Source of the DNA: Mobula birostris
Taxonomy: Eukaryota
DNA length: 64,000 bases
Assembly (NCBI RefSeq): GCF_030028105.1
Contig: NC_092386.1
Coordinates: forward strand, 14,687,258-14,751,257
Direction of reading: 5' to 3'
Shown: piece by piece, positions 1 to 64,000 of the stretch
Position numbering within the stretch: position 1 is the stretch's first letter
How the letters are laid out: each line of letters starts with the position of its first letter
Made by a program: the position numbers and the translations under genes
Notes under the pieces: model-generated
What the model was told of the DNA's origin: nothing
Database searches by the model: none
What the model saw: the letters and a program-made list of their open reading frames with translations, nothing else

Positions 1-1965
1 CGAGTGGGAAGCTGGAGGATTGGGAAACTTTTAAAGAGCAACAGAAGGTAACTAAAAAGGCAATACGCAGAGAAAAAATGAAATACGAAGGTAAGCTAGC
101 CAAGAATATAAAGGAGGATAGTAAAAGCTTCTTTACGTACGTGAAAAGGAAAAAAATAGTTAAGACCAAAATTGGGCCCTTGAAGACAGAAACCGGTGAA
201 TTTATTATGGGGAACAAGGAAATGGCAGACGAGTTGAACAGGTACTTTGGATCTGTCTTCACTAGGGAAGACACAAACAATCTCCCAGATGTAATAGTGG
301 CCAAAGGACCTAGAGTAATGGATGAACTGGAGGATATTTATATTAGGCAAGAAATAGTGTTGGATAGACTGTTGGGTCTGAAGGCTGATAAGTCCCCGGG
401 ACTTGATGGTCTGCATCCCAGGGTACTTAAGGAGGTGGCTTTCGAAATCGTGGATGCATTGATAATCATTTTCCAATGTTCTATAGATTCAGGATGAGTT
501 CCTGTGGATTGGAGGGTGGCTAATGTTGTCCCTCTCTTCAAGAAGGGAGGAAGAGAGAAAACAGGGAACTATAGACCGGTTAGCCTGACATCAGTGGTGG
601 GAAAGATGCTGGAGTCAATTATAAAAGATGAAATTATGACACATCTGGATAGCAGTAACAGGATTGGTGCAAGTCAGCATGGATTTACGAAGGGGAAATC
701 GTGCTTGACTAATCTTCTGGAATTTTTGAGGATGTAACTATGAAAATGGACAAGGGAGAGCCAGTGGATGTAGTGTACCTGGACTTTCAGAAAGCCTTTG
801 ATAAAGTCCCACATAGGAGATTAGTGGGCAAAATTAGGGCACATGGTATCAGGGGCAGAGTACTGACTTGGATTGAAAATTGGCTGGCTGACAGAAAACA
901 AAGAGTAGCGATTAACAGGTCCCTTTCGGAATGGCAGGCGGTTACCAGTGGGGTACCGCAGGGTTCAGTGCTGGGACCACAGCTGTTTACAATACATATT
1001 AATGATTTAGATGAGGGAATTAAAAGTAACATTAGCAAATTTGCCGATGACACAAAGCTGGGTGGCAGTGTGAAATGTGAGGAGGATGTTATGAGAATGC
1101 AGGGTGACTTGGACAGGCTGGGTGAGTGGGCAGATGCATGGCAGATGGAGTTTAATGTGGATAAATGTGAGGTTATCCACTTTGGTGGTAAGAACAGGAA
1201 GGCAGATTATTATCTAAATGGAGTCAAGTTAGGAAAAGGGGAAGTACAACGAGATCTAGGTGTTCTTGAACATCAGTCACTGAAAACAAGCATGCAAGTA
1301 CAGCAGGCCGTGAAGAAAGCTAATGGCATGCTGGCCTTCATAACAAGGGGAATTGAGTATAAGAGCAAAGAGGTCCTTCTGCAGCTGTACAGGGCCCTGG
1401 TGAGACCACACCTGGAGTACTGTGTGCAGTTTTGGTCTCCAAATTTGAGGAAGGACATTCTTGCTATTGAGGGAGTGCGGCGTAGGTTCACAAGGTTAAT
1501 TCCCGGGATGGCGGGACTGTCATATGTCGAAAGATTGGAGTGACTAGGCTTGTATACTCTGGCATTTAGAAGGCTGAGAGGGGATCTTATTGAAACATAT
1601 AAGATTATTAAGGGATTGGACACACTGGAGGCAGGAAGCATGTTCCCGCTGATGGGTGGGTCCAGAACCAGAGGCCACAGTTTAAGAATAAGGGGTAGGC
1701 CATTTAGAACAGAGTTGAGGAAAAACTTTTTCACCCAGAGAGTGGTGGATATATGGAATGCTCTGCCCCAGAAGGCTGTGGAGGCCAAGTCTCTGGATGC
1801 TTTCAAGAAAGAGATGGATAGAGTTCTTAAAGGTAGTGGAATCAAAGGTTATGGGGATAAGGCAGGAACTGGATACTGATTGTGGATGATCAGCCATGAT
1901 CACAGTGAATGGCGGTGCTGGCTTGAAGGGCCGAATGGCCTACTCCTGCACCTATTGTCTATTCT
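1..1965 (+). mobile_element. CR1-clade LINE, 3' portion of ORF2 (reverse transcriptase) plus 3' tail; inactivated
   Basis: ORFs 78-497, 504-737, 740-1543 and 1550-1879 give NYRPVSLTS, QHGF, YLDFQKAFDKVPH, GVPQGSVLGP, KFADDTKL and LVRPHLEYC. In-frame TGA at 495 and 1541, frameshift near 720. CR1-type tail GGGCCGAATGGCCTACTCCTG...CTATTGTCTATT. Confidence 0.95.
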
Positions 1966-2428
1966 CTTCTTTGTACTTATTTAAATTTTTTATACATACT
2001 TCTTACTGTAATTTGTAGTTTTTTTATTATACATTGCAATGTATTGCTGCCACAAAACAATAAATTTCACGATTAATGCCAGTGATATTAAACCTGATTT
2101 TGATTGAATTCCGATCTTCCCAGCGCTTGCGCTGTAAAGCGTTATACTAACTGCTATGTTACTGTGCTGTCCACCAGCAATAACTCTGGTACACATGAAG
2201 ACCTCCATTAGTTGGAGTCAACCCTACATGATACACAGGCCGGGGCTGTATGATATGAAGAACAAGCTGTTGCCCATGTAGCAGGCTCCCCCTCTCAGCA
2301 CAGCTGATGAACCCAAGGGAACGGCAGAGACCGATACAGTTCGGCACCAGCGGTGTCGCAGGAGTTGCCAGTTGGCATTGAACTCAATGTACGACTGCCT
2401 TAGGGACTCCAGATCCAGATGTTTCATA

Positions 2429-3263
2429 TGTGAGGGGATCCAGGAGTGCCCCTATTAACTGTTTGGAGAGAGACATTTATCATTGATGGTTTGTTTGGAA
2501 AGGAGAGAGAGACATATTTACCACCGATATGTTGCTTTTGGAAAAGAAAGCGAGAGAGAGACAAAGATCAATGGTTGGACTGTCACTTTAAGGCATTGGA
2601 AGTAACTTTGGATTTTTACTGAGTTTGGAGTTGGAGACAGCACTGAGCAGCTCGTAAGTTGCTATGGTGACCGAAGGCAGTGTTATTTAATGGACACTCG
2701 ATGTTATGATTTTCAGCAGGTTGTTGATATTTCTTCAAGGACTTGTTGCCTGCTTGCATTTCTTTGCAGACAACGGAAGGAGGGACTCTTTGAATGACAG
2801 GTGATGCTCAGCCTGGTGAAATAAATGGGAGGTCAGATGATACAGACCTCAGACACATGATCTGGACACTGAATGAGCATTGTTGTGCCTGCAGAGAAAG
2901 TGGGTTTTGGCGGATCGATCCAAATTGCTATTCCAACGGTGAAGAAGGGGCTGACTGGTGGGGAGTTGTCTATGTGTCCACCCTCACCTGGGTGATAGCT
3001 CCACCACAGGAAAACCGGTCCCCCTGGTTAAAGTCAGAGTCGGTGACTTGTAAAGGATTTCGGAGGACGACGAGAAGATCGACGGCATCAGCTCACCTGA
3101 AGACTCAACTCACTCTCTCTCTCTCTCTCTCTCTCCATCACTACTCAACTAAATACCACGAACTGAACTGAACTTTACTCAACATCGTAAGACTGTATCT
3201 TTTTACCCCTAGACTTAAAGAAGCTTGGTTTTCATACATCTATTTCCACACTTACTGATTTAT

Positions 3264-3312
<49 letters not shown>

Positions 3313-3470
3313 AATATATATATATTCATTGCTAACCTGTTTGATTTATCTTCATTTATATTACTGTATTGTATAGTTACTAATAAATATTATTAGTTGT
3401 TAGCAATACGAGACTCCAAAGTGCTTTCTATTTCTGCTGGTTCTTTATCCCCGTCACGGGGTATGTGACA
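2429..3470 (+). mobile_element. Solo LTR (TG...CA) with 4-bp TSD CATA
   Basis: Begins TGTGAG and ends GGGGTATGTGACA. CATA at 2425-2428 and 3471-3474. Internal AATAAA near 3382 and (CT)n/(CA)n tracts. The 3' end resembles the reverse complement of 41797-41860. Confidence 0.75.
3266..3306. repeat. (CA)n microsatellite inside the solo LTR
   Basis: About 20 uninterrupted AC units, followed by TA-rich sequence. Confidence 0.95.
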
Positions 3471-4575
3471 CATAGAATCAGAGAAAAGTACAGCACAGAA
3501 ACAGGTCTTTTAGCCTAGATTGTATGTACCAAACCATTTAAACGGCTTATTCCCATTGCACTGTACCTGGACCATCGCCCTCCCGTCCATGTACCTATAC
3601 AAACTTCTCGTAAATTTTGAAATCGAGTTGGCAGGCACCACCTGTGCCAGCAGCTCGTGCCACACTCTCATGACCCTCTGAGTGAAGAAGTTTCCTTTCA
3701 TGTTCCCCCTAAACTTCTTCAGGGTTTAGTCCCAAAATTGTCCGGATGAGTGGGTATAGCTGCGAGGCAGCGGAAGTTTGAGATCAGAGATTTTCCTTCC
3801 AGTTGAGTTGCCAACCACAGCTGACAAGCCCCATCTGCCCAAAGCAAATGGTTTTAAGGCCCCAGTATCCCACTTTTGCTCCTTCTCTTTTCAGTAGAAG
3901 CTGTTCCACTGGGCTTAGTAGCTAAGCCACACGTGAAGGCCAGGAGCTGGACTTGGTTGTCAGAGGCTATGTGAGACGCAGGTCATTCGGAGCATTTAAT
4001 AGGTAGCAGGAGCCTATCTTGTATAATTATTGTAATATTCCAAAGACCTTTCAAGTCAGATACAATTACTGTGTTTAAGAGTCATTTAGACAGACACTTA
4101 AAAAGGGCACTAGGATCCTGATGCAGGCCAGTGGGATGGGTGCAGGCCATGAGCCAGTTTCTGTGCCGTATGTCTCTGACTGAATAAACACAAACTGCAC
4201 TCCAAATCCCTCCAATCTGCAGCCATTAAGCATACACAGAAAACAACCTTCAACAGAACTTTGTCATCAAAATCCTTCTGCGCTAATCACCTGCTTCTTT
4301 ACATGTTTGGAAACCATTTGCTTCAGACAAGTGAATAACATTTGATGGGATCACTGTAGAATGCAAGGCCATGAGCAAGTTGATAAAATGGAGTCAAGAT
4401 CTTTTAACCAAAATATAACCAGTGACAAATAATTCTTATTCACCTGGAACTTTATAGAAGTATGAACGCCCAAATCCTGTGATCCACTAACTTGTCTGAC
4501 AATATCAGTAATCCCAGAACAAGTCTGCCACATTTGATACTGGACCCAGGTAACATATAAGTTGCATAATGAGAT

Positions 4576-4850
4576 GGCATGGTGTCACAGTGGTTAACAC
4601 AATGCTTTATAGTTCCGGTGACCCAGGCTCAATTCCTGTAGCTGTCTGTAAACAGTTTGTACGTTCTCCCTGTGACCGCGTGGGTTTCCTCCAGGTGCTC
4701 TGGTTTCCTCCCACAGTCCAAAGATGAACCATTTGTAGGTTAATTGGTCATTGTAAATCGTTCCACGATAGGCTGGGGTTAAAACGTGAATTACTGGGCA
4801 GCGTGGCTCTAAGTCCAGAGGGGCCTGTTCCATGTTGTATCTCAATAAAT
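4576..4850 (+). mobile_element. tRNA-derived V-SINE/HE1-like SINE
   Basis: tRNA-like head, core GTTTGTACGTTCTCCCTGTGACCGCGTGGGTTTCCTCC...CCCACAGTCCAAAGA, and CR1-like tail with AATAAA. Related copies at about 11090-11400(-), 39060-39260(-), 48220-48400(+), 58620-58770(+), 60038-60280(+) and 62500-62780(-). Confidence 0.75.
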
Positions 4851-5287
4851 AGATCGATAATGTAAGCCCCTTTGACTAATGTAAAACTCACTGAACAAGT
4901 TAGCCAGGGCACATCACTCACCAGCAGCAGCGAGTCCTGCTGGGGGAAAGGCAACCTCAGCGAGTTCTTTTGGGGGAGGGCAATCTCAGTGACATTTGGA
5001 GGAAGGGAAAATATAATTTTCTGTCAGATTTCCAGCAACTGTGCTTTCCCTCACATTCAGTGACAGCCACACTGATTACCAGATGAAACTAAAGCTTTTT
5101 GACAGATTACGGCATAGGGGGTACATAGCAGTGTGGGGTGATTTAGCTATTACAGGATGGAAACAGGGCAGTTGGCCCAAGAAGTCTCTGCTAACCATGG
5201 TGCCCACCAAGATAGCCCCAATTTCCTGTGTTTGGTCTACATCCCGCTAAGCTCCACCTCTCCATGTACCGACCTGTGCTTCTTAAA

Positions 5288-6850
5288 TAGAAAAGTACAG
5301 CACAGAAACAGGCTCTTTGGCCCATCTGGTTCCTGCTGAACCATTTAAACTGCCTACTCCCATCGACCTGCACCAGGATCATAGCCCTCCATACCCCTAT
5401 CATCCATGTACCTATCCAAACTTCCCTTAAACTCACATGCATCACTTATGCTGCCAGCTCGTTCAACACCCTCAGAATGAAGAGGTTTCCCCTCATGTTC
5501 CCCTTGAACTTCTCACCTTTCATACTTAACCCAAGACCTCTAGTTGTAGTCCCACCCAATTTCAGTGGAAAAAGCCTGCCTGCACTTACTCTATCTATAC
5601 CCCTCATAATTTTTGTATACCTCTATCAAATCTCCTCTCAATCTTTTACATTACCTATTCAATCTTTTCTTATAACTCAGGTCCGCCAAACCCAGCAACA
5701 ATCTTGTAGTTTTTCTTTGTACTCTTTCAACCTTATTTACGTATTTCTGTAGGTAGGTGACCAAAGCTGCACAATGTACTCTAAATTAGGCATCACAAAT
5801 GTCTTATGTAACTTCTTTGCTTTATGAAGGCCAATGTGCCATAAGTTTTCTTTATGACCCTATCTACCTGTAACACCACTTTCAACAAACTATAGTCCTG
5901 TATTCCCAGATCCCTTTGTTCTACCACACTCCTCAGTGTCTGACCATTCACCGTGTAAGACCTACCCTGGTTGGTCCTACTGAAGTGCTAACCCTCACAC
6001 TGTCTGCATTAAATTCCATCTGTCATGTTTCAGCCCATTTTCCAGGCTGGTCCAGATCCCACTGCAATCCATGATGGTCTTCCTCGCTGTCCACTACACC
6101 CCTAGTCTTGGTGTCATCCACAAATTTGCTGATCCAGTTTACCACATAATCATCCAAGTCATTGATATAGATGACAAATAACAGTGGACCCAGCACCAGT
6201 CCCTGCAGCACTCCACTCGTCACAGGCCTCCAATCAGAGAGACAACCATCTACTACCACTCTCTGGCCTCTCCCCCGAAGCCAATGTCTAATCCAACTTG
6301 CCACCTCGTCTTGAATGCTGAGTGACTGAACCTTCTTGACCAACTTCCCATGCAGGACCTTATCAAAATCCATGTAAATAACATCCACTGCCTTGCCTTC
6401 ATCAACTTTCCTGATAATTTCCTCGAAAGACCCTGCAAGATTCGTTAGACATGACCTACCATGCATGAAGCCACGCTGATTATCCTTAATCAGTCCATGT
6501 CTATCTAAATGCTTATATATCTGGTCCCTCAGAATACCTACTGATAACTATTGGAATACTATTGTACTCAACCGCTTCCTCTGGCAGCTGGTTCCATATG
6601 GTCACCACTCTCTCCTAAGGTCCCTTTTAAATCTTTCCCCTCTCACCCTAAACCTATGCTTCCTAGTGCTGGTTTCCCCCACTCTGGGGAAAAGACTGTC
6701 ACCTCTCATAAATGTAAATATTTCTATAAGCTCGCTCCTCATTCTCGTACATTCCATGGAATAAAGACCTAACCTGGCCAACCTCTCCCTATAACTCACC
6801 CCCACCCCCCGGAGTCCTGGCGACACGGTTGTACATCTTCCCTGCACTTG
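5288..6850 (-). mobile_element. Decayed CR1 LINE fragments (RT and 3' end)
   Basis: ORF 6023-6466(-) GRSCLTNL...VTSGVLQGLVLGPLLF...SKFVDDTK. ORF 6602-6904(-) SYRERLARLGLYS...HRFRVRGERF. Confidence 0.85.
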
Positions 6851-7119
6851 TTCCTCACCCTGAATGGGGTAATTGATCAAAAATGCATTGAAGTGGGCAA
6901 ACAACTTGGTCTTCCAGTGAACTTGGTACGGTCAGAGCGAGTTAGTAAGTAATTAACTAAATGCATGGTTAGTTATAAATATACAGGTACATTCATATAT
7001 AATTAATTTACAATAAACAATTATTTATATTTGTTTTAACAAGTACAAAACTGTGTGTGTATAACTTCCACAAACATACATAAATACAACTCTATCAGTA
7101 AGTCGGTCTTCTTCAGTTA

Positions 7120-7710
7120 CTGGAGGCCTCGCGGAGCCGCAACCCAGACACCCCCGCACGTCCACCGGCCTGAACTGCTGTCCCCGTTCCGCCCCACCTG
7201 CCCAGGGCTCCCGCCTCCGACCGACCACTCCACCTGTTACCCTCCCAGCCTCATCCGTCCCACGCCGTCACACCTATCCACCTCTGCTCCGCACCGCCGC
7301 ACTTGCCCAGGGCTCCCGTACCGTGCCCCCGCCGCTGACCACCCCACCTGTTCCTCACCTGCCCAGGGCTCCCGCAATGTCCACCCCACCTGTTTCCCAA
7401 CCCAGCCTCACCTGCCGGCCTGTTCGACAGCCGAGCGTGATGCAGGGAAGTTCCTCGGTGCCGAGAACTTTTCAGGCTGAGAGACGGAGCAAGGGGACAG
7501 ACCCTGAAGCGACTGGACGGTGTCAGGGTCCGGAAGAAACCGCCTCCACCTCACCACAGCCACTATCACCCGACCCTTACCTACTCGGAGCGGCGAAACT
7601 CCGGAATCTGCCCGCAAACTCCGATCACACGGAACACCCGCCCTTCCCTGATGTCACATCCACGGCAGCTCCTTACGTACACATTGTTCCCACGCACACC
7701 TCTTCCCGTC
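7120..7710 (-). promoter_or_regulatory. CpG-rich promoter and probable non-coding first exon of a minus-strand gene (CCDC125 by synteny, unverified)
   Basis: Local CpG enrichment. ETS-like CCGGAAG near 7530, GC box CCCGCCC at 7637-7643, CRE-like TGATGTCA at 7649-7656. Minus-strand donor TAG|GTAAGG at 7581/7580. No coding exon of this gene recognised in the window. Confidence 0.5.
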
Positions 7711-7759
7711 TACAGCTGTCACCACAGTGTCCTCCACAGGCCACTTCCCACAGCTAGCT

Positions 7760-8220
7760 GTTCCTACACTGAGTGTTCCTGTCCACAGCTCTTCCCATCT
7801 ACAGTTCTTCCCACAGTTCCTGCCCACAGCCCTTCCTACAGTGTTCCTGTCGACAACTCTTCCTACAGTGTTCCTGTCTACAGCCCTTCTACAGTGTTCC
7901 TGTCTACAGCCCTTCTACAGTGTTCCTGTCTACAGCTCTTCCTACAGTATTCCCGTCCACAGCCCTTCCTACAGTGTTCCTGTCTACAGCCATTCCTACA
8001 GTGTTCCCTTCTACAGCCCTTCCTACAATGTTCCTGTCTACAGCTCTTCCTACAGTGTTCCTGTCTATAGCTCTTCCTACAGTGTTCCTGTCCACAGCCA
8101 TTCCTACAGTGTTCCTGTCCACAGCCATTCCTACAGTGTTCCTGTCTACAGCCCTTTCCCATCTACAGCTCTTCCTACAGTGTTCCTGTCTACAGCTCCA
8201 GCTCTTCCTGTCTACAGCTC
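7760..8220. repeat. 27-bp minisatellite (TTCCTACAGTGTTCCTGTCTACAGCYM), about 16 units
   Basis: Direct tandem units visible. They produce the repetitive ORFs (SSSYSVPVY / TALPTVFLS) in the ORF track. Confidence 0.92.
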
Positions 8221-8538
8221 TCCTCACACACTATTCCTACACACAGTCTGTCTGTCTACATCTCTTCCAATATCCAGCTCTTTCTGCATCTGGCTGTTCC
8301 TGCCTACAGCTACACCGCATTGTTTTTGGTCTCATTAGCAACCTTTTGGTCACTTAGTCCTTTCTGTCTTGCACTTCAATCAGAAAGTTATGCTTTCATG
8401 AATTCACTGTTCCCCCATGATAGAAAGTAATGACCAGAAATAAATATTTTTAAAATATATATTGGCAGTAAGTGGGTATTTGTATGTTTCAAGCCTCTGC
8501 ACTTGTACCAACTTTGTATGACATTTACATCAACCTTG

Positions 8539-8998
8539 TGTCAGTACCTCCAGTTGAACTCTGTCTTTTTGTGTGTTTCCCCCAGCTGTCAGTCTGTTGT
8601 TTTGTATTGCCATGTGCTCCTCTCCCCGCGCCTGCTCTACTCCGGCCCCTGTCAGTTTCTCATTATTACCTGTATTGCTGCCACCTGTGTCTCATTGTGC
8701 TCCACCTATCATCTGCCTCTCTGTTTATTGTCAGTGTATTTCAGTCCTGTGTTTTCACCTGTTTGTTACCAGATTGTGCCAGTGAATTTTCCTAAGCCTT
8801 TCCAGCATTTGTATCTCTACTCTGTCTGTCGACTCTACCTGTTTCCCAATTCTGGTTTTTGGATTTCTCTGTATATTTTGATCTCTGCTGGAACTTTGAT
8901 GTTGACTTTGTTTGCACCTTGGGACTTGTTACTCAATTGATATCACTGTGCGCACAGTACTGGGTCTGTGATTGGATCCCTGCTCTAGCGTCCTGACG
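8539..8998 (+). mobile_element. Solo LTR, 460 bp, 5-bp TSD CCTTG
   Basis: Termini TGTCAG...CTGACG form an inverted hexamer with a terminal A>G change. CCTTG at 8534-8538 and 8999-9003. Strand is tentative. Confidence 0.7.
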
Positions 8999-11900
8999 CC
9001 TTGTTGGAGTGGGTCTCTGAAGTGACATTCAAGTTCACTGACAATAGTACATTGGGGTAAGGTAAACTACTGGGAAAAAATTCTGAAATTTAAAACTCAA
9101 TCAAAATATGCATCAATTAATTCATTTTTAATCCTAATGTTTTAGTTATATTTCTAAATTATCAGATATCTTTAAGGAAAGGAAATTTGTTATCTTTATC
9201 TAGTCTGATTTACTTGTGACTCCAGGCTCACTGATGTGGTTGACGCTTAACTGCCCACTGAAATACGTAACTTACTCCTAAACATCATTACAGTGTTACC
9301 CAGTTTTAACTTCTTGACTGGGTGTGCAAAATCAGGCATAATATAAAACACAAGATGAATTGAAAAGGAGTCAGATGTGTTACAGTCTAGTTAATTTGTT
9401 TATTAAAGAGGTTACAATGTACAAAGTTTTACAAAGGCACTTGTACCTCTAGCTTCTGATACATTTCAACTTTCGATACTCAAATATGTTTTTACTTATA
9501 GGGGGCACAGATTTATTTAATATACAGCTCCCCTGAATGGAGAACTGTGTGATAAGCTTCATAGGTTGAACAAGTTTTAATGTACTTACTAAGCTTTGGT
9601 TAATGCAACATTACTGCAGTTATCCTTGCCAAGGACTGCAACAATATCCATAGCATGCCAGGTGCTACTGACTACTGAACTAACTCCAGCTGTTTCTGAA
9701 AACCAGCCATAAAATATCAGTGGCAAACAGCACAGCAGCAACAGCCAGGTCTGAGGGTCTCAGAGAACCCACCTCATCTCAAAGAATGCTCATTCACATG
9801 CAACCTGGTGATCCCTATCCAATGTGAGTCAGAGAGTTGACAGTACCAGGACTGGTCTGAAATCTACACTAACAAAGTAGATTACAGGCATAGGATAATT
9901 AGACAGGCATAGACTTTTTCCCCAGAGCAGAAATGGCTAGTATGAGGGGGCATAATTTTAAGGTGAATGGGACAAAAATATAGGGGGGAATGTCAGAGGT
10001 AAGTTCTTTACACAGAGTGATGGACGCTGGAATGCACTGCCAGCGGTGGTGGCAGAGGCAGATACTGAACATTTCAGAGACTCATGGATGATAGAAAAAT
10101 GCAGGGCAATGTAAGAAGGGAGGGTTAGATTGATGTTAGAGTAGGTTATACGGGTGACACAACATCGTGGGCTGAAGGGCCTGTAATGTGCTGTAATATT
10201 CTCTGTTCTATAAGTCAGTGATAATAAACATAGTTCAGGTCATTTTTTTTTTAACTTCTCCCACTCCCAAGCCCTTTCACTTCACACCATTATCTCTTTT
10301 GACATTTGAGCTCCCTACAACAGTCCTCTCCCTTCATCCCTTCCTCTCCTCACTTTCCCTGCAATTTAGACAATGAGGCTTTAATATTTTTCCAGTTCGA
10401 ATGAACCTAATAGACCTGGAAGTTAACACTTTTTTTTAATATATAACAGTTTTATATATTCTTGTATTTAAAAACAAAATCCTAATCCTTTCAGCTCAGG
10501 GTAACAACCTCGACTGGTAAAACAAAATTGATATCGAAATAGCAATAAAGAGTCCTTCTATATCTGTGTGTGACAGTATGGACAGACAGAGATGGAGGTA
10601 GGTACATAGAGAGCTATGGGTAACCCTAGGTAATTTCTAAAGTAAGGACATGTTTGGCACAGTTTTGTGGGCCCGAAGGGCCTGTATTGTGCTGTAGGTT
10701 TTCTATGTTTCTAATTGTGTGCATACGGATTGTATCACCTCACACAAGTACTTCACTATGAGAGGATCAGAATGGAACAGATTAAAGAAATAACTTACTG
10801 CCCATTACACCGCTGGTGTTTAGGGCAGCAATGGAAGAGCTCCTTCTCTGTTTCGATATCAGTTTTGTTTTACCAGTCAGGGTTGTTAGCCCTGAACTAA
10901 AACTCCAAACCTGAGGGACTGGTGGACCACTCTTACTCTGGCCTTTACCCTTTGGCCTTTGCCATGGCTGACCCTACCAAGAGCTAAAGCATAGAGCCCT
11001 GGCTCCAGCCAACATAGGTCTCCGGGTCACTGAGGCATGCCAGCCGCCAAGCCCTACGAAAAAGTCATATTATTTCTTTATATGACTGAAGAAATAAAGA
11101 TTACCTTTATTTTTTACATGTACATTGAAGCATACAGAGAAATGTGTCGTTTGTGTCAAATCACGAGCACTGTGCTGGGCAGCCCCCGCCCCCCGTGTTG
11201 CTATGCTTCTGGTGTCAACGTAGTATGCTCTCAACTTACAAACCCTAACTTGTACATCTTTACTATGTGGGAGGAAACCCAGGCAGTCACCAGGAGAGTG
11301 TACAAACTCCTTACAGACAGCAGCTGGAATCGAACCCCAATCTTACAGCTGGCACACTGTAAATTGTTGAGTTAACCATATTGCTTCTCTGCTACCCCAA
11401 TAGCTCTAATTGTTTGAACTGGGGAAACTCCAACAGCACTCAAGAGCTGGGCACCATCCAGAATAAATCAGCCCACTTTCTCCCTAGTGTACTTCTGCCA
11501 TCTAAAGAATATATTTGGAATCACTTAATGCTGATACTTCAACAGCATCGCACAAACTTGCACTCCCTACCACCAACCTGTACATTCTAAGAAACACCCA
11601 TCATTCTGTCTGCAATATCTCTGTTCCTTCACTGTTGTTGGATTCCCCTCATGGAATTCGCTATTCGTAAGAGCAGCTGTTTTCCAAGAAGGCTCCAGGA
11701 CATTTAGGGATTGCTGGCTTTGCCTGTGTTGTCACTCCCAAAAATATATGTCCACTGGCTTAATCATCACGCTGGAAGGAGAGGTCCATGTGACCCAGTC
11801 CTCTAATGTGTTGATTACAGCAGGAAGTGAGTGAAGACCATGATCTAGGTAGAAATTCAAATTTGTAATGCTTTGATCTCTATTTCTTCTAACACATTTT

Positions 11901-12241
11901 ATGGCTGAGTATGATGTCTGATGTAGGGAGACAATAAATTGTAGGAGGAAACAGGGGAAGAGATCAGAGGTGACAGAGGAAGGTCAAATTTCACTATCTA
12001 ATGGTTGAAATCTGTACGTTAAATCTTTAAATTGTCAAGAAAGAATTACATTCAGTTTATCATGATGATTCCAATTCCTGATTGAAACTGTTTACACTGC
12101 TTTTTCCTAATTGGAAGTATCTATGGCTGTAAATTGAAAAAAAAACACACAAGCTGAAGTGCCACCTCTACTTCCTCAAGTTTGTGAAAATTCAACTTAA
12201 ACTTTGACAAACTTCTATAGATGTGCGGTGGCGAGTATACG

Positions 12242-13759
12242 GACCTATAATGTGATCAGATCTTCATCCAAGTCCCAAACCCAATTAAATAAATAACACA
12301 AAAACATTACACTTGTTCATTTATTTATTGAGAAAAACGATCCAATATTACATGTATTTGTTGGAAAAAGTATGTGAACATTTGCTTTCGGTAACTGGTG
12401 TAACCCCCTTGTACAGCAATAACTTCAAACTTTTCTGGTAACTGTTGATCAATCCTGCACAGCAGCTTGGAGGAATTTTAGGCCATTCCTCTTTACAAAT
12501 CTGCTTTAACTCTAGGATATTGGTGAGCTTCCTTGTATGATCTACTTCCTTCAGGTCCTTCCACAACATTTCTACAGGATTAAGGTCAGGACATTGACTT
12601 GGCAATTCCAAAAGATGAAGTTACTTTTTTTAAAAGATCATTCTGTTGTTGATTTACCCTCGTCTTTCAGATCATTGTCTTGTTGCAGTATCCAACTTCT
12701 ATTAAGCTTCAGGTGATGGACTGTTCGCCTGACATTCTCCAGTAAAATGTCTTGATAAAATTTTGAATTCATCATTCCCTCAACGATTGCAAACTGTCCA
12801 GGCCCTGAGGCAGCCAATCAGCCCCAAACCATGATGCTCCTTCCACCGTGCTTCACAGTTGGGTTGAGGTTTTGGTGTCGGTGTGCAGTGCCCTTTTTCC
12901 TCCTAACAGCAGTGTGCCTTTCTGCCAGAAAGTCCACAGAACATTGTCTCAAAGGCATTGTGGAACATCCAGGTGGTCTTTTGCAAACTTGAGATGTGCT
13001 GCAATTTTTTTTTTTTTTTGGAGAGCAGTTGTTTCCTTCGTGGTGTACTTCCATGAACATCATTCTTGTTCAATGTTTTTTCTTATGGCAGACACATGAA
13101 CAGAAACTTTAGCAACTTTAGAGAGTTCTGCAGGTCTTTTGCTGTTACCCTTTGGTTCTTCTTCACCTCTTTCGGCACTGCATGCGGTGCCTTGGTGTGA
13201 TCTTTGCAGGTTGCCCACTCGGGGGGAGAGTAGCAACAGTACTGAGTTTGTTTTATTTGTAGACAATTTCTCTGACTGCGGACTGACGAACACTCAGGTC
13301 TTTAGAAATGCTTTTGTAGCCTTTTCCAGCTTGATGCATCTCTACAGTTCTTCTTTTAAGGTCCTCTGAAAGCTGTTTTGATTGAGGCATGGTGCAGATA
13401 AACAGATTTATATTGAGAAGAGCAGGCTCTGTCAGTAACCTGACTTTGTGTGTCTTTTTCGTAGGGCAGGCACCTCTACAACCCACACCTCCAATCTCAT
13501 CTCATTGATTGCAACAACTGACTCCAAATAGCTTTTGTAGTAGGCATTACACCAGAGGTTCACATACTTTTTCCAACAAATATATGTAATATCGGATCAA
13601 TTTTCTCGATAAATGAACATGTACAATGTTGTTGTGATATTTATCTAATTGGGTTCTCTATCTAGTTTTAGGACTTGCATGAAGATCTGATCACACCTTA
13701 GGTCATATTTATGTAGAAATAGAGAAAATTCTACAGGGTTCACAAACTTTCTAGCACTG
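12242..13759 (-). mobile_element. Tc1-family (IR/DR type) DNA transposon, degenerate, one TIR truncated
   Basis: Fragments MPQSKQLSEDLKRRTVEMHQAGKGYKSISKDL, PTVKHGGRSIMVWG, QQDND and SQCPDLNPVEMLW. TIR ends ...CACAAACTTTCTAGCACTG followed by TA. Same family as 55198-56825. Confidence 0.92.
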
Positions 13760-13817
13760 TAAATAGTAGTGCTCGAGGAGACATCATAATGTGTCGTGCC
13801 ACCAAAGAGACACCTAT

Positions 13818-13823
13818 TTTATT
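13818..13823 (-). terminator. Candidate AK6 polyadenylation signal (AATAAA on minus strand)
   Basis: TTTATT on the plus strand, about 1.36 kb downstream of the AK6 stop. A closer ATTAAA lies at 14865-14870. Which is used cannot be determined here. Confidence 0.3.
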
Positions 13824-15066
13824 TATAATGAAATAACATTATTGCACTTTAGAGGTCAAATTACAAAATATGATAAGTACTATATGTTTTGCATTATAAT
13901 TTTAACTTTCGTTTCCATGGCTTAAATATCTTCCACTCTAAAGTATTGAATTTGTATGAATAGTTACATTTTTACATTGATAGAATGGCTCTATTAAGAA
14001 ATTTTGAATTCAGTAACAAAAATAACAATACTTTCTCCACCCAGGTGTATCTCAAAAATAAACACATTTAAATAAAAGGCATTTACAACAGTGCAAAGCT
14101 CCCTCAGGACTGCTCTGGAATATCTACTTCTGTTCATTGTTCATTGATCCTGCTTACAGGTACTGTTCTATAGATTTGCTAAGTATGCGTGCAGGAAAAA
14201 GAATCTCAGGGTATGTGGTGATATGTACGTACCCCTGATAATAGATTCTACTTTGAACTTTGATGACTTTAACTCACAACCTTCTGACTCAGAAATGACC
14301 GTGCAGTCCAATGAACAGTTAGTTCATTGGCAAGTTCCTCATCACAAGCAATCCTGCAACTTCAGCACATGGCTTGGCAGTCCATATCTTTGTTTTTGCA
14401 TGTTTACCCTAACTATATAAGGGACATGCCTGTCCTAGCACGGAAAGTCAGCTCTGGCAGACTGGGTGGATGAGATCAACAGTGAGAGTGGAAGGCAGTT
14501 CTTCAACACTTCATACAGAGAAAGGGCATGACAAGACATAGAAGAAGTCACTGCAACCAAAGAAGACCGCAGTTGTGACAACGACTTGTACAACTGGGCC
14601 CAGACTTCCAAGGTCAAAACAGCGGAACTGCCAAAGCACAATGGCTTTTCCACTTTAAAAACTCTCCTGCACAGGCTTGTTTGTGCAATTCAAATCATCT
14701 AACAGAAGAAATGCACAAATCTGTCATCATCGCATACAACGGACAACCAAATCAATCACCCAAACTATTTAGTTCCTACAGAACTGACAGCAAATGCAAC
14801 CTGTAAATGAAAAGCAATGATATTTCTTCAATTAGCTTTAACAATATTGATTTATACATCTTGGTTTAATAGCAAAATTTCTGCATTGATCATTATACAA
14901 TTCTGTTCGTAAATACACAAGTAAATATCTATACAGTCTAAATGTTCTTTGTGTTTTCCACTGTGTAAAATACCAGTACTCTTTCACAATGTTACATACA
15001 GCCCAATGAAAACCAGCTGTCTCAGTATACTAGTTTCTTTTTAAGCCAGCAATCAATCTTCTAAGC

Positions 15067-15145
15067 CAGGGGTTACCAACCTATTTTATGCCATGGACCA
15101 ATACCATTAGCAAAGGGTCCATGGACCCCAGGTTGGGAACCCCTG
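15067..15145. mobile_element. 79-bp hAT (Charlie-like) MITE in the AK6 3' UTR
   Basis: TIRs CAGGGGTTACCAACCT / AGGTTGGGAACCCCTG. Imperfect 8-bp TSD TTCTAAGC / GTCTAAAC. Confidence 0.8.
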
Positions 15146-15179
15146 GTCTAAACCTAAAACTGTCCTTAACTGCTAGCAT

Positions 15180-15398
<219 letters not shown>

Positions 15399-16284
15399 TT
15401 ATTATAATAAGAGAGCCTTTTTGATCAAAGAAATTTGGTTTGTTACAGAATATCTTGTAAGTAAGATGAGCAAAGCAAACACTAACACATTTAATACTAA
15501 TACTCATAGATCACTGGTCATGGGGAGAACATACAAACCCCTTAGGAGAGCAGTGAAAATTGAACCCCGACCGGTGATCACTGGCACTGTAAAACATTGT
15601 GCTAACTGCTACTCTACCACGCTACCCTGTTTTTCTTTTTTTTGCTAACAGCCATCGAACCGTGATCAATAATCATTGGTGTTGTAAAACGTTACACTAA
15701 CCATTATGCTACTCTGCTGCTTGCTTTAAAAATAAAGAATTCTCTTTAATACAGACCAAGTAAAACTAATATTAACTTCAGAAGGGGCTTCACTGGCAGG
15801 GATCTAGCAAAAGAATCAGAATCAGGCTTAATATCATGGCATATGTCATGAAATTTGTTAGAAAAGGGAAACATGAAATTGGATACCTTTTTCTAATTAA
15901 TTCACACAAGGCTGCTGCTGTAGAGGCAATGGTACAGCAACTCTGCTGTCCCATGCATTGAACTAGTCTACTGACAGTTACTGTTAAAGTTCTGCCATAA
16001 ACAGCGGACCTCTGGACAAAGTATGAGGGAAAAAAAAACACTACCCTGGAAACTATATTCATTGCTGAGATCATAAAATGCAGGAGTAGAACTAGGCCAT
16101 TTGGTCCACTGAGCCATTTCCCTCTGCCCCAATCCACTGCCTTCTCCCTGAAACCCTTATAGCACCTTTCTCTGCAATCTGCAATTTCCCAAAGATCAGT
16201 TCAATTAATCAGTAACTAGGGTGATTTTTTTTTAGGGGAAGACGGTACATGTACAATGAACTACTTTGAAAACACTGCAAGTTA

Positions 16285-16473
<189 letters not shown>

Positions 16474-16719
16474 TCAAAGTCAAAATATTATCAATCTTTA
16501 ATTCGTCATCATATACTAACAAGATTCATTTTCTTGCAGATATTTACAGAAAATAAGGAAATATGGAATTTATGAAAAAAATCTATACTTAAACAAAAAC
16601 TTACAGATAACCAATGTGCAAAAGACAAATTGCGCAAATAAAATAATACTATTAATACCAAGAACAAGTTGTAAAGAGTCATTGAAAGTGAAACTATAAG
16701 TTGCAGAATGTGGTGATTG

Positions 16720-17050
16720 AAGTTATTCGCACCAATTCAATAACTGTTCCTGAACCCGCTGGTGAAGGACCTACAGCTTCTGTACCTTCTCCCTGATAGT
16801 AGCAGTGAGAAGAAAGCATAGCCTGGATGGCGGGTGTCTTTTATGATAGATGCTGCTTTCTTGTAGCAGAGCTCCTTATATTTGTGCTCAATGGTGGGGA
16901 AGGCTTTGCCTGTGATGGACTTGGCTGTATCCACCACCTTCAGTAGACTTTTCTGATCCTGGGCATTGGTGTTTCTATATCAGGCCGTGATACAGCCAGT
17001 TAGGATACTCTCCACTGTGCAACTACAGAAGTTTGTCAAAGTTTTTGGTG
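16720..17050 (-). mobile_element. 3' fragment of a Rex1/Babar- or L2-like non-LTR element
   Basis: ORF 16737-16937(-) TAKSITG...KAASIIKDTRHPGYAFFSLLLSGRRYRS. Related copies at about 39258-39870(+) and 62950-63250(+). Confidence 0.65.
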
Positions 17051-17420
17051 AGGGTAGAACAAACCAGAGATATCTTGGTTCAGTTGTTTAATAAACATCA
17101 AATGTTGAAACCCAAATCCTACCCAAAACACCGAAAATAACAATATCATTGACAGTGGACAAGGCGAGGAATGAAACTCATGAAGATGAGAGATGTTGGA
17201 AATCCGAAGCAACACACAAAAACTGCTGGAGGTGCTGAGCAGGTGCTGCCTAACCTGCTGAGTTCCTCCAGAATTTTGTATGTGTTGCTAAGGAATGAAA
17301 CTCCAAGGTTTCATTCAGGCAACAAGTACAACCTGGTCGTTTTACAACTTAGTTGATTCCTTCCCTGCTCTATTCCAATGCTCATGCACAATTATGTAAA
17401 TAAGTCTAACTTTCCTGGTT

Positions 17421-19585
17421 AGAAACATAGAAAGCCTACAGCACAATACAGGCTCTTCGGCCCACAAAGCTGTGTCGAACATATCCTGACCTTAAAAATT
17501 ACCTAGTATTACCCATAGCCCTCTATTTTCCTGAGCTCCATATACCTGTCTAGGAGTCTCTTAAAAGACCCTATCACATCCGCCTCCACCACCGTCACCG
17601 GCAGCCCATTCCACGCACTCACCACTCTCTGCGTAAAAAAACTTACCACTGATATCTCCTCTGTACCTACTTCCAAGCACCTTAAAAGTGTGCCCTCTAC
17701 TGTTAGCCATTTCAGCCCTAGGAAAAAGCCTCTGACTATCCACACGATCAATGCCTCTCACCATCGTATACACCTCTATCAGGTCACTTCTCATCCTCTG
17801 TCGCTCCAAGGAAAAAAGGTCGAGTTCACTCAAACTATGCTCATAAGGCATGCTCTCCAATCCAGGCAACATCCTTGTAAGTCTCCTCTGTACCCTTTCT
17901 ATGGTTTCCACATCCTTCCTATAGTGAGGTGACCTGAACTGAGCACAGTACTCCAAGTGGGGTCTGACCAGGGTCCTATATAGCTGCAACATTACCTCTC
18001 GGCTCCTAAACTCACTTCCATGAAGGCCAATGCACCATATGCCTTCTTAACCAGAGAGTCAACCTGTGCAGCAGCTTTGAGTGTCCTATGGACTCGGACC
18101 CCAAGATCCCTCTGATCCTCCACACTGCCAAGAGTCTTATCATTAATACTATATTCTGTCATCATATTTGACCTATCAAAATTAACCACTTCACACTTAT
18201 CTGGGTTGAACTCCATCTGCCATTTCTCAGCCCAGTTTTGCATGCTATCAATGTCCCGCTATAACCTCTGACAGCCCTCCACACTATCCACAACACCTCC
18301 AACCTTTGTGTCATCAGCAAATTTACTAACCCATCCCTCCACTTCCTCATCCAGGTCATTTGTAAAAATCACGAAGAGTAGGGGTCCCAGAACAGATCCC
18401 TGGGGCACACCACAGGTGACTGACCTCCATGCAGAATATGACCCATCTACAATCACTCTTTGCCTTCTGTGGGCAAGCCAGTTCTGGATCCACAAAGCAA
18501 TTTCCCCTTGGATCCCATGCCTCCTTACTTTCTCAATAAGCCTTGCATTGGGTAGCTTGTCAACTGCCTTGCTGAAATCCATATACACTACATCTACTGC
18601 TCTACCATCATCAATGTGTCTAGTCACATCCTCAAAAAATTCAATCAGGCTTGTAAGGCACGACCTGCTTTTCACAAAGCCATGCTGACTATTCCTATTC
18701 ATATTATGCCTCTCCAAATGTTCATAATTCCTGCCTCTCAGGATCTTCTCCATCAACTTACCAACCACTGAAGTAAGACTCACCGGTCTATAATTTCCTG
18801 GGGTATCTCTACTCCCTTTCTTGAATAATGGAACAACATCCGCAATACTCCAATCCTCCGGAACCTCTCCCATCCCCATTGATGGTGGAAAGATCAACGC
18901 TGGAGGATCCGCAATCTCCTCCCTCACCTCCCACAGTAGCCTGGGTTACATCTCGACCAGTCCCAGTGACTTATCCAACTTGATGCTTTCCAAAAGCGCC
19001 TGCACATCCTCTTTCATAATATCTACATGCTCAAGCTTTTCAGTCCACTGTAAATCATCCCTATAATCGCCAAGATCCTTTTCTGTAGTGAATACTGAAG
19101 CAAAGTACTCATTAAGTACGTCTGCTATCTCCTCCGGTTCCATACACACTTTTCCACTGTCACACTTGATTGGTCCTATTCTCTCACGTCCTCTCCTCTT
19201 GCTCTTCACATACTTGCAGAATGCCTTGGAGTTTTCCTTAATCCTGTCCGCCAAGGCCTTCTCATGGCCCCTTCTGGCTCTCCTAATTTCTTTCTTGAGC
19301 TCCTTCCTGCTAGCCTTATAATCTTCTAGCTCTCGATCATTACCTTGCGTTTTGAACCTTTCATAAGCTCTTCTTTTCTTCTTGACTAGATTTACAACAG
19401 CCTTTGTACACCATGGTTCCTGTACCCTACCATCCTTTCCCTGTCTCATTGGAATGTACCTATGCAGAACTCTACACAAATATCCCCTGAACCTTTGCCA
19501 CATTTCTTCTGTACTTTTCCCTGAGAAAAGTACGGAATATCTGTTTCCAATTTATGCTTCCAAGTTCCTGCCTGATAGCCTCAAG
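17421..19585 (-). mobile_element. CR1 LINE, about 2.1-kb 3' part, in AK6 intron 3; frameshifted
   Basis: ORFs 18946-19503, 18259-18927 (NYRPVSLTS, GVPQGSVLGPLLF, KFADDTK), 17992-18243 and 17561-17992 (LVRPHLEYC). Confidence 0.93.
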
Positions 19586-19694
19586 TTCCTTGATTTAAGC
19601 TGACATTTGGGATTGAACAAATCAACACAAAGTAAATGGGCAGATGTTTGAAATGCATTTTGGATGATAGTAAGTTTTCTACTGCAATACTCAC

Positions 19695-19753
19695 CCCGTC
19701 TTCATCCAGAATGGGACACGAATATTCTTCATCATAGCCTTCATACAGCTGAC
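19695..19753 (-). CDS. AK6: AK6 coding exon 3: (G)QLYEGYDEEYSCPILDEDG
   Basis: 59 nt, CTGCAAAG| ... GGG|GTGAGT, phases 1/0 consistent. Matches QLYDGYDEEYDCPILDED of vertebrate AK6. Not in the ORF track. Confidence 0.95.
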
Positions 19754-19874
19754 CTTTGCAGATATATTACAAACATACTGGTTTATAGCTGTCTCCTGAC
19801 TAGCAACATCCATTAGGACAGAAAAGTACAGATACATTCACAAATATTAAACCCACATTGATACATAAAATATA

Positions 19875-20614
19875 CAGTGGATTCCAGTTAATATGGGCAC
19901 ATCAGGACCAGTATATTTTGCCAAAGTTTTATACATAAAAAGGTATAAAAATGACAAATTGAGTAACAAATTTAATATTTAAATGAAATACAGAATAAAT
20001 TAGAACATTACCAATACTACTACAGTACTGGAAAACTGTATTACTTCCTAATAGTTACTGACGGAGGAATTATTCACTGTACAAAAACGTATTCCTTCGA
20101 TTGACCGTAAATGAACAAAACCAGCACAGACACTGAGTGGAGCTAATGGACTGCCTTCACACAGTGTTCTTGACGATTGCCTCAGAAGGCAGTGGAGGCC
20201 AATTCTCTGGATGCTTTCAAGAAAGAGTCAGATAGAGCTCTTAAAGATAGCGGAGTCAAGGGATATGGGGACAAGGCAGGAATAGGGTACTGATTGTGGA
20301 TGATCAGCCATGATCACAGTGAATGGCGGTGCTGGCTCGAGGGGTGAATGGCCTACTCCTGCACCTGTTGCATATTGTCTATCCTCCACTTAATTGTAAC
20401 ATTAAAGATAATTGCCGATATTTTCAAATTCTTCTTAGTTCCTAACTTGTTGAAGTAGTGAAATTGTTTCAATTTCACTCCTGGCCATTTCTGGCATCTC
20501 CAAGCCTGAATGCTTGAAACTGCTGTGAGCAAAACGGTTGTGAATTTTTTAAGAGTTGTCCCAAAGAAGTAGTTCGCCCAATTAGTTAATGGCCCAATCA
20601 ACCAGAATCCACTG
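19875..20614. mobile_element. pogo/Tigger-like non-autonomous element carrying a nested CR1 3' fragment (about 20179-20383)
   Basis: TA|CAGTGGATTCCAGTTAATATGGGC ... GGCCCAATCAACCAGAATCCACTG inverted termini. The nested piece is nearly identical to 1764-1962. Confidence 0.7.
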
Positions 20615-21247
20615 CATATAAAATCAGGGCGAGAATTGCCACACAACAGTATCACCAAGCAATGGTCATCACTTCCCAGAGGTCTTTTCTATCTAAACTC
20701 AAAATGTTCATGCTTTTATCTGAACACAACATTCATTATTACGTTTAAATAAGGAAATCCATGAAGTAAGCCAAGGTAATTGTTTCCAAAAGCAATTGTT
20801 TTACAAGACAAATATTTCATCATATTACATCCTGTTATTAGTTTATAAAATGTCACAGCTAGTACAAAGACTTTGCATACTTTTTGAAATATTTAATTGT
20901 CATTTTTCAGCAATGCAAACATTCAATCAACTTTGTCATTTAGTCAAACATTAGTCAATTTGTCCAGACACTGTAAATCTTTTCTGCAGCTGCTGAAAAT
21001 TCAGTAGTCTGAACGTCCTTTAATTAATGGAGATAAATTAATTTATGACAAACAATGTTTCCTAACACTGGCTTTAATTTGCTGAAAATTAAAAAAGGAA
21101 ATATATTTGTGCTTACTGGGAATGGAAGTATATATACTGGAGCTACGTTATCAATCCTTCCTTTAAAAATGAAACTCAAACTTTTCAAGAATTGTGAGTA
21201 TCACTTAGAGGAGAGATGTAGATTTTTAGAAATGTTTTCATGTGTTA

Positions 21248-21457
<210 letters not shown>

Positions 21458-22939
21458 TTACAGCATCCCTGTGGGAATGCTCCCCACCGACCTCCCAGAG
21501 TGTAGTGTCACAACGCACAACATCAATGCTTTCTCCCTCCCACGAGGATTTACAGTTCCACACGATTGTACCATTCTTTTCATGGTGGTTCAAAATCACA
21601 GACTTCATGATAGATTCCGGTATCTTCCCCCACTATCTCATTGAGCTGACAGGTTTTTAATTTCCAGTTTCTTTTGTGTGTGTGTCTCTCTCTCTCTCCT
21701 TTGTGGTTACATTTGGGACCCTTCAATGTACAGGAAGCATTGCAGCATTTTTTTTTAAACTTTGGCAGATAAAAAGCAAATAATTTACCATCTCTGAAGT
21801 CACCAGTATCAAATGTCATTAGATCCTTGAAATTAATCAATTTTCAAGTTTGCTAACTTCCATTACAATGTTTTTAAAATTAATGCTGGCTTTATTTTAC
21901 TTCCCCATTTCCTTCAGCCTTCACTACTGCTGGGAGTTTTGTTTTTGTATTTTCCCTGTATAATGCAATGTAACCTGCATGCACCACTTGCACTGGCAGC
22001 TCGTTCCACTCTCACAACCCTCTGAGTGAAGAAGTTTCCGCTTGTGTTCCCCTTAAACGTTTCACCTTTCACCCTTAACCCATTACGTCTCGTTGTAGTC
22101 CCACCCAACCTCAGTGGAAAAACCTCATTTACCCTGTCTATACCCTTCATAATTTTTTTTAACCTCCTTCAAATCTCCTCTCAATCTTCTGCGATCTAAG
22201 AAATAAAATTCTGACCTATTCAATAATGCAACAGAACAACACACACAAATGCTGGAGGGATTCAGCAGATCAGGCAGCAAATATGGAGGGGAATAAACAG
22301 TTAACGTTTTGGACTGAGACCCTTCATCATGGATGGGATGGAAGGGGGAAGAAGCCAGAAGCCAATGTAACAGAAAGAGCTTTCTGAAGTTATAGCTAGT
22401 AGAGTAGAGAAAACATTGCATGTAGCTTCTCTCAGTTGTCAGATGTTGTAGCACCCTTAGGAACCTTAACAATACTAGACAAAAGTAGCATAAAAAGTAA
22501 ATCCTCACTGGGAATATATGCTGTCCCCCACTCATATGCATTTGCCACCACTCCTCAATCCACTGACTCCTCCAGCATCTTCAGCAACAAGCAGATTTTT
22601 GTGTCTCCACCAGCATCTTGATTTTTGCCCCTAAGAAAACTCACCCCATGCACAAGCAACAGTTAAAGTAAACTAGCTTGCCCTCCTTTACCCTACCCAG
22701 ACAACCCATCGTACACTCTCCCGGCTGTCCCCACACAAACAGCTCAACCACCACTCCCTACCCTTACCACAATCTCACCCCAATCCAACCCCTCCCCACA
22801 CATCTTTCAGAAAGATATTTGGCGGTCTCTCTATGGTTACTCACGATTCCTCTCCCTCCTTCCCCGATACATCCTACTCCCGCACAATGAGGACATTTGG
22901 CCATCTCTATGTGATAAGACACCACACACATACACGCCT

Positions 22940-25900
22940 CATACATATAAACTCCTGACCCCATACAGATCCCCACCCTCCACCTGAGAGAAGGATATTC
23001 GGCCATCTCTCCATGCTGACAGACACCATACACATAAGCCCCCGGCCCCCATACTCAGACCCACACCCCTCACCTGTGAGCAGGACATTCGGCATCTCTC
23101 CATAGTGACAGACACCATACACATAAACCCCCGGCCCCCATACTCAAACCCACACCCCTCACCTGTGAGGAGGATATTCGGCCGTTTCCCCATGGTGACA
23201 GACACCACACACACATAAACCCCTGGCCCCCATACTCAGACCCACACCCCTCACCTGTGAGCAGGACATTCGGCATCTCTCCATGCTGACAGACACCACA
23301 CACATAAACCCCTGGCCCCCATACTCAAACCCACACCCCTCACCTGTGAGGAGGATATTCGGCCGTTTCCCCATGGTGACAGACACCACACACACACATA
23401 AGCCCCCGGCCCCCATACTCAGACCCACACCCCTCACCTGTGAGCAGGACATTCGGCATCTCTCCATGCTGACAGACACCACACACATAAACCCCTGGCC
23501 CCCATACTCAGACCCACACTCCCCACCCGTGAGAAGGATATTCGACCGTCTCTCTATGGTGACAGACACCACACACATAAACCCCTGGCCCCCATACTCA
23601 AACCCACACCCCTCACCTGTGAGGAGATAAGATCGATTCTCCATGGTGACAGGCACCACACACACATAAACCCCTGGCCCCCATACTCAGACCCACACCC
23701 CTCACCTGTGAGGAGATAAGATCGATTCTCCATGGTGACAGACACCACACACACATAAACCCCTGGCCCCCATACTCAAACCCACACCCCTCACCTGTGA
23801 GGAGATAAGATCGATTCTCCATGGTGACAGGCACCACACACACATACACCCCCGGCCCCCATACTCAGACCCACACCCCTCACCTGTGAGGAGATAAGAT
23901 CAATTCTCCATGGTGACAGGCACCATACACACATAAACCCCTGACCCCCATACTCAGACCCACACCCCTCACCTGTGAGGAGATAAGATCGATTCTCCAT
24001 GGTGACAGGCACCACACACACATAAACCCCTGGCCCCCATACTCAGACCCACACCCCTCACCTGTGAGGAGATAAGATCGATTCTCCATGGTGACAGGCA
24101 CCACACACACATAAACCCCCGGCCCCCATCCTCAGACCCACACCCCTCACCTGTGAGGAGATAAGATCGATTCTCCATGGTGACAGGCACCACACACACA
24201 TAAACCCCCGGCCCCCATCCTCAGACCCACACCCCTCACCTGTGAGGAGATAAGATCGATTCTCCATGGTGACAGGCACCACACACACATAAACCCCCGG
24301 CCCCCATCCTCAGACCCACACCCCTCACCTGTGAGGAGATAAGATCGATTCTCCATGGTGACAGGCACCACACACACATAAACCCCCGGCCCCCATACTC
24401 AGACCCACACCCCTCACCTGTGAGGAGATAAGATCGATTCTCCATGGTGACAGGCACCACACACACATAAACCCCCGGCCCCCATACTCAGACCCACACC
24501 CCTCACCTGTGAGGAGATAAGATCGATTCTCCATGGTGACAGGCACCATACACACATAAACCCCCGGCCCCCGTACTCAGACCCACAGCCCTCACCTGTG
24601 AGGAGATAAGATCGATTCTCCATGCTGACAGGCACCACACACACATAAACCCCCGGCCCCCGTACTCAGACCCACACCCCTCACCTGTGAGGAGATAAGA
24701 TCGATTCTCCATGGTGACAGGCTCCACACACACATAAACCCCCGGCCCCCGTACTCAGACCCACACCCCTCACCTGTGAGGAGATAAGATCGATTCTCCA
24801 TGGTGACAGGCACCACACACACATAAACCCCCGGCCCCCATACTCAGACCCACACCCCTCACCTGTGAGGAGATAAGATCGATTCTCCATGGTGACAGGC
24901 ACCACACACACATAAACCCCCGGCCCCCATACTCAGACCCACACCCCTCACCTGTGAGGAGATAAGATCGATTCTCCATGGTGACAGGCACCACACACAC
25001 ATAAACCCCCGGCCCCCATACTCAGACCCACACCCCTCACCTGTGAGGAGATAAGATCGATTCTCCATGGTGACAGGCACCACACACACATAAACCCCCG
25101 GCCCCCATACTCAGACCCACACCCCTCACCTGTGAGGAGATAAGATCGATTCTCCATGCTGACAGGCACCACACACACATAAACCCCCGGCCCCCATACT
25201 CAGACCCACACCCCTCACCTGTGAGGAGATAAGATCGATTCTCCATGCTGACAGGCACCACACACACATAAACCCCCGGCCCCCATACTCAGACCCACAC
25301 CCCTCACCTGTGAGGAGATAAGATCGATTCTCCATGCTGACAGGCACCACACACACATAAACCCCCGGCCCCCATACTCAGACCCACACCCCTCACCTGT
25401 GAGGAGATAAGATCGATTCTCCATGCTGACAGGCACCACACACACATAAACCCCCGGCCCCCATACTCAGACCCACACCCCTCACCTGTGAGGAGATAAG
25501 ATCGATTCTCCATGCTGACAGGCACCACACACACATAAACCCCCGGCCCCCATACTCAGACCCACACCCCTCACCTGTGAGGAGATAAGATCGATTCTCC
25601 ATGGTGACAGGCACCACACACACATAAACCCCCGGCCCCCATACTCAGACCCACACCCCTCACCTGTGAGGAGATAAGATCGATTCTCCATGGTGACAGG
25701 CACCACACACACATAAACCCCCGGCCCCCATACTCAGACCCACACCCCTCACCTGTGAGGAGATAAGATCGATTCCCCATGGTGACAGGCACCACACACA
25801 CATAAACCCCCGGCCCCCATACTCAGACCCACACCCCTCACCTGTGAGGAGATAAGATCGATTCTCCATGGTGACAGGCACCACACACACATAAACCCCC

Positions 25901-26682
25901 GGCCCCCATACTCAGACCCACACCCCTCACCCGTGAGGAGATAAGATCAATTCTCCATGGTGACAGGCACCACACACACATAAACCCCCGGCCCCCATAC
26001 TCAGACCCACACCCCTCACCCGTGAGGAGATAAGATCGATTCTCCATGGTGACAGGCACCACACACACATAAACCCCCGGCCCCCATACTCAGACCCACA
26101 CCCCTCACCTGTGAGGAGATAAGATCGATTCTCCATGGTGACAGGCACCACACACACATAAACCCCCGGCCCCCATACTCAGACCCACACCCCTCACCTG
26201 TGAGGAGATAAGATCGATTCTCCATGGTGACAGGCACCACACACACATAAACCCCCGGCCCCCATACTCAGACCCACACCCCTCACCTGTGAGGAGATAA
26301 GATCGATTCTCCATGGTGACAGGCACCACACACACATAAACCCCCGGCCCCCATACTCAGACCCACACCCCTCACCTGTGAGGAGATAAGATCGATTCTC
26401 CATGGTGACAGACACCACACACATAAACCCCCGGCCCCCATACTCAGACCCACACCCCTCACCTGTGAGGAGATAAGATCGATTCTCCATGGTGACAGGC
26501 ACCACACACACATAAACCCCCGGCCCCCGTACTCAGACCCACACCCCTCACCTGTGAGGAGATAAGATCGATTCTCCATGGTGACAGGCACCACACACAC
26601 ATAAACCCCCGGCCCCCATACTCAGACCCACACCCCTCACCTGTGAGGAGGATATTCGGCCGTCTCTCCATGGTGACAGACA
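22940..26682 (-). repeat. 89-bp tandem array (about 42 units) derived from AK6 exon 1 plus the start of intron 1
   Basis: Minus-strand consensus GTGAGGGGTGTGGGTCTGAGTATGGGGGCCGGGGGTTTATGTGTGTGTGGTGCCTGTCACCATGGAGAATCGATCTTATCTCCTCACAG. ORF starts recur every 89 nt. The promoter-proximal unit contains the true exon. Confidence 0.97.
26641..26671 (-). CDS. AK6: AK6 coding exon 1: MERRPNILLT(G)
   Basis: GTCACC-ATGGAGAGACGGCCGAATATCCTCCTCACAG|GTGAG. Phase 1 joins exon 2 to give [14 protein letters not shown], as in human [17 protein letters not shown]. Total CDS is 519 nt (172 aa). Confidence 0.93.
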
Positions 26683-26850
26683 CGAGCTCCTACCCGTGGG
26701 GTCTTTCGCTCGACTTGAGCCACCTCCCTTTGCGTCACGGCTCGTCCTGCTCACTGCCGAAATGATCAGAAACATTTCACGCACAAACAGACCACTCCCA
26801 ATGATTCAAAGTTGATTCTGTAGGAAACAGTGGCTCTCCTGGTACCGTCG
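26683..26850. promoter_or_regulatory. Bidirectional AK6/RAD17 promoter
   Basis: Short CpG-containing unique segment between the AK6 ATG and RAD17 exon 1. CRE-like TGCGTCA near 26731, CCAAT at 26798-26802, adjacent CHR-like TTCAAA (TTTGAA on minus) at 26805-26810. Confidence 0.7.
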
Positions 26851-26977
26851 CTGCATCAAGGAACACAATGGGCAAAATCCTGGACAACTAAAATACGGTT
26901 GAGAGCTGAGACTGGAGAAAGGGAGGACCTCTTGGCGAGCTGGTGTTTGTTAAAAAATCGGAGTGAGAAGAGAATTG
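26830..26977 (+). other. RAD17: Probable RAD17 non-coding exon 1 (start approximate)
   Basis: Strong donor TTG|GTGAGT at 26977/26978, followed by GT-rich intron-like sequence. TSS not determinable. Confidence 0.55.
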
Positions 26978-28919
26978 GTGAGTGTGAAGTGTGTGTAATG
27001 TGGAGTGTTATGTGTCTCCTGGGGTGTGTAACGTGTAATGTTTGTATTAGGCTGTGTAATGGGCTAGCTGGGGTGTCCGGGGGCTGGGCTGTCATGTATC
27101 CCGGTACATAATAGTGTGCTTTCAGTCAGCTGGAGAGAGTTTTGCTCTGTTCTGCGAACCTGAACACTCAGACACTCGTCCCATTTCCATCTTCCACCTT
27201 CACTGCTTCTCTGCCTCATTTCAATTCGAGTGAAATCAGACCCTCTACGTCTGTGCTCTCACTGCCACTCCCTCTGCTCCTTTCCTCTGCCATATAATTT
27301 GATTTCTATTTCACTCATTTCTGCCGAAAGCTCCTTGACCTGAGACATAATTTGTTTTTATTGTGTTCACTGAAGCAGGAGAGCCCTGTATATATGTAGC
27401 TTTTTTCCATTTTTATTGTAGTTCTCTGTGTCAGAAGTGATGGTAATAAACTATTTTCCTTTTTAAATCATACAGAATTAATAATCTTCATAACAAAATT
27501 GTGAAACTATTTAAATTATGTGTACAAATTTTTCTTACTGTGGCTTGCCTGTGTCCAGCTATTTAATAGCTGACTAAATTATTTGATTGCAGTTTACAAT
27601 TTCCTACACTTAGAAAGTAGCTTGCGTAGTGCTACATTGTTGTATCCCATTTGACAATTTTAGTTAATCATTGATTTGTTGCAAATTACATAATGTCCTT
27701 GATTTTCTTTCTGGATTCTCTTTGTACCTGATGGATGGAGGACTGTGAACATCTGTGGTAGTTTCTCACAGCAAACAAATTGTATGAGGAAAAAGATTGT
27801 ATGGATTTTAATGAAGTTGATGAATATGAACCATTCAAGGAATTAAAGATACTCAAAAACGGTTCTTTCTTCAGTCCCCTCCTGCTTTTGGCTACAACCA
27901 TGGACATTATTTACATGTTGTCTGTTATTTTTAATTATATAATTTAAGACTAGTAACTTGGTAGGGGTTGTTTGATACAACTGAAAATAAACTTTCTGTA
28001 AAGCACTTTCAACCATTGTGTCAGTGTGCAACTGGGTATAACCTGACCACCAGTAAGTTCATGATGTCAATATCTTTTCTGAGCTGAATAGTTATTCCTG
28101 GTGAACCAAGTAGAAGATTTACAACTATATTTTGGGAATGTAGTTTCTGCAACAGGCCTCAGTTGTTGTATCTTTAAAAACCACACAGTGCAATTTTGCA
28201 CTTGAATGAACATTGATTGCTCTTGGTAATTTTTTTTCTCTCTTTTTCTTTTTCTTTTCCCCCTTCCCTCTTCTTTCATTTCCCACTTGGCCTCTTACCT
28301 CTTTTCCTCATCTGCCTATCACCTCCCGCTGGTGGCCCTTCTTCCCTTTCTCCCATGGTCCACTCTCTTCTCTGATCAGATTCCTTCCTCTCCAACCCTT
28401 TACCTTTCCCGCCCACCTGGCCTCACCTATCACCTTCTAGCTTGTCCTCCTTCCCCTTCCCCCTTGCTTTTATTTGGTCATCTTCCCCCTTACTTTTCAG
28501 TACTGATGACCAGAAATGGCAACTGTTTAAGTTTAAAGTTCAAAGTATATTTATTCAAAGTATGCATACTATATACAACCTTGAGACTCGTCACCTTACG
28601 GACAGCCACAAAACAAAGAAACCCAATAGAACCCATCTTTTAAAAAAAGACCATTGAACATCCAATGTGCAGAAAAACAACAAGTCACGCAAACTATAAA
28701 AGTAAGCAAGTAGTATTTAGAGCTGAAGTTCACGAAAGTGACTCCACAGCCACAGCTGATTTAGAAGCCTGTCAGTTGCACTCTACGGCCATAGTTCAGC
28801 ACAGAGATGAGTATATCAGCGGAGCAGAGAGCTGAACCAGCCCATCCCTCGCCTCTGGCTCCAACACCCTGGCCTTTTAATTTTGGTCCACCACTTAAAT
28901 CATTCAAACCTCATTCACT

Positions 28920-29145
28920 TTGTCCTGACGAAGGGTCTCGGCCCAGAACGTCGACTGTACCTCTTCCTAGAGATGCTGCCTGGCCTGCTGCGTTCACCAG
29001 CAACTTTGATGTGTGTTGCTTGAATTTGCAGTATCTGCGGAATTCCTCGTGTTCACTTTCATGATTGCTATCTGACCTGCTGAGTTCCTCCAGCATTTTG
29101 TGCCTGTTACTCTGGATTTCCAGCTTCTGCGGAATCGCTTGTGCT
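28920..29145 (+). mobile_element. Penelope-like/SINE repeat with a degenerate hammerhead core, part of a larger remnant from about 28260
   Basis: CTGACGAAGGGTCTCGGCCCAGAACGTCGAC...GATGCTGCCTGGCCTGCTGCGTTCACCAGC, nearly identical to 45130-45250. Confidence 0.7.
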
Positions 29146-29649
29146 GATAGTTTTCTCGTTAGTGTGCAGTGCTCAATTCCTTAGGGAATAAGGAAAACAA
29201 TTGCTGATTCTGTGAAGGGGTGACAGAGGCATCAAGTGCTAACCACTTCAGCAGCATGTGTGGGGAGAACAGCGTGACTGATAAGCTTTTCTCAGAACTG
29301 GAAAAAAGTTTTAAAAGCACGCTGTTAATATACACAGATAGGAGTGGAGGTGAGAATGCCTGTGATGAGGTCAAAGGCTGAAGGTGATTGTGCAAGGCAA
29401 AGGTGGCGTTTAATGGTGTTAGAAAGAATACAAAGGTGATTTTCAGAAGAACTGTAGGTAAAGGTACTGCAGCTGAATATTACCTTTAATTGTTGAACCT
29501 AATGTTGAATTCTAGAGGATAGAATGGACAAAAAAAGTACCATATCAAAGCTACATTTTGCATATTCTTTCTTTTTCAAGCTGGAGTTTTCTTTATCACT
29601 TTATTGATGACAGTGTGGATCATAGCCCACATATGACTTCCGGCAGTCG

Positions 29650-29694
29650 ATGATGTCAAAATCTTCTCTCGGCAGAAAGGTTGTTTCTGCTAAG
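29650..29694 (+). CDS. RAD17: RAD17 first coding exon: MMSKSSLGRKVVSAK
   Basis: Resembles the human long-isoform start MSKTFLRPKVSSTK. Donor AAG|GTAAGA, phase 0 joining VTDW. Confidence 0.85.
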
Positions 29695-30441
29695 GTAAGA
29701 GTGTTTCACAACAGTACTTTGAGAATATAAGTTCTTTTGTACTATGTCATAGTTCTAGTACCTGCATTGAGAATACAAATTTATCTTTAGTTTCTGTGAT
29801 CAAACAACTTAACTTAAAGAATGGTATTAGCAAATCAGATCCTTGGGCTTGGGCTGTGTTTTATCCTGATATTAGCGGACAGAGGCTGTGCATGCTGGCC
29901 TCTGTCCGCTAATATCACGATAATAACGAACAGACTTCTAGTGTCGTGCTTGCTGGCATCTGTATGCTAATATTGGCATAATAACGAGCAGACCTCCAGT
30001 GCCACGCATGCTGGCATCTGTAAGTTAATATTACATGGCGTTGTGGGCATCACTTAGTGGCTGAAAAAAGCTCTCAGTTGGGAGCTTAATATCCAAGGAT
30101 ACAGAGTGTATCGAAAGGATAAGCAGGTATGCAGAGGGAGTGGGGTGGCTTTGTTGTTAAAAATGCAATGAAATCCTTACAAAGAGGTGACATAGGATTG
30201 GAAGATGTAAAATCCTTCTGGGGAGAGTTAAGAAACTGCAAGAGTGAAAAAGATGCTCATGAGAATCACATATGGGCCTCTGAACAGCAGCAAGGATGTG
30301 GGGGACAAATTACTAGGGAGATGGAAATAACAAGGATTTTGCAGATGCAGTAAATAAACCAAGTAATGACAATATTTCTTTTGAACACATACGGCAAAAT
30401 TAATTCCTTGATTAAAAGTATTGTGTAAATTGTTATTTCAG

Positions 30442-30723
30442 GTGACCGACTGGGTGAATCCATCATTTGATTGCATCAGCAAATCTCCCTTACCACAGGT
30501 TGCAGACAGAAAGCCATCTGCTTGTTCAAAGTCAAGTGGTGGGAATCAGAAAATTCTTTGGACAGGAAGTGACAAGAAATTTCATTCCAATACCTTAAAT
30601 GACACAAAGGATCAAAAAAGAATTAAAGTATCTCATGCGGAACAGACTTTAAGTCGCTGTAGGCAAAACTCCACCTCAAATTGCAGTAGTTCCTGGGTGG
30701 ATGAATATCGACCTCAAACACAG
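30442..30723 (+). CDS. RAD17: RAD17 exon: VTDWVNPSF...SSWVDEYRPQTQ
   Basis: 282 nt, TTTCAG| ... CAG|GTAGG. Carries the VTDWVxPSF and WVDxYxP motifs. Confidence 0.95.
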
Positions 30724-33700
30724 GTAGGAAAGTGATATATAATAAATTCCATAATTTATTATGGGCCATATCTATTAATTTTGGATTTTAACTCCTTGTC
30801 TATGTGAAGGATGTAAGTAATAAAGTCAATTCAAATTTCCATACTTTTATGATTTCAGTTTGGAGAAGCTTGTTTCTACAGTTATGCAAATAGGTCTGAT
30901 ATCCTGTTACGTCTTTATTTATTATGGGAGTGTGTTTCTTATTGACCTCCCCCTGTCTACCCAGCGTAAACTTCAGATTTTCCAAAGCAAATCCTAACTT
31001 GAGTCTCATCAGCCCTGCAATTTCGGACTTTCATTTACAGTATACTCCTGCTTTAGGGAGAGGCTGTGTTCCTAAACTAAACCATCCGTATGCAAATACT
31101 CCATAATGTAAACCCTTTTTTCCTACGTGTTATTTCTGGAGAAGCGATTCTACAAGCAGAATTATCTCACAAGTAATGCCCCAACCGTGGGTCCTCAACC
31201 TATAGGCACAGGAATTCTGATTATTTTGTAGGTAAGAGAGAAAAGATTGTTACTTGAGTTAACTAGAAACAGATGTTACATTGTTTGATAAATTATCAAT
31301 GAAAGGGATTCCCTTGTCAGTTGTCATCTCCAAGAGGCTTCTCCCTCCCTCTGGTGAGGGGAAATTTCGATAGATGGATAATTTATTGATCCCAAAGGAA
31401 ATTACAGTGTTACAGTCCAATTACAAGTGCACAGATACACAAATATTAGAGAAGTAAGAAAGAATAAAAAAAGTTACCTTAAAAATAAGATGTACAAGAT
31501 TTACAAGTCAAAGATTACAAGATTTAGAAGTTCACACATTTTTCCAAGTGGAAAAATTACTGTAATATTGTACAGTAATGAGTGCACGTTTGCACTGTCT
31601 AGACAAGAAGTGATGGTACCATTGACAGGATGTCTGAGACAGCAGGGTGTGGTAAACAGAGCTTAAACAGAGGCTAATAACAGTCTAACAACATCACTTC
31701 CCCGGCAAAAGGTTGACTCATTGTAGAGCCTAATGGCCAAGGGTAAGAATGATCTCACATTGCGCTCTTTGGAGCAGCACAGTTGTCTTAGTCTATTCCT
31801 GAATGTGTTCCTCTTAGAAAGTTAAGGAGAAGAGACATATTGATTGGGGAGATTTGCAGAATGCGTAATGATAACCAGAGTCTGTCAAGACAGACCAGAC
31901 TGTATCTTCAGGTCAAGTCAGAACATATAAAACTGAAGACTCATTCTTTGAATGTATTTGTAACATGGTCACATTAAGAGTGTTGCTTTCAGTTCCGATA
32001 CCTCCTTTACAGGAAGGATGTGGAGACTCTGAAGAGGGTGCAGAAGAGCTTCAGCAATATGTTACCTGGGTTAGAGTATTACACCACTCAACCAGCTGAT
32101 CTATCTTGCTCCTGTAAGCTGCCTCACTACCATCTGAGATTTTGCCAACAGCAGTGGTGTCGCTGACAAATTTTTAGATGGTATTTGAGCTGCGCTTGCC
32201 CACACAGTAATGAATGTAGAGCAGAGTAAAGTCGAAAGCTAGGAAGTCTAGAGCCACTCTCAAAGTAAGGGGTTAGCAATTCAGGGATGAGAGGAGAAGA
32301 TGTTTTTTTCATGTAAAAGGTAGAGAATCTTTGGACCTTTCCGCTCAAGGAGACAGGGACTTATTCACTAAGTATATGGAAGACAGAAATTGAAAATGTG
32401 AAGGGAATCGATGAATGTGGTTCAGTGTATGGAAGTGGCTTGAACTCTTTCAAATTCAAGTTTATTGTCATTCATCTGTATACTGTACATGAAGCAATGT
32501 TCCACTGGGACCAAGGTACAAAACACAATACATATATCACACACAGCACATAACATAATATTAACACAATAATAGTAACAGATTAAAAGTAAGTACTATG
32601 TAGATGTGCAAGTTGACATAAGTTCAAGTTTAAATTTAATTGACGTTCAACCATACCCATGAGCACAGCCAAACAAAACAGCATTCCTGCAGAGCCAAGG
32701 TGCAAAACACAGCATCACAGTAAACACAGCGCAAGGCACAGATAGCACATGTAATTATGATCGCAGAAAAACAGACAGCATCAAGTAATCCCACATTCGG
32801 TGGGTCACATCAAAGCTCTGCAGCTCCACTGACGTAAAATGGCAGAAGAAAATTAAACAGCCCTGGGGAGGAGACAACTCCTCATCATTGATAGGAGAGA
32901 GCAGCATGTAAATGCCAGAGACATGCCTGAAATATTTGCAATTCTCCTCAGCTGGAAGTAACAGATTGATGTAGTCCCTGCCGCTACATGTCTCTGGTAT
33001 TTACTGAATCCAGTTGATTCAGTGTGCATGATGTCACGAAATGACTGAGTGTACTCGGAATAGAAAATACTGTGGGACCACACCACATTGAGGTTATTGT
33101 CCTGAAGACGTGCTTTCCAATACCATAAGACAAGAAGACGTAAGGGCAGAATTAGGCTATTTGGCCCATCAAGTCTGCTGTATGTCAGCCATGCCCAGAT
33201 TTGTAATTTTTTACAAAAAATGGTGTAGGTACAATCAAGCCGACAACAACCTCTTCAGTCTACTCTCAATCAACAGCAAATGATGGAAGGAATCATAATG
33301 CCAGTATCAAGCAGCACTTAGCAATGAACCACTCACTAACGCTCAGGTTGGCTTTGGCCAGGACACTTAGCTCCCAGCTTCATTACAACCCTGGTCCAAA
33401 CACAGACAAAAGAGTTGACTTCCGGAGGTAAGGAGGGAGGGGGATTATTGCCCAGGATAGTAAGGCATTGTTAGATTGAATGTGGCCGTGGTTAAAACTA
33501 GTTAGGATGAATCATGCAGAAACTGTTCCTTAAGTTGAAGTAACACCTCACATTCAGAATTCTGGTGCTGTTTGTAAGATGTCAAGTCACCTTTAAACCC
33601 GGACTTAGCCGTAGAAATTGCCCAGGGCAGTGTCCTAAACCATTTTCAGCTTTTCACCTTGAATCTTTGTTTAATCATCTCAAACACTGTGTGCTTACAT

Positions 33701-33760
33701 CACTGACACTGCAGATTACAGGTGAGAGAAAAATATCAAAGTTGGATGAATAGAAGTATA

Positions 33761-34458
33761 TACTCAGTGGCCATTTTATTAGGTACACCTGTACCCCTGC
33801 TCATTGAATCAAATAGCCAATCGGTTAATCATGTGGCAGCAATTTAATGCATAAAAGCTACAGACATGGTCAACAAGTTCAGTTATTGTTAAGACCAAAC
33901 ATCAGAATGAAGAAGATCTAAGTGACTTAGATTGTGGAATGATTGTTGGTGCCAGATGGGGTGGTTTGAGTATTTTAGAAACTGCTGATCTCCTGCTTTT
34001 TCATGCAAAACAGTCTCTAGAGTTTACAGAGAATGCTGCGAAAAACAAAAAAAATCCAGCGAGTGGCAGTTTTGTGGGTGAATGCACTTTATTAATGAGG
34101 GAGGTCAGAGGAGAATGGCCAGTCTGTTTCAACCTGACAGGAAGGCGACAGCAACTCAAATGTTGTTTCGTATGGCAGGTGTTGTTCTATTCACACTTCC
34201 CATTAGATTTGTCAAGATGAATTGTGTCCCGGGAGGGGCTGACACGAGTCAATCCATCCGGGAGCCGGTGTTGAAATAACGTTCATCTGAACTCGTTGCA
34301 ACTCAAATAACCAAGACTTACGGCAGTGGTGTGCAGAAGAATATCGCTGAATGCACAACACATTGAACCTTGAAGTGGATGGGCTTTTGCAGTAGAAGAC
34401 CACAAACATACATTCAGTGGTCACTGCAGGAGATAGCTAATAAAGTGGCCACTGAGTA
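33761..34458 (+). mobile_element. Internally deleted Tc1-family element with TA TSD
   Basis: TA|TACTCAGTGGCCATTTTATTAG ... CTAATAAAGTGGCCACTGAGTA|TA. Remnant transposase HTH MIVGARWGGLSILETADLL. Confidence 0.85.
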
Positions 34459-35013
34459 TAGGTGTTGTGTTTATCCAGACTAGTAGTCTTACACAGTAGT
34501 AAGTTGTATCTACCATGCAATTGTATGAAAAACAAGAAGTGAGTAGTCAAAAGATCTCTGAGCCTTGACTTGCAGAAGGAAACATGCAATGACATTGCTT
34601 TTCTTTCAATAAGACTTTAATTTTGGACGAGGTTAAATCTTTTTTAATTAGTTCTACCTCACTTTTAAACATATGGACCTTTTAAATTTTTTTATCATTT
34701 TATTCAGCATTGACTTAAATTTTATTCACCACAATTGATACTGTAATTCATAGTGTTATTTCTATGTTGTTAGTTTTAAATATTCTCATATTACATCCCT
34801 TTTTTATTAAAGAGGAATATGTTGTTGCCGCAAAGCTTTTCAATGGTTTAAATAAGAGTTCTCGCTCAAAAGGGTTGGGATCACTGTCCTAATGCATAAC
34901 TGCTTCTAAGTCCAACTTTTTGTCGTGTATATTATTATAAAACACTGCAGGTTTCTTTATAAACATGTTACAAAAATATTGCTCTGATGGTTTTCTGATC
35001 TCTCCTGCTGCAG

Positions 35014-35097
35014 GGTGAACTTGCGGTTCACAAGAAGAAAATTGAAGAGGTTGATAGTTGGCTGAAGGCCCATACATCAGAGAGATGCCATCGGCAA
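35014..35097 (+). CDS. RAD17: RAD17 exon: GELAVHKKKIEEVDSWLKAHTSERCHRQ
   Basis: 84 nt, CTGCAG| ... CAA|GTGAGT. Carries the ELAVHKKKIEEV motif. Confidence 0.96.
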
Positions 35098-35589
35098 GTG
35101 AGTCACATTTCTTATTTTGCTGTCTTTTCTTGTGAGCTTCATTGAGTTCTTCCATCCCTCTCTGTTGGGAAAAAAAAAGGCCTGCATGTGTTTTTATGAT
35201 TGCATTTTCTGTGCACTTTGTCAGTGGTATACATGATTACCTAAACCTCTTTGCTTCTGCACACTGGTCACTCCCAGAAATCTCCCTTTTACTGGATGAC
35301 CTTGTGATGCTTCACCTTGATTGCTAAATGGAATAATTTTGACAGATCAGTTATATGCCTTCTCCCATCCATATACCACACTGTGCCTCGCAGTTACACA
35401 TCACTTGCAAACTTAGATGACCCATTCGTTAATCTGTTGTTGAAAAGCTGAGGATTCTGATGGGCACCTCCTGCCCATTGGGGATCTAGCCCTTTATTCC
35501 ATCTCTCTGACACTCATCTTCCAGCCCATTAAAGACGCAAGTCATTATTCTCATATATTCTTATGACAGTGAATCTGGAACTTGGAATG

Positions 35590-38170
35590 CTAAAGCACAG
35601 TACAGTCCCCACGATGATGTGCCAACCTTTTCAATCTACTCTAAGGTCAACTTAGCCCTTCCTTTCCACATAAACCTCCATTTTTATTTCATTCATGTGC
35701 CTATCTAAGAGTTTCTTAAATTTCTCTAATTTATCTGCTTCTACCAGCACCCTGGCAGTTCCACTGACCCACCGTATTTTTTAAAAAAAGCTTACCTCTG
35801 ACACCTGCCTATACTTTGCTGCAATCACCTTAAATTATGTTCCTTTGTATTAGCCATTTCCACAATGTGAAAACGTCTCTGACTGTGCACCTTATCTATG
35901 CCTAATCATCATGAACACCTCTAACAAATAACCTCTCACCCTCCTTTGCTCCAAAGAAAATAGTCCTAGCTTGCTCAACCATTTCTCATAAGGTATGTTC
36001 TGGTAAATCACAAGATAACCTAGCAAATCTCTTCTGCATCCTCTATAAAGCTTCCACATCCTTCCTATAGTGAGGTGACCTGGACTAATCACCATACTCC
36101 AAGTGAGAAAATAGAATACAACAGCTCAGAAACAAGCTCTTCAGCCCACAATGTTGTGCTGAACCAATTCAATTAAACTGATCCCATCTGCCTCGACAAT
36201 GTCTGTATCCTGCCATTTCCTCACAGTCGTGTACCTATCTAAACACCTCTTAAAAAGTTTCTAATGTATCTGCTATTACCAGTACCCCAGGCAGCACATT
36301 CCAGGCACACGCCACTTTGTAAAAAAAAACTTGCCCTTTACGTCTTCTTTGAAATGATCCCTTCTCACCTTAACTCCCTGCCCTCTGGTATTAGACATGA
36401 CAATACTGGGAAAAAAAGATATTGTCTGTCTATTCTATGCCTCTCATAATCTTGGTAAGCTCCTTTTTCACCCTCTCCAAAGCTTTGGCATCCTTCCTAT
36501 AATGGGGTGACCAGAACTGAATGCAGTACTTCAGGTGCAGCCTAACTAGAGTTTTATAAATCTGCAACATACAGTAACTTCCTGACTTTTGAACTCTCTG
36601 CCTGGACTAATAAAAGCAAGTATGTCATGTGCCTTCTTAACCACCCTATCAACTTGTGTAGACGCTTTCAGGGAGCTATGAACTTGGACCACAAGATCCC
36701 GTTGCACATCCACACTGTCTTGCCCTAAACAGTGTACTGTTTCTTTATATTTGACCTATTCCAAGGTGTAACACTTCAGATTTGGCTGGATTAAACTCTA
36801 TCTGCCATTTCTCTGACCATATTTGCAACTGATCTATATCGCACTATATTCTTTGCCAGTCTTCTACGCTATCCACGACACCACCAATCTTTGTATCATC
36901 TGCAAACTTACTAACCCACCCATCTACATTTTCATCCAGATCATTTATATACATCACGAACAGCAGAGGTCCCAGTCAGATCCCCCCAGAACACCACTAA
37001 TCTCAAACCTCCAACTAGAAAAAAGCCTTCTTGACCACTACCTTCAAACTTCTAAGAGAAAACCAGTTCTGAATCCAAACAGCCAATTCACCATGGATCC
37101 CATGCATCTTAATCTTCTGGATGAGCCTCCCTTGAGGGATCTTGTGAACCACCTTACTGAAGTCCCTGTAGTTAATGTCCACAGCTCTACCTTCATCAAT
37201 CACGCTCATTACCTTGTCAAAAAAACTCTTATCAAATTAGTAAGCCGCGACTTGCCCCATACAAAGCCACGCTGGCTCTCCCTAATTAGGCCATGGTTTT
37301 CCAAATGCTCATAAATCCTATCCCTAAGAATTCTGTCCAGTAGCTTCTCTTATCACTGACGTGAGACTCACTGGTCTAGGGCTTGCAGGATTATCACTTG
37401 TTGAATAATGCAACATTCACTTGTCACCAATCCTCCGCAACCTTGCCTGTAGTAAGAGACGACACAAAGTTATTGGTAAAGGGCCCAGCAATCTCTTCAC
37501 TTGTTCTCGTTTAATAAATTGGGTATATCCCATCAGGCCCCAGGGACTTATCTATCTTAATGCTCTTTCAAAGACCCAACACTACCTCCTCCTTTACCTC
37601 AACATGCCCTATCCTGTATCCTGCATGTCCTTTTCCTTGGTAAATGCTGATGTGAAGTACTCATTAAAACATGCCCAAATCCTCCACATTCAAGCAAACA
37701 TTCCCCTTTATCCTTGAGTGTTCCTACCCTCTCCCTAGTTCAGTGGTCCTACACTCTTGCTTCTGATATTTGTATAGAATCTGTTTAATCTTACTTACCA
37801 AGGATTTTTAATGCCCCTTCCTGGCTTTCCTAGTTACCTTCTTTATTACTGTTCTGGCTTATCAAAAATGATTAAGGGCTTTGATTCTAGTTTTCTAAGA
37901 TTTATGTACTTTCATTTTTCTCCTTGACTAATTTGTCACCTCTCTTTTGATATCCACAGTTCTCTACCTTGCCATCCTTGTCTTTCCTCCTGACTGGAAC
38001 CTACCTTTCCTGTGCTCTGTATAGTTGGTCTTTTTGCACCCTCCACATGTTGGATATGGACTTCCCCAAAAACAGCTGTTTCCAGTTAACTCTCCCTAGT
38101 ATCTGCCGAAAGCTCTTGTAGTTTGCTCTGCTCCAATTTAATACTCTCCTCCAAGGTCCATATTTATCCT
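35590..38170 (-). mobile_element. Old, heavily decayed CR1 LINE fragments
   Basis: ORFs 35892-36095(-), 37015-37209(-) (DEGRAVD...KIKMHGIHGEL) and 38001-38225(-) (GSDHISLIF...LNWSRANY). Confidence 0.8.
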
Positions 38171-40231
38171 TATCTATAGCTGTCCTGAAAATCAAGGAGA
38201 TATGGTCACTTCCCTCACTGTCCACCCACTGAATGGCTGGTCATGTGGCCAGGCTCATTACAGTACAGATATTTGGTCCATGCTGGTTTTCAGGGAATTT
38301 CCATGGGCTCCCCATTGGCTCCTGTTCTCACCCCCCCCCCACCATTTCTTGTCACCCTTTCTCTCTCATGTGCACATTAACGTTCCAACTCGTCCGTTCT
38401 CCTGCTGCCTTTTAACATAAATTGTGATTTTCTATAAACCTACCTAAATGTCTTCGAGATGTGGGAGGAGACGGGACCATCTGGTAGAAACCAATGCCAA
38501 TTTGGGGGGATGTATAAACTCCCATGGCCTGTATCTGAGGACAGGGTCAAGGCCCCAGCAACAACACTAATTGTTCTGCCCCTCACCACCACCTTCCATT
38601 AGGTTGTGTCCAGTTGTATGCATGATTCATTTTGCTAACATCTTTCATGCTAAGCCTTTTTCAGGTGTTTTCTGAGTATCTCCTTGGACAACATCCTATC
38701 AATTCCCAAATTATCCTTCAAATCTATTAATATTACAAACATCAACCGGATTATTAAAAAAAAGATTATATAATGATTAGCTTTATTTGTCACATGTACA
38801 TCAAAACATATATCACTTAGGTCACATAGCTGAAATCAGTTCTGTTAGTATATTTTAAATGTTCTCTTTGCTGAAATTATTGACTTAAACTCTGCATTTA
38901 AATGCTGCAAATCACATGGTTAATCCGGTGTGCAGCAGGTACGTTTGTAAAGTACATTTTCCTTCAAAAGTTTCTACCGATATTTTTTTCTGGCTCCAAC
39001 TATCCTTGCTCCATTCTGTTGCAAACCAAATTCCAATTATTATTGAGATTTGTAAAGAATTTGTTTTATTTCGGGATACAGCACTATAACCGGCCATTCT
39101 GGCCCAGTGAGTCTGTGCCAACCAATTGCACCCATCTGACTGATCTGTATATGTTTGGAATATGGGAGGAAACTGGAGCACCCGGAGGAAACCTGCATGG
39201 GAGAATGTACAAACTCCTCAGAGACAGCGGTGGAATTGAACCTGGGTCGCTGGCGTTGTCAAACTTGTATAGATGTGTGGTGAGACTATATTGACTGACT
39301 ACATCACAGTATGGCATGGAAACACCAATGCCCTTGAACGGTACATCCTGCAATAATTAGTGGATTCAGCCCAGTCCATCACTGGTAGAGCCCTCCCAAC
39401 CATTGAGCACATCTACATAAAATGCAGCATCCATCATCAGGGACCCCCACCTCCCAACGCATGCTCTCTTCTCGCTGCCGCCATCAGGAAGGTGATATAG
39501 GAATCTCAGGATCACACCACCAGGTTCAGGAGCAGTTTTTACCCCTCATACATCAGGCTCTTGAACCAAAGGGGATAACCTCATTGATATGTTCCCACAA
39601 CCAATGGACTCATTTTCAAGGACACTTTATCTCATGTTCGCAATGTTCATTGCTTATTTATTTATTATTATTATTATTTCTTCCTTTTGTATTTGCACAG
39701 TTTGTTGTCTTCCGCAATCTGTTTGAACGTCCAAGTTGGGCGGTATTTCATTTATTCTCTTATGGTTATTATTCTATAGATTTATTGATTATGCCCACAA
39801 AATGAATCTCAGGGTTGTATATGGTGACATAAGTATACTTAGATAATAAAATGTAATTTGAACTTTTAATAGTGTTGAGCTAACCACGATGCCACCACAT
39901 TCTATTCTTTTAAAAGCTGTATTTTACCTTCCCATTAGATCACATTAGTTTTCAATATTCTTGTTATTACATCACAGTTTATTCTTTTAAAAACTGTATT
40001 TATCAAAAAAAAATCCCTTTTGTCAGGTTTGTTCTTTCTTAAAAGCAGGGCAAGGAAACCAACTGTAGACTCCTTGCCCCTGTCCTGGCCAGTACTGGGT
40101 GGTAGAATGTATAATGTAACACATTGAACTTGGAGCAGTCCTCCTCATGGTAGTGCATTGTTTTAAAATTTTGTAACAATTGTGGGATTTTAAATGAACC
40201 CTAACTGACTCTGTTTAAATGTTGTGTGAAG

Positions 40232-40394
40232 GATGGCTCCATCCTGCTGTTAACAGGTGGCTCAGGCACTGGCAAGACGGCTACCATACACGTCCTTGTG
40301 AAGGAGCTGAGCATTCAGCTACAGGAATGGATAAACCCATTATCGCAAGAGAAATTTAAAGCTTGGGATGAATTCGAACACCACTATAACACTG
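40232..40394 (+). CDS. RAD17: RAD17 exon with Walker A: DGSILLLTGGSGTGKTATIHVLVKELSIQLQEWINP...HHYNT(G)
   Basis: 163 nt, TGAAG| ... CTG|GTAAGA. Confidence 0.96.
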
Positions 40395-41620
40395 GTAAGA
40401 GCACATTTCAGAAATGTGAACCCTGTTGTGGATATCATTAATGCCGTCCCTGCCACAACTGTACAGATGCTGGTATTTTATCCACATCTGTCTTGTTGGC
40501 CAGTGGTAGCCACAATGGATGTATGCTGTAAATCTGATGGATGGGTGGAAGATGTTAAAGTATGTTCTAGGTTAAGGAATTTTTAAAATCTCCATAATGA
40601 AGTGTGTAATTCCAAAAACATTTTGTCACTGCATTGGTTCTCTCCTCCTCTAATTTGCTACTTGTCTATTTAACAAACACACACATTTTCCACTGGCTTT
40701 TAAGCTCAGTGTGTTAATGCATTAATGTTGTTAAGTCAGTAACAGTCCTTGATGTGCTCTTCTCATTCAAATGGAAGCCATAAACATTTCATATGCTTAA
40801 GGAATTAAAACAAACTACATTCTATTTCCCCTCTTTTTAAGTAAGAATTGGCTGTGATTGTGCTCTTTGTGCTCCGGGAATATGCTGAAGATAAGTAATA
40901 ATTATCATTGGAAACTTCAGTTCCAAATAACAATGTTTGGGCAAATATATTTGTACTGGTCACACCGGTGTTTGCAGAGACCATTTTGTTTTTTTCAATT
41001 TTGTCTAGAGGGTAAGTGTTAAGAGTGGGTAGGGAAGGAAGGAAGGAAGGCAGATTTCTATTGGTTCAAAGGAGGCGACATAATTTCTTGGTGATTGGAG
41101 GAAAGCATAGGGAGCATGTCAGAGATGGGTTTATTACATAGAGAGTGGTGGATGCATGGAGTGCCCTGCTGGGGTGGTGGTAGAGGCAGATATATTACAG
41201 GCATTGAAGAGGGACTTAGATAGACATATGGACTATAGAAAAAAGGGGGGCTACACAGAAGGGAAGTGTTAGATTGATTCTGGGGTAGGTTAAAAGTGTG
41301 GAACAATATCATGGGCTAAAGGGCTATAACGTTCCATGTTCTATTTTAATGTTGTTTTAACTTGCACACAAACATGTTTGTCAGCTGCATTACCTACTTT
41401 TCACTTCATCCAACTAACAAGCTGGTTCAGATCTTAGTGTTGAAAGTGAGCCAGTAATATTGATATCCAATGATTAATGCTTGCTGCTGATCCCCCACCC
41501 AGCATAAAAATTTCAGAAATCAAAGATTGCATATGGATTGATTGTACGCTTTAGAATTTCTCTATTTTATTTTTGAATAAAATTTGAACTTCCTCTAATC
41601 TGTTCTTTAATTTATTTCAG

Positions 41621-41757
41621 GCTCCAGTTTCCAAGCGTACATGGGCAAGCCACAATCTGTCCAGTTTGAAGAATTTTTGCTACGAGCCAGCAAATATAAA
41701 AAGCTCCAGATGGTGGGAGACGTTCTGCATTTGGACAAGAAACTGATCCTTGTTGAG
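41621..41757 (+). CDS. RAD17: RAD17 exon: (G)SSFQAYMGKPQSVQFEEFLLRASKYKKLQMVGDVLHLDKKLILVE
   Basis: 137 nt, TTTCAG| ... GAG|GTGAGT. Carries the KYxxL motif and the first half of Walker B. Confidence 0.96.
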
Positions 41758-41796
41758 GTGAGTACAGTCTTTTTGAGCTCTATAATTGGTTCCTTG

Positions 41797-42659
41797 TGTT
41801 ACGTACCCCGTAACTGGGTTGCCAAACCAGCAGAAATGGATCACTCAGTTGGAGTCTGGATTACTAGAACTAAGAAAGTTTTATTAAAGAAACAAGCAAC
41901 ACAGTAATCGAAAGGATAATAAATGCAACAGTTCAGCAATAATAAACACACATGTGCACAGAATTAAGATAACAGCATCAATCAAGCTCTATCGTTGTCT
42001 AGGGATAAATGACCAATTTCAAAGTGCCACAAAGTTCAGTCCAATTTAGTAGTTCAGTTCGCAGTAATCGTTGCCATGGCGATGGACAACTTGGGGGGAG
42101 AGAGAGAGAGAGAACGGGAACGACTGATCATTCAGAAACAGCTTCTACTCACAGACCGGCGATAATTGCTCACAAGCAGCCTTTGGGCAGGTCCTTGGTG
42201 ATGTCACCTGAGGTCACCGACTGTGACCCCTCCTCCAGATGCGGTCGATCCTCTGCAGTGAACCCGGCACCCAAGCAAGGGCGGACACACACCGGGTTCC
42301 CGCTGATCGTACCTTTCCACCCTGTGCGTTGTCCAGTACTTCCTACCGACTCGTGAGAGGCGCACTGCTTCCAGGGTCTCGTTACCTCGGGTGTCATGTG
42401 TGTCCTGCCTTAGCGAACCTGTCCCTTTTTATCCCCCTGCTGGGGTATCGCCTGTCCATCACTTCAAACAGTTCAGGGTTCAAAGGGGGAGCCGCTCCAG
42501 ACAGCTTTCTCTCTCTCTCCCCCCCCCCCCCCCAGTCCCTTCATTACACATCTCCAGATGCTGCTCCATTGTTCCTTATCTCTCCTTCCCCTGAGGACAG
42601 GTGGCAGACCAACTGCTGATCTCACAGGATAGCTAACATCTATGTGTATTCTCGTCACA
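41797..42659 (-). mobile_element. Solo LTR, 863 bp, 4-bp TSD CTTG, antisense in a RAD17 intron
   Basis: TGTTAC...GTCACA termini. CTTG at 41793-41796 and 42660-42663. Minus-strand AATAAA near 41880. Related to 2429-3470. Confidence 0.85.
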
Positions 42660-42942
42660 CTTGCAAGAAAACAAACCCTTGGAGCAGTTCACACATGAGA
42701 TTAAACAGTAGGTTGTGTGTTCAGAAAAGTTTGGGCATTTTTGTTTTATTTCTCAGGAAAAGGCCTTTGAAGTACTAATGATTTTTGTAATTGATTCTTT
42801 TAAAGTTCAAATGAATTTTCTTCGTAATATTGAAATCTAAAATAATATTGAAATTTTCAGATATCACAATGTACATGAGAGCCTTCTGTACTTTTAGCTA
42901 AAACTATACATGTTGTCCAATGATAATTCTTCTTCTTCACAG

Positions 42943-42995
42943 GATATCCCTAATCAGTTTTATAGAGAACCCTCTTGTTTGCATGATATCTTACG
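42943..42995 (+). CDS. RAD17: RAD17 exon: DIPNQFYREPSCLHDIL(R)
   Basis: 53 nt, TTCACAG| ... CG|GTAAGT. Completes Walker B (LVE|DIP). Confidence 0.95.
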
Positions 42996-43129
42996 GTAAG
43001 TTTCCTCAGATTTTTATTCAAACTGAAACGAAATGTCATTTATACAATAAGTTATTTCACTGACTGCTTCTGATGAGCCATTTATAAAATTATTGAATGA
43101 CTAAATGGCCTATATTTTACTTTCTTCAG

Positions 43130-45800
43130 CCTCCCTCCCTTCTTAAAGAATGGAGTGACATTTGCAGTTTTCCAGAACCAATCCAGAACCTAGTGATTTT
43201 TGAAAGGTCATTACTAATGCCTCCACAATCTCTTCAGCTACCTCTTTCAGAATGCTGGGTGTAGTCCATCTGGTCCAGGTGACCTATCTCGCTTCAGTCC
43301 TTTCATCTTCCCAGGCAACTTCTCCTTAGTAATAGCAACTGCATTCATTTCTGTCCCCTGACACTCTTGAAGTTCTGGCGTACTAGCAGTGTCTTCTACA
43401 GTGAAGGTTGACGCAAGATACTTATTAAGTCATCTGTCTCTTTTTTTCCCCCCGTTACTACCTTTCCAGTGTCATGTTTCTGCAGCTGATCTCTCATCTC
43501 TCTTTATATATCTCAAAAAAAAACTTTTTGAATCCTCATTTATATATTGGCTAGCTTACCTTCATATTTCATCTTTTCTCTCATTGCTTTTTTTTAGTTG
43601 CATTCTGTTGGTTTTTAAAAGCTTCCGAATCCTCTAGCTTCCCACTAATTTTTGCAATATTATATGTCTTCTCTTTTGCTGTCATGTCGGCCATGGTTAC
43701 ATCTCATCCTCCCTTTAGAATACTTCTTCATCTTTGGGATGTATCTGTCCTGCGCCTTCCAAATTGCTCCCAGAAACTCCAGGCAGTGGAGTTATCATCC
43801 CTGCTAATGTCCTCTTCCAATCAACTTTGGCCAGATCCACTCTCGTGCCTCTGTCATTCCATTTAATCCGCTATAATACTGATACATCTAACTTTACCTT
43901 CTCCCTCTCAAACTGCAGTGGGCATTCTATCATGTTATGATCACTGCCTCCTAAGGGTTCCTTACCTAAGCTCCCTCATCAAATCTAGTTCATTATATAA
44001 CACCCGATCAGAATTGCCTTTCCCCTAGTGGGCCTGATCACAAGCTGTTCTTAAAAAGGCATCTCGTAGGTTACATACAAATTCCCTCTCTTGGGATTCA
44101 GCGCCGACCTGATTTTCCCACTAGACCGGCATATTGAAATCCCCCCATGACTATCGTAACATTTCCCTTTTTACCTGCCTTTTCTATCTCTCAAAGTATT
44201 TGTATCCCATATCCTGGCTGCTGTTTGAAGGCATGTATTTAACTCCCATCAGGGTTTTTTTTTTACCCTTGTAGCTTCTTAACTCTACCCACAAGGATTC
44301 TACATTTTCTAGTCCTATGTCACTTTTTACCTATAGAGCCACCCCACCCCTTCTGCCTACTTGCCTGTCCTTTCAATACAATGTATATATATCCTTCGAT
44401 GTTAACCTCCCAACTATGATCTACTTTCAGCCATGAGTCATTGATGCCCACAACATAATTTCTGCCAATCTCTAACTGCACTACAAGATCACCTACCTTA
44501 TTCTGTATTCTGTGTGCATTCACTATAACACCTTCAGTCCTACATTCAACACATTTCGATGTTACACTTTAACTGATCTCACTGAATGTAATTTTGCCCT
44601 ATCACTTGCCTGTCCTTCCTGACAGTCTCACTATGCACTGCATCTATCAACTGTGCCATCCTCAGCACTACCACTCATTTCGTCCCTCCCCAGCAGCTCT
44701 AGCATACCTCCCTGTGAGGCTGTTGGTCCCCCTTGGGTACGGGTGTAACACATCAATTTGGACAGTTTATACTTTCCCCAGAAGAGACCTTAATAATCCA
44801 GAAATCTGAAACACTGCCCCCCCCCCCACCAATTCCTCAGCCACGCATTCATCTGCCAAATCTTTCTACTCTTACCCTCATTGGCACATGGCACAGACAG
44901 CATTCCAGAGATTACTACCCAGAGAGGTTCTGCTTTTCAGCTCTCTACTCAGCTCCCTATATTCTCTAGGAAGCGGTGCAGTCGACGTTTCAGGCCGAGA
45001 CCCTTCGTCAGGACTAACTGAAGGAAGAGTGAGTAAGGGATCCCTCCCCCTCCTGTCTTCTCCTATCATTTTGGATCTCCCCCTCCCCCTCCAACTTTCA
45101 AATCCCTTACTCACTCTTCCTTCAGTTAGTCCTGACGAAGGGTCTCGGCCTGAAACGTCAACTGCACCTCTTCCTAGAGATGCTGCCTGGCCTGCTGCAT
45201 TCACCAGCAACTTTTATGTGTGTTGCTTGAATTTCCAGTATCTGCAGGATTCCTGTTGTTTCCCTATATTCTCTCTTCAGGACCTCCTCCCTGTCCTTAC
45301 CTATGTCGTTGGTATCAATATGTACCACAACTTCTAGATGTTCACCCTTCTCCCCCCCCCCCCAATTACAATACTGTGGACCTGATCTGAGACATTCCTA
45401 TCCCTGGCAATATACCATCTTGTCCACAGAATCTCCTGTCTGCTGCTCTAACTATGAAATGTCCTATCACTACTGCACTCCTCTTTTACTCCCTCCCCTT
45501 CCCTTCTAAGCCACAGAACCAGACTCAGTGCCAGACACCCATTCCTACAGCTTTCCCTGGTAGGTTGTCATCCCCCACCCCAACGGTATCCAAAGCGGTA
45601 CACTTATTATGGAGGAGTACGGCCGCAGGGGTGATCTGCACGGGCTGCCTTTTACCTTTCACTCTCCATACCGTCACCCAGGTGCTTGCCTCCTGTAACA
45701 TAGAGTGACTACCTCCCTATAACTTCTGTCTGTCATCTCCTCATTCTCCTAAATGAGCTGAAGGTCATCCAGCTGCAGCTGTAGTTCCTTAACACCGCCT
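43130..45800 (-). mobile_element. Decayed CR1 LINE (endonuclease/ORF1 side) interrupted by a Penelope-like insert
   Basis: ORF 44320-44523(-) NAHRIQNKVGDL...VVGINDSWL resembles the APE endonuclease N-terminus. Confidence 0.75.
44968..45260. mobile_element. Penelope-like insertion with inverted 79-bp arms, two hammerhead-like cores and a 14-bp TSD
   Basis: Arms 44963-45041 and 45102-45180 are near-perfect reverse complements. TCCCTATATTCTCT at 44954-44967 and 45261-45274. Confidence 0.8.
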
Positions 45801-45894
45801 CTGGGGGTAATTTTTTAATACGTACTTAAGTGTGGGAAAAAATATAAAGGTATTATATGATGTAAAGTTGAGCACTTGCTGTATTCTTAATTAG

Positions 45895-46020
45895 GAAGTT
45901 TGTTCAGACGGCCAGATGTCCATTGGTGTTCATAATTTCTGACAGCTTCAGTGGAGACAGCAACCAGCGGTTACTCTTCCCTCACGACATCCAAAAGGAA
46001 CTAGGTATCTTCAACATTAG
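45895..46020 (+). CDS. RAD17: RAD17 exon: (R)KFVQTARCPLVFIISDSFSGDSNQRLLFPHDIQKELGIFNI(S); GC donor
   Basis: 126 nt, TTAG| ... TTAG|GCAAGT. Aligns to human RCPLIFIISDSLSGDNNQRLLFP...SNISFNP. Confidence 0.93.
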
Positions 46021-47357
46021 GCAAGTACCAGTTCACTGGTAACTCCGCACATTTGTTTGTGCTCCTTTGATTTTGTCTTTTATAAATATTCTTGAACTAA
46101 GTGATTTTTAAACAGTTAAATATATTTTGAATCTATTACAATTGTATTTCATTTGGAGTTTCAAAATGTACGGATTGTGTAAAAAAAATTTAAATTTTTA
46201 AACTTTGTATCTCTTTAGTGCTGAAATTTTGACAGTATTTTAAAACAGAAGTGATATTTCCGTGCTGTTCATGGGTGACAAATTCATTGCTCCATTTGTA
46301 CCATGAGCAGACTGAACTGGAGAGCGTTTCCCCCGAAATTTGCTTGTCTGTATAGTCCGCTGGTTCCTCAGAAACCATACAAGAGGCATCATTTTTACAT
46401 TTATTAATTAATTAAGGATAAATCCCATTACAAAGTCAGAGAACATTTTGATTGTTTACCCCTGTTTAGATAGTGGTGCACTTTTGAAAGCTGCCTTCCA
46501 AAAATTTATCCAGAAAGGTCATTGTCCACGTGTGGTCTTGACGCAGGTGTCATCAACAAGGAACAAGCATCTGACTCTGATTCTGTCTTCAACCTTGTCA
46601 GAGTATTTGTACTTAACACACAGGTCACTGCTTAAGGGGTTACAGGGGGAAAAAAACTTGAATTATCTGTAGCACTTTATTCTGTACTTTACTATTGTTT
46701 AGCTCTTGTACAACCTCAATGTACTGACAGAACTTTATACTCAGGACGAGGTTGTGGTGCTACTCCAGTCTGTGTGAATCAGATATTTACAATGCAGGTG
46801 GTGTGGCTTAATTAGAAAAAAATTCCATGTTTACATCCAACAAGTGACTTTGATATTCCATAACACTTAAAGGCCGTTGGCAAGCCGGATGTAGCATTAT
46901 TCAGCTGCACAACAATCCTAGGGAAGAAGCTGTTTTTCAGTCTAACTGTCTTGGCTAAAATGTCTCTGTATCTCCTACCAGAAAGCAGGAGATTGAACAG
47001 AGAGTGTCTGGGGCATGATGAAATTATCTATAGATGGCATGCAAAGTAAAGTAGGATGATGGATAATTAATTTGCCACTTGTTCCCTTCCCATACATACA
47101 TAAGCAATACCATGCCAAGAAAGACCACCTCACTTTGCAGAGATGAGAGAAGTTAGTCTCGACAGGTATCAGCCTTGGGGTTTGTATGTCCCTGTGCTTT
47201 ACCTGAATCTGATAAGAAGCAACAAGGAGACTTAAATGGTTTTTTTATTTTGTTACTTAATGACGTTTAATCATTTTACATGCTGAAAGCTAAATTGAAT
47301 TACAAATCAACTTGCTATGGTCTATTATTTAAACCATTCTTTTCCATCTTTTGGTAG

Positions 47358-47427
47358 TTTTAACCCTGTAGCTCCCACGAGCATGCTGAAAGTTCTAAGC
47401 AGAATATCCGCTCAAGAGGCAAGCAAG
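47358..47427 (+). CDS. RAD17: RAD17 exon: (S)FNPVAPTSMLKVLSRISAQEASK
   Basis: 70 nt, GGTAG| ... AAG|GTAAAT. Confidence 0.95.
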
Positions 47428-49104
47428 GTAAATCCTACTTTAATGTAAACAGCTGTGTTTTTCAGCATTTTTATTTAACCAGAGTTTTGGGGTATGTTGT
47501 TGCGATCAGAAGCTTCTGGTAATTGCCAAACTGTCTTTCCTATATCTGATCCTCAGTGACAGCTGTCAACAGACTATAAACATAGTCCCAGTCTCCACAT
47601 GACCTGCAATATGCACTGTACAGCCTGGGGTCACTGCATAATCACAGGAGCTCCCAGTATAATTAGAGTCATAGAGAAGCACAGCAGAGAAACAGGCCCT
47701 TCAGCCCATTAGTCCATGCCAAGCCGTTTAAGCTGCCTATTCTCATTGACCTGCATCGGGACCAGGATTCTGTATGATATATAGAATCATATACTATTGT
47801 TACTGTGCAAATCAGACACAAATGTGATAACATAGAATTAAGAAACATTAATATTTTTGAACTGTATTGTTTCCTATTTTACATTCTCTCACTTTTCAAC
47901 AAAGTAGAAATCAGTTGCCATGGCAAGGTGGAATCTGAATGCCGCCTGTTTTTTCCCCCGCTATTTAAATAACCATTTCATTGCTGATTCTTGTTTTCAT
48001 GAAGATGTCATTCCTGGTAATTGTACTAAACTTCCCTTTCATCATTTTTAACTTGTGTCCCTTGTTTCATTTAGTTGTAGTATCCTGCAGTAAAGATCTG
48101 GACAAACTTTTTCCAAGATATTCTCCTATTTTTTTGTGTATTTTTATAAGATGGCTGTCCCCTTAAGACCGAAGAACCAAAGTTCATTGTCTCCTTATGA
48201 CACATGACTCTCGCTCAGTTACCCAGTGACCTGTGTTCAATTCTGTTGCTGTCTGAAGAAGTTTGTATGTTCTCCCCTGACTCTGTGGGGCTGCTCCAGT
48301 GTCATCCCACGCTTCATAGACGTGCAGGTTGGTAGTGGAACTGGTCACATGGGTGAATTGAGCCTGAAGGGCCTCTTACCATGCTGTATCTCTAAATAAA
48401 TTAATTAGTTAAGTGAAAAATAATTTCCGTAGCAAAACGGTTCTGGATTTCCTGCTGTAAGCATTGTTATGAAAACATTGGAGTAAGTATATCAGTAAGA
48501 ATGACTGACTTGATCATAAATGTAACAAAGATGGGGGGAGGGGAACGTTGACTCGGACCATGAGAGGCCTGCGTCGGGCATTTTCATGCCTTACAAGGCA
48601 CAGATTGGAAGTCTGTGTGGGGCGCCACTCCTCGAACAGAGTAGAGCAAGGTGTGATTAAGTGCTTTGCTCAAGGGCACAAACACGCTGGCATAGCTGAG
48701 GCTCGAACTAGCAACCTTGAGATAACTAGATGAATGCCTCAACCACTTGGCCACATGCCCAACACTAACAAAGATGACTGTGAAGAAAAACTATGGATAC
48801 TGATCCTACAATCAAATTGAAACATATGTACAGAATTTAGTGAAATGTTTGCACTTTCCAACTCAAAGTGATCCGCACAAATCTTTCATTAAGGTAGATT
48901 ATTGGGATTACATTTCACACATACTTTTTAACTCTGTTCAATCATTATTTGGACATGCAAAGTTAGCTCTTTTCAAAGTGTTAATATGCAACTAATGTTA
49001 CAGTTGTAATGCTTGGCCAGCATTTTGGGACCTGTGCAGGGGTGGGCAACCATTCTGTCCATTATGAAATATTAACAGTTTAAAAAAATTATCTTGATAT
49101 GCAG

Positions 49105-49216
49105 AAAGCTGGCAAGTCTGTTGTTCCTGACAAAGCTGTCCTGGAGATGCTGTGCAGGGCCAGCGCAGGAGATATCAGAAGTGCAATAAACAGTCTGCAG
49201 TTTACGTTGGTGAAAG
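49105..49216 (+). CDS. RAD17: RAD17 exon: KAGKSVVPDKAVLEMLCRASAGDIRSAINSLQFTLVK(G)
   Basis: 112 nt, GCAG| ... AAG|GTAATT. Carries the sensor-2 motif GDIRSAINSLQF. Confidence 0.96.
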
Positions 49217-51233
49217 GTAATTTAATAATGGCAGGAGAGTAAAATAAGTTGATAATTTTGGAAAAACAGTATTCATCGCTATTTTAGTAGCAAATTGGTA
49301 AATAATTAATATTTTCATATTTGATCTATGTTTTGGCTCTGAAGTTAGAACCCACTGTACCACTAGAACATGGAGGACTACAGCACGGTACAGGCCCTTC
49401 GGCCCACAATGCTGTGCCAGCCTTTTAATCTACTGTAAGAGCAATCACATCTTCCCTCCTTCATAGCCTTCCATTTTTTGATCATCCGTGTGCCTATTCT
49501 TTAAGTTTCTCAAATGTTTCTACTGTATCTGCCTCTAGCATCACCCACTAGTAGGGTGTCCCATGCATCTACCACTGTCTGTAAAAAGAAACACAAGCAA
49601 ACAACTACTACTTCTGACATCCTCTCTATATTTTCCTCCAATTGGCTTAAGTTTATGCCTCCCCGTATTACCACATCCACCCTGGGAAAAAGTCTTTGGC
49701 TATTCACTCAATCTATACCTCACATCATCTTGTACTCCCACATCAAGCCACCTGTCATCCTCCTTCGCTGCAAAGAGAGAAGCCCTAGCTTGCTGAACTT
49801 ATTGAGGAAAAATATGCATTATGAACCTAAGATCTTTTAATAATTGATGGAATATGAAAATATGTATCTGTCATCTTCCTGTGGGAAGCTAAGACTAAAA
49901 TTACTCCTGAGCTGAAGCTGAAAGGCAAAGCAAAGACAATTTCATTGTATTAAATCCTGACTTCTATATGACCTTTTGTATTATGTTACTTTGAGTTAGG
50001 TGCCAATATTTGATGCATTTGGGAACATGAAGTAAGGTTGTTTGGACGTAGTACAGAGTGGGGAAGTAACAAAAATACAGAAGTTGGATTGGTATTACAG
50101 GTAAAGTGGAGTGTTCTTGTTGTCAATATGGGCAGAGGAATTCATCATCAGAAAGTATGCACAGACGTAATGTATATGGATGGGTAGAAAGTCTGCTGCC
50201 TGTGCTCCGATGGTAAACTATAGGTCTCTGTACGTTTGTAGCACTAATCCATCACTTGTCAAAATGTTGTCATTTTCACTTTGCTCTCTGTTTAGGATGT
50301 AAGAAGAATCTGCCTTGGCTTTTTTTGAGCTAAGGTATACCAGACATCAGTTATTCACAGTGTAACGTACTGAAAATGTAACTATTTTATTACTGGACAA
50401 GAATGGGGGGGGGCAGAGGAGTGGTCAGGAGTGACTTAGTCCAGGAGTGACGCAGCCCACCGAAGCTAATTGTTGAATACTGTCACCCTTGGTTGTGCCT
50501 GTCCACAAGCCTCAACATGGATTACTGACTTTGAGACGAGTGCAGCAAAGTTGATTTATACACAGTGCTTCAGAACTATGTAGCTGATGCTACATTTTCA
50601 TCTTGTGATTATGTCCCATGCTTCACTCTTTTTGTGTGATTTGTCTCTTTTTGTCTGTTTTATTTATTTATTTATTGTGTTTGGGGGGGGGGTTGATTGC
50701 TTTTTCTTTGAATGGGTTGTTTCTATGTTTCTTCCTTGTTCTGTGGCTGTCTGTGGGAAGACGAATCTTAGGGTTGTATACTGCATAGGTACTTTGATAA
50801 TAAATATACCTTGAATCCTTTGAATTATTTATAATGTATGTAATTCCAGTGACCAAAACATAACATGCACAAATGCTGGAGGAACTCAACACCTCAGGCA
50901 ACATCTATGGAAAGGAATACACAGTTGATGTTTTGCATTGAGACTCTTCAATAGTCCAAAACGTTGACTGTTTATTCCCCTCCCTAGATTCTACCTGACC
51001 TACTGATCTCCTCATTATGTGTGTGTTAATGTGGATGCAGAACCTCTTGTGTTTATGAACTTGTAATCTTTTTTCCATGAAATTTATTCCAAAATGTGGA
51101 ACGTACTAATAACAGAGTAATTATTTTGTAAAGAGATAACATCCCGCTTTAATTGATTTTCTTTTGCAAAACAATTTACAAATTAATGCTGTTGTATGAT
51201 CCACCTACAAAACTCTTCCTTTTGACAATTCAG

Positions 51234-51428
51234 GCTGCCCATTGGAACAGAGTCAGTTGCCAAAGAGTAAAGGAAAATCTTCAGTAAGAACTGGTACATC
51301 TTTGGGACGAAAGTATAAAGAAAAGTCTTCAAAGGCACATGAAAATGTGAGTGCCCTACCTGCCATTGGAGGCAAGGACCAATCCCTCTTCCTTTTTCGA
51401 GCTCTGGGAAAAATTATGTATTGTAAAC
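51234..51428 (+). CDS. RAD17: RAD17 exon: (G)CPLEQSQLPKSKGK...AIGGKDQSLFLFRALGKIMYCK(R)
   Basis: 195 nt, TTCAG| ... AAC|GTAAGT. Confidence 0.96.
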
Positions 51429-54054
51429 GTAAGTTCAAGTTTTAAACAAGTGTATTTGAATCCTTTTAAATGTATTAGTTCCCTTAGATTCACAACCTAA
51501 CCAAGATTTTAATATTGTCCACAAATTTTAGAATGTACTCGTGGACTTCTTCTGCTTATTCCCCCATGTATAATTTTCAGTGCTTTATAAAAGCAATGCA
51601 ACTATGCTACAAGCTACCACTTTTAAGATCAATTTTTCTTAACCTTATTCTAAAGTAGAATGATCAGTTAGCAATTTTCTATGCCCTACGTTGTATAATG
51701 CTGAAGATTCTGTGTCATGCAAAGAAGACAGTAATAAGAGTTATTAGAAGTTGGTTATCGATGAAGCTTAAGGTAAGTGTCAAAATAAGTTTGGGTTTGT
51801 CAATCAACCATACATGAATACCCATGAATACATACTCCTGATACTCCTGGGGCAAAGTGCAAAACACACAGTACCAACAGTCATACACAGCACAACACAC
51901 AGAGCACATATAAGACAGCACACAAAAAAATGTATACTCAAGTTCCAGAGTCCATGAACGTTGCAGCAGTCTGCAGCGAATACAAGTTGTCTTCAGCCAG
52001 GCAGACACTCGGGAACAGCACCGATTCCAGCATGTACCAACCATCATCGCCTATGGTGGAGTGCAACGACTCCAGTGCCTCTCACCTGGGCGACTGAAAG
52101 AGGGTGAAAACTGTGCTTTGAGACCTCGTCCTCGCTACAACCGAGGACACGCAGTTCCCCCACAATTTGTCAAAAGCTAGTAAATCGGACTTGTAGCATT
52201 CCACATTAACAATGTCCAACAGGGTCTTGTGATCACCAGAAAAGCGATTATATTTGCTGTTAGACTGTACACCTACTCTGACGTCTTTCTGACACGGGCA
52301 CCAACATGATTGACACCAATTCCAGTTCTTTCAGTTTCTCCAGCAATAAACAACTCACCGATTGGATAGGCGAAGTACTTTCATTTCTTAATGTCCAGCA
52401 GGGTCTTGGAATCATAAAAAATACGTTTAAAAAAAAAGACAATAATACTTTTGGTGGGCCCCGTAGATGCAGCTATGTCCGAGCATGCTGCCATGCTCCT
52501 GGAGAAAGAGAACTGACAATGCATGAGGTTTATAGAAACATTTCCAGAGTGCGGAAATACTTACAAATTTCTGTAATCTCTGATTTTTCCATTATTTTAT
52601 ATTTATGTAATAAGTGTACTTAGATTGATTGGTCATTCATTCTCATGCTCTAATTCGATCCTCAAGTCTCACTACCTCCATGTCTCTTTCCTCTTTAAGA
52701 CAAATTCTTGGACAGGCTTTTATTACTTTGCCTAATTTAGCTGAATGTCCCTTTGTGACAGTCACTGAGCTCAGTCATCCCAGCTGACAGAAGGGCAGCG
52801 ACACTGGCAGGCTGCTCCCAGTACATCCTCGGACTGTTTTGGCCATTGACACAAGTGACATATTTTCCCTGTACACATCGATGTTTTGAAGTACACATGA
52901 CAAACAAAGCTAATCTCTTATCTTTATACGAGCCGAAACGTCAAGGCACAGCAAGCAGCATCACCTCTAGCCAGAGGGTGATGAATCTGTGGAATTTGTT
53001 GCCACAGGCTGCTGTGGAGGAAAGGTCATTGGGTGCACTTAAGACAAAGGTTGATATGTCCTTGGACTAGTCAAGGCGTGAAAAGTTATGGGGAGGAGGC
53101 AGTAGAATGAAGTTGGGAGGGAATTGGATTGACCATGATGAAAAAAATGAAGCAGACTCAATGGGCCGAATGGCCTAATTCTACTCCTATATTTTAAGGT
53201 CTTATGGTCTCTCTGTAGGCTCTCTGAGTCAAACACCAGCCTAATGAGACGATTAATAGCCAGACCTTCATTGTCATTGTGCCTAAACCTTCGAGTCCCC
53301 TCTTCAAAAACATACCTTAACTGGAAGGATGCATGAATTATCTTTCTGTGGGCACCATTGTTCCCACTAAGCTGTGCATTAACTAAAATGCTCCTGCACA
53401 CATAGCCTTTGTTGCCACACAGCTGAAATTGGACACAGCTAGAAGAAGTTCACCAAACATGAAAGATTTTCTTTGTTGTGCTATACTTCATTACACCATT
53501 CAATTACTAAATAAAATCAAATATATGTGATTTTTGAATTTGCATTCTAAATATTCATAGTTTGCATATTACAAAACAAACAAACGTTTAAAATACCACT
53601 CAGATTTCAGGCTGTTTAAAAATTCCCCGCGCAGAACAATGATTGCTTCTTTCAGCTCTTCTTTTAAAAAAAAGTAGAGGGAGCATTGGTGGGTATAATA
53701 CTTCAAGCAGACACATTTTCTTATTTGCCACCAGGTGGTGGTGTTGGAAAATATGAGATTACTTTCCCAAAACAATTTGCATCATATAGCAGAAAGGCTT
53801 CTCAGTTAATTCTGGATGTTGAGATAAAGAAGGAATGTAAAACTATAGGTCACTGGGCCCCTCAAACCTGCCCTATTGTAATTATGACTGATCTGCCCTA
53901 GGGCTCACCTCTTCCTCTGTCCCAACTCCTTATGGTCGTCAATAACATGACCTTTCAAATGTTTGTCTGTTTCTGTTTATACACTCCCCGGTGATGAAGC
54001 CTCCACAGCCCTTTAGGCAGAGATTTCCACCTTTTGTAATAAGTTTCCACTAGC

Positions 54055-54280
54055 AAGAGAACCTCAAATGCTGGAGGAACTCAGTAGGCCAGGTAGCATC
54101 TATGGAAAAGAATAAACAATCGACGTTCCCGACCAAGACGTGAGTCCTGATGAAGGGTCTTGACCCGAAATGTCGACTGTTCACTCTTAGCCATAGATGT
54201 TACCTGGCCTGCTGAGTTCCTCTACCATTTTGTGTGTGTTGCTTTGACTTCCAGCATCTGCAGATTTTCTCTTGTTTGTG
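54055..54280. mobile_element. Palindromic Penelope-derived repeat with a hammerhead-like core (54147-54177)
   Basis: AAATGCTGGAGGAACTCAG...CTGATGAAGGGTCTTGACCCGAAATGTCGAC...CTGAGTTCCTCTACCATTTT. Similar decayed palindromes at about 17195-17290, 22230-22330 and 50860-51050. Confidence 0.7.
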
Positions 54281-55197
54281 AAGTTTCTATACTGTATGAC
54301 TCAGTTTTAGAGTAATTGAAAACTCCAGCACAGATACAGGTTCCTTAGTTCATGCTGAACCATATAAACTGCGTAGTCCACCGACCTGCACCTGGACCAT
54401 AGACCTCCATACTCCTCCATCCATGTACCTACCCAATTTCTCTTAAATGTTGAAATTGAATTTGCATCCACCACTTGTGCCGGCAGCTCATTCCATACAC
54501 TAACCATGATCTGAGTGAAGAAATTTCCCGTCATGTTCCCCTTAAACCCTTAATCCATGACTTTTAGTTGTGGTGTCACCCAACCTCAGTAGAAAAAGCC
54601 TGCTTGCATTTACCCTATCTATACCCCTCATAATTTTGTATACCTCTATCAAATCTCCCCTCAATCTTCTACATTCTAGGGAATAAAGTTCAATCTTTCC
54701 TTATTTACATCTTTCCTGTAGGTGGGTGACTACTTGATTGACCACTGCCTAACTTTGTAACTACTTCTCATTTGAGGCTCTCTCACTAGTGGAAATATCT
54801 CACCATCCTCTCTTTCACTCTCCTTTAGGATCTTCTGTTTTCAACAATATCACCCTTCATTCTAAACTCAGAAGAAGTGGAGATGTGGTTAAAGGATTTG
54901 TTTTTAGTGAGGAACTTAAAGGGGGAAAGGAAGATGAAGATAGACCAATTCAAGAAAATAGAGGATTAAGTTTTGGCTTTGTGGAGTGTATTTAGGGAAA
55001 GGTGAAGTGACAGAATGGATTTCAGATCTACAGACCAAGACAACGGATTTAGTGGATCCATGGATGAGAAGGGAGCAAGGAGAGTTGAGACGTTGGTGCA
55101 TTATAGGGCTGACAGGGATCTCAAATATCTAACTTGCTGATGATACAGGAACTTGAAGATGCAATGAGAGTTTGAAATTGGAGCATTGCTAACCACA

Positions 55198-56825
55198 CAG
55201 TGGTGCCAGAAAGTTTTGTGAACCCTGTAGAATTTTCTCTATTTCTTTATTAATATGGCCTAAAATGTGATCAGACCTTACCATAAGTCCTAAAACTAGA
55301 TAAAGATGACCCAATTAAATAAATAACACAAAAAGCATTTTACATGCTCATTTATTTATTGAGAAAAATGATCCAATATTACATGTATTCGTTGGGAAAA
55401 GTATGTGAACCTCTAGGATAATGCCTTCTACAAAAGCTATTTGGAGTCAGGCGTTCCAAGCAATCAGATGAGATTGGAGATGTGGGCTGTAGAGGTGCCC
55501 TGCCTTATAAAAAAGACACACAAAAGTCATGTTACTTACAGAGCCTGCTGTTCTCAAGAAAGATCTGTTTATCTGCACCATGCCTTGATCAAAACAACTT
55601 TCAGAGGACCTTAAAAGAAGAATTGTAGACAGGCATGAAGCTGGAAAAGGCTACAAAAGCATTTCTAAAGACCTGAGTGTTCATCAGTCCACAGTAAGAG
55701 AAATTGTCTACAGATGGAGGAAACTCAGTACTGTTGCTACTCTCTCTAGGAGTGGGCAACCTGCAAAGATCACACTAAGAGCACAACATGCAATGCCGAA
55801 GGAGGTGAAAAAGATCCCAAGGGTAACAGCAAAAGACCTGCAGAAATCTCTAGAACTTGCTTAAGTTTCTGTTCATGTGTCCACTATAAGAAAAACACTG
55901 AACGAGAATGGTGTTCATGGAAGGACGCCGTGGAGGAAACCACTACTCTCTTTAAAAAAACATTGCTGAATGTCTCAAGTTTGCAAAAGACCATCTAGAT
56001 GTTCTAAAATGCTTCTGGGACAACGTTCTGTGGACAGATGAGACAAAAGAACTTTTTGGCAAAAAGGCACACTGCTGTTAGGAGGGAAAAGGGCACTGCA
56101 CACCGACACCAAAACCTCAACCCAACTGTGAAGCACGGTGGAAGGAGCATCATAGTTTGGAGCTGCTTTGCTGCATCAGGGTCTGAAAAGCTTGCAATCA
56201 TTGAGGGATCAATGAATTCCAAATTGTATCAAGACATTTTACAGGAGAAAGTCAGGGTAGCAGACCGTCACCAGAAGCTTAATAGAAGTTAGGTAATGCA
56301 ACAAGGCAATGATCCGAAAGGCAAGAGTAAATCAACAACAGAATGGTAAAAAAAAGAAGAAAGTTCATGTTTTAGAATGGCTGAGTCAAAGTCCTGACAA
56401 CCCTATAGAAATGTTGAGGAAGGACCTGAAGCAAGCAGTTCATGCAAGGAAGCCCACCAACACCCTAGAGTTGAAGCAGTTTTGTAAGGAGGAATGGCCT
56501 AAGATTCCTCCAAGCAGGACTGGTCAACAGTTACTGGAAATGTTTGGTTGAAGTTATTGTTGTATAAGGGGTTGGGTGGGAAGGTGGTGGTCACACCATT
56601 TACTGAAAACAAAGGTTCGCATACTTTTCTCCAGCAAATACATGTAATATTGTATCATTTTTCTCAATAAATGAATGAACAAGTATAATTTTTTGTGTTA
56701 TTTATTTAATTGGGTTCTCTTTATCCAGTTTTAGGACTGACATGAAGATCTGTTCACATTTTAGGTCATATTTATGCAGAAATAGAGAAAATTTTACAGG
56801 GTTCACAAACTTCCTTGCACCACTG
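55198..56825 (+). mobile_element. Full-length (1628 bp) but inactivated Tc1-family IR/DR transposon in a RAD17 intron
   Basis: About 210-bp TIRs (CAGTGGTGCCAGAAAGTTTTGTGAACCCTGTAG... / ...CAGGGTTCACAAACTTCCTTGCACCACTG). Transposase from ATG near 55580 with stops and frameshifts. WTDE, PTVKHGG and SQSPDNPIE remnants. Confidence 0.93.
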
Positions 56826-57863
56826 CAGCTGGCGAAAGTCATTGAGGATGGGGATTTCAGAACACAGAACATTGCAGAACAATAAACGTACTTCAGCCCA
56901 TGATGTGTCGACCTTTTAACCTACTCTAAGGTCAATCTAGCCCTTCCCTTGTACATAGCCCTCCATTTTCCTATCATCCATGTGCCTATCTAATAGTTTC
57001 TTAAATGTTCCTAACATATCTGGCACTACCACCTCCTTGGCAGCACTTTCCATGCATTCTTTACTCTGTGTGTGTAAAAGAAAAGCTTACCTCTGACATT
57101 CCCTCTATAATTTCCTCCAATTAGCTTAAAATTATGTCCTCATTTTGTTGTATGAAAATTAGTGCATGTTTAGTTATAGGGAAAAGGTGAAAATCAGATG
57201 AAATTAAAATGAATACGAATTTTTTTCTGTTTTTAATTTATGTTTTTTGTGCTGCTTATCTTAATTTAACTATTTGATATATATATTTACTGTAATTAAA
57301 ATTTTCATGTTTATTATGAGTTGCATTATATTGCTGCCGCTAAGTTAACAAATTTCATGACGTAGGCCAGTGATATTAAACCTGATTCTATGTCCGATTC
57401 TGATTCTGAATGACAATGTGTGTTTGAAGCCACCACAAAAATTATCTCCTGTAGATCGCTGAGATTTAGAAACCATAGAAAAACTACAGCACAGAAACAG
57501 GCCTTTTGGCACTTCTTGGCTGTGCCGAACCATCTTCTGCCTAGTCCCACTGACCTGCACACGGACCATATCTCTCCATACACCTCCCATCCATGTATCT
57601 GTCCAATTTATTCTTAAATGTTAAAAAAGAACCCGCATTTACCACCTTGTCTGGCAGCTCATTCCATACTCCCACCACTCTCTGTGTGAAGAAGCCCCCC
57701 CCTAATGTTCCCTTTAAACTTTTCCCCCCTCACCCTTAACCCATGTCCTCTGGTTTTTTTCTCCCCTTGCCTCAGACTTTTTCAGCAGTGAAGTAGATTT
57801 TTCAGTCTAATGTTGTGAGTTAAAATTGACCAACTGTAAATAATGGACAATTTTCCTTTGAAG

Positions 57864-57949
57864 GAGAGCCATCCACTGACGTGCATTTGAATCCATTACC
57901 AACTCATTTATCTGAGCATCAGAGGGATCCGCTCCTGGTCAATCCAGAG
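57864..57949 (+). CDS. RAD17: RAD17 exon: (R)EPSTDVHLNPLPTHLSEHQRDPLLVNPE
   Basis: 86 nt, TTTGAAG| ... GAG|GTAAGC. Matches LPSHLSEYERDTLLVEPE. Confidence 0.95.
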
Positions 57950-58208
57950 GTAAGCGTAATCTTCATCACAAATATGAAGGAGAAGGATGTGTCAAATACT
58001 CTAGTGTTGATCCTATCTTCTGATATTTGAGGATTCAATTCTTCACCATATCAGTGGACTCGTATCAGTTTTGTGGTGGCATTTAGGGTGAAGGATAGTC
58101 CAAGGAAGTTCCTGCCTGCTGGCTGTGTCATAGGGCCTGTTACTGCAAGGGCAGAATAAGAGTAACCTATCATGTTTTAATGATTTTTATGTTTTATTTG
58201 TATTTCAG

Positions 58209-58355
58209 GAGGTAATTGAAAATTCACATATGTCTGAGGAGTTGTTTAATCTTTACCTCCACCAGAATTATGTTGATTTCTTCAGTGACATAGATGACAT
58301 AGTGCGTGCTAGTGACTACCTCAGTGATGCGGACTTCCTAACAGTAGATTGGAGT
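58209..58355 (+). CDS. RAD17: RAD17 exon: EVIENSHMSEELFNLYLHQNYVDFFSDIDDIVRASDYLSDADFLTVDWS
   Basis: 147 nt, TTTCAG| ... AGT|GTAAGT. Confidence 0.97.
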
Positions 58356-60640
58356 GTAAGTAACAAACATTGTGTAACTGGTAATCATTTACTGATTCAT
58401 GAGCCAGGCTGTTGCGTAGCTGATAGGCAAGCGCTGCGCTGCTACGTTACAACCATGGCTACAATTCAAAAGTGCTTGGTTGCCCATGAATCAGTTCTAA
58501 TGCCCTGAGCTTATGATGGGTGAGAGGTGAGGGAGTGGCTTTGCCTTTGCCCATTCATTTATTGCCATCGGTAATGAAAGAAATCTGTTTCGACTTTTTC
58601 AAAACTGTCAATAATGTTCTTAGTGTAATGCTATTACACCTTGGAACGCCAGAGGTCAGAGTTCAATTCCAATGGTATCTGTAACGAGTCTGTATGTTCT
58701 CCCAGTGGAATGTGTGGGTTTCCTCCTTCAGGCCAAAGACATACCATGTACCGATTAGTAGGTTAGTTAGTTATTGTCCAAAAATCTCCTTTCTTACCAT
58801 TACGGTCATTTTTAAAACTTCTCTTGAATTGATTTTGCTCTAAAATTCCAATACTTATATCCACTCTGCAATTCCTACCTCTGTGAAAAGAGTAATCCCA
58901 AGATGTTGTATTATAATAATACAATAGTAGAATTAGAACTTTGAATGGTACAGGCCCTTCGGCCCACAATGTTGTGCTGACCTTTTAACTTCCTCCAAGA
59001 TCAATCTAACCTTTCCCTCCCACATAGCCCTCCATTTCTCTATCCATGTGCTCATCTAAGAGTCTGTTAAATGACGCTGACCTAGCTGCCTTTACCACCA
59101 CCACTGGCAGGATGTTCCACGTGCTCACCACTCGCTGTGTAACAACAAAAACAACCTACTTCTGACATGTCCCCATATACTTTCCCCCAGTCACTTTAAA
59201 TCGTGCCTCCCGGTATTCACCATTGTTTGTATTAAATCGAGTCAATCATTATTTGTTTAATTTGTTGCAGAATGTTTGCTTCACCTTCCTGAACCAAAAT
59301 GGTTTATTAAGTAGTTTTCACAGTTTCCCTAACCCATTCCTGATACATTAAAGATAGGCTCTGGAATGTAGACAAGTATAAACAATTCTTTTTGAAGTTC
59401 TTCATATGTTTTTGGAACTCTTCCTCAAAGGAGGCAGAATATTTAAATATTCTTAAGGCAAAGATTCCTGATGAGTAGAATGAGAAGATGGTGGAGGTAA
59501 GCAGGAATCTGGGATGGAGATTACCATGACCTTATCAAATGGCAGGGTAGGCTAGAGTGACCATGTGGCTGAATACACCTACCACACTTTGGCTCATATT
59601 TTGTATTCTAATTGTTATGGGTGATAAAAGAACCCTAAAATTGAATAGATGTACCCAAGAGTTTTTGAGCAGAGGAGGACTCTTTAACACAACAACTTAT
59701 GAAATGTCTGGGACTCCTGAATCTTGGCACAGGGAACAAAATCCAGAAAATTATCCTGAACCCAGCAAAGTACTGGTTAACACCATCAAACGGTCTGCTG
59801 GAGGAACCCCAGTGGGTTGAACGGCAACTGTGACGGGAAAGGAATTAACGTACGACATAGGACAGCACAGCAGGATAAGGCCCTTAGGGCCACGATGTTG
59901 TGCCAACCTTTTAACCTACTCTATCAATCTAACCATTCCCTCCTGCATAGCCCTCCATTTTACATTTATCCATGTGCTTACCTAAGAGTCTGTTAAATCT
60001 CCCTAATGTGTCTACCTCTACCACCATACCTGGCAGGGTGGCACGGTACTGTAGTGGTTAGCACAACAGCCAACAATACCAGTGACGTGGGTTCAATTCC
60101 CGCTGCTGCCTCTAAAGAGTTTGTACTTTCTCCCTGTGACCACATGGGTTTCCTTTGGGTACTCCGGTTTCTTCCCACAGTCCAAAGCCTGGCATTGATT
60201 AGACTATGATTAAATCAGGGGGTGCTGGGCAGTGCATGTCAAAGGGCTTATTCTGCGCTGTATCTCAATAAATAAATAAGATTCCTCTGTTCCTCCACAA
60301 TGCTAAGAATCCTGCCATTAACCCTATACTCTGCCTTCAAGTTTGACCAGCGGTTGTCGTTTTGGGTGGAAACCCCGCCGATTCCAGCAGTTGCATTCTC
60401 CTGTGTCTCCCGAGTACTATTTAATCCCTAGCTGAGGCATTATGTCCACTGCTGAAGCCCATGCTTTGCGTGACAAGACGACTTTGAAATATAACCTCAT
60501 TGGGTTGGGCAATATATGAAATTCTACAGCACTCTAATTTTCACACAGGTTACATTTTGTGAGTATAGGACATGTTCAAACTAAATCTTATAGTGAGTTT
60601 TGACAAACGTCTTATTTATCTGGTTCTATGACTTCCTTAG

Positions 60641-60787
60641 CATCGTTCAACCATGTGGAAATATAGTGCGTCTGTGGCAACCAGAGGGCTGATTCATTCC
60701 AACAGAGCTCGAGCTTGGGCTAATTGTAAAGGAGGAGCTGGTTTCAAACCTTTGCACAAACCACAGTGGCTATCAATAAACAAAAAG
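60641..60787 (+). CDS. RAD17: RAD17 exon: HRSTMWKYSASVATRGLIHSNRARAWANCKGGAGFKPLHKPQWLSINKK
   Basis: 147 nt, CCTTAG| ... AAG|GTACGG. Carries the ATRG..HSN and FxPLHKPQW motifs. Confidence 0.96.
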
Positions 60788-61872
60788 GTACGGGCAGAAC
60801 TGGTTTGACTGATAAATTCAGCTGGCGTTCTGGTTACAGTTTAACAGAATCTGATCAACCTAGTATAGCTTAGCAATGGGCTTGTACTAATGAATTCTAA
60901 CTGCTGAGGTTGAAGAACTGTGTGTGTATGTGTGTGGGTGAATGGGTGGTGGCGGTTTGCTGGCAAGGAGCACTGAGCTTGTTTTGCTGAGTTATTTTGT
61001 TGCTTACTATATTCTTCGTTGTTCTGCCAAGCTTTCTGGGCATGCCATATTGGTGTCGGAATGGGTGACAATACTTGCGGGCTGCTCCCTGCACATCCTT
61101 AGATGGTATTGGTTGTTCACACAAACGATGTATTTCACTGTAGATGCTAAATCTGCTGGTTTGGTTTTGTGGCATTATGCTATTATAAGACCACAGAACA
61201 TTACAGCACAGTACAGGCCCTTCGGCTCACAATGTTGTGCTGACCTTTTAACCTAATCTAAGATCAATCGAACCCTTCCCTCCTACATAACCCTCAATTT
61301 TTCTATCATGCATCAGCCTATCTAAAAGTTTCTTAAATGCCCCCAAAGTATCTGCCTCTACCAGCAGCCCTGGCAGGGCATTTCATGCACCCACCCAGAT
61401 AAAATTCTTGTGTTTTAAAAAGAAACTCACCTCTGACATCCTCCCTATACTTTCCTCCAATCACCTTAAAATTATGCCTGCTTGCATTAGCCATTTCCAC
61501 CCTGGGAAAATGTCTCTGGCTGTCCACTTTGTCTATGCCTCTTATTATCAAGTCAGTTCTCATCCTCCCTCCGTCGCTTCAGAGAGAAAAACCCAGTTCA
61601 CGCAAGCTATCAGCATAGAACACGCTCTCAAATCCAAAAGTGATATCTCCAACAAAGGGTCAGGACATTGGCATTGTTGGTTTCTCATTGTTGTCCAGCT
61701 CTTACATTTGGCTTGTTAGAAACATCAGCTTAATTTTCTTGGACATTAATGTACCTGAGAGACTCTGTGCAAATAGCACTACTGAGACAGTCCTTTCAGC
61801 GAATTCTTGGTTATGATAGTTCATATGGTACATGGTAATTAAAAACCAAAATTCTTTTCTTTGTTGTTTCAG

Positions 61873-61993
61873 TATAAAGAAAATTGTCTTGCCGCCAAGG
61901 GTTTCTTCTCGAACTTCTGTTTAGCCCCACTTTGCCTTCAGACTGAGCTATTACCATACCTAGCGCTACTGACAAACCCCATGAGAAATCAAG
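61873..61993 (+). CDS. RAD17: RAD17 exon: YKENCLAAKGFFSNFCLAPLCLQTELLPYLALLTNPMRNQ; the gene continues beyond the window
   Basis: 121 nt, TTTCAG| ... AAG|GTAAGA. Matches YRENCLAAK...LLPYLALLTIPMRNQ. Confidence 0.96.
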
Positions 61994-63609
61994 GTAAGAT
62001 GAAAAATATTAACAGGATGAGCTTTTTTCCAGTTGTAGCATATAATTTCATAGAAGTTTGATACAATAATGTGTAGCAAAATAGTGCAAATCTGTATTCA
62101 GTGCTCCATATTACATGTGCATTGAAGGACATAGAACATGACAGCACAATACAAGTTCTTCAGCCCACAATGCTTGTGTACCCTTTAACCTATTCTAAGA
62201 TCAACCTAACCCTTCCCTTCCTTTTCTTTCATCCATATGCCTATCTTAAGAGTCTCTTAAATCTCCTTAAGGTATCTGCCTCTACTACCAGAGGAAAAGT
62301 ATAAATTTTGTTTTCATCATAACCCGTAACTTGCAAAACGCAGTCTCCAGCTGCAGAAGCACGTGTATATTTTAGGTAGTGTTGCTCTTCCCTGGTTTTG
62401 TATTGAAAATTGGAACTTGCGTGCAGTTGAGATCATTTTAAGTAGACTTAGACTGGAAATATTCTATCCTTATGCAAGTAAACTGTGCATTGGGCTGCCA
62501 AATTTGCTTTTTATTTATTTGGATATAGCACCAAATTGGCCCTCTTGGCCCTTCAAGCCCCGCTGCCAGCAACCCATCAATTTAACCCTAGCTTATTCAC
62601 GGGGCAAGTTACAATGACCCAGTACATGTTTGGACTGTGGGAAGAGATTGGAGCACCCGGAGGAAATCCCCACATTCCACAGGGAGGATGTATAAACTCC
62701 TTACAGAGGATGCCGGGATTGGACTCTGAACTCCAATGCCCCGAGCTGCCGTGGCTTTGCGCTGACCACTCCGCTACCATGGCAAATATTGATGTGGAGC
62801 TACAGACTTTACTAATTTCCATCTCTGCCCTAAGTCAGAAAACAGTGTGGTGATATTCCCGAGCTTGTATTCATCAAATAGAAAGCATATTGTGAATAAT
62901 GGTTTAAACATGGATGTCCGTATGGTAGAAGCACTAATGATAAGGACTTCCAGTACCCAGGGCATGCCCTTTTCTCACTGTTACCATCAGGTAGGAGGTA
63001 CAGAAGCCTGAAGGCTCACACTCAGTGACTCAGGAACAGCTTCTTCCCCTCGGCCATCCGATTCCTAAATGGACACTGAACCCTCACTTTCTTTTCAAGT
63101 ATATAGTATTTGCATGTTTTTTTAATCTATTCAATATACCTATACTGTAATTGATTTACTTATTTATTTCTTATTATTATTTTCTATATCATGTATTGCA
63201 TTGAACTGCTGCTGCTAAGTTAACAAATTTCACGTCACATGAACCTGATTCTGATATCTAAAGCAGGTTGTGGAGTCGTTGGAAGATTCATTTTCTAACT
63301 CCCTCAAACTCTCAGAAAATAATCTGTTCACTGTGAAGATGACTGTCTTTTCTCAAGTAACCTAAAGTAACTTTGTATTTGATAAGTCAGTCAGGTTTAT
63401 TCTCACTGATATGTTGTGAAATTTGTTGTTTTGCGACAGCATTACAGTAAGAGACAAAAAATACTAATAAGTTCTTAAAAAAAAGGTCAAAAGTGGAATA
63501 ATGCAATAGTAATGAAGGAATCTGGTGGTGGAGGAGAAGAAGCTGTTCCTCAAATGTTGAATGTGGGTCTTCCAGCTCCTGTACTACTTCTGGTAATAAT
63601 GAGAAGAGG

Positions 63610-64000
63610 GTTAATGTATGAGGAGCGTTTGATGGCTCTGGACCTGTACTCACTGGAGTTTAGAAGAATGAGGGGGATATCATTGAAACCTATTGAGTAT
63701 TGAAAGGCCTGGGTAGAGTGGACGTGGAGAGGATGTTTCCTATAGTGGGGAGTCTAGGACCGGAGGGCACAGCATCAGAATACAAGGACGTCCCTTTAGA
63801 ACAGAGACGAGGAGGAATTCCTTTTGCCCGAAGGTGGTGAATCTGTGGAAGTCCAGCTGCTGAGGCGAAGTCATTGGGTATATTGGGAAGTTGATAGGTT
63901 TGTGATCAGTAAGAGTGTCAAAGGTTACTGGGAGAATGCAGGAGAATGGGATTGAGAAGGATAATAAATTAGCTGTGATGAAATGGCGGAGCAGATTCGA
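63610..64000 (+). mobile_element. CR1 LINE 3' fragment running off the window end
   Basis: YEERLMALDLYSLEFRRMRG...; same 3' architecture as 1520-1930. Confidence 0.85.

Follow-up and report, generated by a model that had tools for sequence, protein, structure and literature searches.

Splice-junction minisatellites and related tandem arrays

Several human genes carry minisatellites whose first monomer spans an exon end, with the donor reiterated head to tail in the intron. The examples described by Borensztajn et al. 2006 (PMC1557585) are F7 IVS7, with 5-9 copies of a 37-bp unit, IFI6 (6-16), with 25 pseudo-donors, CBS IVS13, with 15-20, LMNB2, with 10-15 copies of 100 bp, and PDGF intron 4, with 16-18 copies of 81 bp. 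According to the same source, F7, LMNB2, and PDGF use only the authentic donor, while two downstream pseudo-donors are also in use in IFI6 and CBS. F7 minigenes pointed to 5'-to-3' scanning, and conflicting results with duplicated splice sites are noted there as well (PMC1557585).

We identified an array of the same arrangement at the first coding exon of AK6 in the window (the whole stretch of 64,000 nucleotides of Mobula birostris DNA analysed here). As in F7, its tandem units fall within 10-100 bp, the first of them lies over the exon/intron boundary, and the donor is repeated unchanged; in size the unit resembles those of LMNB2 and PDGF. The AK6 array differs from the human ones in that its unit contains the first coding exon as a whole, including the ATG and its Kozak context, in its 41 extra copies over 3.7 kb, in the divergence of the exon part of most copies from the real exon, and in that each junction is also acceptor-like. 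The kind is already known from the human junction minisatellites; what is new at AK6 is a unit that contains a whole start exon and is acceptor-like. A search of open-licence PMC and bioRxiv articles, with subscription journals outside its scope, found no literature on the AK6 locus or on a junction minisatellite with a whole start exon.

Variable first-exon clusters, such as those of protocadherin and UGT1A, resemble the AK6 array in that their tandem first exons precede constant exons common to all of them. Each first exon in such clusters has its own promoter, and the exons are large, conserved, and diverse, whereas the AK6 copies have neither promoter-like CpG density nor coding conservation.

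Dual-specific splice sites, which can act as acceptor and as donor, provide a third comparison. Duan et al. 2024 (PMC10809524) describe tandem dual-specific sites in human UBC and VCX3A and suggest that expansions are tolerated there since they are spliceable. In these genes as at AK6, AG/GT lies inside the tandem unit, any intron that could form comprises a whole number of units, and its removal restores the frame. The repeats of UBC encode protein, have a length divisible by 3, and are optional in the mRNA, whereas those of AK6, at 89 nt, all have to be removed and are dual-specific by prediction. The AK6 junctions also resemble the recursive and distal exonic recursive sites treated by Hoppe et al. 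2023 (PMC10156609) in having YAG/GT with an upstream pyrimidine tract and in regenerating a donor. As described in that source, known recursive sites are mostly single and supported by lariats, in contrast to the 38 predicted in tandem at AK6; repeats were filtered out in that study.

The AK6 gene and its shared upstream region

The initial annotation had named the gene AK6 and taken the promoter-proximal unit of the array (unit 1) as its real exon 1, and both assignments hold: unit 1 is the true AK6 exon 1. Five minus-strand exons with AG/GT borders (26671-26641, 21426-21334, 19753-19695, 16452-16307, and 15369-15180) splice to a protein of 172 aa with an orthologue-like N-terminus. Exon 1 has 31 nt, encodes MERRPNILLT-G, and is followed directly by the donor, CAG/GTGAGG. 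Exon 2 (93 nt) encodes the P-loop TPGVGKT and matches human AK6 chain 1rkb_A with an E-value of 4.3e-10; exons 3 (59 nt), 4 (146 nt), and 5 (the coding part up to the stop) complete the spliced model. The AAA_18 family has three matches above the cut-off in the genome, two of which are exons at this locus. The product is 89.5% identical to shark AK6 and agrees with a stingray protein (P0129) at 168/172 positions, with the same N-terminus; protein similarity thus points to a ray. It also agrees at 172/172 positions with a devil-ray protein (P0130), but this may be an annotation of the same locus and is not counted as independent, so P0129 was used instead. In mouse, knockout of AK6 is reported to be embryonic lethal (PMC4974663).

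Directly upstream of unit 1, at 26672-26836, lie the AK6 5' UTR and a likely bidirectional promoter shared with RAD17. The ratio of observed to expected CpG (CpG o/e) is 0.82 over 26672-26900, compared with 0.34 for the array and 0.31 for the window as a whole, and there is no ATG in 26672-26720. The RAD17 non-coding first exon (26837-26977, plus strand) is head to head with AK6 and is joined to 29581 over a GT..AG intron in all four sequencing runs; its 5' end is given as the reach of contig X1 (see below). A later RAD17 exon is 96% identical to devil-ray RAD17 (P0176). This arrangement suggests that the two genes share a promoter of less than 170 bp.

The four runs are represented by contig sets (X1-X4) from 26491-31000 only, which takes in units 1-2 and the upstream sequence, with exon 2 outside, and that they derive from RNA is a guess. 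X3 was flagged as probably DNA, yet all four sets carry the spliced RAD17 join, and the X1 contig agrees with the window at every position along 538 nt of RAD17 exon sequence. The bin 26642-26792 (unit-1 exon and UTR) is covered by contigs of two of the four runs, from two studies, at depths of 26.6 (X1) and 78.7 (X2). Depth in the next bin, 26491-26641, falls to 1.35 (X1) and 3.03 (X2) and is 0 in X3 and X4, in which unit 1 itself is also uncovered. A link between unit 1 and exon 2 was seen in none of the reads or contigs, SINE matches having taken up the list of loose ends, and the choice of donor discussed below is therefore one that we infer.

Two observations on these contigs are recorded for completeness and are not counted as evidence. 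The low depth in 26491-26641 fits a single X1 contig of depth ~68 over 26639-26700, which would stop two shared bases beyond the unit-1 donor; contigs show presence only, and X2 is ambiguous. The word shares reported for the runs (0.08, 0.05, 0.00, and 0.00) agree with those expected without array words (0.070, 0.044, and 0.006) and are equally weak.

Structure of the array

Tandem Repeats Finder (TRF) reports a minus-strand array at 23008-26650 with a period of 89, 40.9 copies, and 95% matches. Dissection by unit resolves 42 units of ~89 bp from 26671 to 22984, each with an ATG or ATA start and a donor, 34 of them homogenised, as the initial annotation had counted. Its statement that the variant is 3 nt shorter than the real exon (28 against 31 nt) likewise agrees with the unit lengths. 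The homogenised part, comprising the unit-1 spacer and units 2-35, occupies 23558-26640 on the minus strand and is built from a 28-nt pseudo-exon, MENRSYLLT-G, and a 61-nt spacer rich in G and GT; from GT to AG, each repeat forms an intron-like block of 89 nt. The exact exon is present in 30 of the 34 homogenised units. Among the others, units 9 and 32 have a TGA and unit 11 reads MGNR; the exon end is CGG rather than CAG in unit 8 and in unit 9. The motif ATCGAT occurs 32 times.

Units 36-42 (22984-23557, minus strand) are of older, diverged types, 31 nt or 30 nt long, which alternate over units 37-41. Units 37, 39, and 41 are the 30-nt, frameshifted type, units 38 and 40 encode MGKRPNILLT, and unit 36 starts with ATA. 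Beyond these is a degenerate tail on the same strand (22800-22983), where two relics of units that have lost ATG and donor lie near 22910 and 22834. The donor 9-mer CAGGTGAGG is present in 38 of the 42 units, and 37 of the 41 internal donors are the same as that of unit 1.

When the 4.0-Gb assembly was searched at the DNA level, the 42 matches obtained were all within the array, and the variant 20-mer gave 34, again all within the array, against 0 for the control. The array is thus real in the assembly and confined to one locus; it had 0 matches in metagenome contigs. Long minisatellites are no rarity in this region, since 264 kb surrounding the locus contain two arrays longer than 1 kb; of the two, only the AK6 array has AG/GTRAG.

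Turnover and origin of the copies

The array is polar: the old units at its 3' end have decayed and include five that alternate in type, while the young 28-nt variant fills the promoter-proximal 3 kb. The 32 full-length young units differ on average at 1.74 of 89 nt. Neighbouring units differ by 1.17 nt and other pairs by 1.78, a contrast for which none of 10000 shuffles gave as low a value, and the variants are clustered in local blocks along the array, such as those of units 13-17, 22-24, and 27-29. Of the 14 variant sites, two result from CpG transitions and coincide with the unit's two CpGs, both of which have decayed in some copies. The pattern of variants is that of ordinary minisatellite turnover and speaks against an artefact. 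An artefactual array, or an inflated copy number, is accordingly hard to credit: the array is known from one assembly, but unit-specific variants in local blocks, combined with a polar age gradient, indicate real turnover, and the array contains no Ns and lies in a contig of chromosome scale.

Each unit contains four G-runs on the non-template strand, which form a G-quadruplex motif with a G4Hunter score of 1.88, matched by 0.1% of the other 25-mers in the window. G-quadruplex motifs can destabilise minisatellites. Expansion may have proceeded by slippage or unequal exchange, aided by G-quadruplex and R-loop formation beside a busy bidirectional promoter.

Compared with unit 1, the young variant has five substitutions and three gapped bases in a 14-nt core and none in the spacer (p ~0.009 against the nearest old spacer). 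No source for the core was found elsewhere in the genome within one mismatch. An origin by micro-inversion was considered and set aside, the alignment to the reverse complement being no cleaner.

Coding capacity of the copies

The initial annotation had proposed that the copies are spare start exons, each in frame with exon 2, and that any internal transcription start would yield an in-frame N-terminal variant. Splicing to exon 2 at 21426 would give full-length AK6 from 35 of the 41 internal units; the other six are broken. That the 34 young copies keep the frame, however, goes back to a single founding event, for which the chance was 1 in 3. Among 105 orthologue N-termini, the residues before the P-loop are N in 105, I, V, or L in 105, and P in 102. 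These 105 were drawn from 175 proteins fetched, after removal of 38 without a P-loop start and 32 without Met 9-13 residues upstream or without the last three motif residues. In place of P, N, and I the dominant 28-nt copy has R, S, and Y, which are found in none of the 105 at those positions. Because P, N, and I are replaced in 34 copies and six of 41 are broken, the copies show no conserved coding capacity and no sign of coding constraint.

Internal initiation would place MENRSYLLT or MGKRPNILLT at the N-terminus of AK6 in the manner of variable first exons. In its favour are the frame of the 35 copies, the good context of their ATGs, and the retention of P-N-I-L-L-T in units 38 and 40; we nevertheless regard it as very unlikely. 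Apart from the loss of the invariant residues in the dominant copy, all 41 spacers contain an out-of-frame ATG. In 36 of the 41 this ATG is in a strong context (A at -3, G at +4), 38-40 nt upstream of the unit ATG, and opens an ORF of ~30 aa that overlaps it. Only transcripts starting within ~22 nt of the unit's own ATG avoid the out-of-frame ATGs, which contradicts the claim that any internal start would serve. The array also lacks promoter-like CpG density (o/e 0.34-0.40, against 0.82 at the promoter), an indirect measure with spacers of 61 nt. The strings MENRS, SYLLT, and MGKRPN are absent from the 175 proteins fetched, a set in which 90% clustering can hide variants.

Splicing of the array

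We favour, with reasonable confidence, the view that the array is a single-locus minisatellite derived from the AK6 exon 1/intron 1 junction, in which unit 1 supplies the start and the donor and the 41 extra copies are likely silent and removed with intron 1. Unit 1 alone matches the orthologue N-termini, and the promoter signature and the RAD17 first exon are immediately upstream of it. Transcription would start upstream of 26671, the first donor would win, as in human F7, and the array would leave with the 5.2-kb intron. G-runs and UG repeats can silence splice sites; these, together with a local hairpin over the junction, may mute the downstream copies. A leak to a later donor would lead to a premature stop and decay unless the transcript were re-spliced. 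The array is, in short, probably passive. It would then be a large natural case of first-donor selection, with one donor chosen out of 38 identical ones in an essential gene, and a good minigene substrate, with no new biology.

What such leakage would produce bears on a different proposal, in which a share of the transcripts that rises with copy number is spliced from a later donor or takes up an 89-nt unit as a cassette, meets a premature stop, and is degraded, with copy number setting AK6 dosage. The prediction in the initial annotation that the second and third donors would be out of frame, with read-through stopping in unit 3, proved correct. From the unit-1 ATG, donor 2 gives an ORF of 53 aa and donor 3 one of 80 aa, and donors 4-42 all end at 70 aa in unit 3, which makes the products of donors 2-42 presumptive candidates for nonsense-mediated decay. 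All 41 alternatives thus lead to ORFs of 53-80 aa, 37 of the internal donors do not differ from the real one, and IFI6 and CBS provide examples of downstream pseudo-donors in use; F7, LMNB2, and PDGF, on the other hand, use the authentic donor only, as far as the same account describes them (PMC1557585). Leakage would moreover be a cost and not a function unless selected. Copy number may tune AK6 through donor leakage, but a dosage function of this kind seems to us improbable. A somewhat better case, though still a doubtful one, can be made for the idea that each CAG/GTGAG may serve as both acceptor and donor, the array being removed in pieces and the use of a wrong donor being put right when donor 1 is spliced once more, to a unit-end AG. 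This would explain how 41 extra donors are tolerated in an essential gene and why a variant with a better acceptor has spread.

The anatomy of the unit is compatible with such correction. AG/GT is present at 38 of 41 internal junctions, three units having lost the AG. Re-phased at the donor, the unit runs GT...AG over 89 nt, with donor, G-runs, UG tract, a candidate branch A at -31 (placed by eye), pyrimidine tract, and CAG before the next GTGAG. With this AG/GT core and acceptor-like upstream sequence, the array has the structure seen in UBC, and its possible introns are whole units. In 38 of the 41 paths from an internal donor to exon 2, the retained GT..AG block (at least 89 nt) could be removed to restore the normal mRNA exactly. 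The young variant scores 6.63 bits as an acceptor in a small model, trained on only the 17 acceptors of AK6 and RAD17 and distinct from MaxEntScan; by this measure it exceeds 13 of the 17 real acceptors and is surpassed by four of them and by 0.17% of 1787 background AGs. It combines 13/17 pyrimidines with a zone of 20 nt that is free of AG. The score is 3.18 for unit 1 and 4.23 for the AK6 exon 2 acceptor, the leave-one-out median of real acceptors being 4.06, and nine real donors that end in AG reach at most 2.34. The variant's gain of 3.5 bits over unit 1, together with the cluster of changes in its core, is unexpected under drift, though one complex mutation could account for it. The acceptor-like appearance is partly due to the ILLT codons. 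Predicted folding also speaks against recursive use: through the same core changes the pyrimidine tract pairs with the G-run after the donor, at an opening cost of 13.3-13.7 kcal/mol in the variant against 8.0-12.1 in unit 1. The exon junction complex is also reported to repress re-splicing (PMC10156609, citing Blazquez 2018). The stronger proposition, that the 28-nt variant spread by turning each start-exon copy into a self-erasing 89-nt intron, giving a ladder of 38 dual-specific sites on which every splice path leads to normal mRNA, is more speculative still. Were it correct, the start codon of an essential gene would be the site of ongoing intron birth by tandem duplication and of ongoing correction of splice errors. 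If splicing here is recursive, the unit-specific SNP blocks would provide an unusually readable test of cost-free junction-repeat expansion through dual-specific sites, as proposed for UBC and VCX3A (PMC10809524), and of intron gain by tandem duplication.

Masking of the donor in a hairpin was also considered as the cause of the sweep of the variant and was rejected as not robust. With +/-30 nt, the predicted cost of opening the donor is 8.9 kcal/mol in the variant and 6.2 in unit 1, but with +/-58 nt the two values become 8.6 and 9.0, and the fold z-scores range from 0.72 to -1.09. Under the favoured passive reading, the values at +/-58 nt indicate that such masking is not specific to the copies, the donor of unit 1 being predicted to be as deeply buried as theirs.

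The AK6 and RAD17 gene pair

AK6 and RAD17 are arranged head to head, with less than 170 bp (window 26672-26836) separating the AK6 ATG from the non-coding first exon of RAD17. Because the minisatellite array at the AK6 exon 1/intron 1 junction starts only 31 nt beyond the AK6 ATG, RAD17 transcription could also be open to influence from the array. Within RAD17, the best fit to the devil-ray RAD17 protein (P0176) places an intron at window 46020-46021 that apparently begins with GC instead of GT.

Other minisatellites and dispersed repeats

A 27-bp minisatellite (window 7798-8156; 13.4 copies, 88% matches) directly adjoins a CpG-rich stretch at 7300-7800, which has a CpG observed/expected ratio of 0.68 and a GC content of 0.61. 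The stretch is probably another promoter. Besides the AK6 array, a second long minisatellite, with a period of 33-34 and a length of about 1.4 kb, lies just right of the window (L016:3773-5202, on G000:C21); the donor motif is absent from it.

By eye, about 2 kb of AK6 intron 3 (window ~17450-19620) resembles a decayed CR1/L2-type LINE fragment, and a stretch downstream of AK6 (~12300-13800) resembles decayed Tc1/mariner-like transposase sequence. The SINE-like repeats at window 28300-28460 and 28910-29140 are highly abundant, with the depth of assembled sequencing-run contigs reaching up to 695,000.

Follow-up and report, generated by a model that had tools for sequence, protein, structure and literature searches.

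A minisatellite of exon 1/intron 1 boundary copies in AK6 of Mobula birostris and the removal of the intron that carries it

How a first intron is removed when most of its length consists of copies of its own donor is the question raised by AK6 in Mobula birostris, in which the exon 1/intron 1 boundary is reiterated in units of 89 nt. The original prediction, made on the window analysed here (a stretch of 64,000 nucleotides, in a genome of 4.0 Gb), read each unit as a GT...AG mini-intron and the whole array as a candidate ladder of recursive splice sites, whose use would explain how about 40 decoy donors are tolerated.

The AK6 locus and the anatomy of the array

AK6 lies on the minus strand in five exons and encodes a protein of 172 residues. 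Exon 1 (26641..26719, minus strand, its 5' end reaching at least 26719) holds 31 coding nucleotides at 26671-26641, which read MERRPNILLT plus G, agree with the ray AK6 proteins P0129 and P0130 at 11 of 11 residues, and are covered by spliced contigs running on into exon 2. The true donor of intron 1, CAG|GTGAGG (26635..26643, minus strand), is left by contigs of three of four sequencing runs, which resume in exon 2 (21334..21426, minus strand). Intron 1 (21427..26640, minus strand) measures 5214 nt, of which the array makes up about 70%. Exons 3-5 (19753-19695, 16452-16307 and 15369-15183, minus strand) were placed by tblastn with ray AK6 proteins, and exons 1, 4 and 5 are identical to the Mobula birostris AK6 protein (P0130) at 11/11, 49/49 and 63/63 residues, respectively.

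Several features of the surroundings may be recorded here. Exon 2 has an AG|GT acceptor of its own, as do three of the four real AK6 acceptors in all (21426, 19753 and 16452, minus strand). RAD17, on the plus strand, stands head to head with AK6; the spliced contig ends of the two genes (26700-26719 and 26837, within window 26700-26977) are about 120-140 nt apart, and the first RAD17 donor is at 26978. Reading frames at 713-1879, 6023-6931 and 17561-19551 are presumably fragments of LINE reverse transcriptase, the last group sitting in AK6 intron 3, and a 27-bp tandem repeat of 13.4 copies (7798-8156) is found downstream of the gene.

TRF reports a single array at 23008-26650 with a period of 89, 40.9 copies and 95% matches. 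Read on the minus strand, it contains 42 junctions, namely the true donor and 41 units, with 38 CAG|GTGAGG, two CGG|GTGAGG, one CGG|GTGGGG and one CAG|GTGGAG. The 34 units nearest to exon 1 (23617..26640, minus strand) are young and homogenised: 33 measure 89 nt and one 87 nt, they differ from the majority sequence by a mean of 0.9 positions, and among the 33 units of 89 nt only 14 of 89 columns vary and 13 units are identical to the majority. Their ends read ATCTCCTCACAG in 32 units, with CAG, and ATCTCCTCACGG in the other two (junctions 26020 and 25931), with CGG. Seven older units (22984..23616, minus strand) of 89-94 nt have kept an exon-like end that resembles the true end of exon 1, one of them closing with CGG, and decayed remnants of further units form the distal end of the array (approximately 22780..22983, minus strand).

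Each unit begins with about 49 nt of intron start, in which the G-runs of the original prediction were found to number four, and continues with a copy of about 40 nt of exon 1 that brings along the Kozak context, the ATG and 28 coding-type bases, a component on which that prediction was silent. Every unit also fits a relaxed G-quadruplex pattern, and such patterns are a correlate of minisatellite instability. The expected pyrimidine tract-CAG|GTGAG junction is present in 32 of the 34 young units, and the amplified variant is indeed the richer in pyrimidines, with 11 of 12 positions from -16 to -5 in the young unit against nine of 12 at the true exon end. The description of every unit as GT...AG applies to most of them, which end in CAG, and fails at three of the 42 junctions, where the AG is absent.

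In 32 of the 34 young units (23617-26640, minus strand) the copied ATG, in good context, opens a frame that continues into exon 2 and reads MENRSYLLT or MGNRSYLLT plus G, while the other two contain a stop. The units were considered as alternative first exons for this reason and rejected, there being neither a supporting transcript nor a listed protein.

The identity of 13 of the 33 units of 89 nt to the majority sequence would also be expected if the array were a short repeat collapsed or over-expanded in assembly. This explanation is highly improbable, because variants cluster in neighbouring units, a gradient of decay exists, and an independent run (X7) holds related units.

Origin, acceptor quality and constraint of the unit end

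The array is a minisatellite in which the boundary between exon 1 and intron 1 of AK6 has been copied over and over, and the AG|GT junction arose incidentally, through duplication of an exon with a CAG end. Both the AG|GT and most of the tract in each unit come from the copied donor and from the Ile-Leu-Leu-Thr codons before it, since tract-CAG spells the conserved I-L-L-T of AK6; of the 103 proteins with a GTPGxGK motif, among 135 compared, 65 have PN[IV]L[LI]T in front of it. The AG|GT alone is within chance for a copied donor, as AG|GT is shared by four of the 17 real acceptors of the window. In the sequence of events that we infer, a G-rich segment across the donor would have been duplicated by slippage or unequal exchange, a later single change would have given a unit end richer in T, and this variant would have reached 34 copies through ordinary repeat turnover. 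A micro-inversion was considered as the origin of the young 11-nt segment, and the alignment gave it no clear support.

The relative age of the two unit types can be judged from run X7, which is likely to be DNA of a relative because it covers promoter and intron with many differences. It holds old-type units, a CGG junction without AG at 23527 (16 of 16 letters identical to 23516-23531) and, at a loose end, 30 of 30 letters of the decayed distal part (22940-22969). The array must therefore be old, and the young variant is likely to represent a later sweep.

To judge the unit end as an acceptor, four small local models, two of them four-letter and the others pyrimidine/purine, were trained on the 17 real acceptors of AK6 and RAD17, with leave-one-out scoring and 2825 AGs as decoys. 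The young unit beats 10, 8, 15 and 15 of the 17 real acceptors in the four models, and its score is reached by 30, 38, 4 and 8 of the 2825 decoys. The true end of exon 1 beats 0, 2, 11 and 12 real acceptors and the old units 0, 2, 10 and 11, so that in the two four-letter models the young unit stands far above both; the size of the gain made by the variant depends on whether T is weighted above C. Since the true exon end already beats 11-12 of 17 real acceptors when pyrimidines are merely told from purines, the acceptor likeness is largely inherited. Among decoy YAG sites in the introns of the window, 13 of 1352 reach 11 pyrimidines in the 12 positions from -16 to -5 and 151 of 1352 reach nine. 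A random 11-nt replacement matches the young score in 3-14% of 20,000 draws, and the improvement is a single event that was then copied.

Scoring of the junction as both 3' and 5' splice site, which the original prediction had asked for, thus gave a good donor and an acceptor within the real range in all four local models rather than a very low score, and the junction is sequence-competent. By the same models, the layout of a recursive site, with an acceptor motif directly abutting a donor motif, is present in 32 of 34 young units. No convincing branch-point consensus had been recognised earlier; branch-like words are nevertheless present as candidates, yTnAy at -51 and -12 and TnA at -31 of the unit end, matched by sequence alone. 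Another AG lies at -24, upstream of the unit-end AG. A 7-bp hairpin between the tract and the following G-run is predicted at each junction, the true donor included, and real acceptors, at 0.10-0.80, span the accessibility of 0.33-0.36 that is predicted for the tract. In global folding, exon 1 with three units was unremarkable (z -0.21).

Variation among the copies was used to look for constraint on this acceptor. The AG has been lost at three of 42 junctions and the GT at none; the 14 variable columns include the A of this AG (expectation for the two columns 0.31, P 0.29). The tract from -16 to -5 has no variable column among 12, against 1.9 expected (P 0.11), and GTGAGG none among six (P 0.35), so that no test of column conservation for AG, tract or GTGAGG is significant among the 33 young units. 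The AG thus seems unprotected in the array.

Arrays of this kind were then counted genome-wide. Triplets of CAGGTGAG at 68-98 nt spacing number 9379, 2.8 times the 3357 of a reversed control, a count that takes overlapping matches and is dominated by long arrays; the 100 matches listed fall in three loci, all without a tract. When a tract of seven pyrimidines is required, eight matches are obtained at 46-76 nt spacing against seven in the control, and with such a tract before YAG|GTRAG at 77-106 nt there are 34 against 21, of which 31 of the 34 are the AK6 locus itself. By these counts, arrays with a tract are not a solution in general use in this genome, and the AK6 locus is a rare case. None of 17 other donor positions in the window, several of them placed only to within a few bases and one misplaced, recurs downstream.

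Transcripts and the route of intron removal

Assembled contigs of four of the ten listed runs were compared with exon 1 plus one unit; none of the ten is catalogued as RNA, the nature of those compared being judged from the presence of an exon-exon join, and they may come from related species. In X1, X4 and X5, which represent three studies and three organisms, a contig covers the true exon 1 with 0, 2 and 2 differences, respectively, and continues with 30 letters identical to window 21395-21424, in exon 2. The main mature form is the true exon 1 joined to exon 2, with the whole array absent. These contigs are compatible both with one-step and with recursive removal. Rare forms are dropped in contigs, and the three organisms may or may not carry young units. 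That the contigs of X1, X4 and X5 lie outside the repeat unit, and the pieces of X7 outside the young-type segment 26552-26572, is a gap in coverage rather than evidence.

The reading we prefer, with a probability of roughly 0.6, is that a single splice from the first donor to exon 2 removes intron 1 in most cases, and that the 41 donors of the copies, like their AGs, stay unused. The first donor adjoins the cap and is transcribed first, both of which would favour its choice. It would prevail as the most upstream functional donor, as proposed by analogy with human F7, whose donor TGG|gtgggt lacks an AG: in the available part of PMC1557585, splicing keeps to the most upstream functional donor alone, whether there is one monomer or as many as twelve, and the addition of up to 12 monomers left donor choice unchanged. 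Because F7 tolerates reiterated donors in this way, the tolerance of decoy donors needs no ratchet. The G-runs are a plausible cause of first-donor choice on which we do not rely, since changes of the G-triplets had no effect in F7 (PMC1557585, same part). One-step removal is favoured by the joins of true exon 1 to exon 2, the losses of AG, the anatomy of the unit, the old core found in a relative and the losses in a similar array described below (L043). Against it count the acceptor scores of the young units, the invariant tract and the rarity of tract arrays; the AK6 locus, which dominates the few tract-bearing arrays in the genome, is atypical as a donor array.

The ladder of the original prediction, as the main route, would remove the array stepwise or in jumps through a reconstituted CAG|GTGAG, the better acceptor having spread by neutralising decoys; in its strongest form, a single change made an 89-nt mini-intron that swept to 34 copies as an eraser of the array, with 32 recursive sites in use. 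We regard both forms as unlikely. The geometry of the unit agrees that splicing to any unit AG restores the donor without adding a base, the variant that expanded has the better acceptor score in all four models, and the tract and GTGAGG columns are invariant among 33 units, though not significantly so. Against this stand the origin of the improvement in one copied event, with a chance of 3-14%, the loss of AG at three of 42 junctions, and the old-type units, poor in the four-letter models, which predate the young variant and are present in a relative. The genome holds no excess of tract arrays (eight against seven in the control at 46-76 nt), and a selected ladder is further opposed by the sister array L043, which lacks AG|GT in three of five copies. 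The reconstituted donor is also equal to the downstream one. According to the accessible text of PMC6224609, vertebrate recursion begins with definition of an RS-exon, and for this exon to be skipped, as efficient recursion requires, the reconstituted donor has to win over the downstream one; repression by the exon junction complex acts on the reconstituted site.

Since the two donors are identical, the outcome of an internal splice could equally be an mRNA with a unit retained, and retention of the first one, two, three or four units leads to a stop after 53, 80, 70 or 70 codons. For this reason the array cannot be called self-neutralising from its sequence, as had been proposed. Of the ladder proposal, then, the sequence competence stands, on the scores and on precedents in PMC10809524, PMC3265369 and PMC10156609 (as far as their available parts go); its role as the reason why some 40 decoy donors are tolerated finds no support, in view of F7 without AG, the seemingly unprotected AG and the repression by the exon junction complex (PMC1557585 and PMC6224609, in part).

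A weaker form of internal splicing, in which some transcripts lose whole units at random through dual-specific or recursive junctions, is possible, if still doubtful. It would plausibly be an unselected by-product of a good acceptor, on which the intron does not depend. The unit scores within the range of real sites, the branch-like words at -31 and -51, and the 32 near-identical chances per transcript speak for it, as do the consulted portions of three reports: 6-16% of transcripts showed splicing of an AGGT segment that had been duplicated (PMC3265369), exon ends acted as recursive acceptors in 10 cases (PMC10156609), and the tandem AGGT sites of UBC undergo splicing (PMC10809524). The AG at -24, ahead of the end AG, weighs against it; the predicted 7-bp hairpin of tract and G-run might do so too, but the accessibility of the tract, inside the real-acceptor range, does not discriminate.

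Donor choice might instead be leaky, the next one or two donors being used so that units are retained, early stops arise and transcripts decay, with the length of the array tuning AK6 output. The 38 identical CAG|GTGAGG donors would allow this, CBS and 6-16 offer a precedent in the text available from PMC1557585, and the early-stop products would be scarce in steady-state RNA. In three runs, however, the contigs pass from the true donor straight to exon 2, and MENRSYLLT, the start encoded by the unit, begins none of the 18 AK6 proteins examined; we hold leaky choice to be quite improbable.

Related arrays and known systems

One further locus of the same genome appears to share the architecture of the AK6 array. 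At L043:1214-1900 (G000:C29), a coding stretch for a WD40 repeat (PF00400, E 1.2e-13), which from its frame and donor would be a spliced exon, ends in CAG|GTGAG; behind it lie 5.7 copies of a 71-bp tandem unit, which reiterate the last 25 or so nucleotides of the stretch together with the donor, and the AG|GT is lost in three of five copies. Other loci were noted beside it. At L041:1140-1750 (G000:C13), a likely short exon ending in CAG|GTGAGCACC precedes degenerate units of 25-27 bp that begin with GTGAGCACC and close with a pyrimidine tract and CAG; these may be a further array that stems from a donor. At L013:1503-1740 (G000:C1), nine CAG|GTGAG junctions at 26-nt spacing follow a candidate first exon, a stretch that contains CpG. 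At L037:1460-1720 (G000:C7), a 51-bp array with tract-YAG|GTGAG junctions lies inside what we take to be a retroelement coding remnant, which implies that junction arrays of the AK6 type arise away from real donors too.

A literature search found no report of the AK6 array locus. Recursion is mentioned in PMC13196383, in the part available, only for long neural genes, and the lariat pipeline of PMC10156609 is described in its accessible text as dropping any site that overlaps a repeat or has an annotated site within 100 nt, so that arrays of this class would be unexamined by that route. If the ladder were the main route after all, a vertebrate first intron would hold a selected ladder for recursive splicing that was born from a repeat, the very kind of case that lariat pipelines with repeat filters discard. 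The array is in any case a useful test object, as young units of acceptor quality, T-poorer old units and natural units without AG stand side by side in it, and the intermediates to be expected differ between first-donor scanning, dual-specific use and recursion.

Comparison with intron gain by duplication of AGGT segments (PMC3265369, in the part available) reveals a shared principle, in that a duplicated AG|GT creates a GT...AG interval. The duplicated site in AK6 is, however, an existing donor: the array begins at the donor of exon 1, the encoded protein aligns collinearly with AK6 proteins of rays, and an existing intron has been lengthened, with no new exon-exon boundary. The human UBC gene, with its tandem dual-specific AGGT sites, is closer in that its units are also bounded by AG|GT as potential donor and acceptor, and removal of a whole unit leaves the junction unchanged; as far as the accessible text of PMC10809524 extends, the units of UBC belong to the coding sequence, keep the frame and have been demonstrated to undergo splicing, whereas those of AK6 are intronic, 89 nt long, out of frame and known from sequence. 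That article was the literature match which joins recursive splice sites, tandem repeats and lariats, and its supplements, on introns in human repeats, may hold closer cases.

Vertebrate recursive splicing with RS-exons, as presented in the available parts of PMC6224609 and PMC10156609, resembles AK6 in having a tract-YAG that abuts a donor, and the downstream donor in AK6, less than 100 nt away, could define an RS-exon in the same manner. Each known RS-site occurs in a single copy and has been defined through intermediates or lariats (same parts of both sources), whereas AK6 offers 32 identical candidate sites in a first intron of 5.2 kb, in which the reconstituted donor equals the downstream one in strength.

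The closest likeness is with human minisatellites whose first monomer spans an exon-intron boundary, of which the available portion of PMC1557585 names F7 IVS7 (37 bp), CBS IVS13, intron 2 of the interferon-inducible 6-16, LMNB2 (100 bp) and PDGF intron 4 (81 bp); F7, LMNB2 and PDGF use the first donor only, and CBS and 6-16 the first three. As in these genes, the first AK6 monomer lies across the boundary and the donor is reiterated identically in the intron (38 of 42 junctions are CAG|GTGAGG); G-runs in the monomer, a similar unit size and a mature mRNA with the first donor are shared as well, the most upstream donor being the one used in three of four runs (contigs, main form only). The AK6 array differs in following a first exon, in copying the start codon, in its 41 copies against 5-25, and in a unit end of CAG with a tract that is acceptor-like by score, where F7 ends in TGG. 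The evidence for first-donor scanning is mammalian and concerns an internal exon; most likely, the AK6 array is one more boundary-spanning minisatellite, in a cartilaginous fish, at which first-donor preference tolerates some 40 identical decoys in a housekeeping gene.
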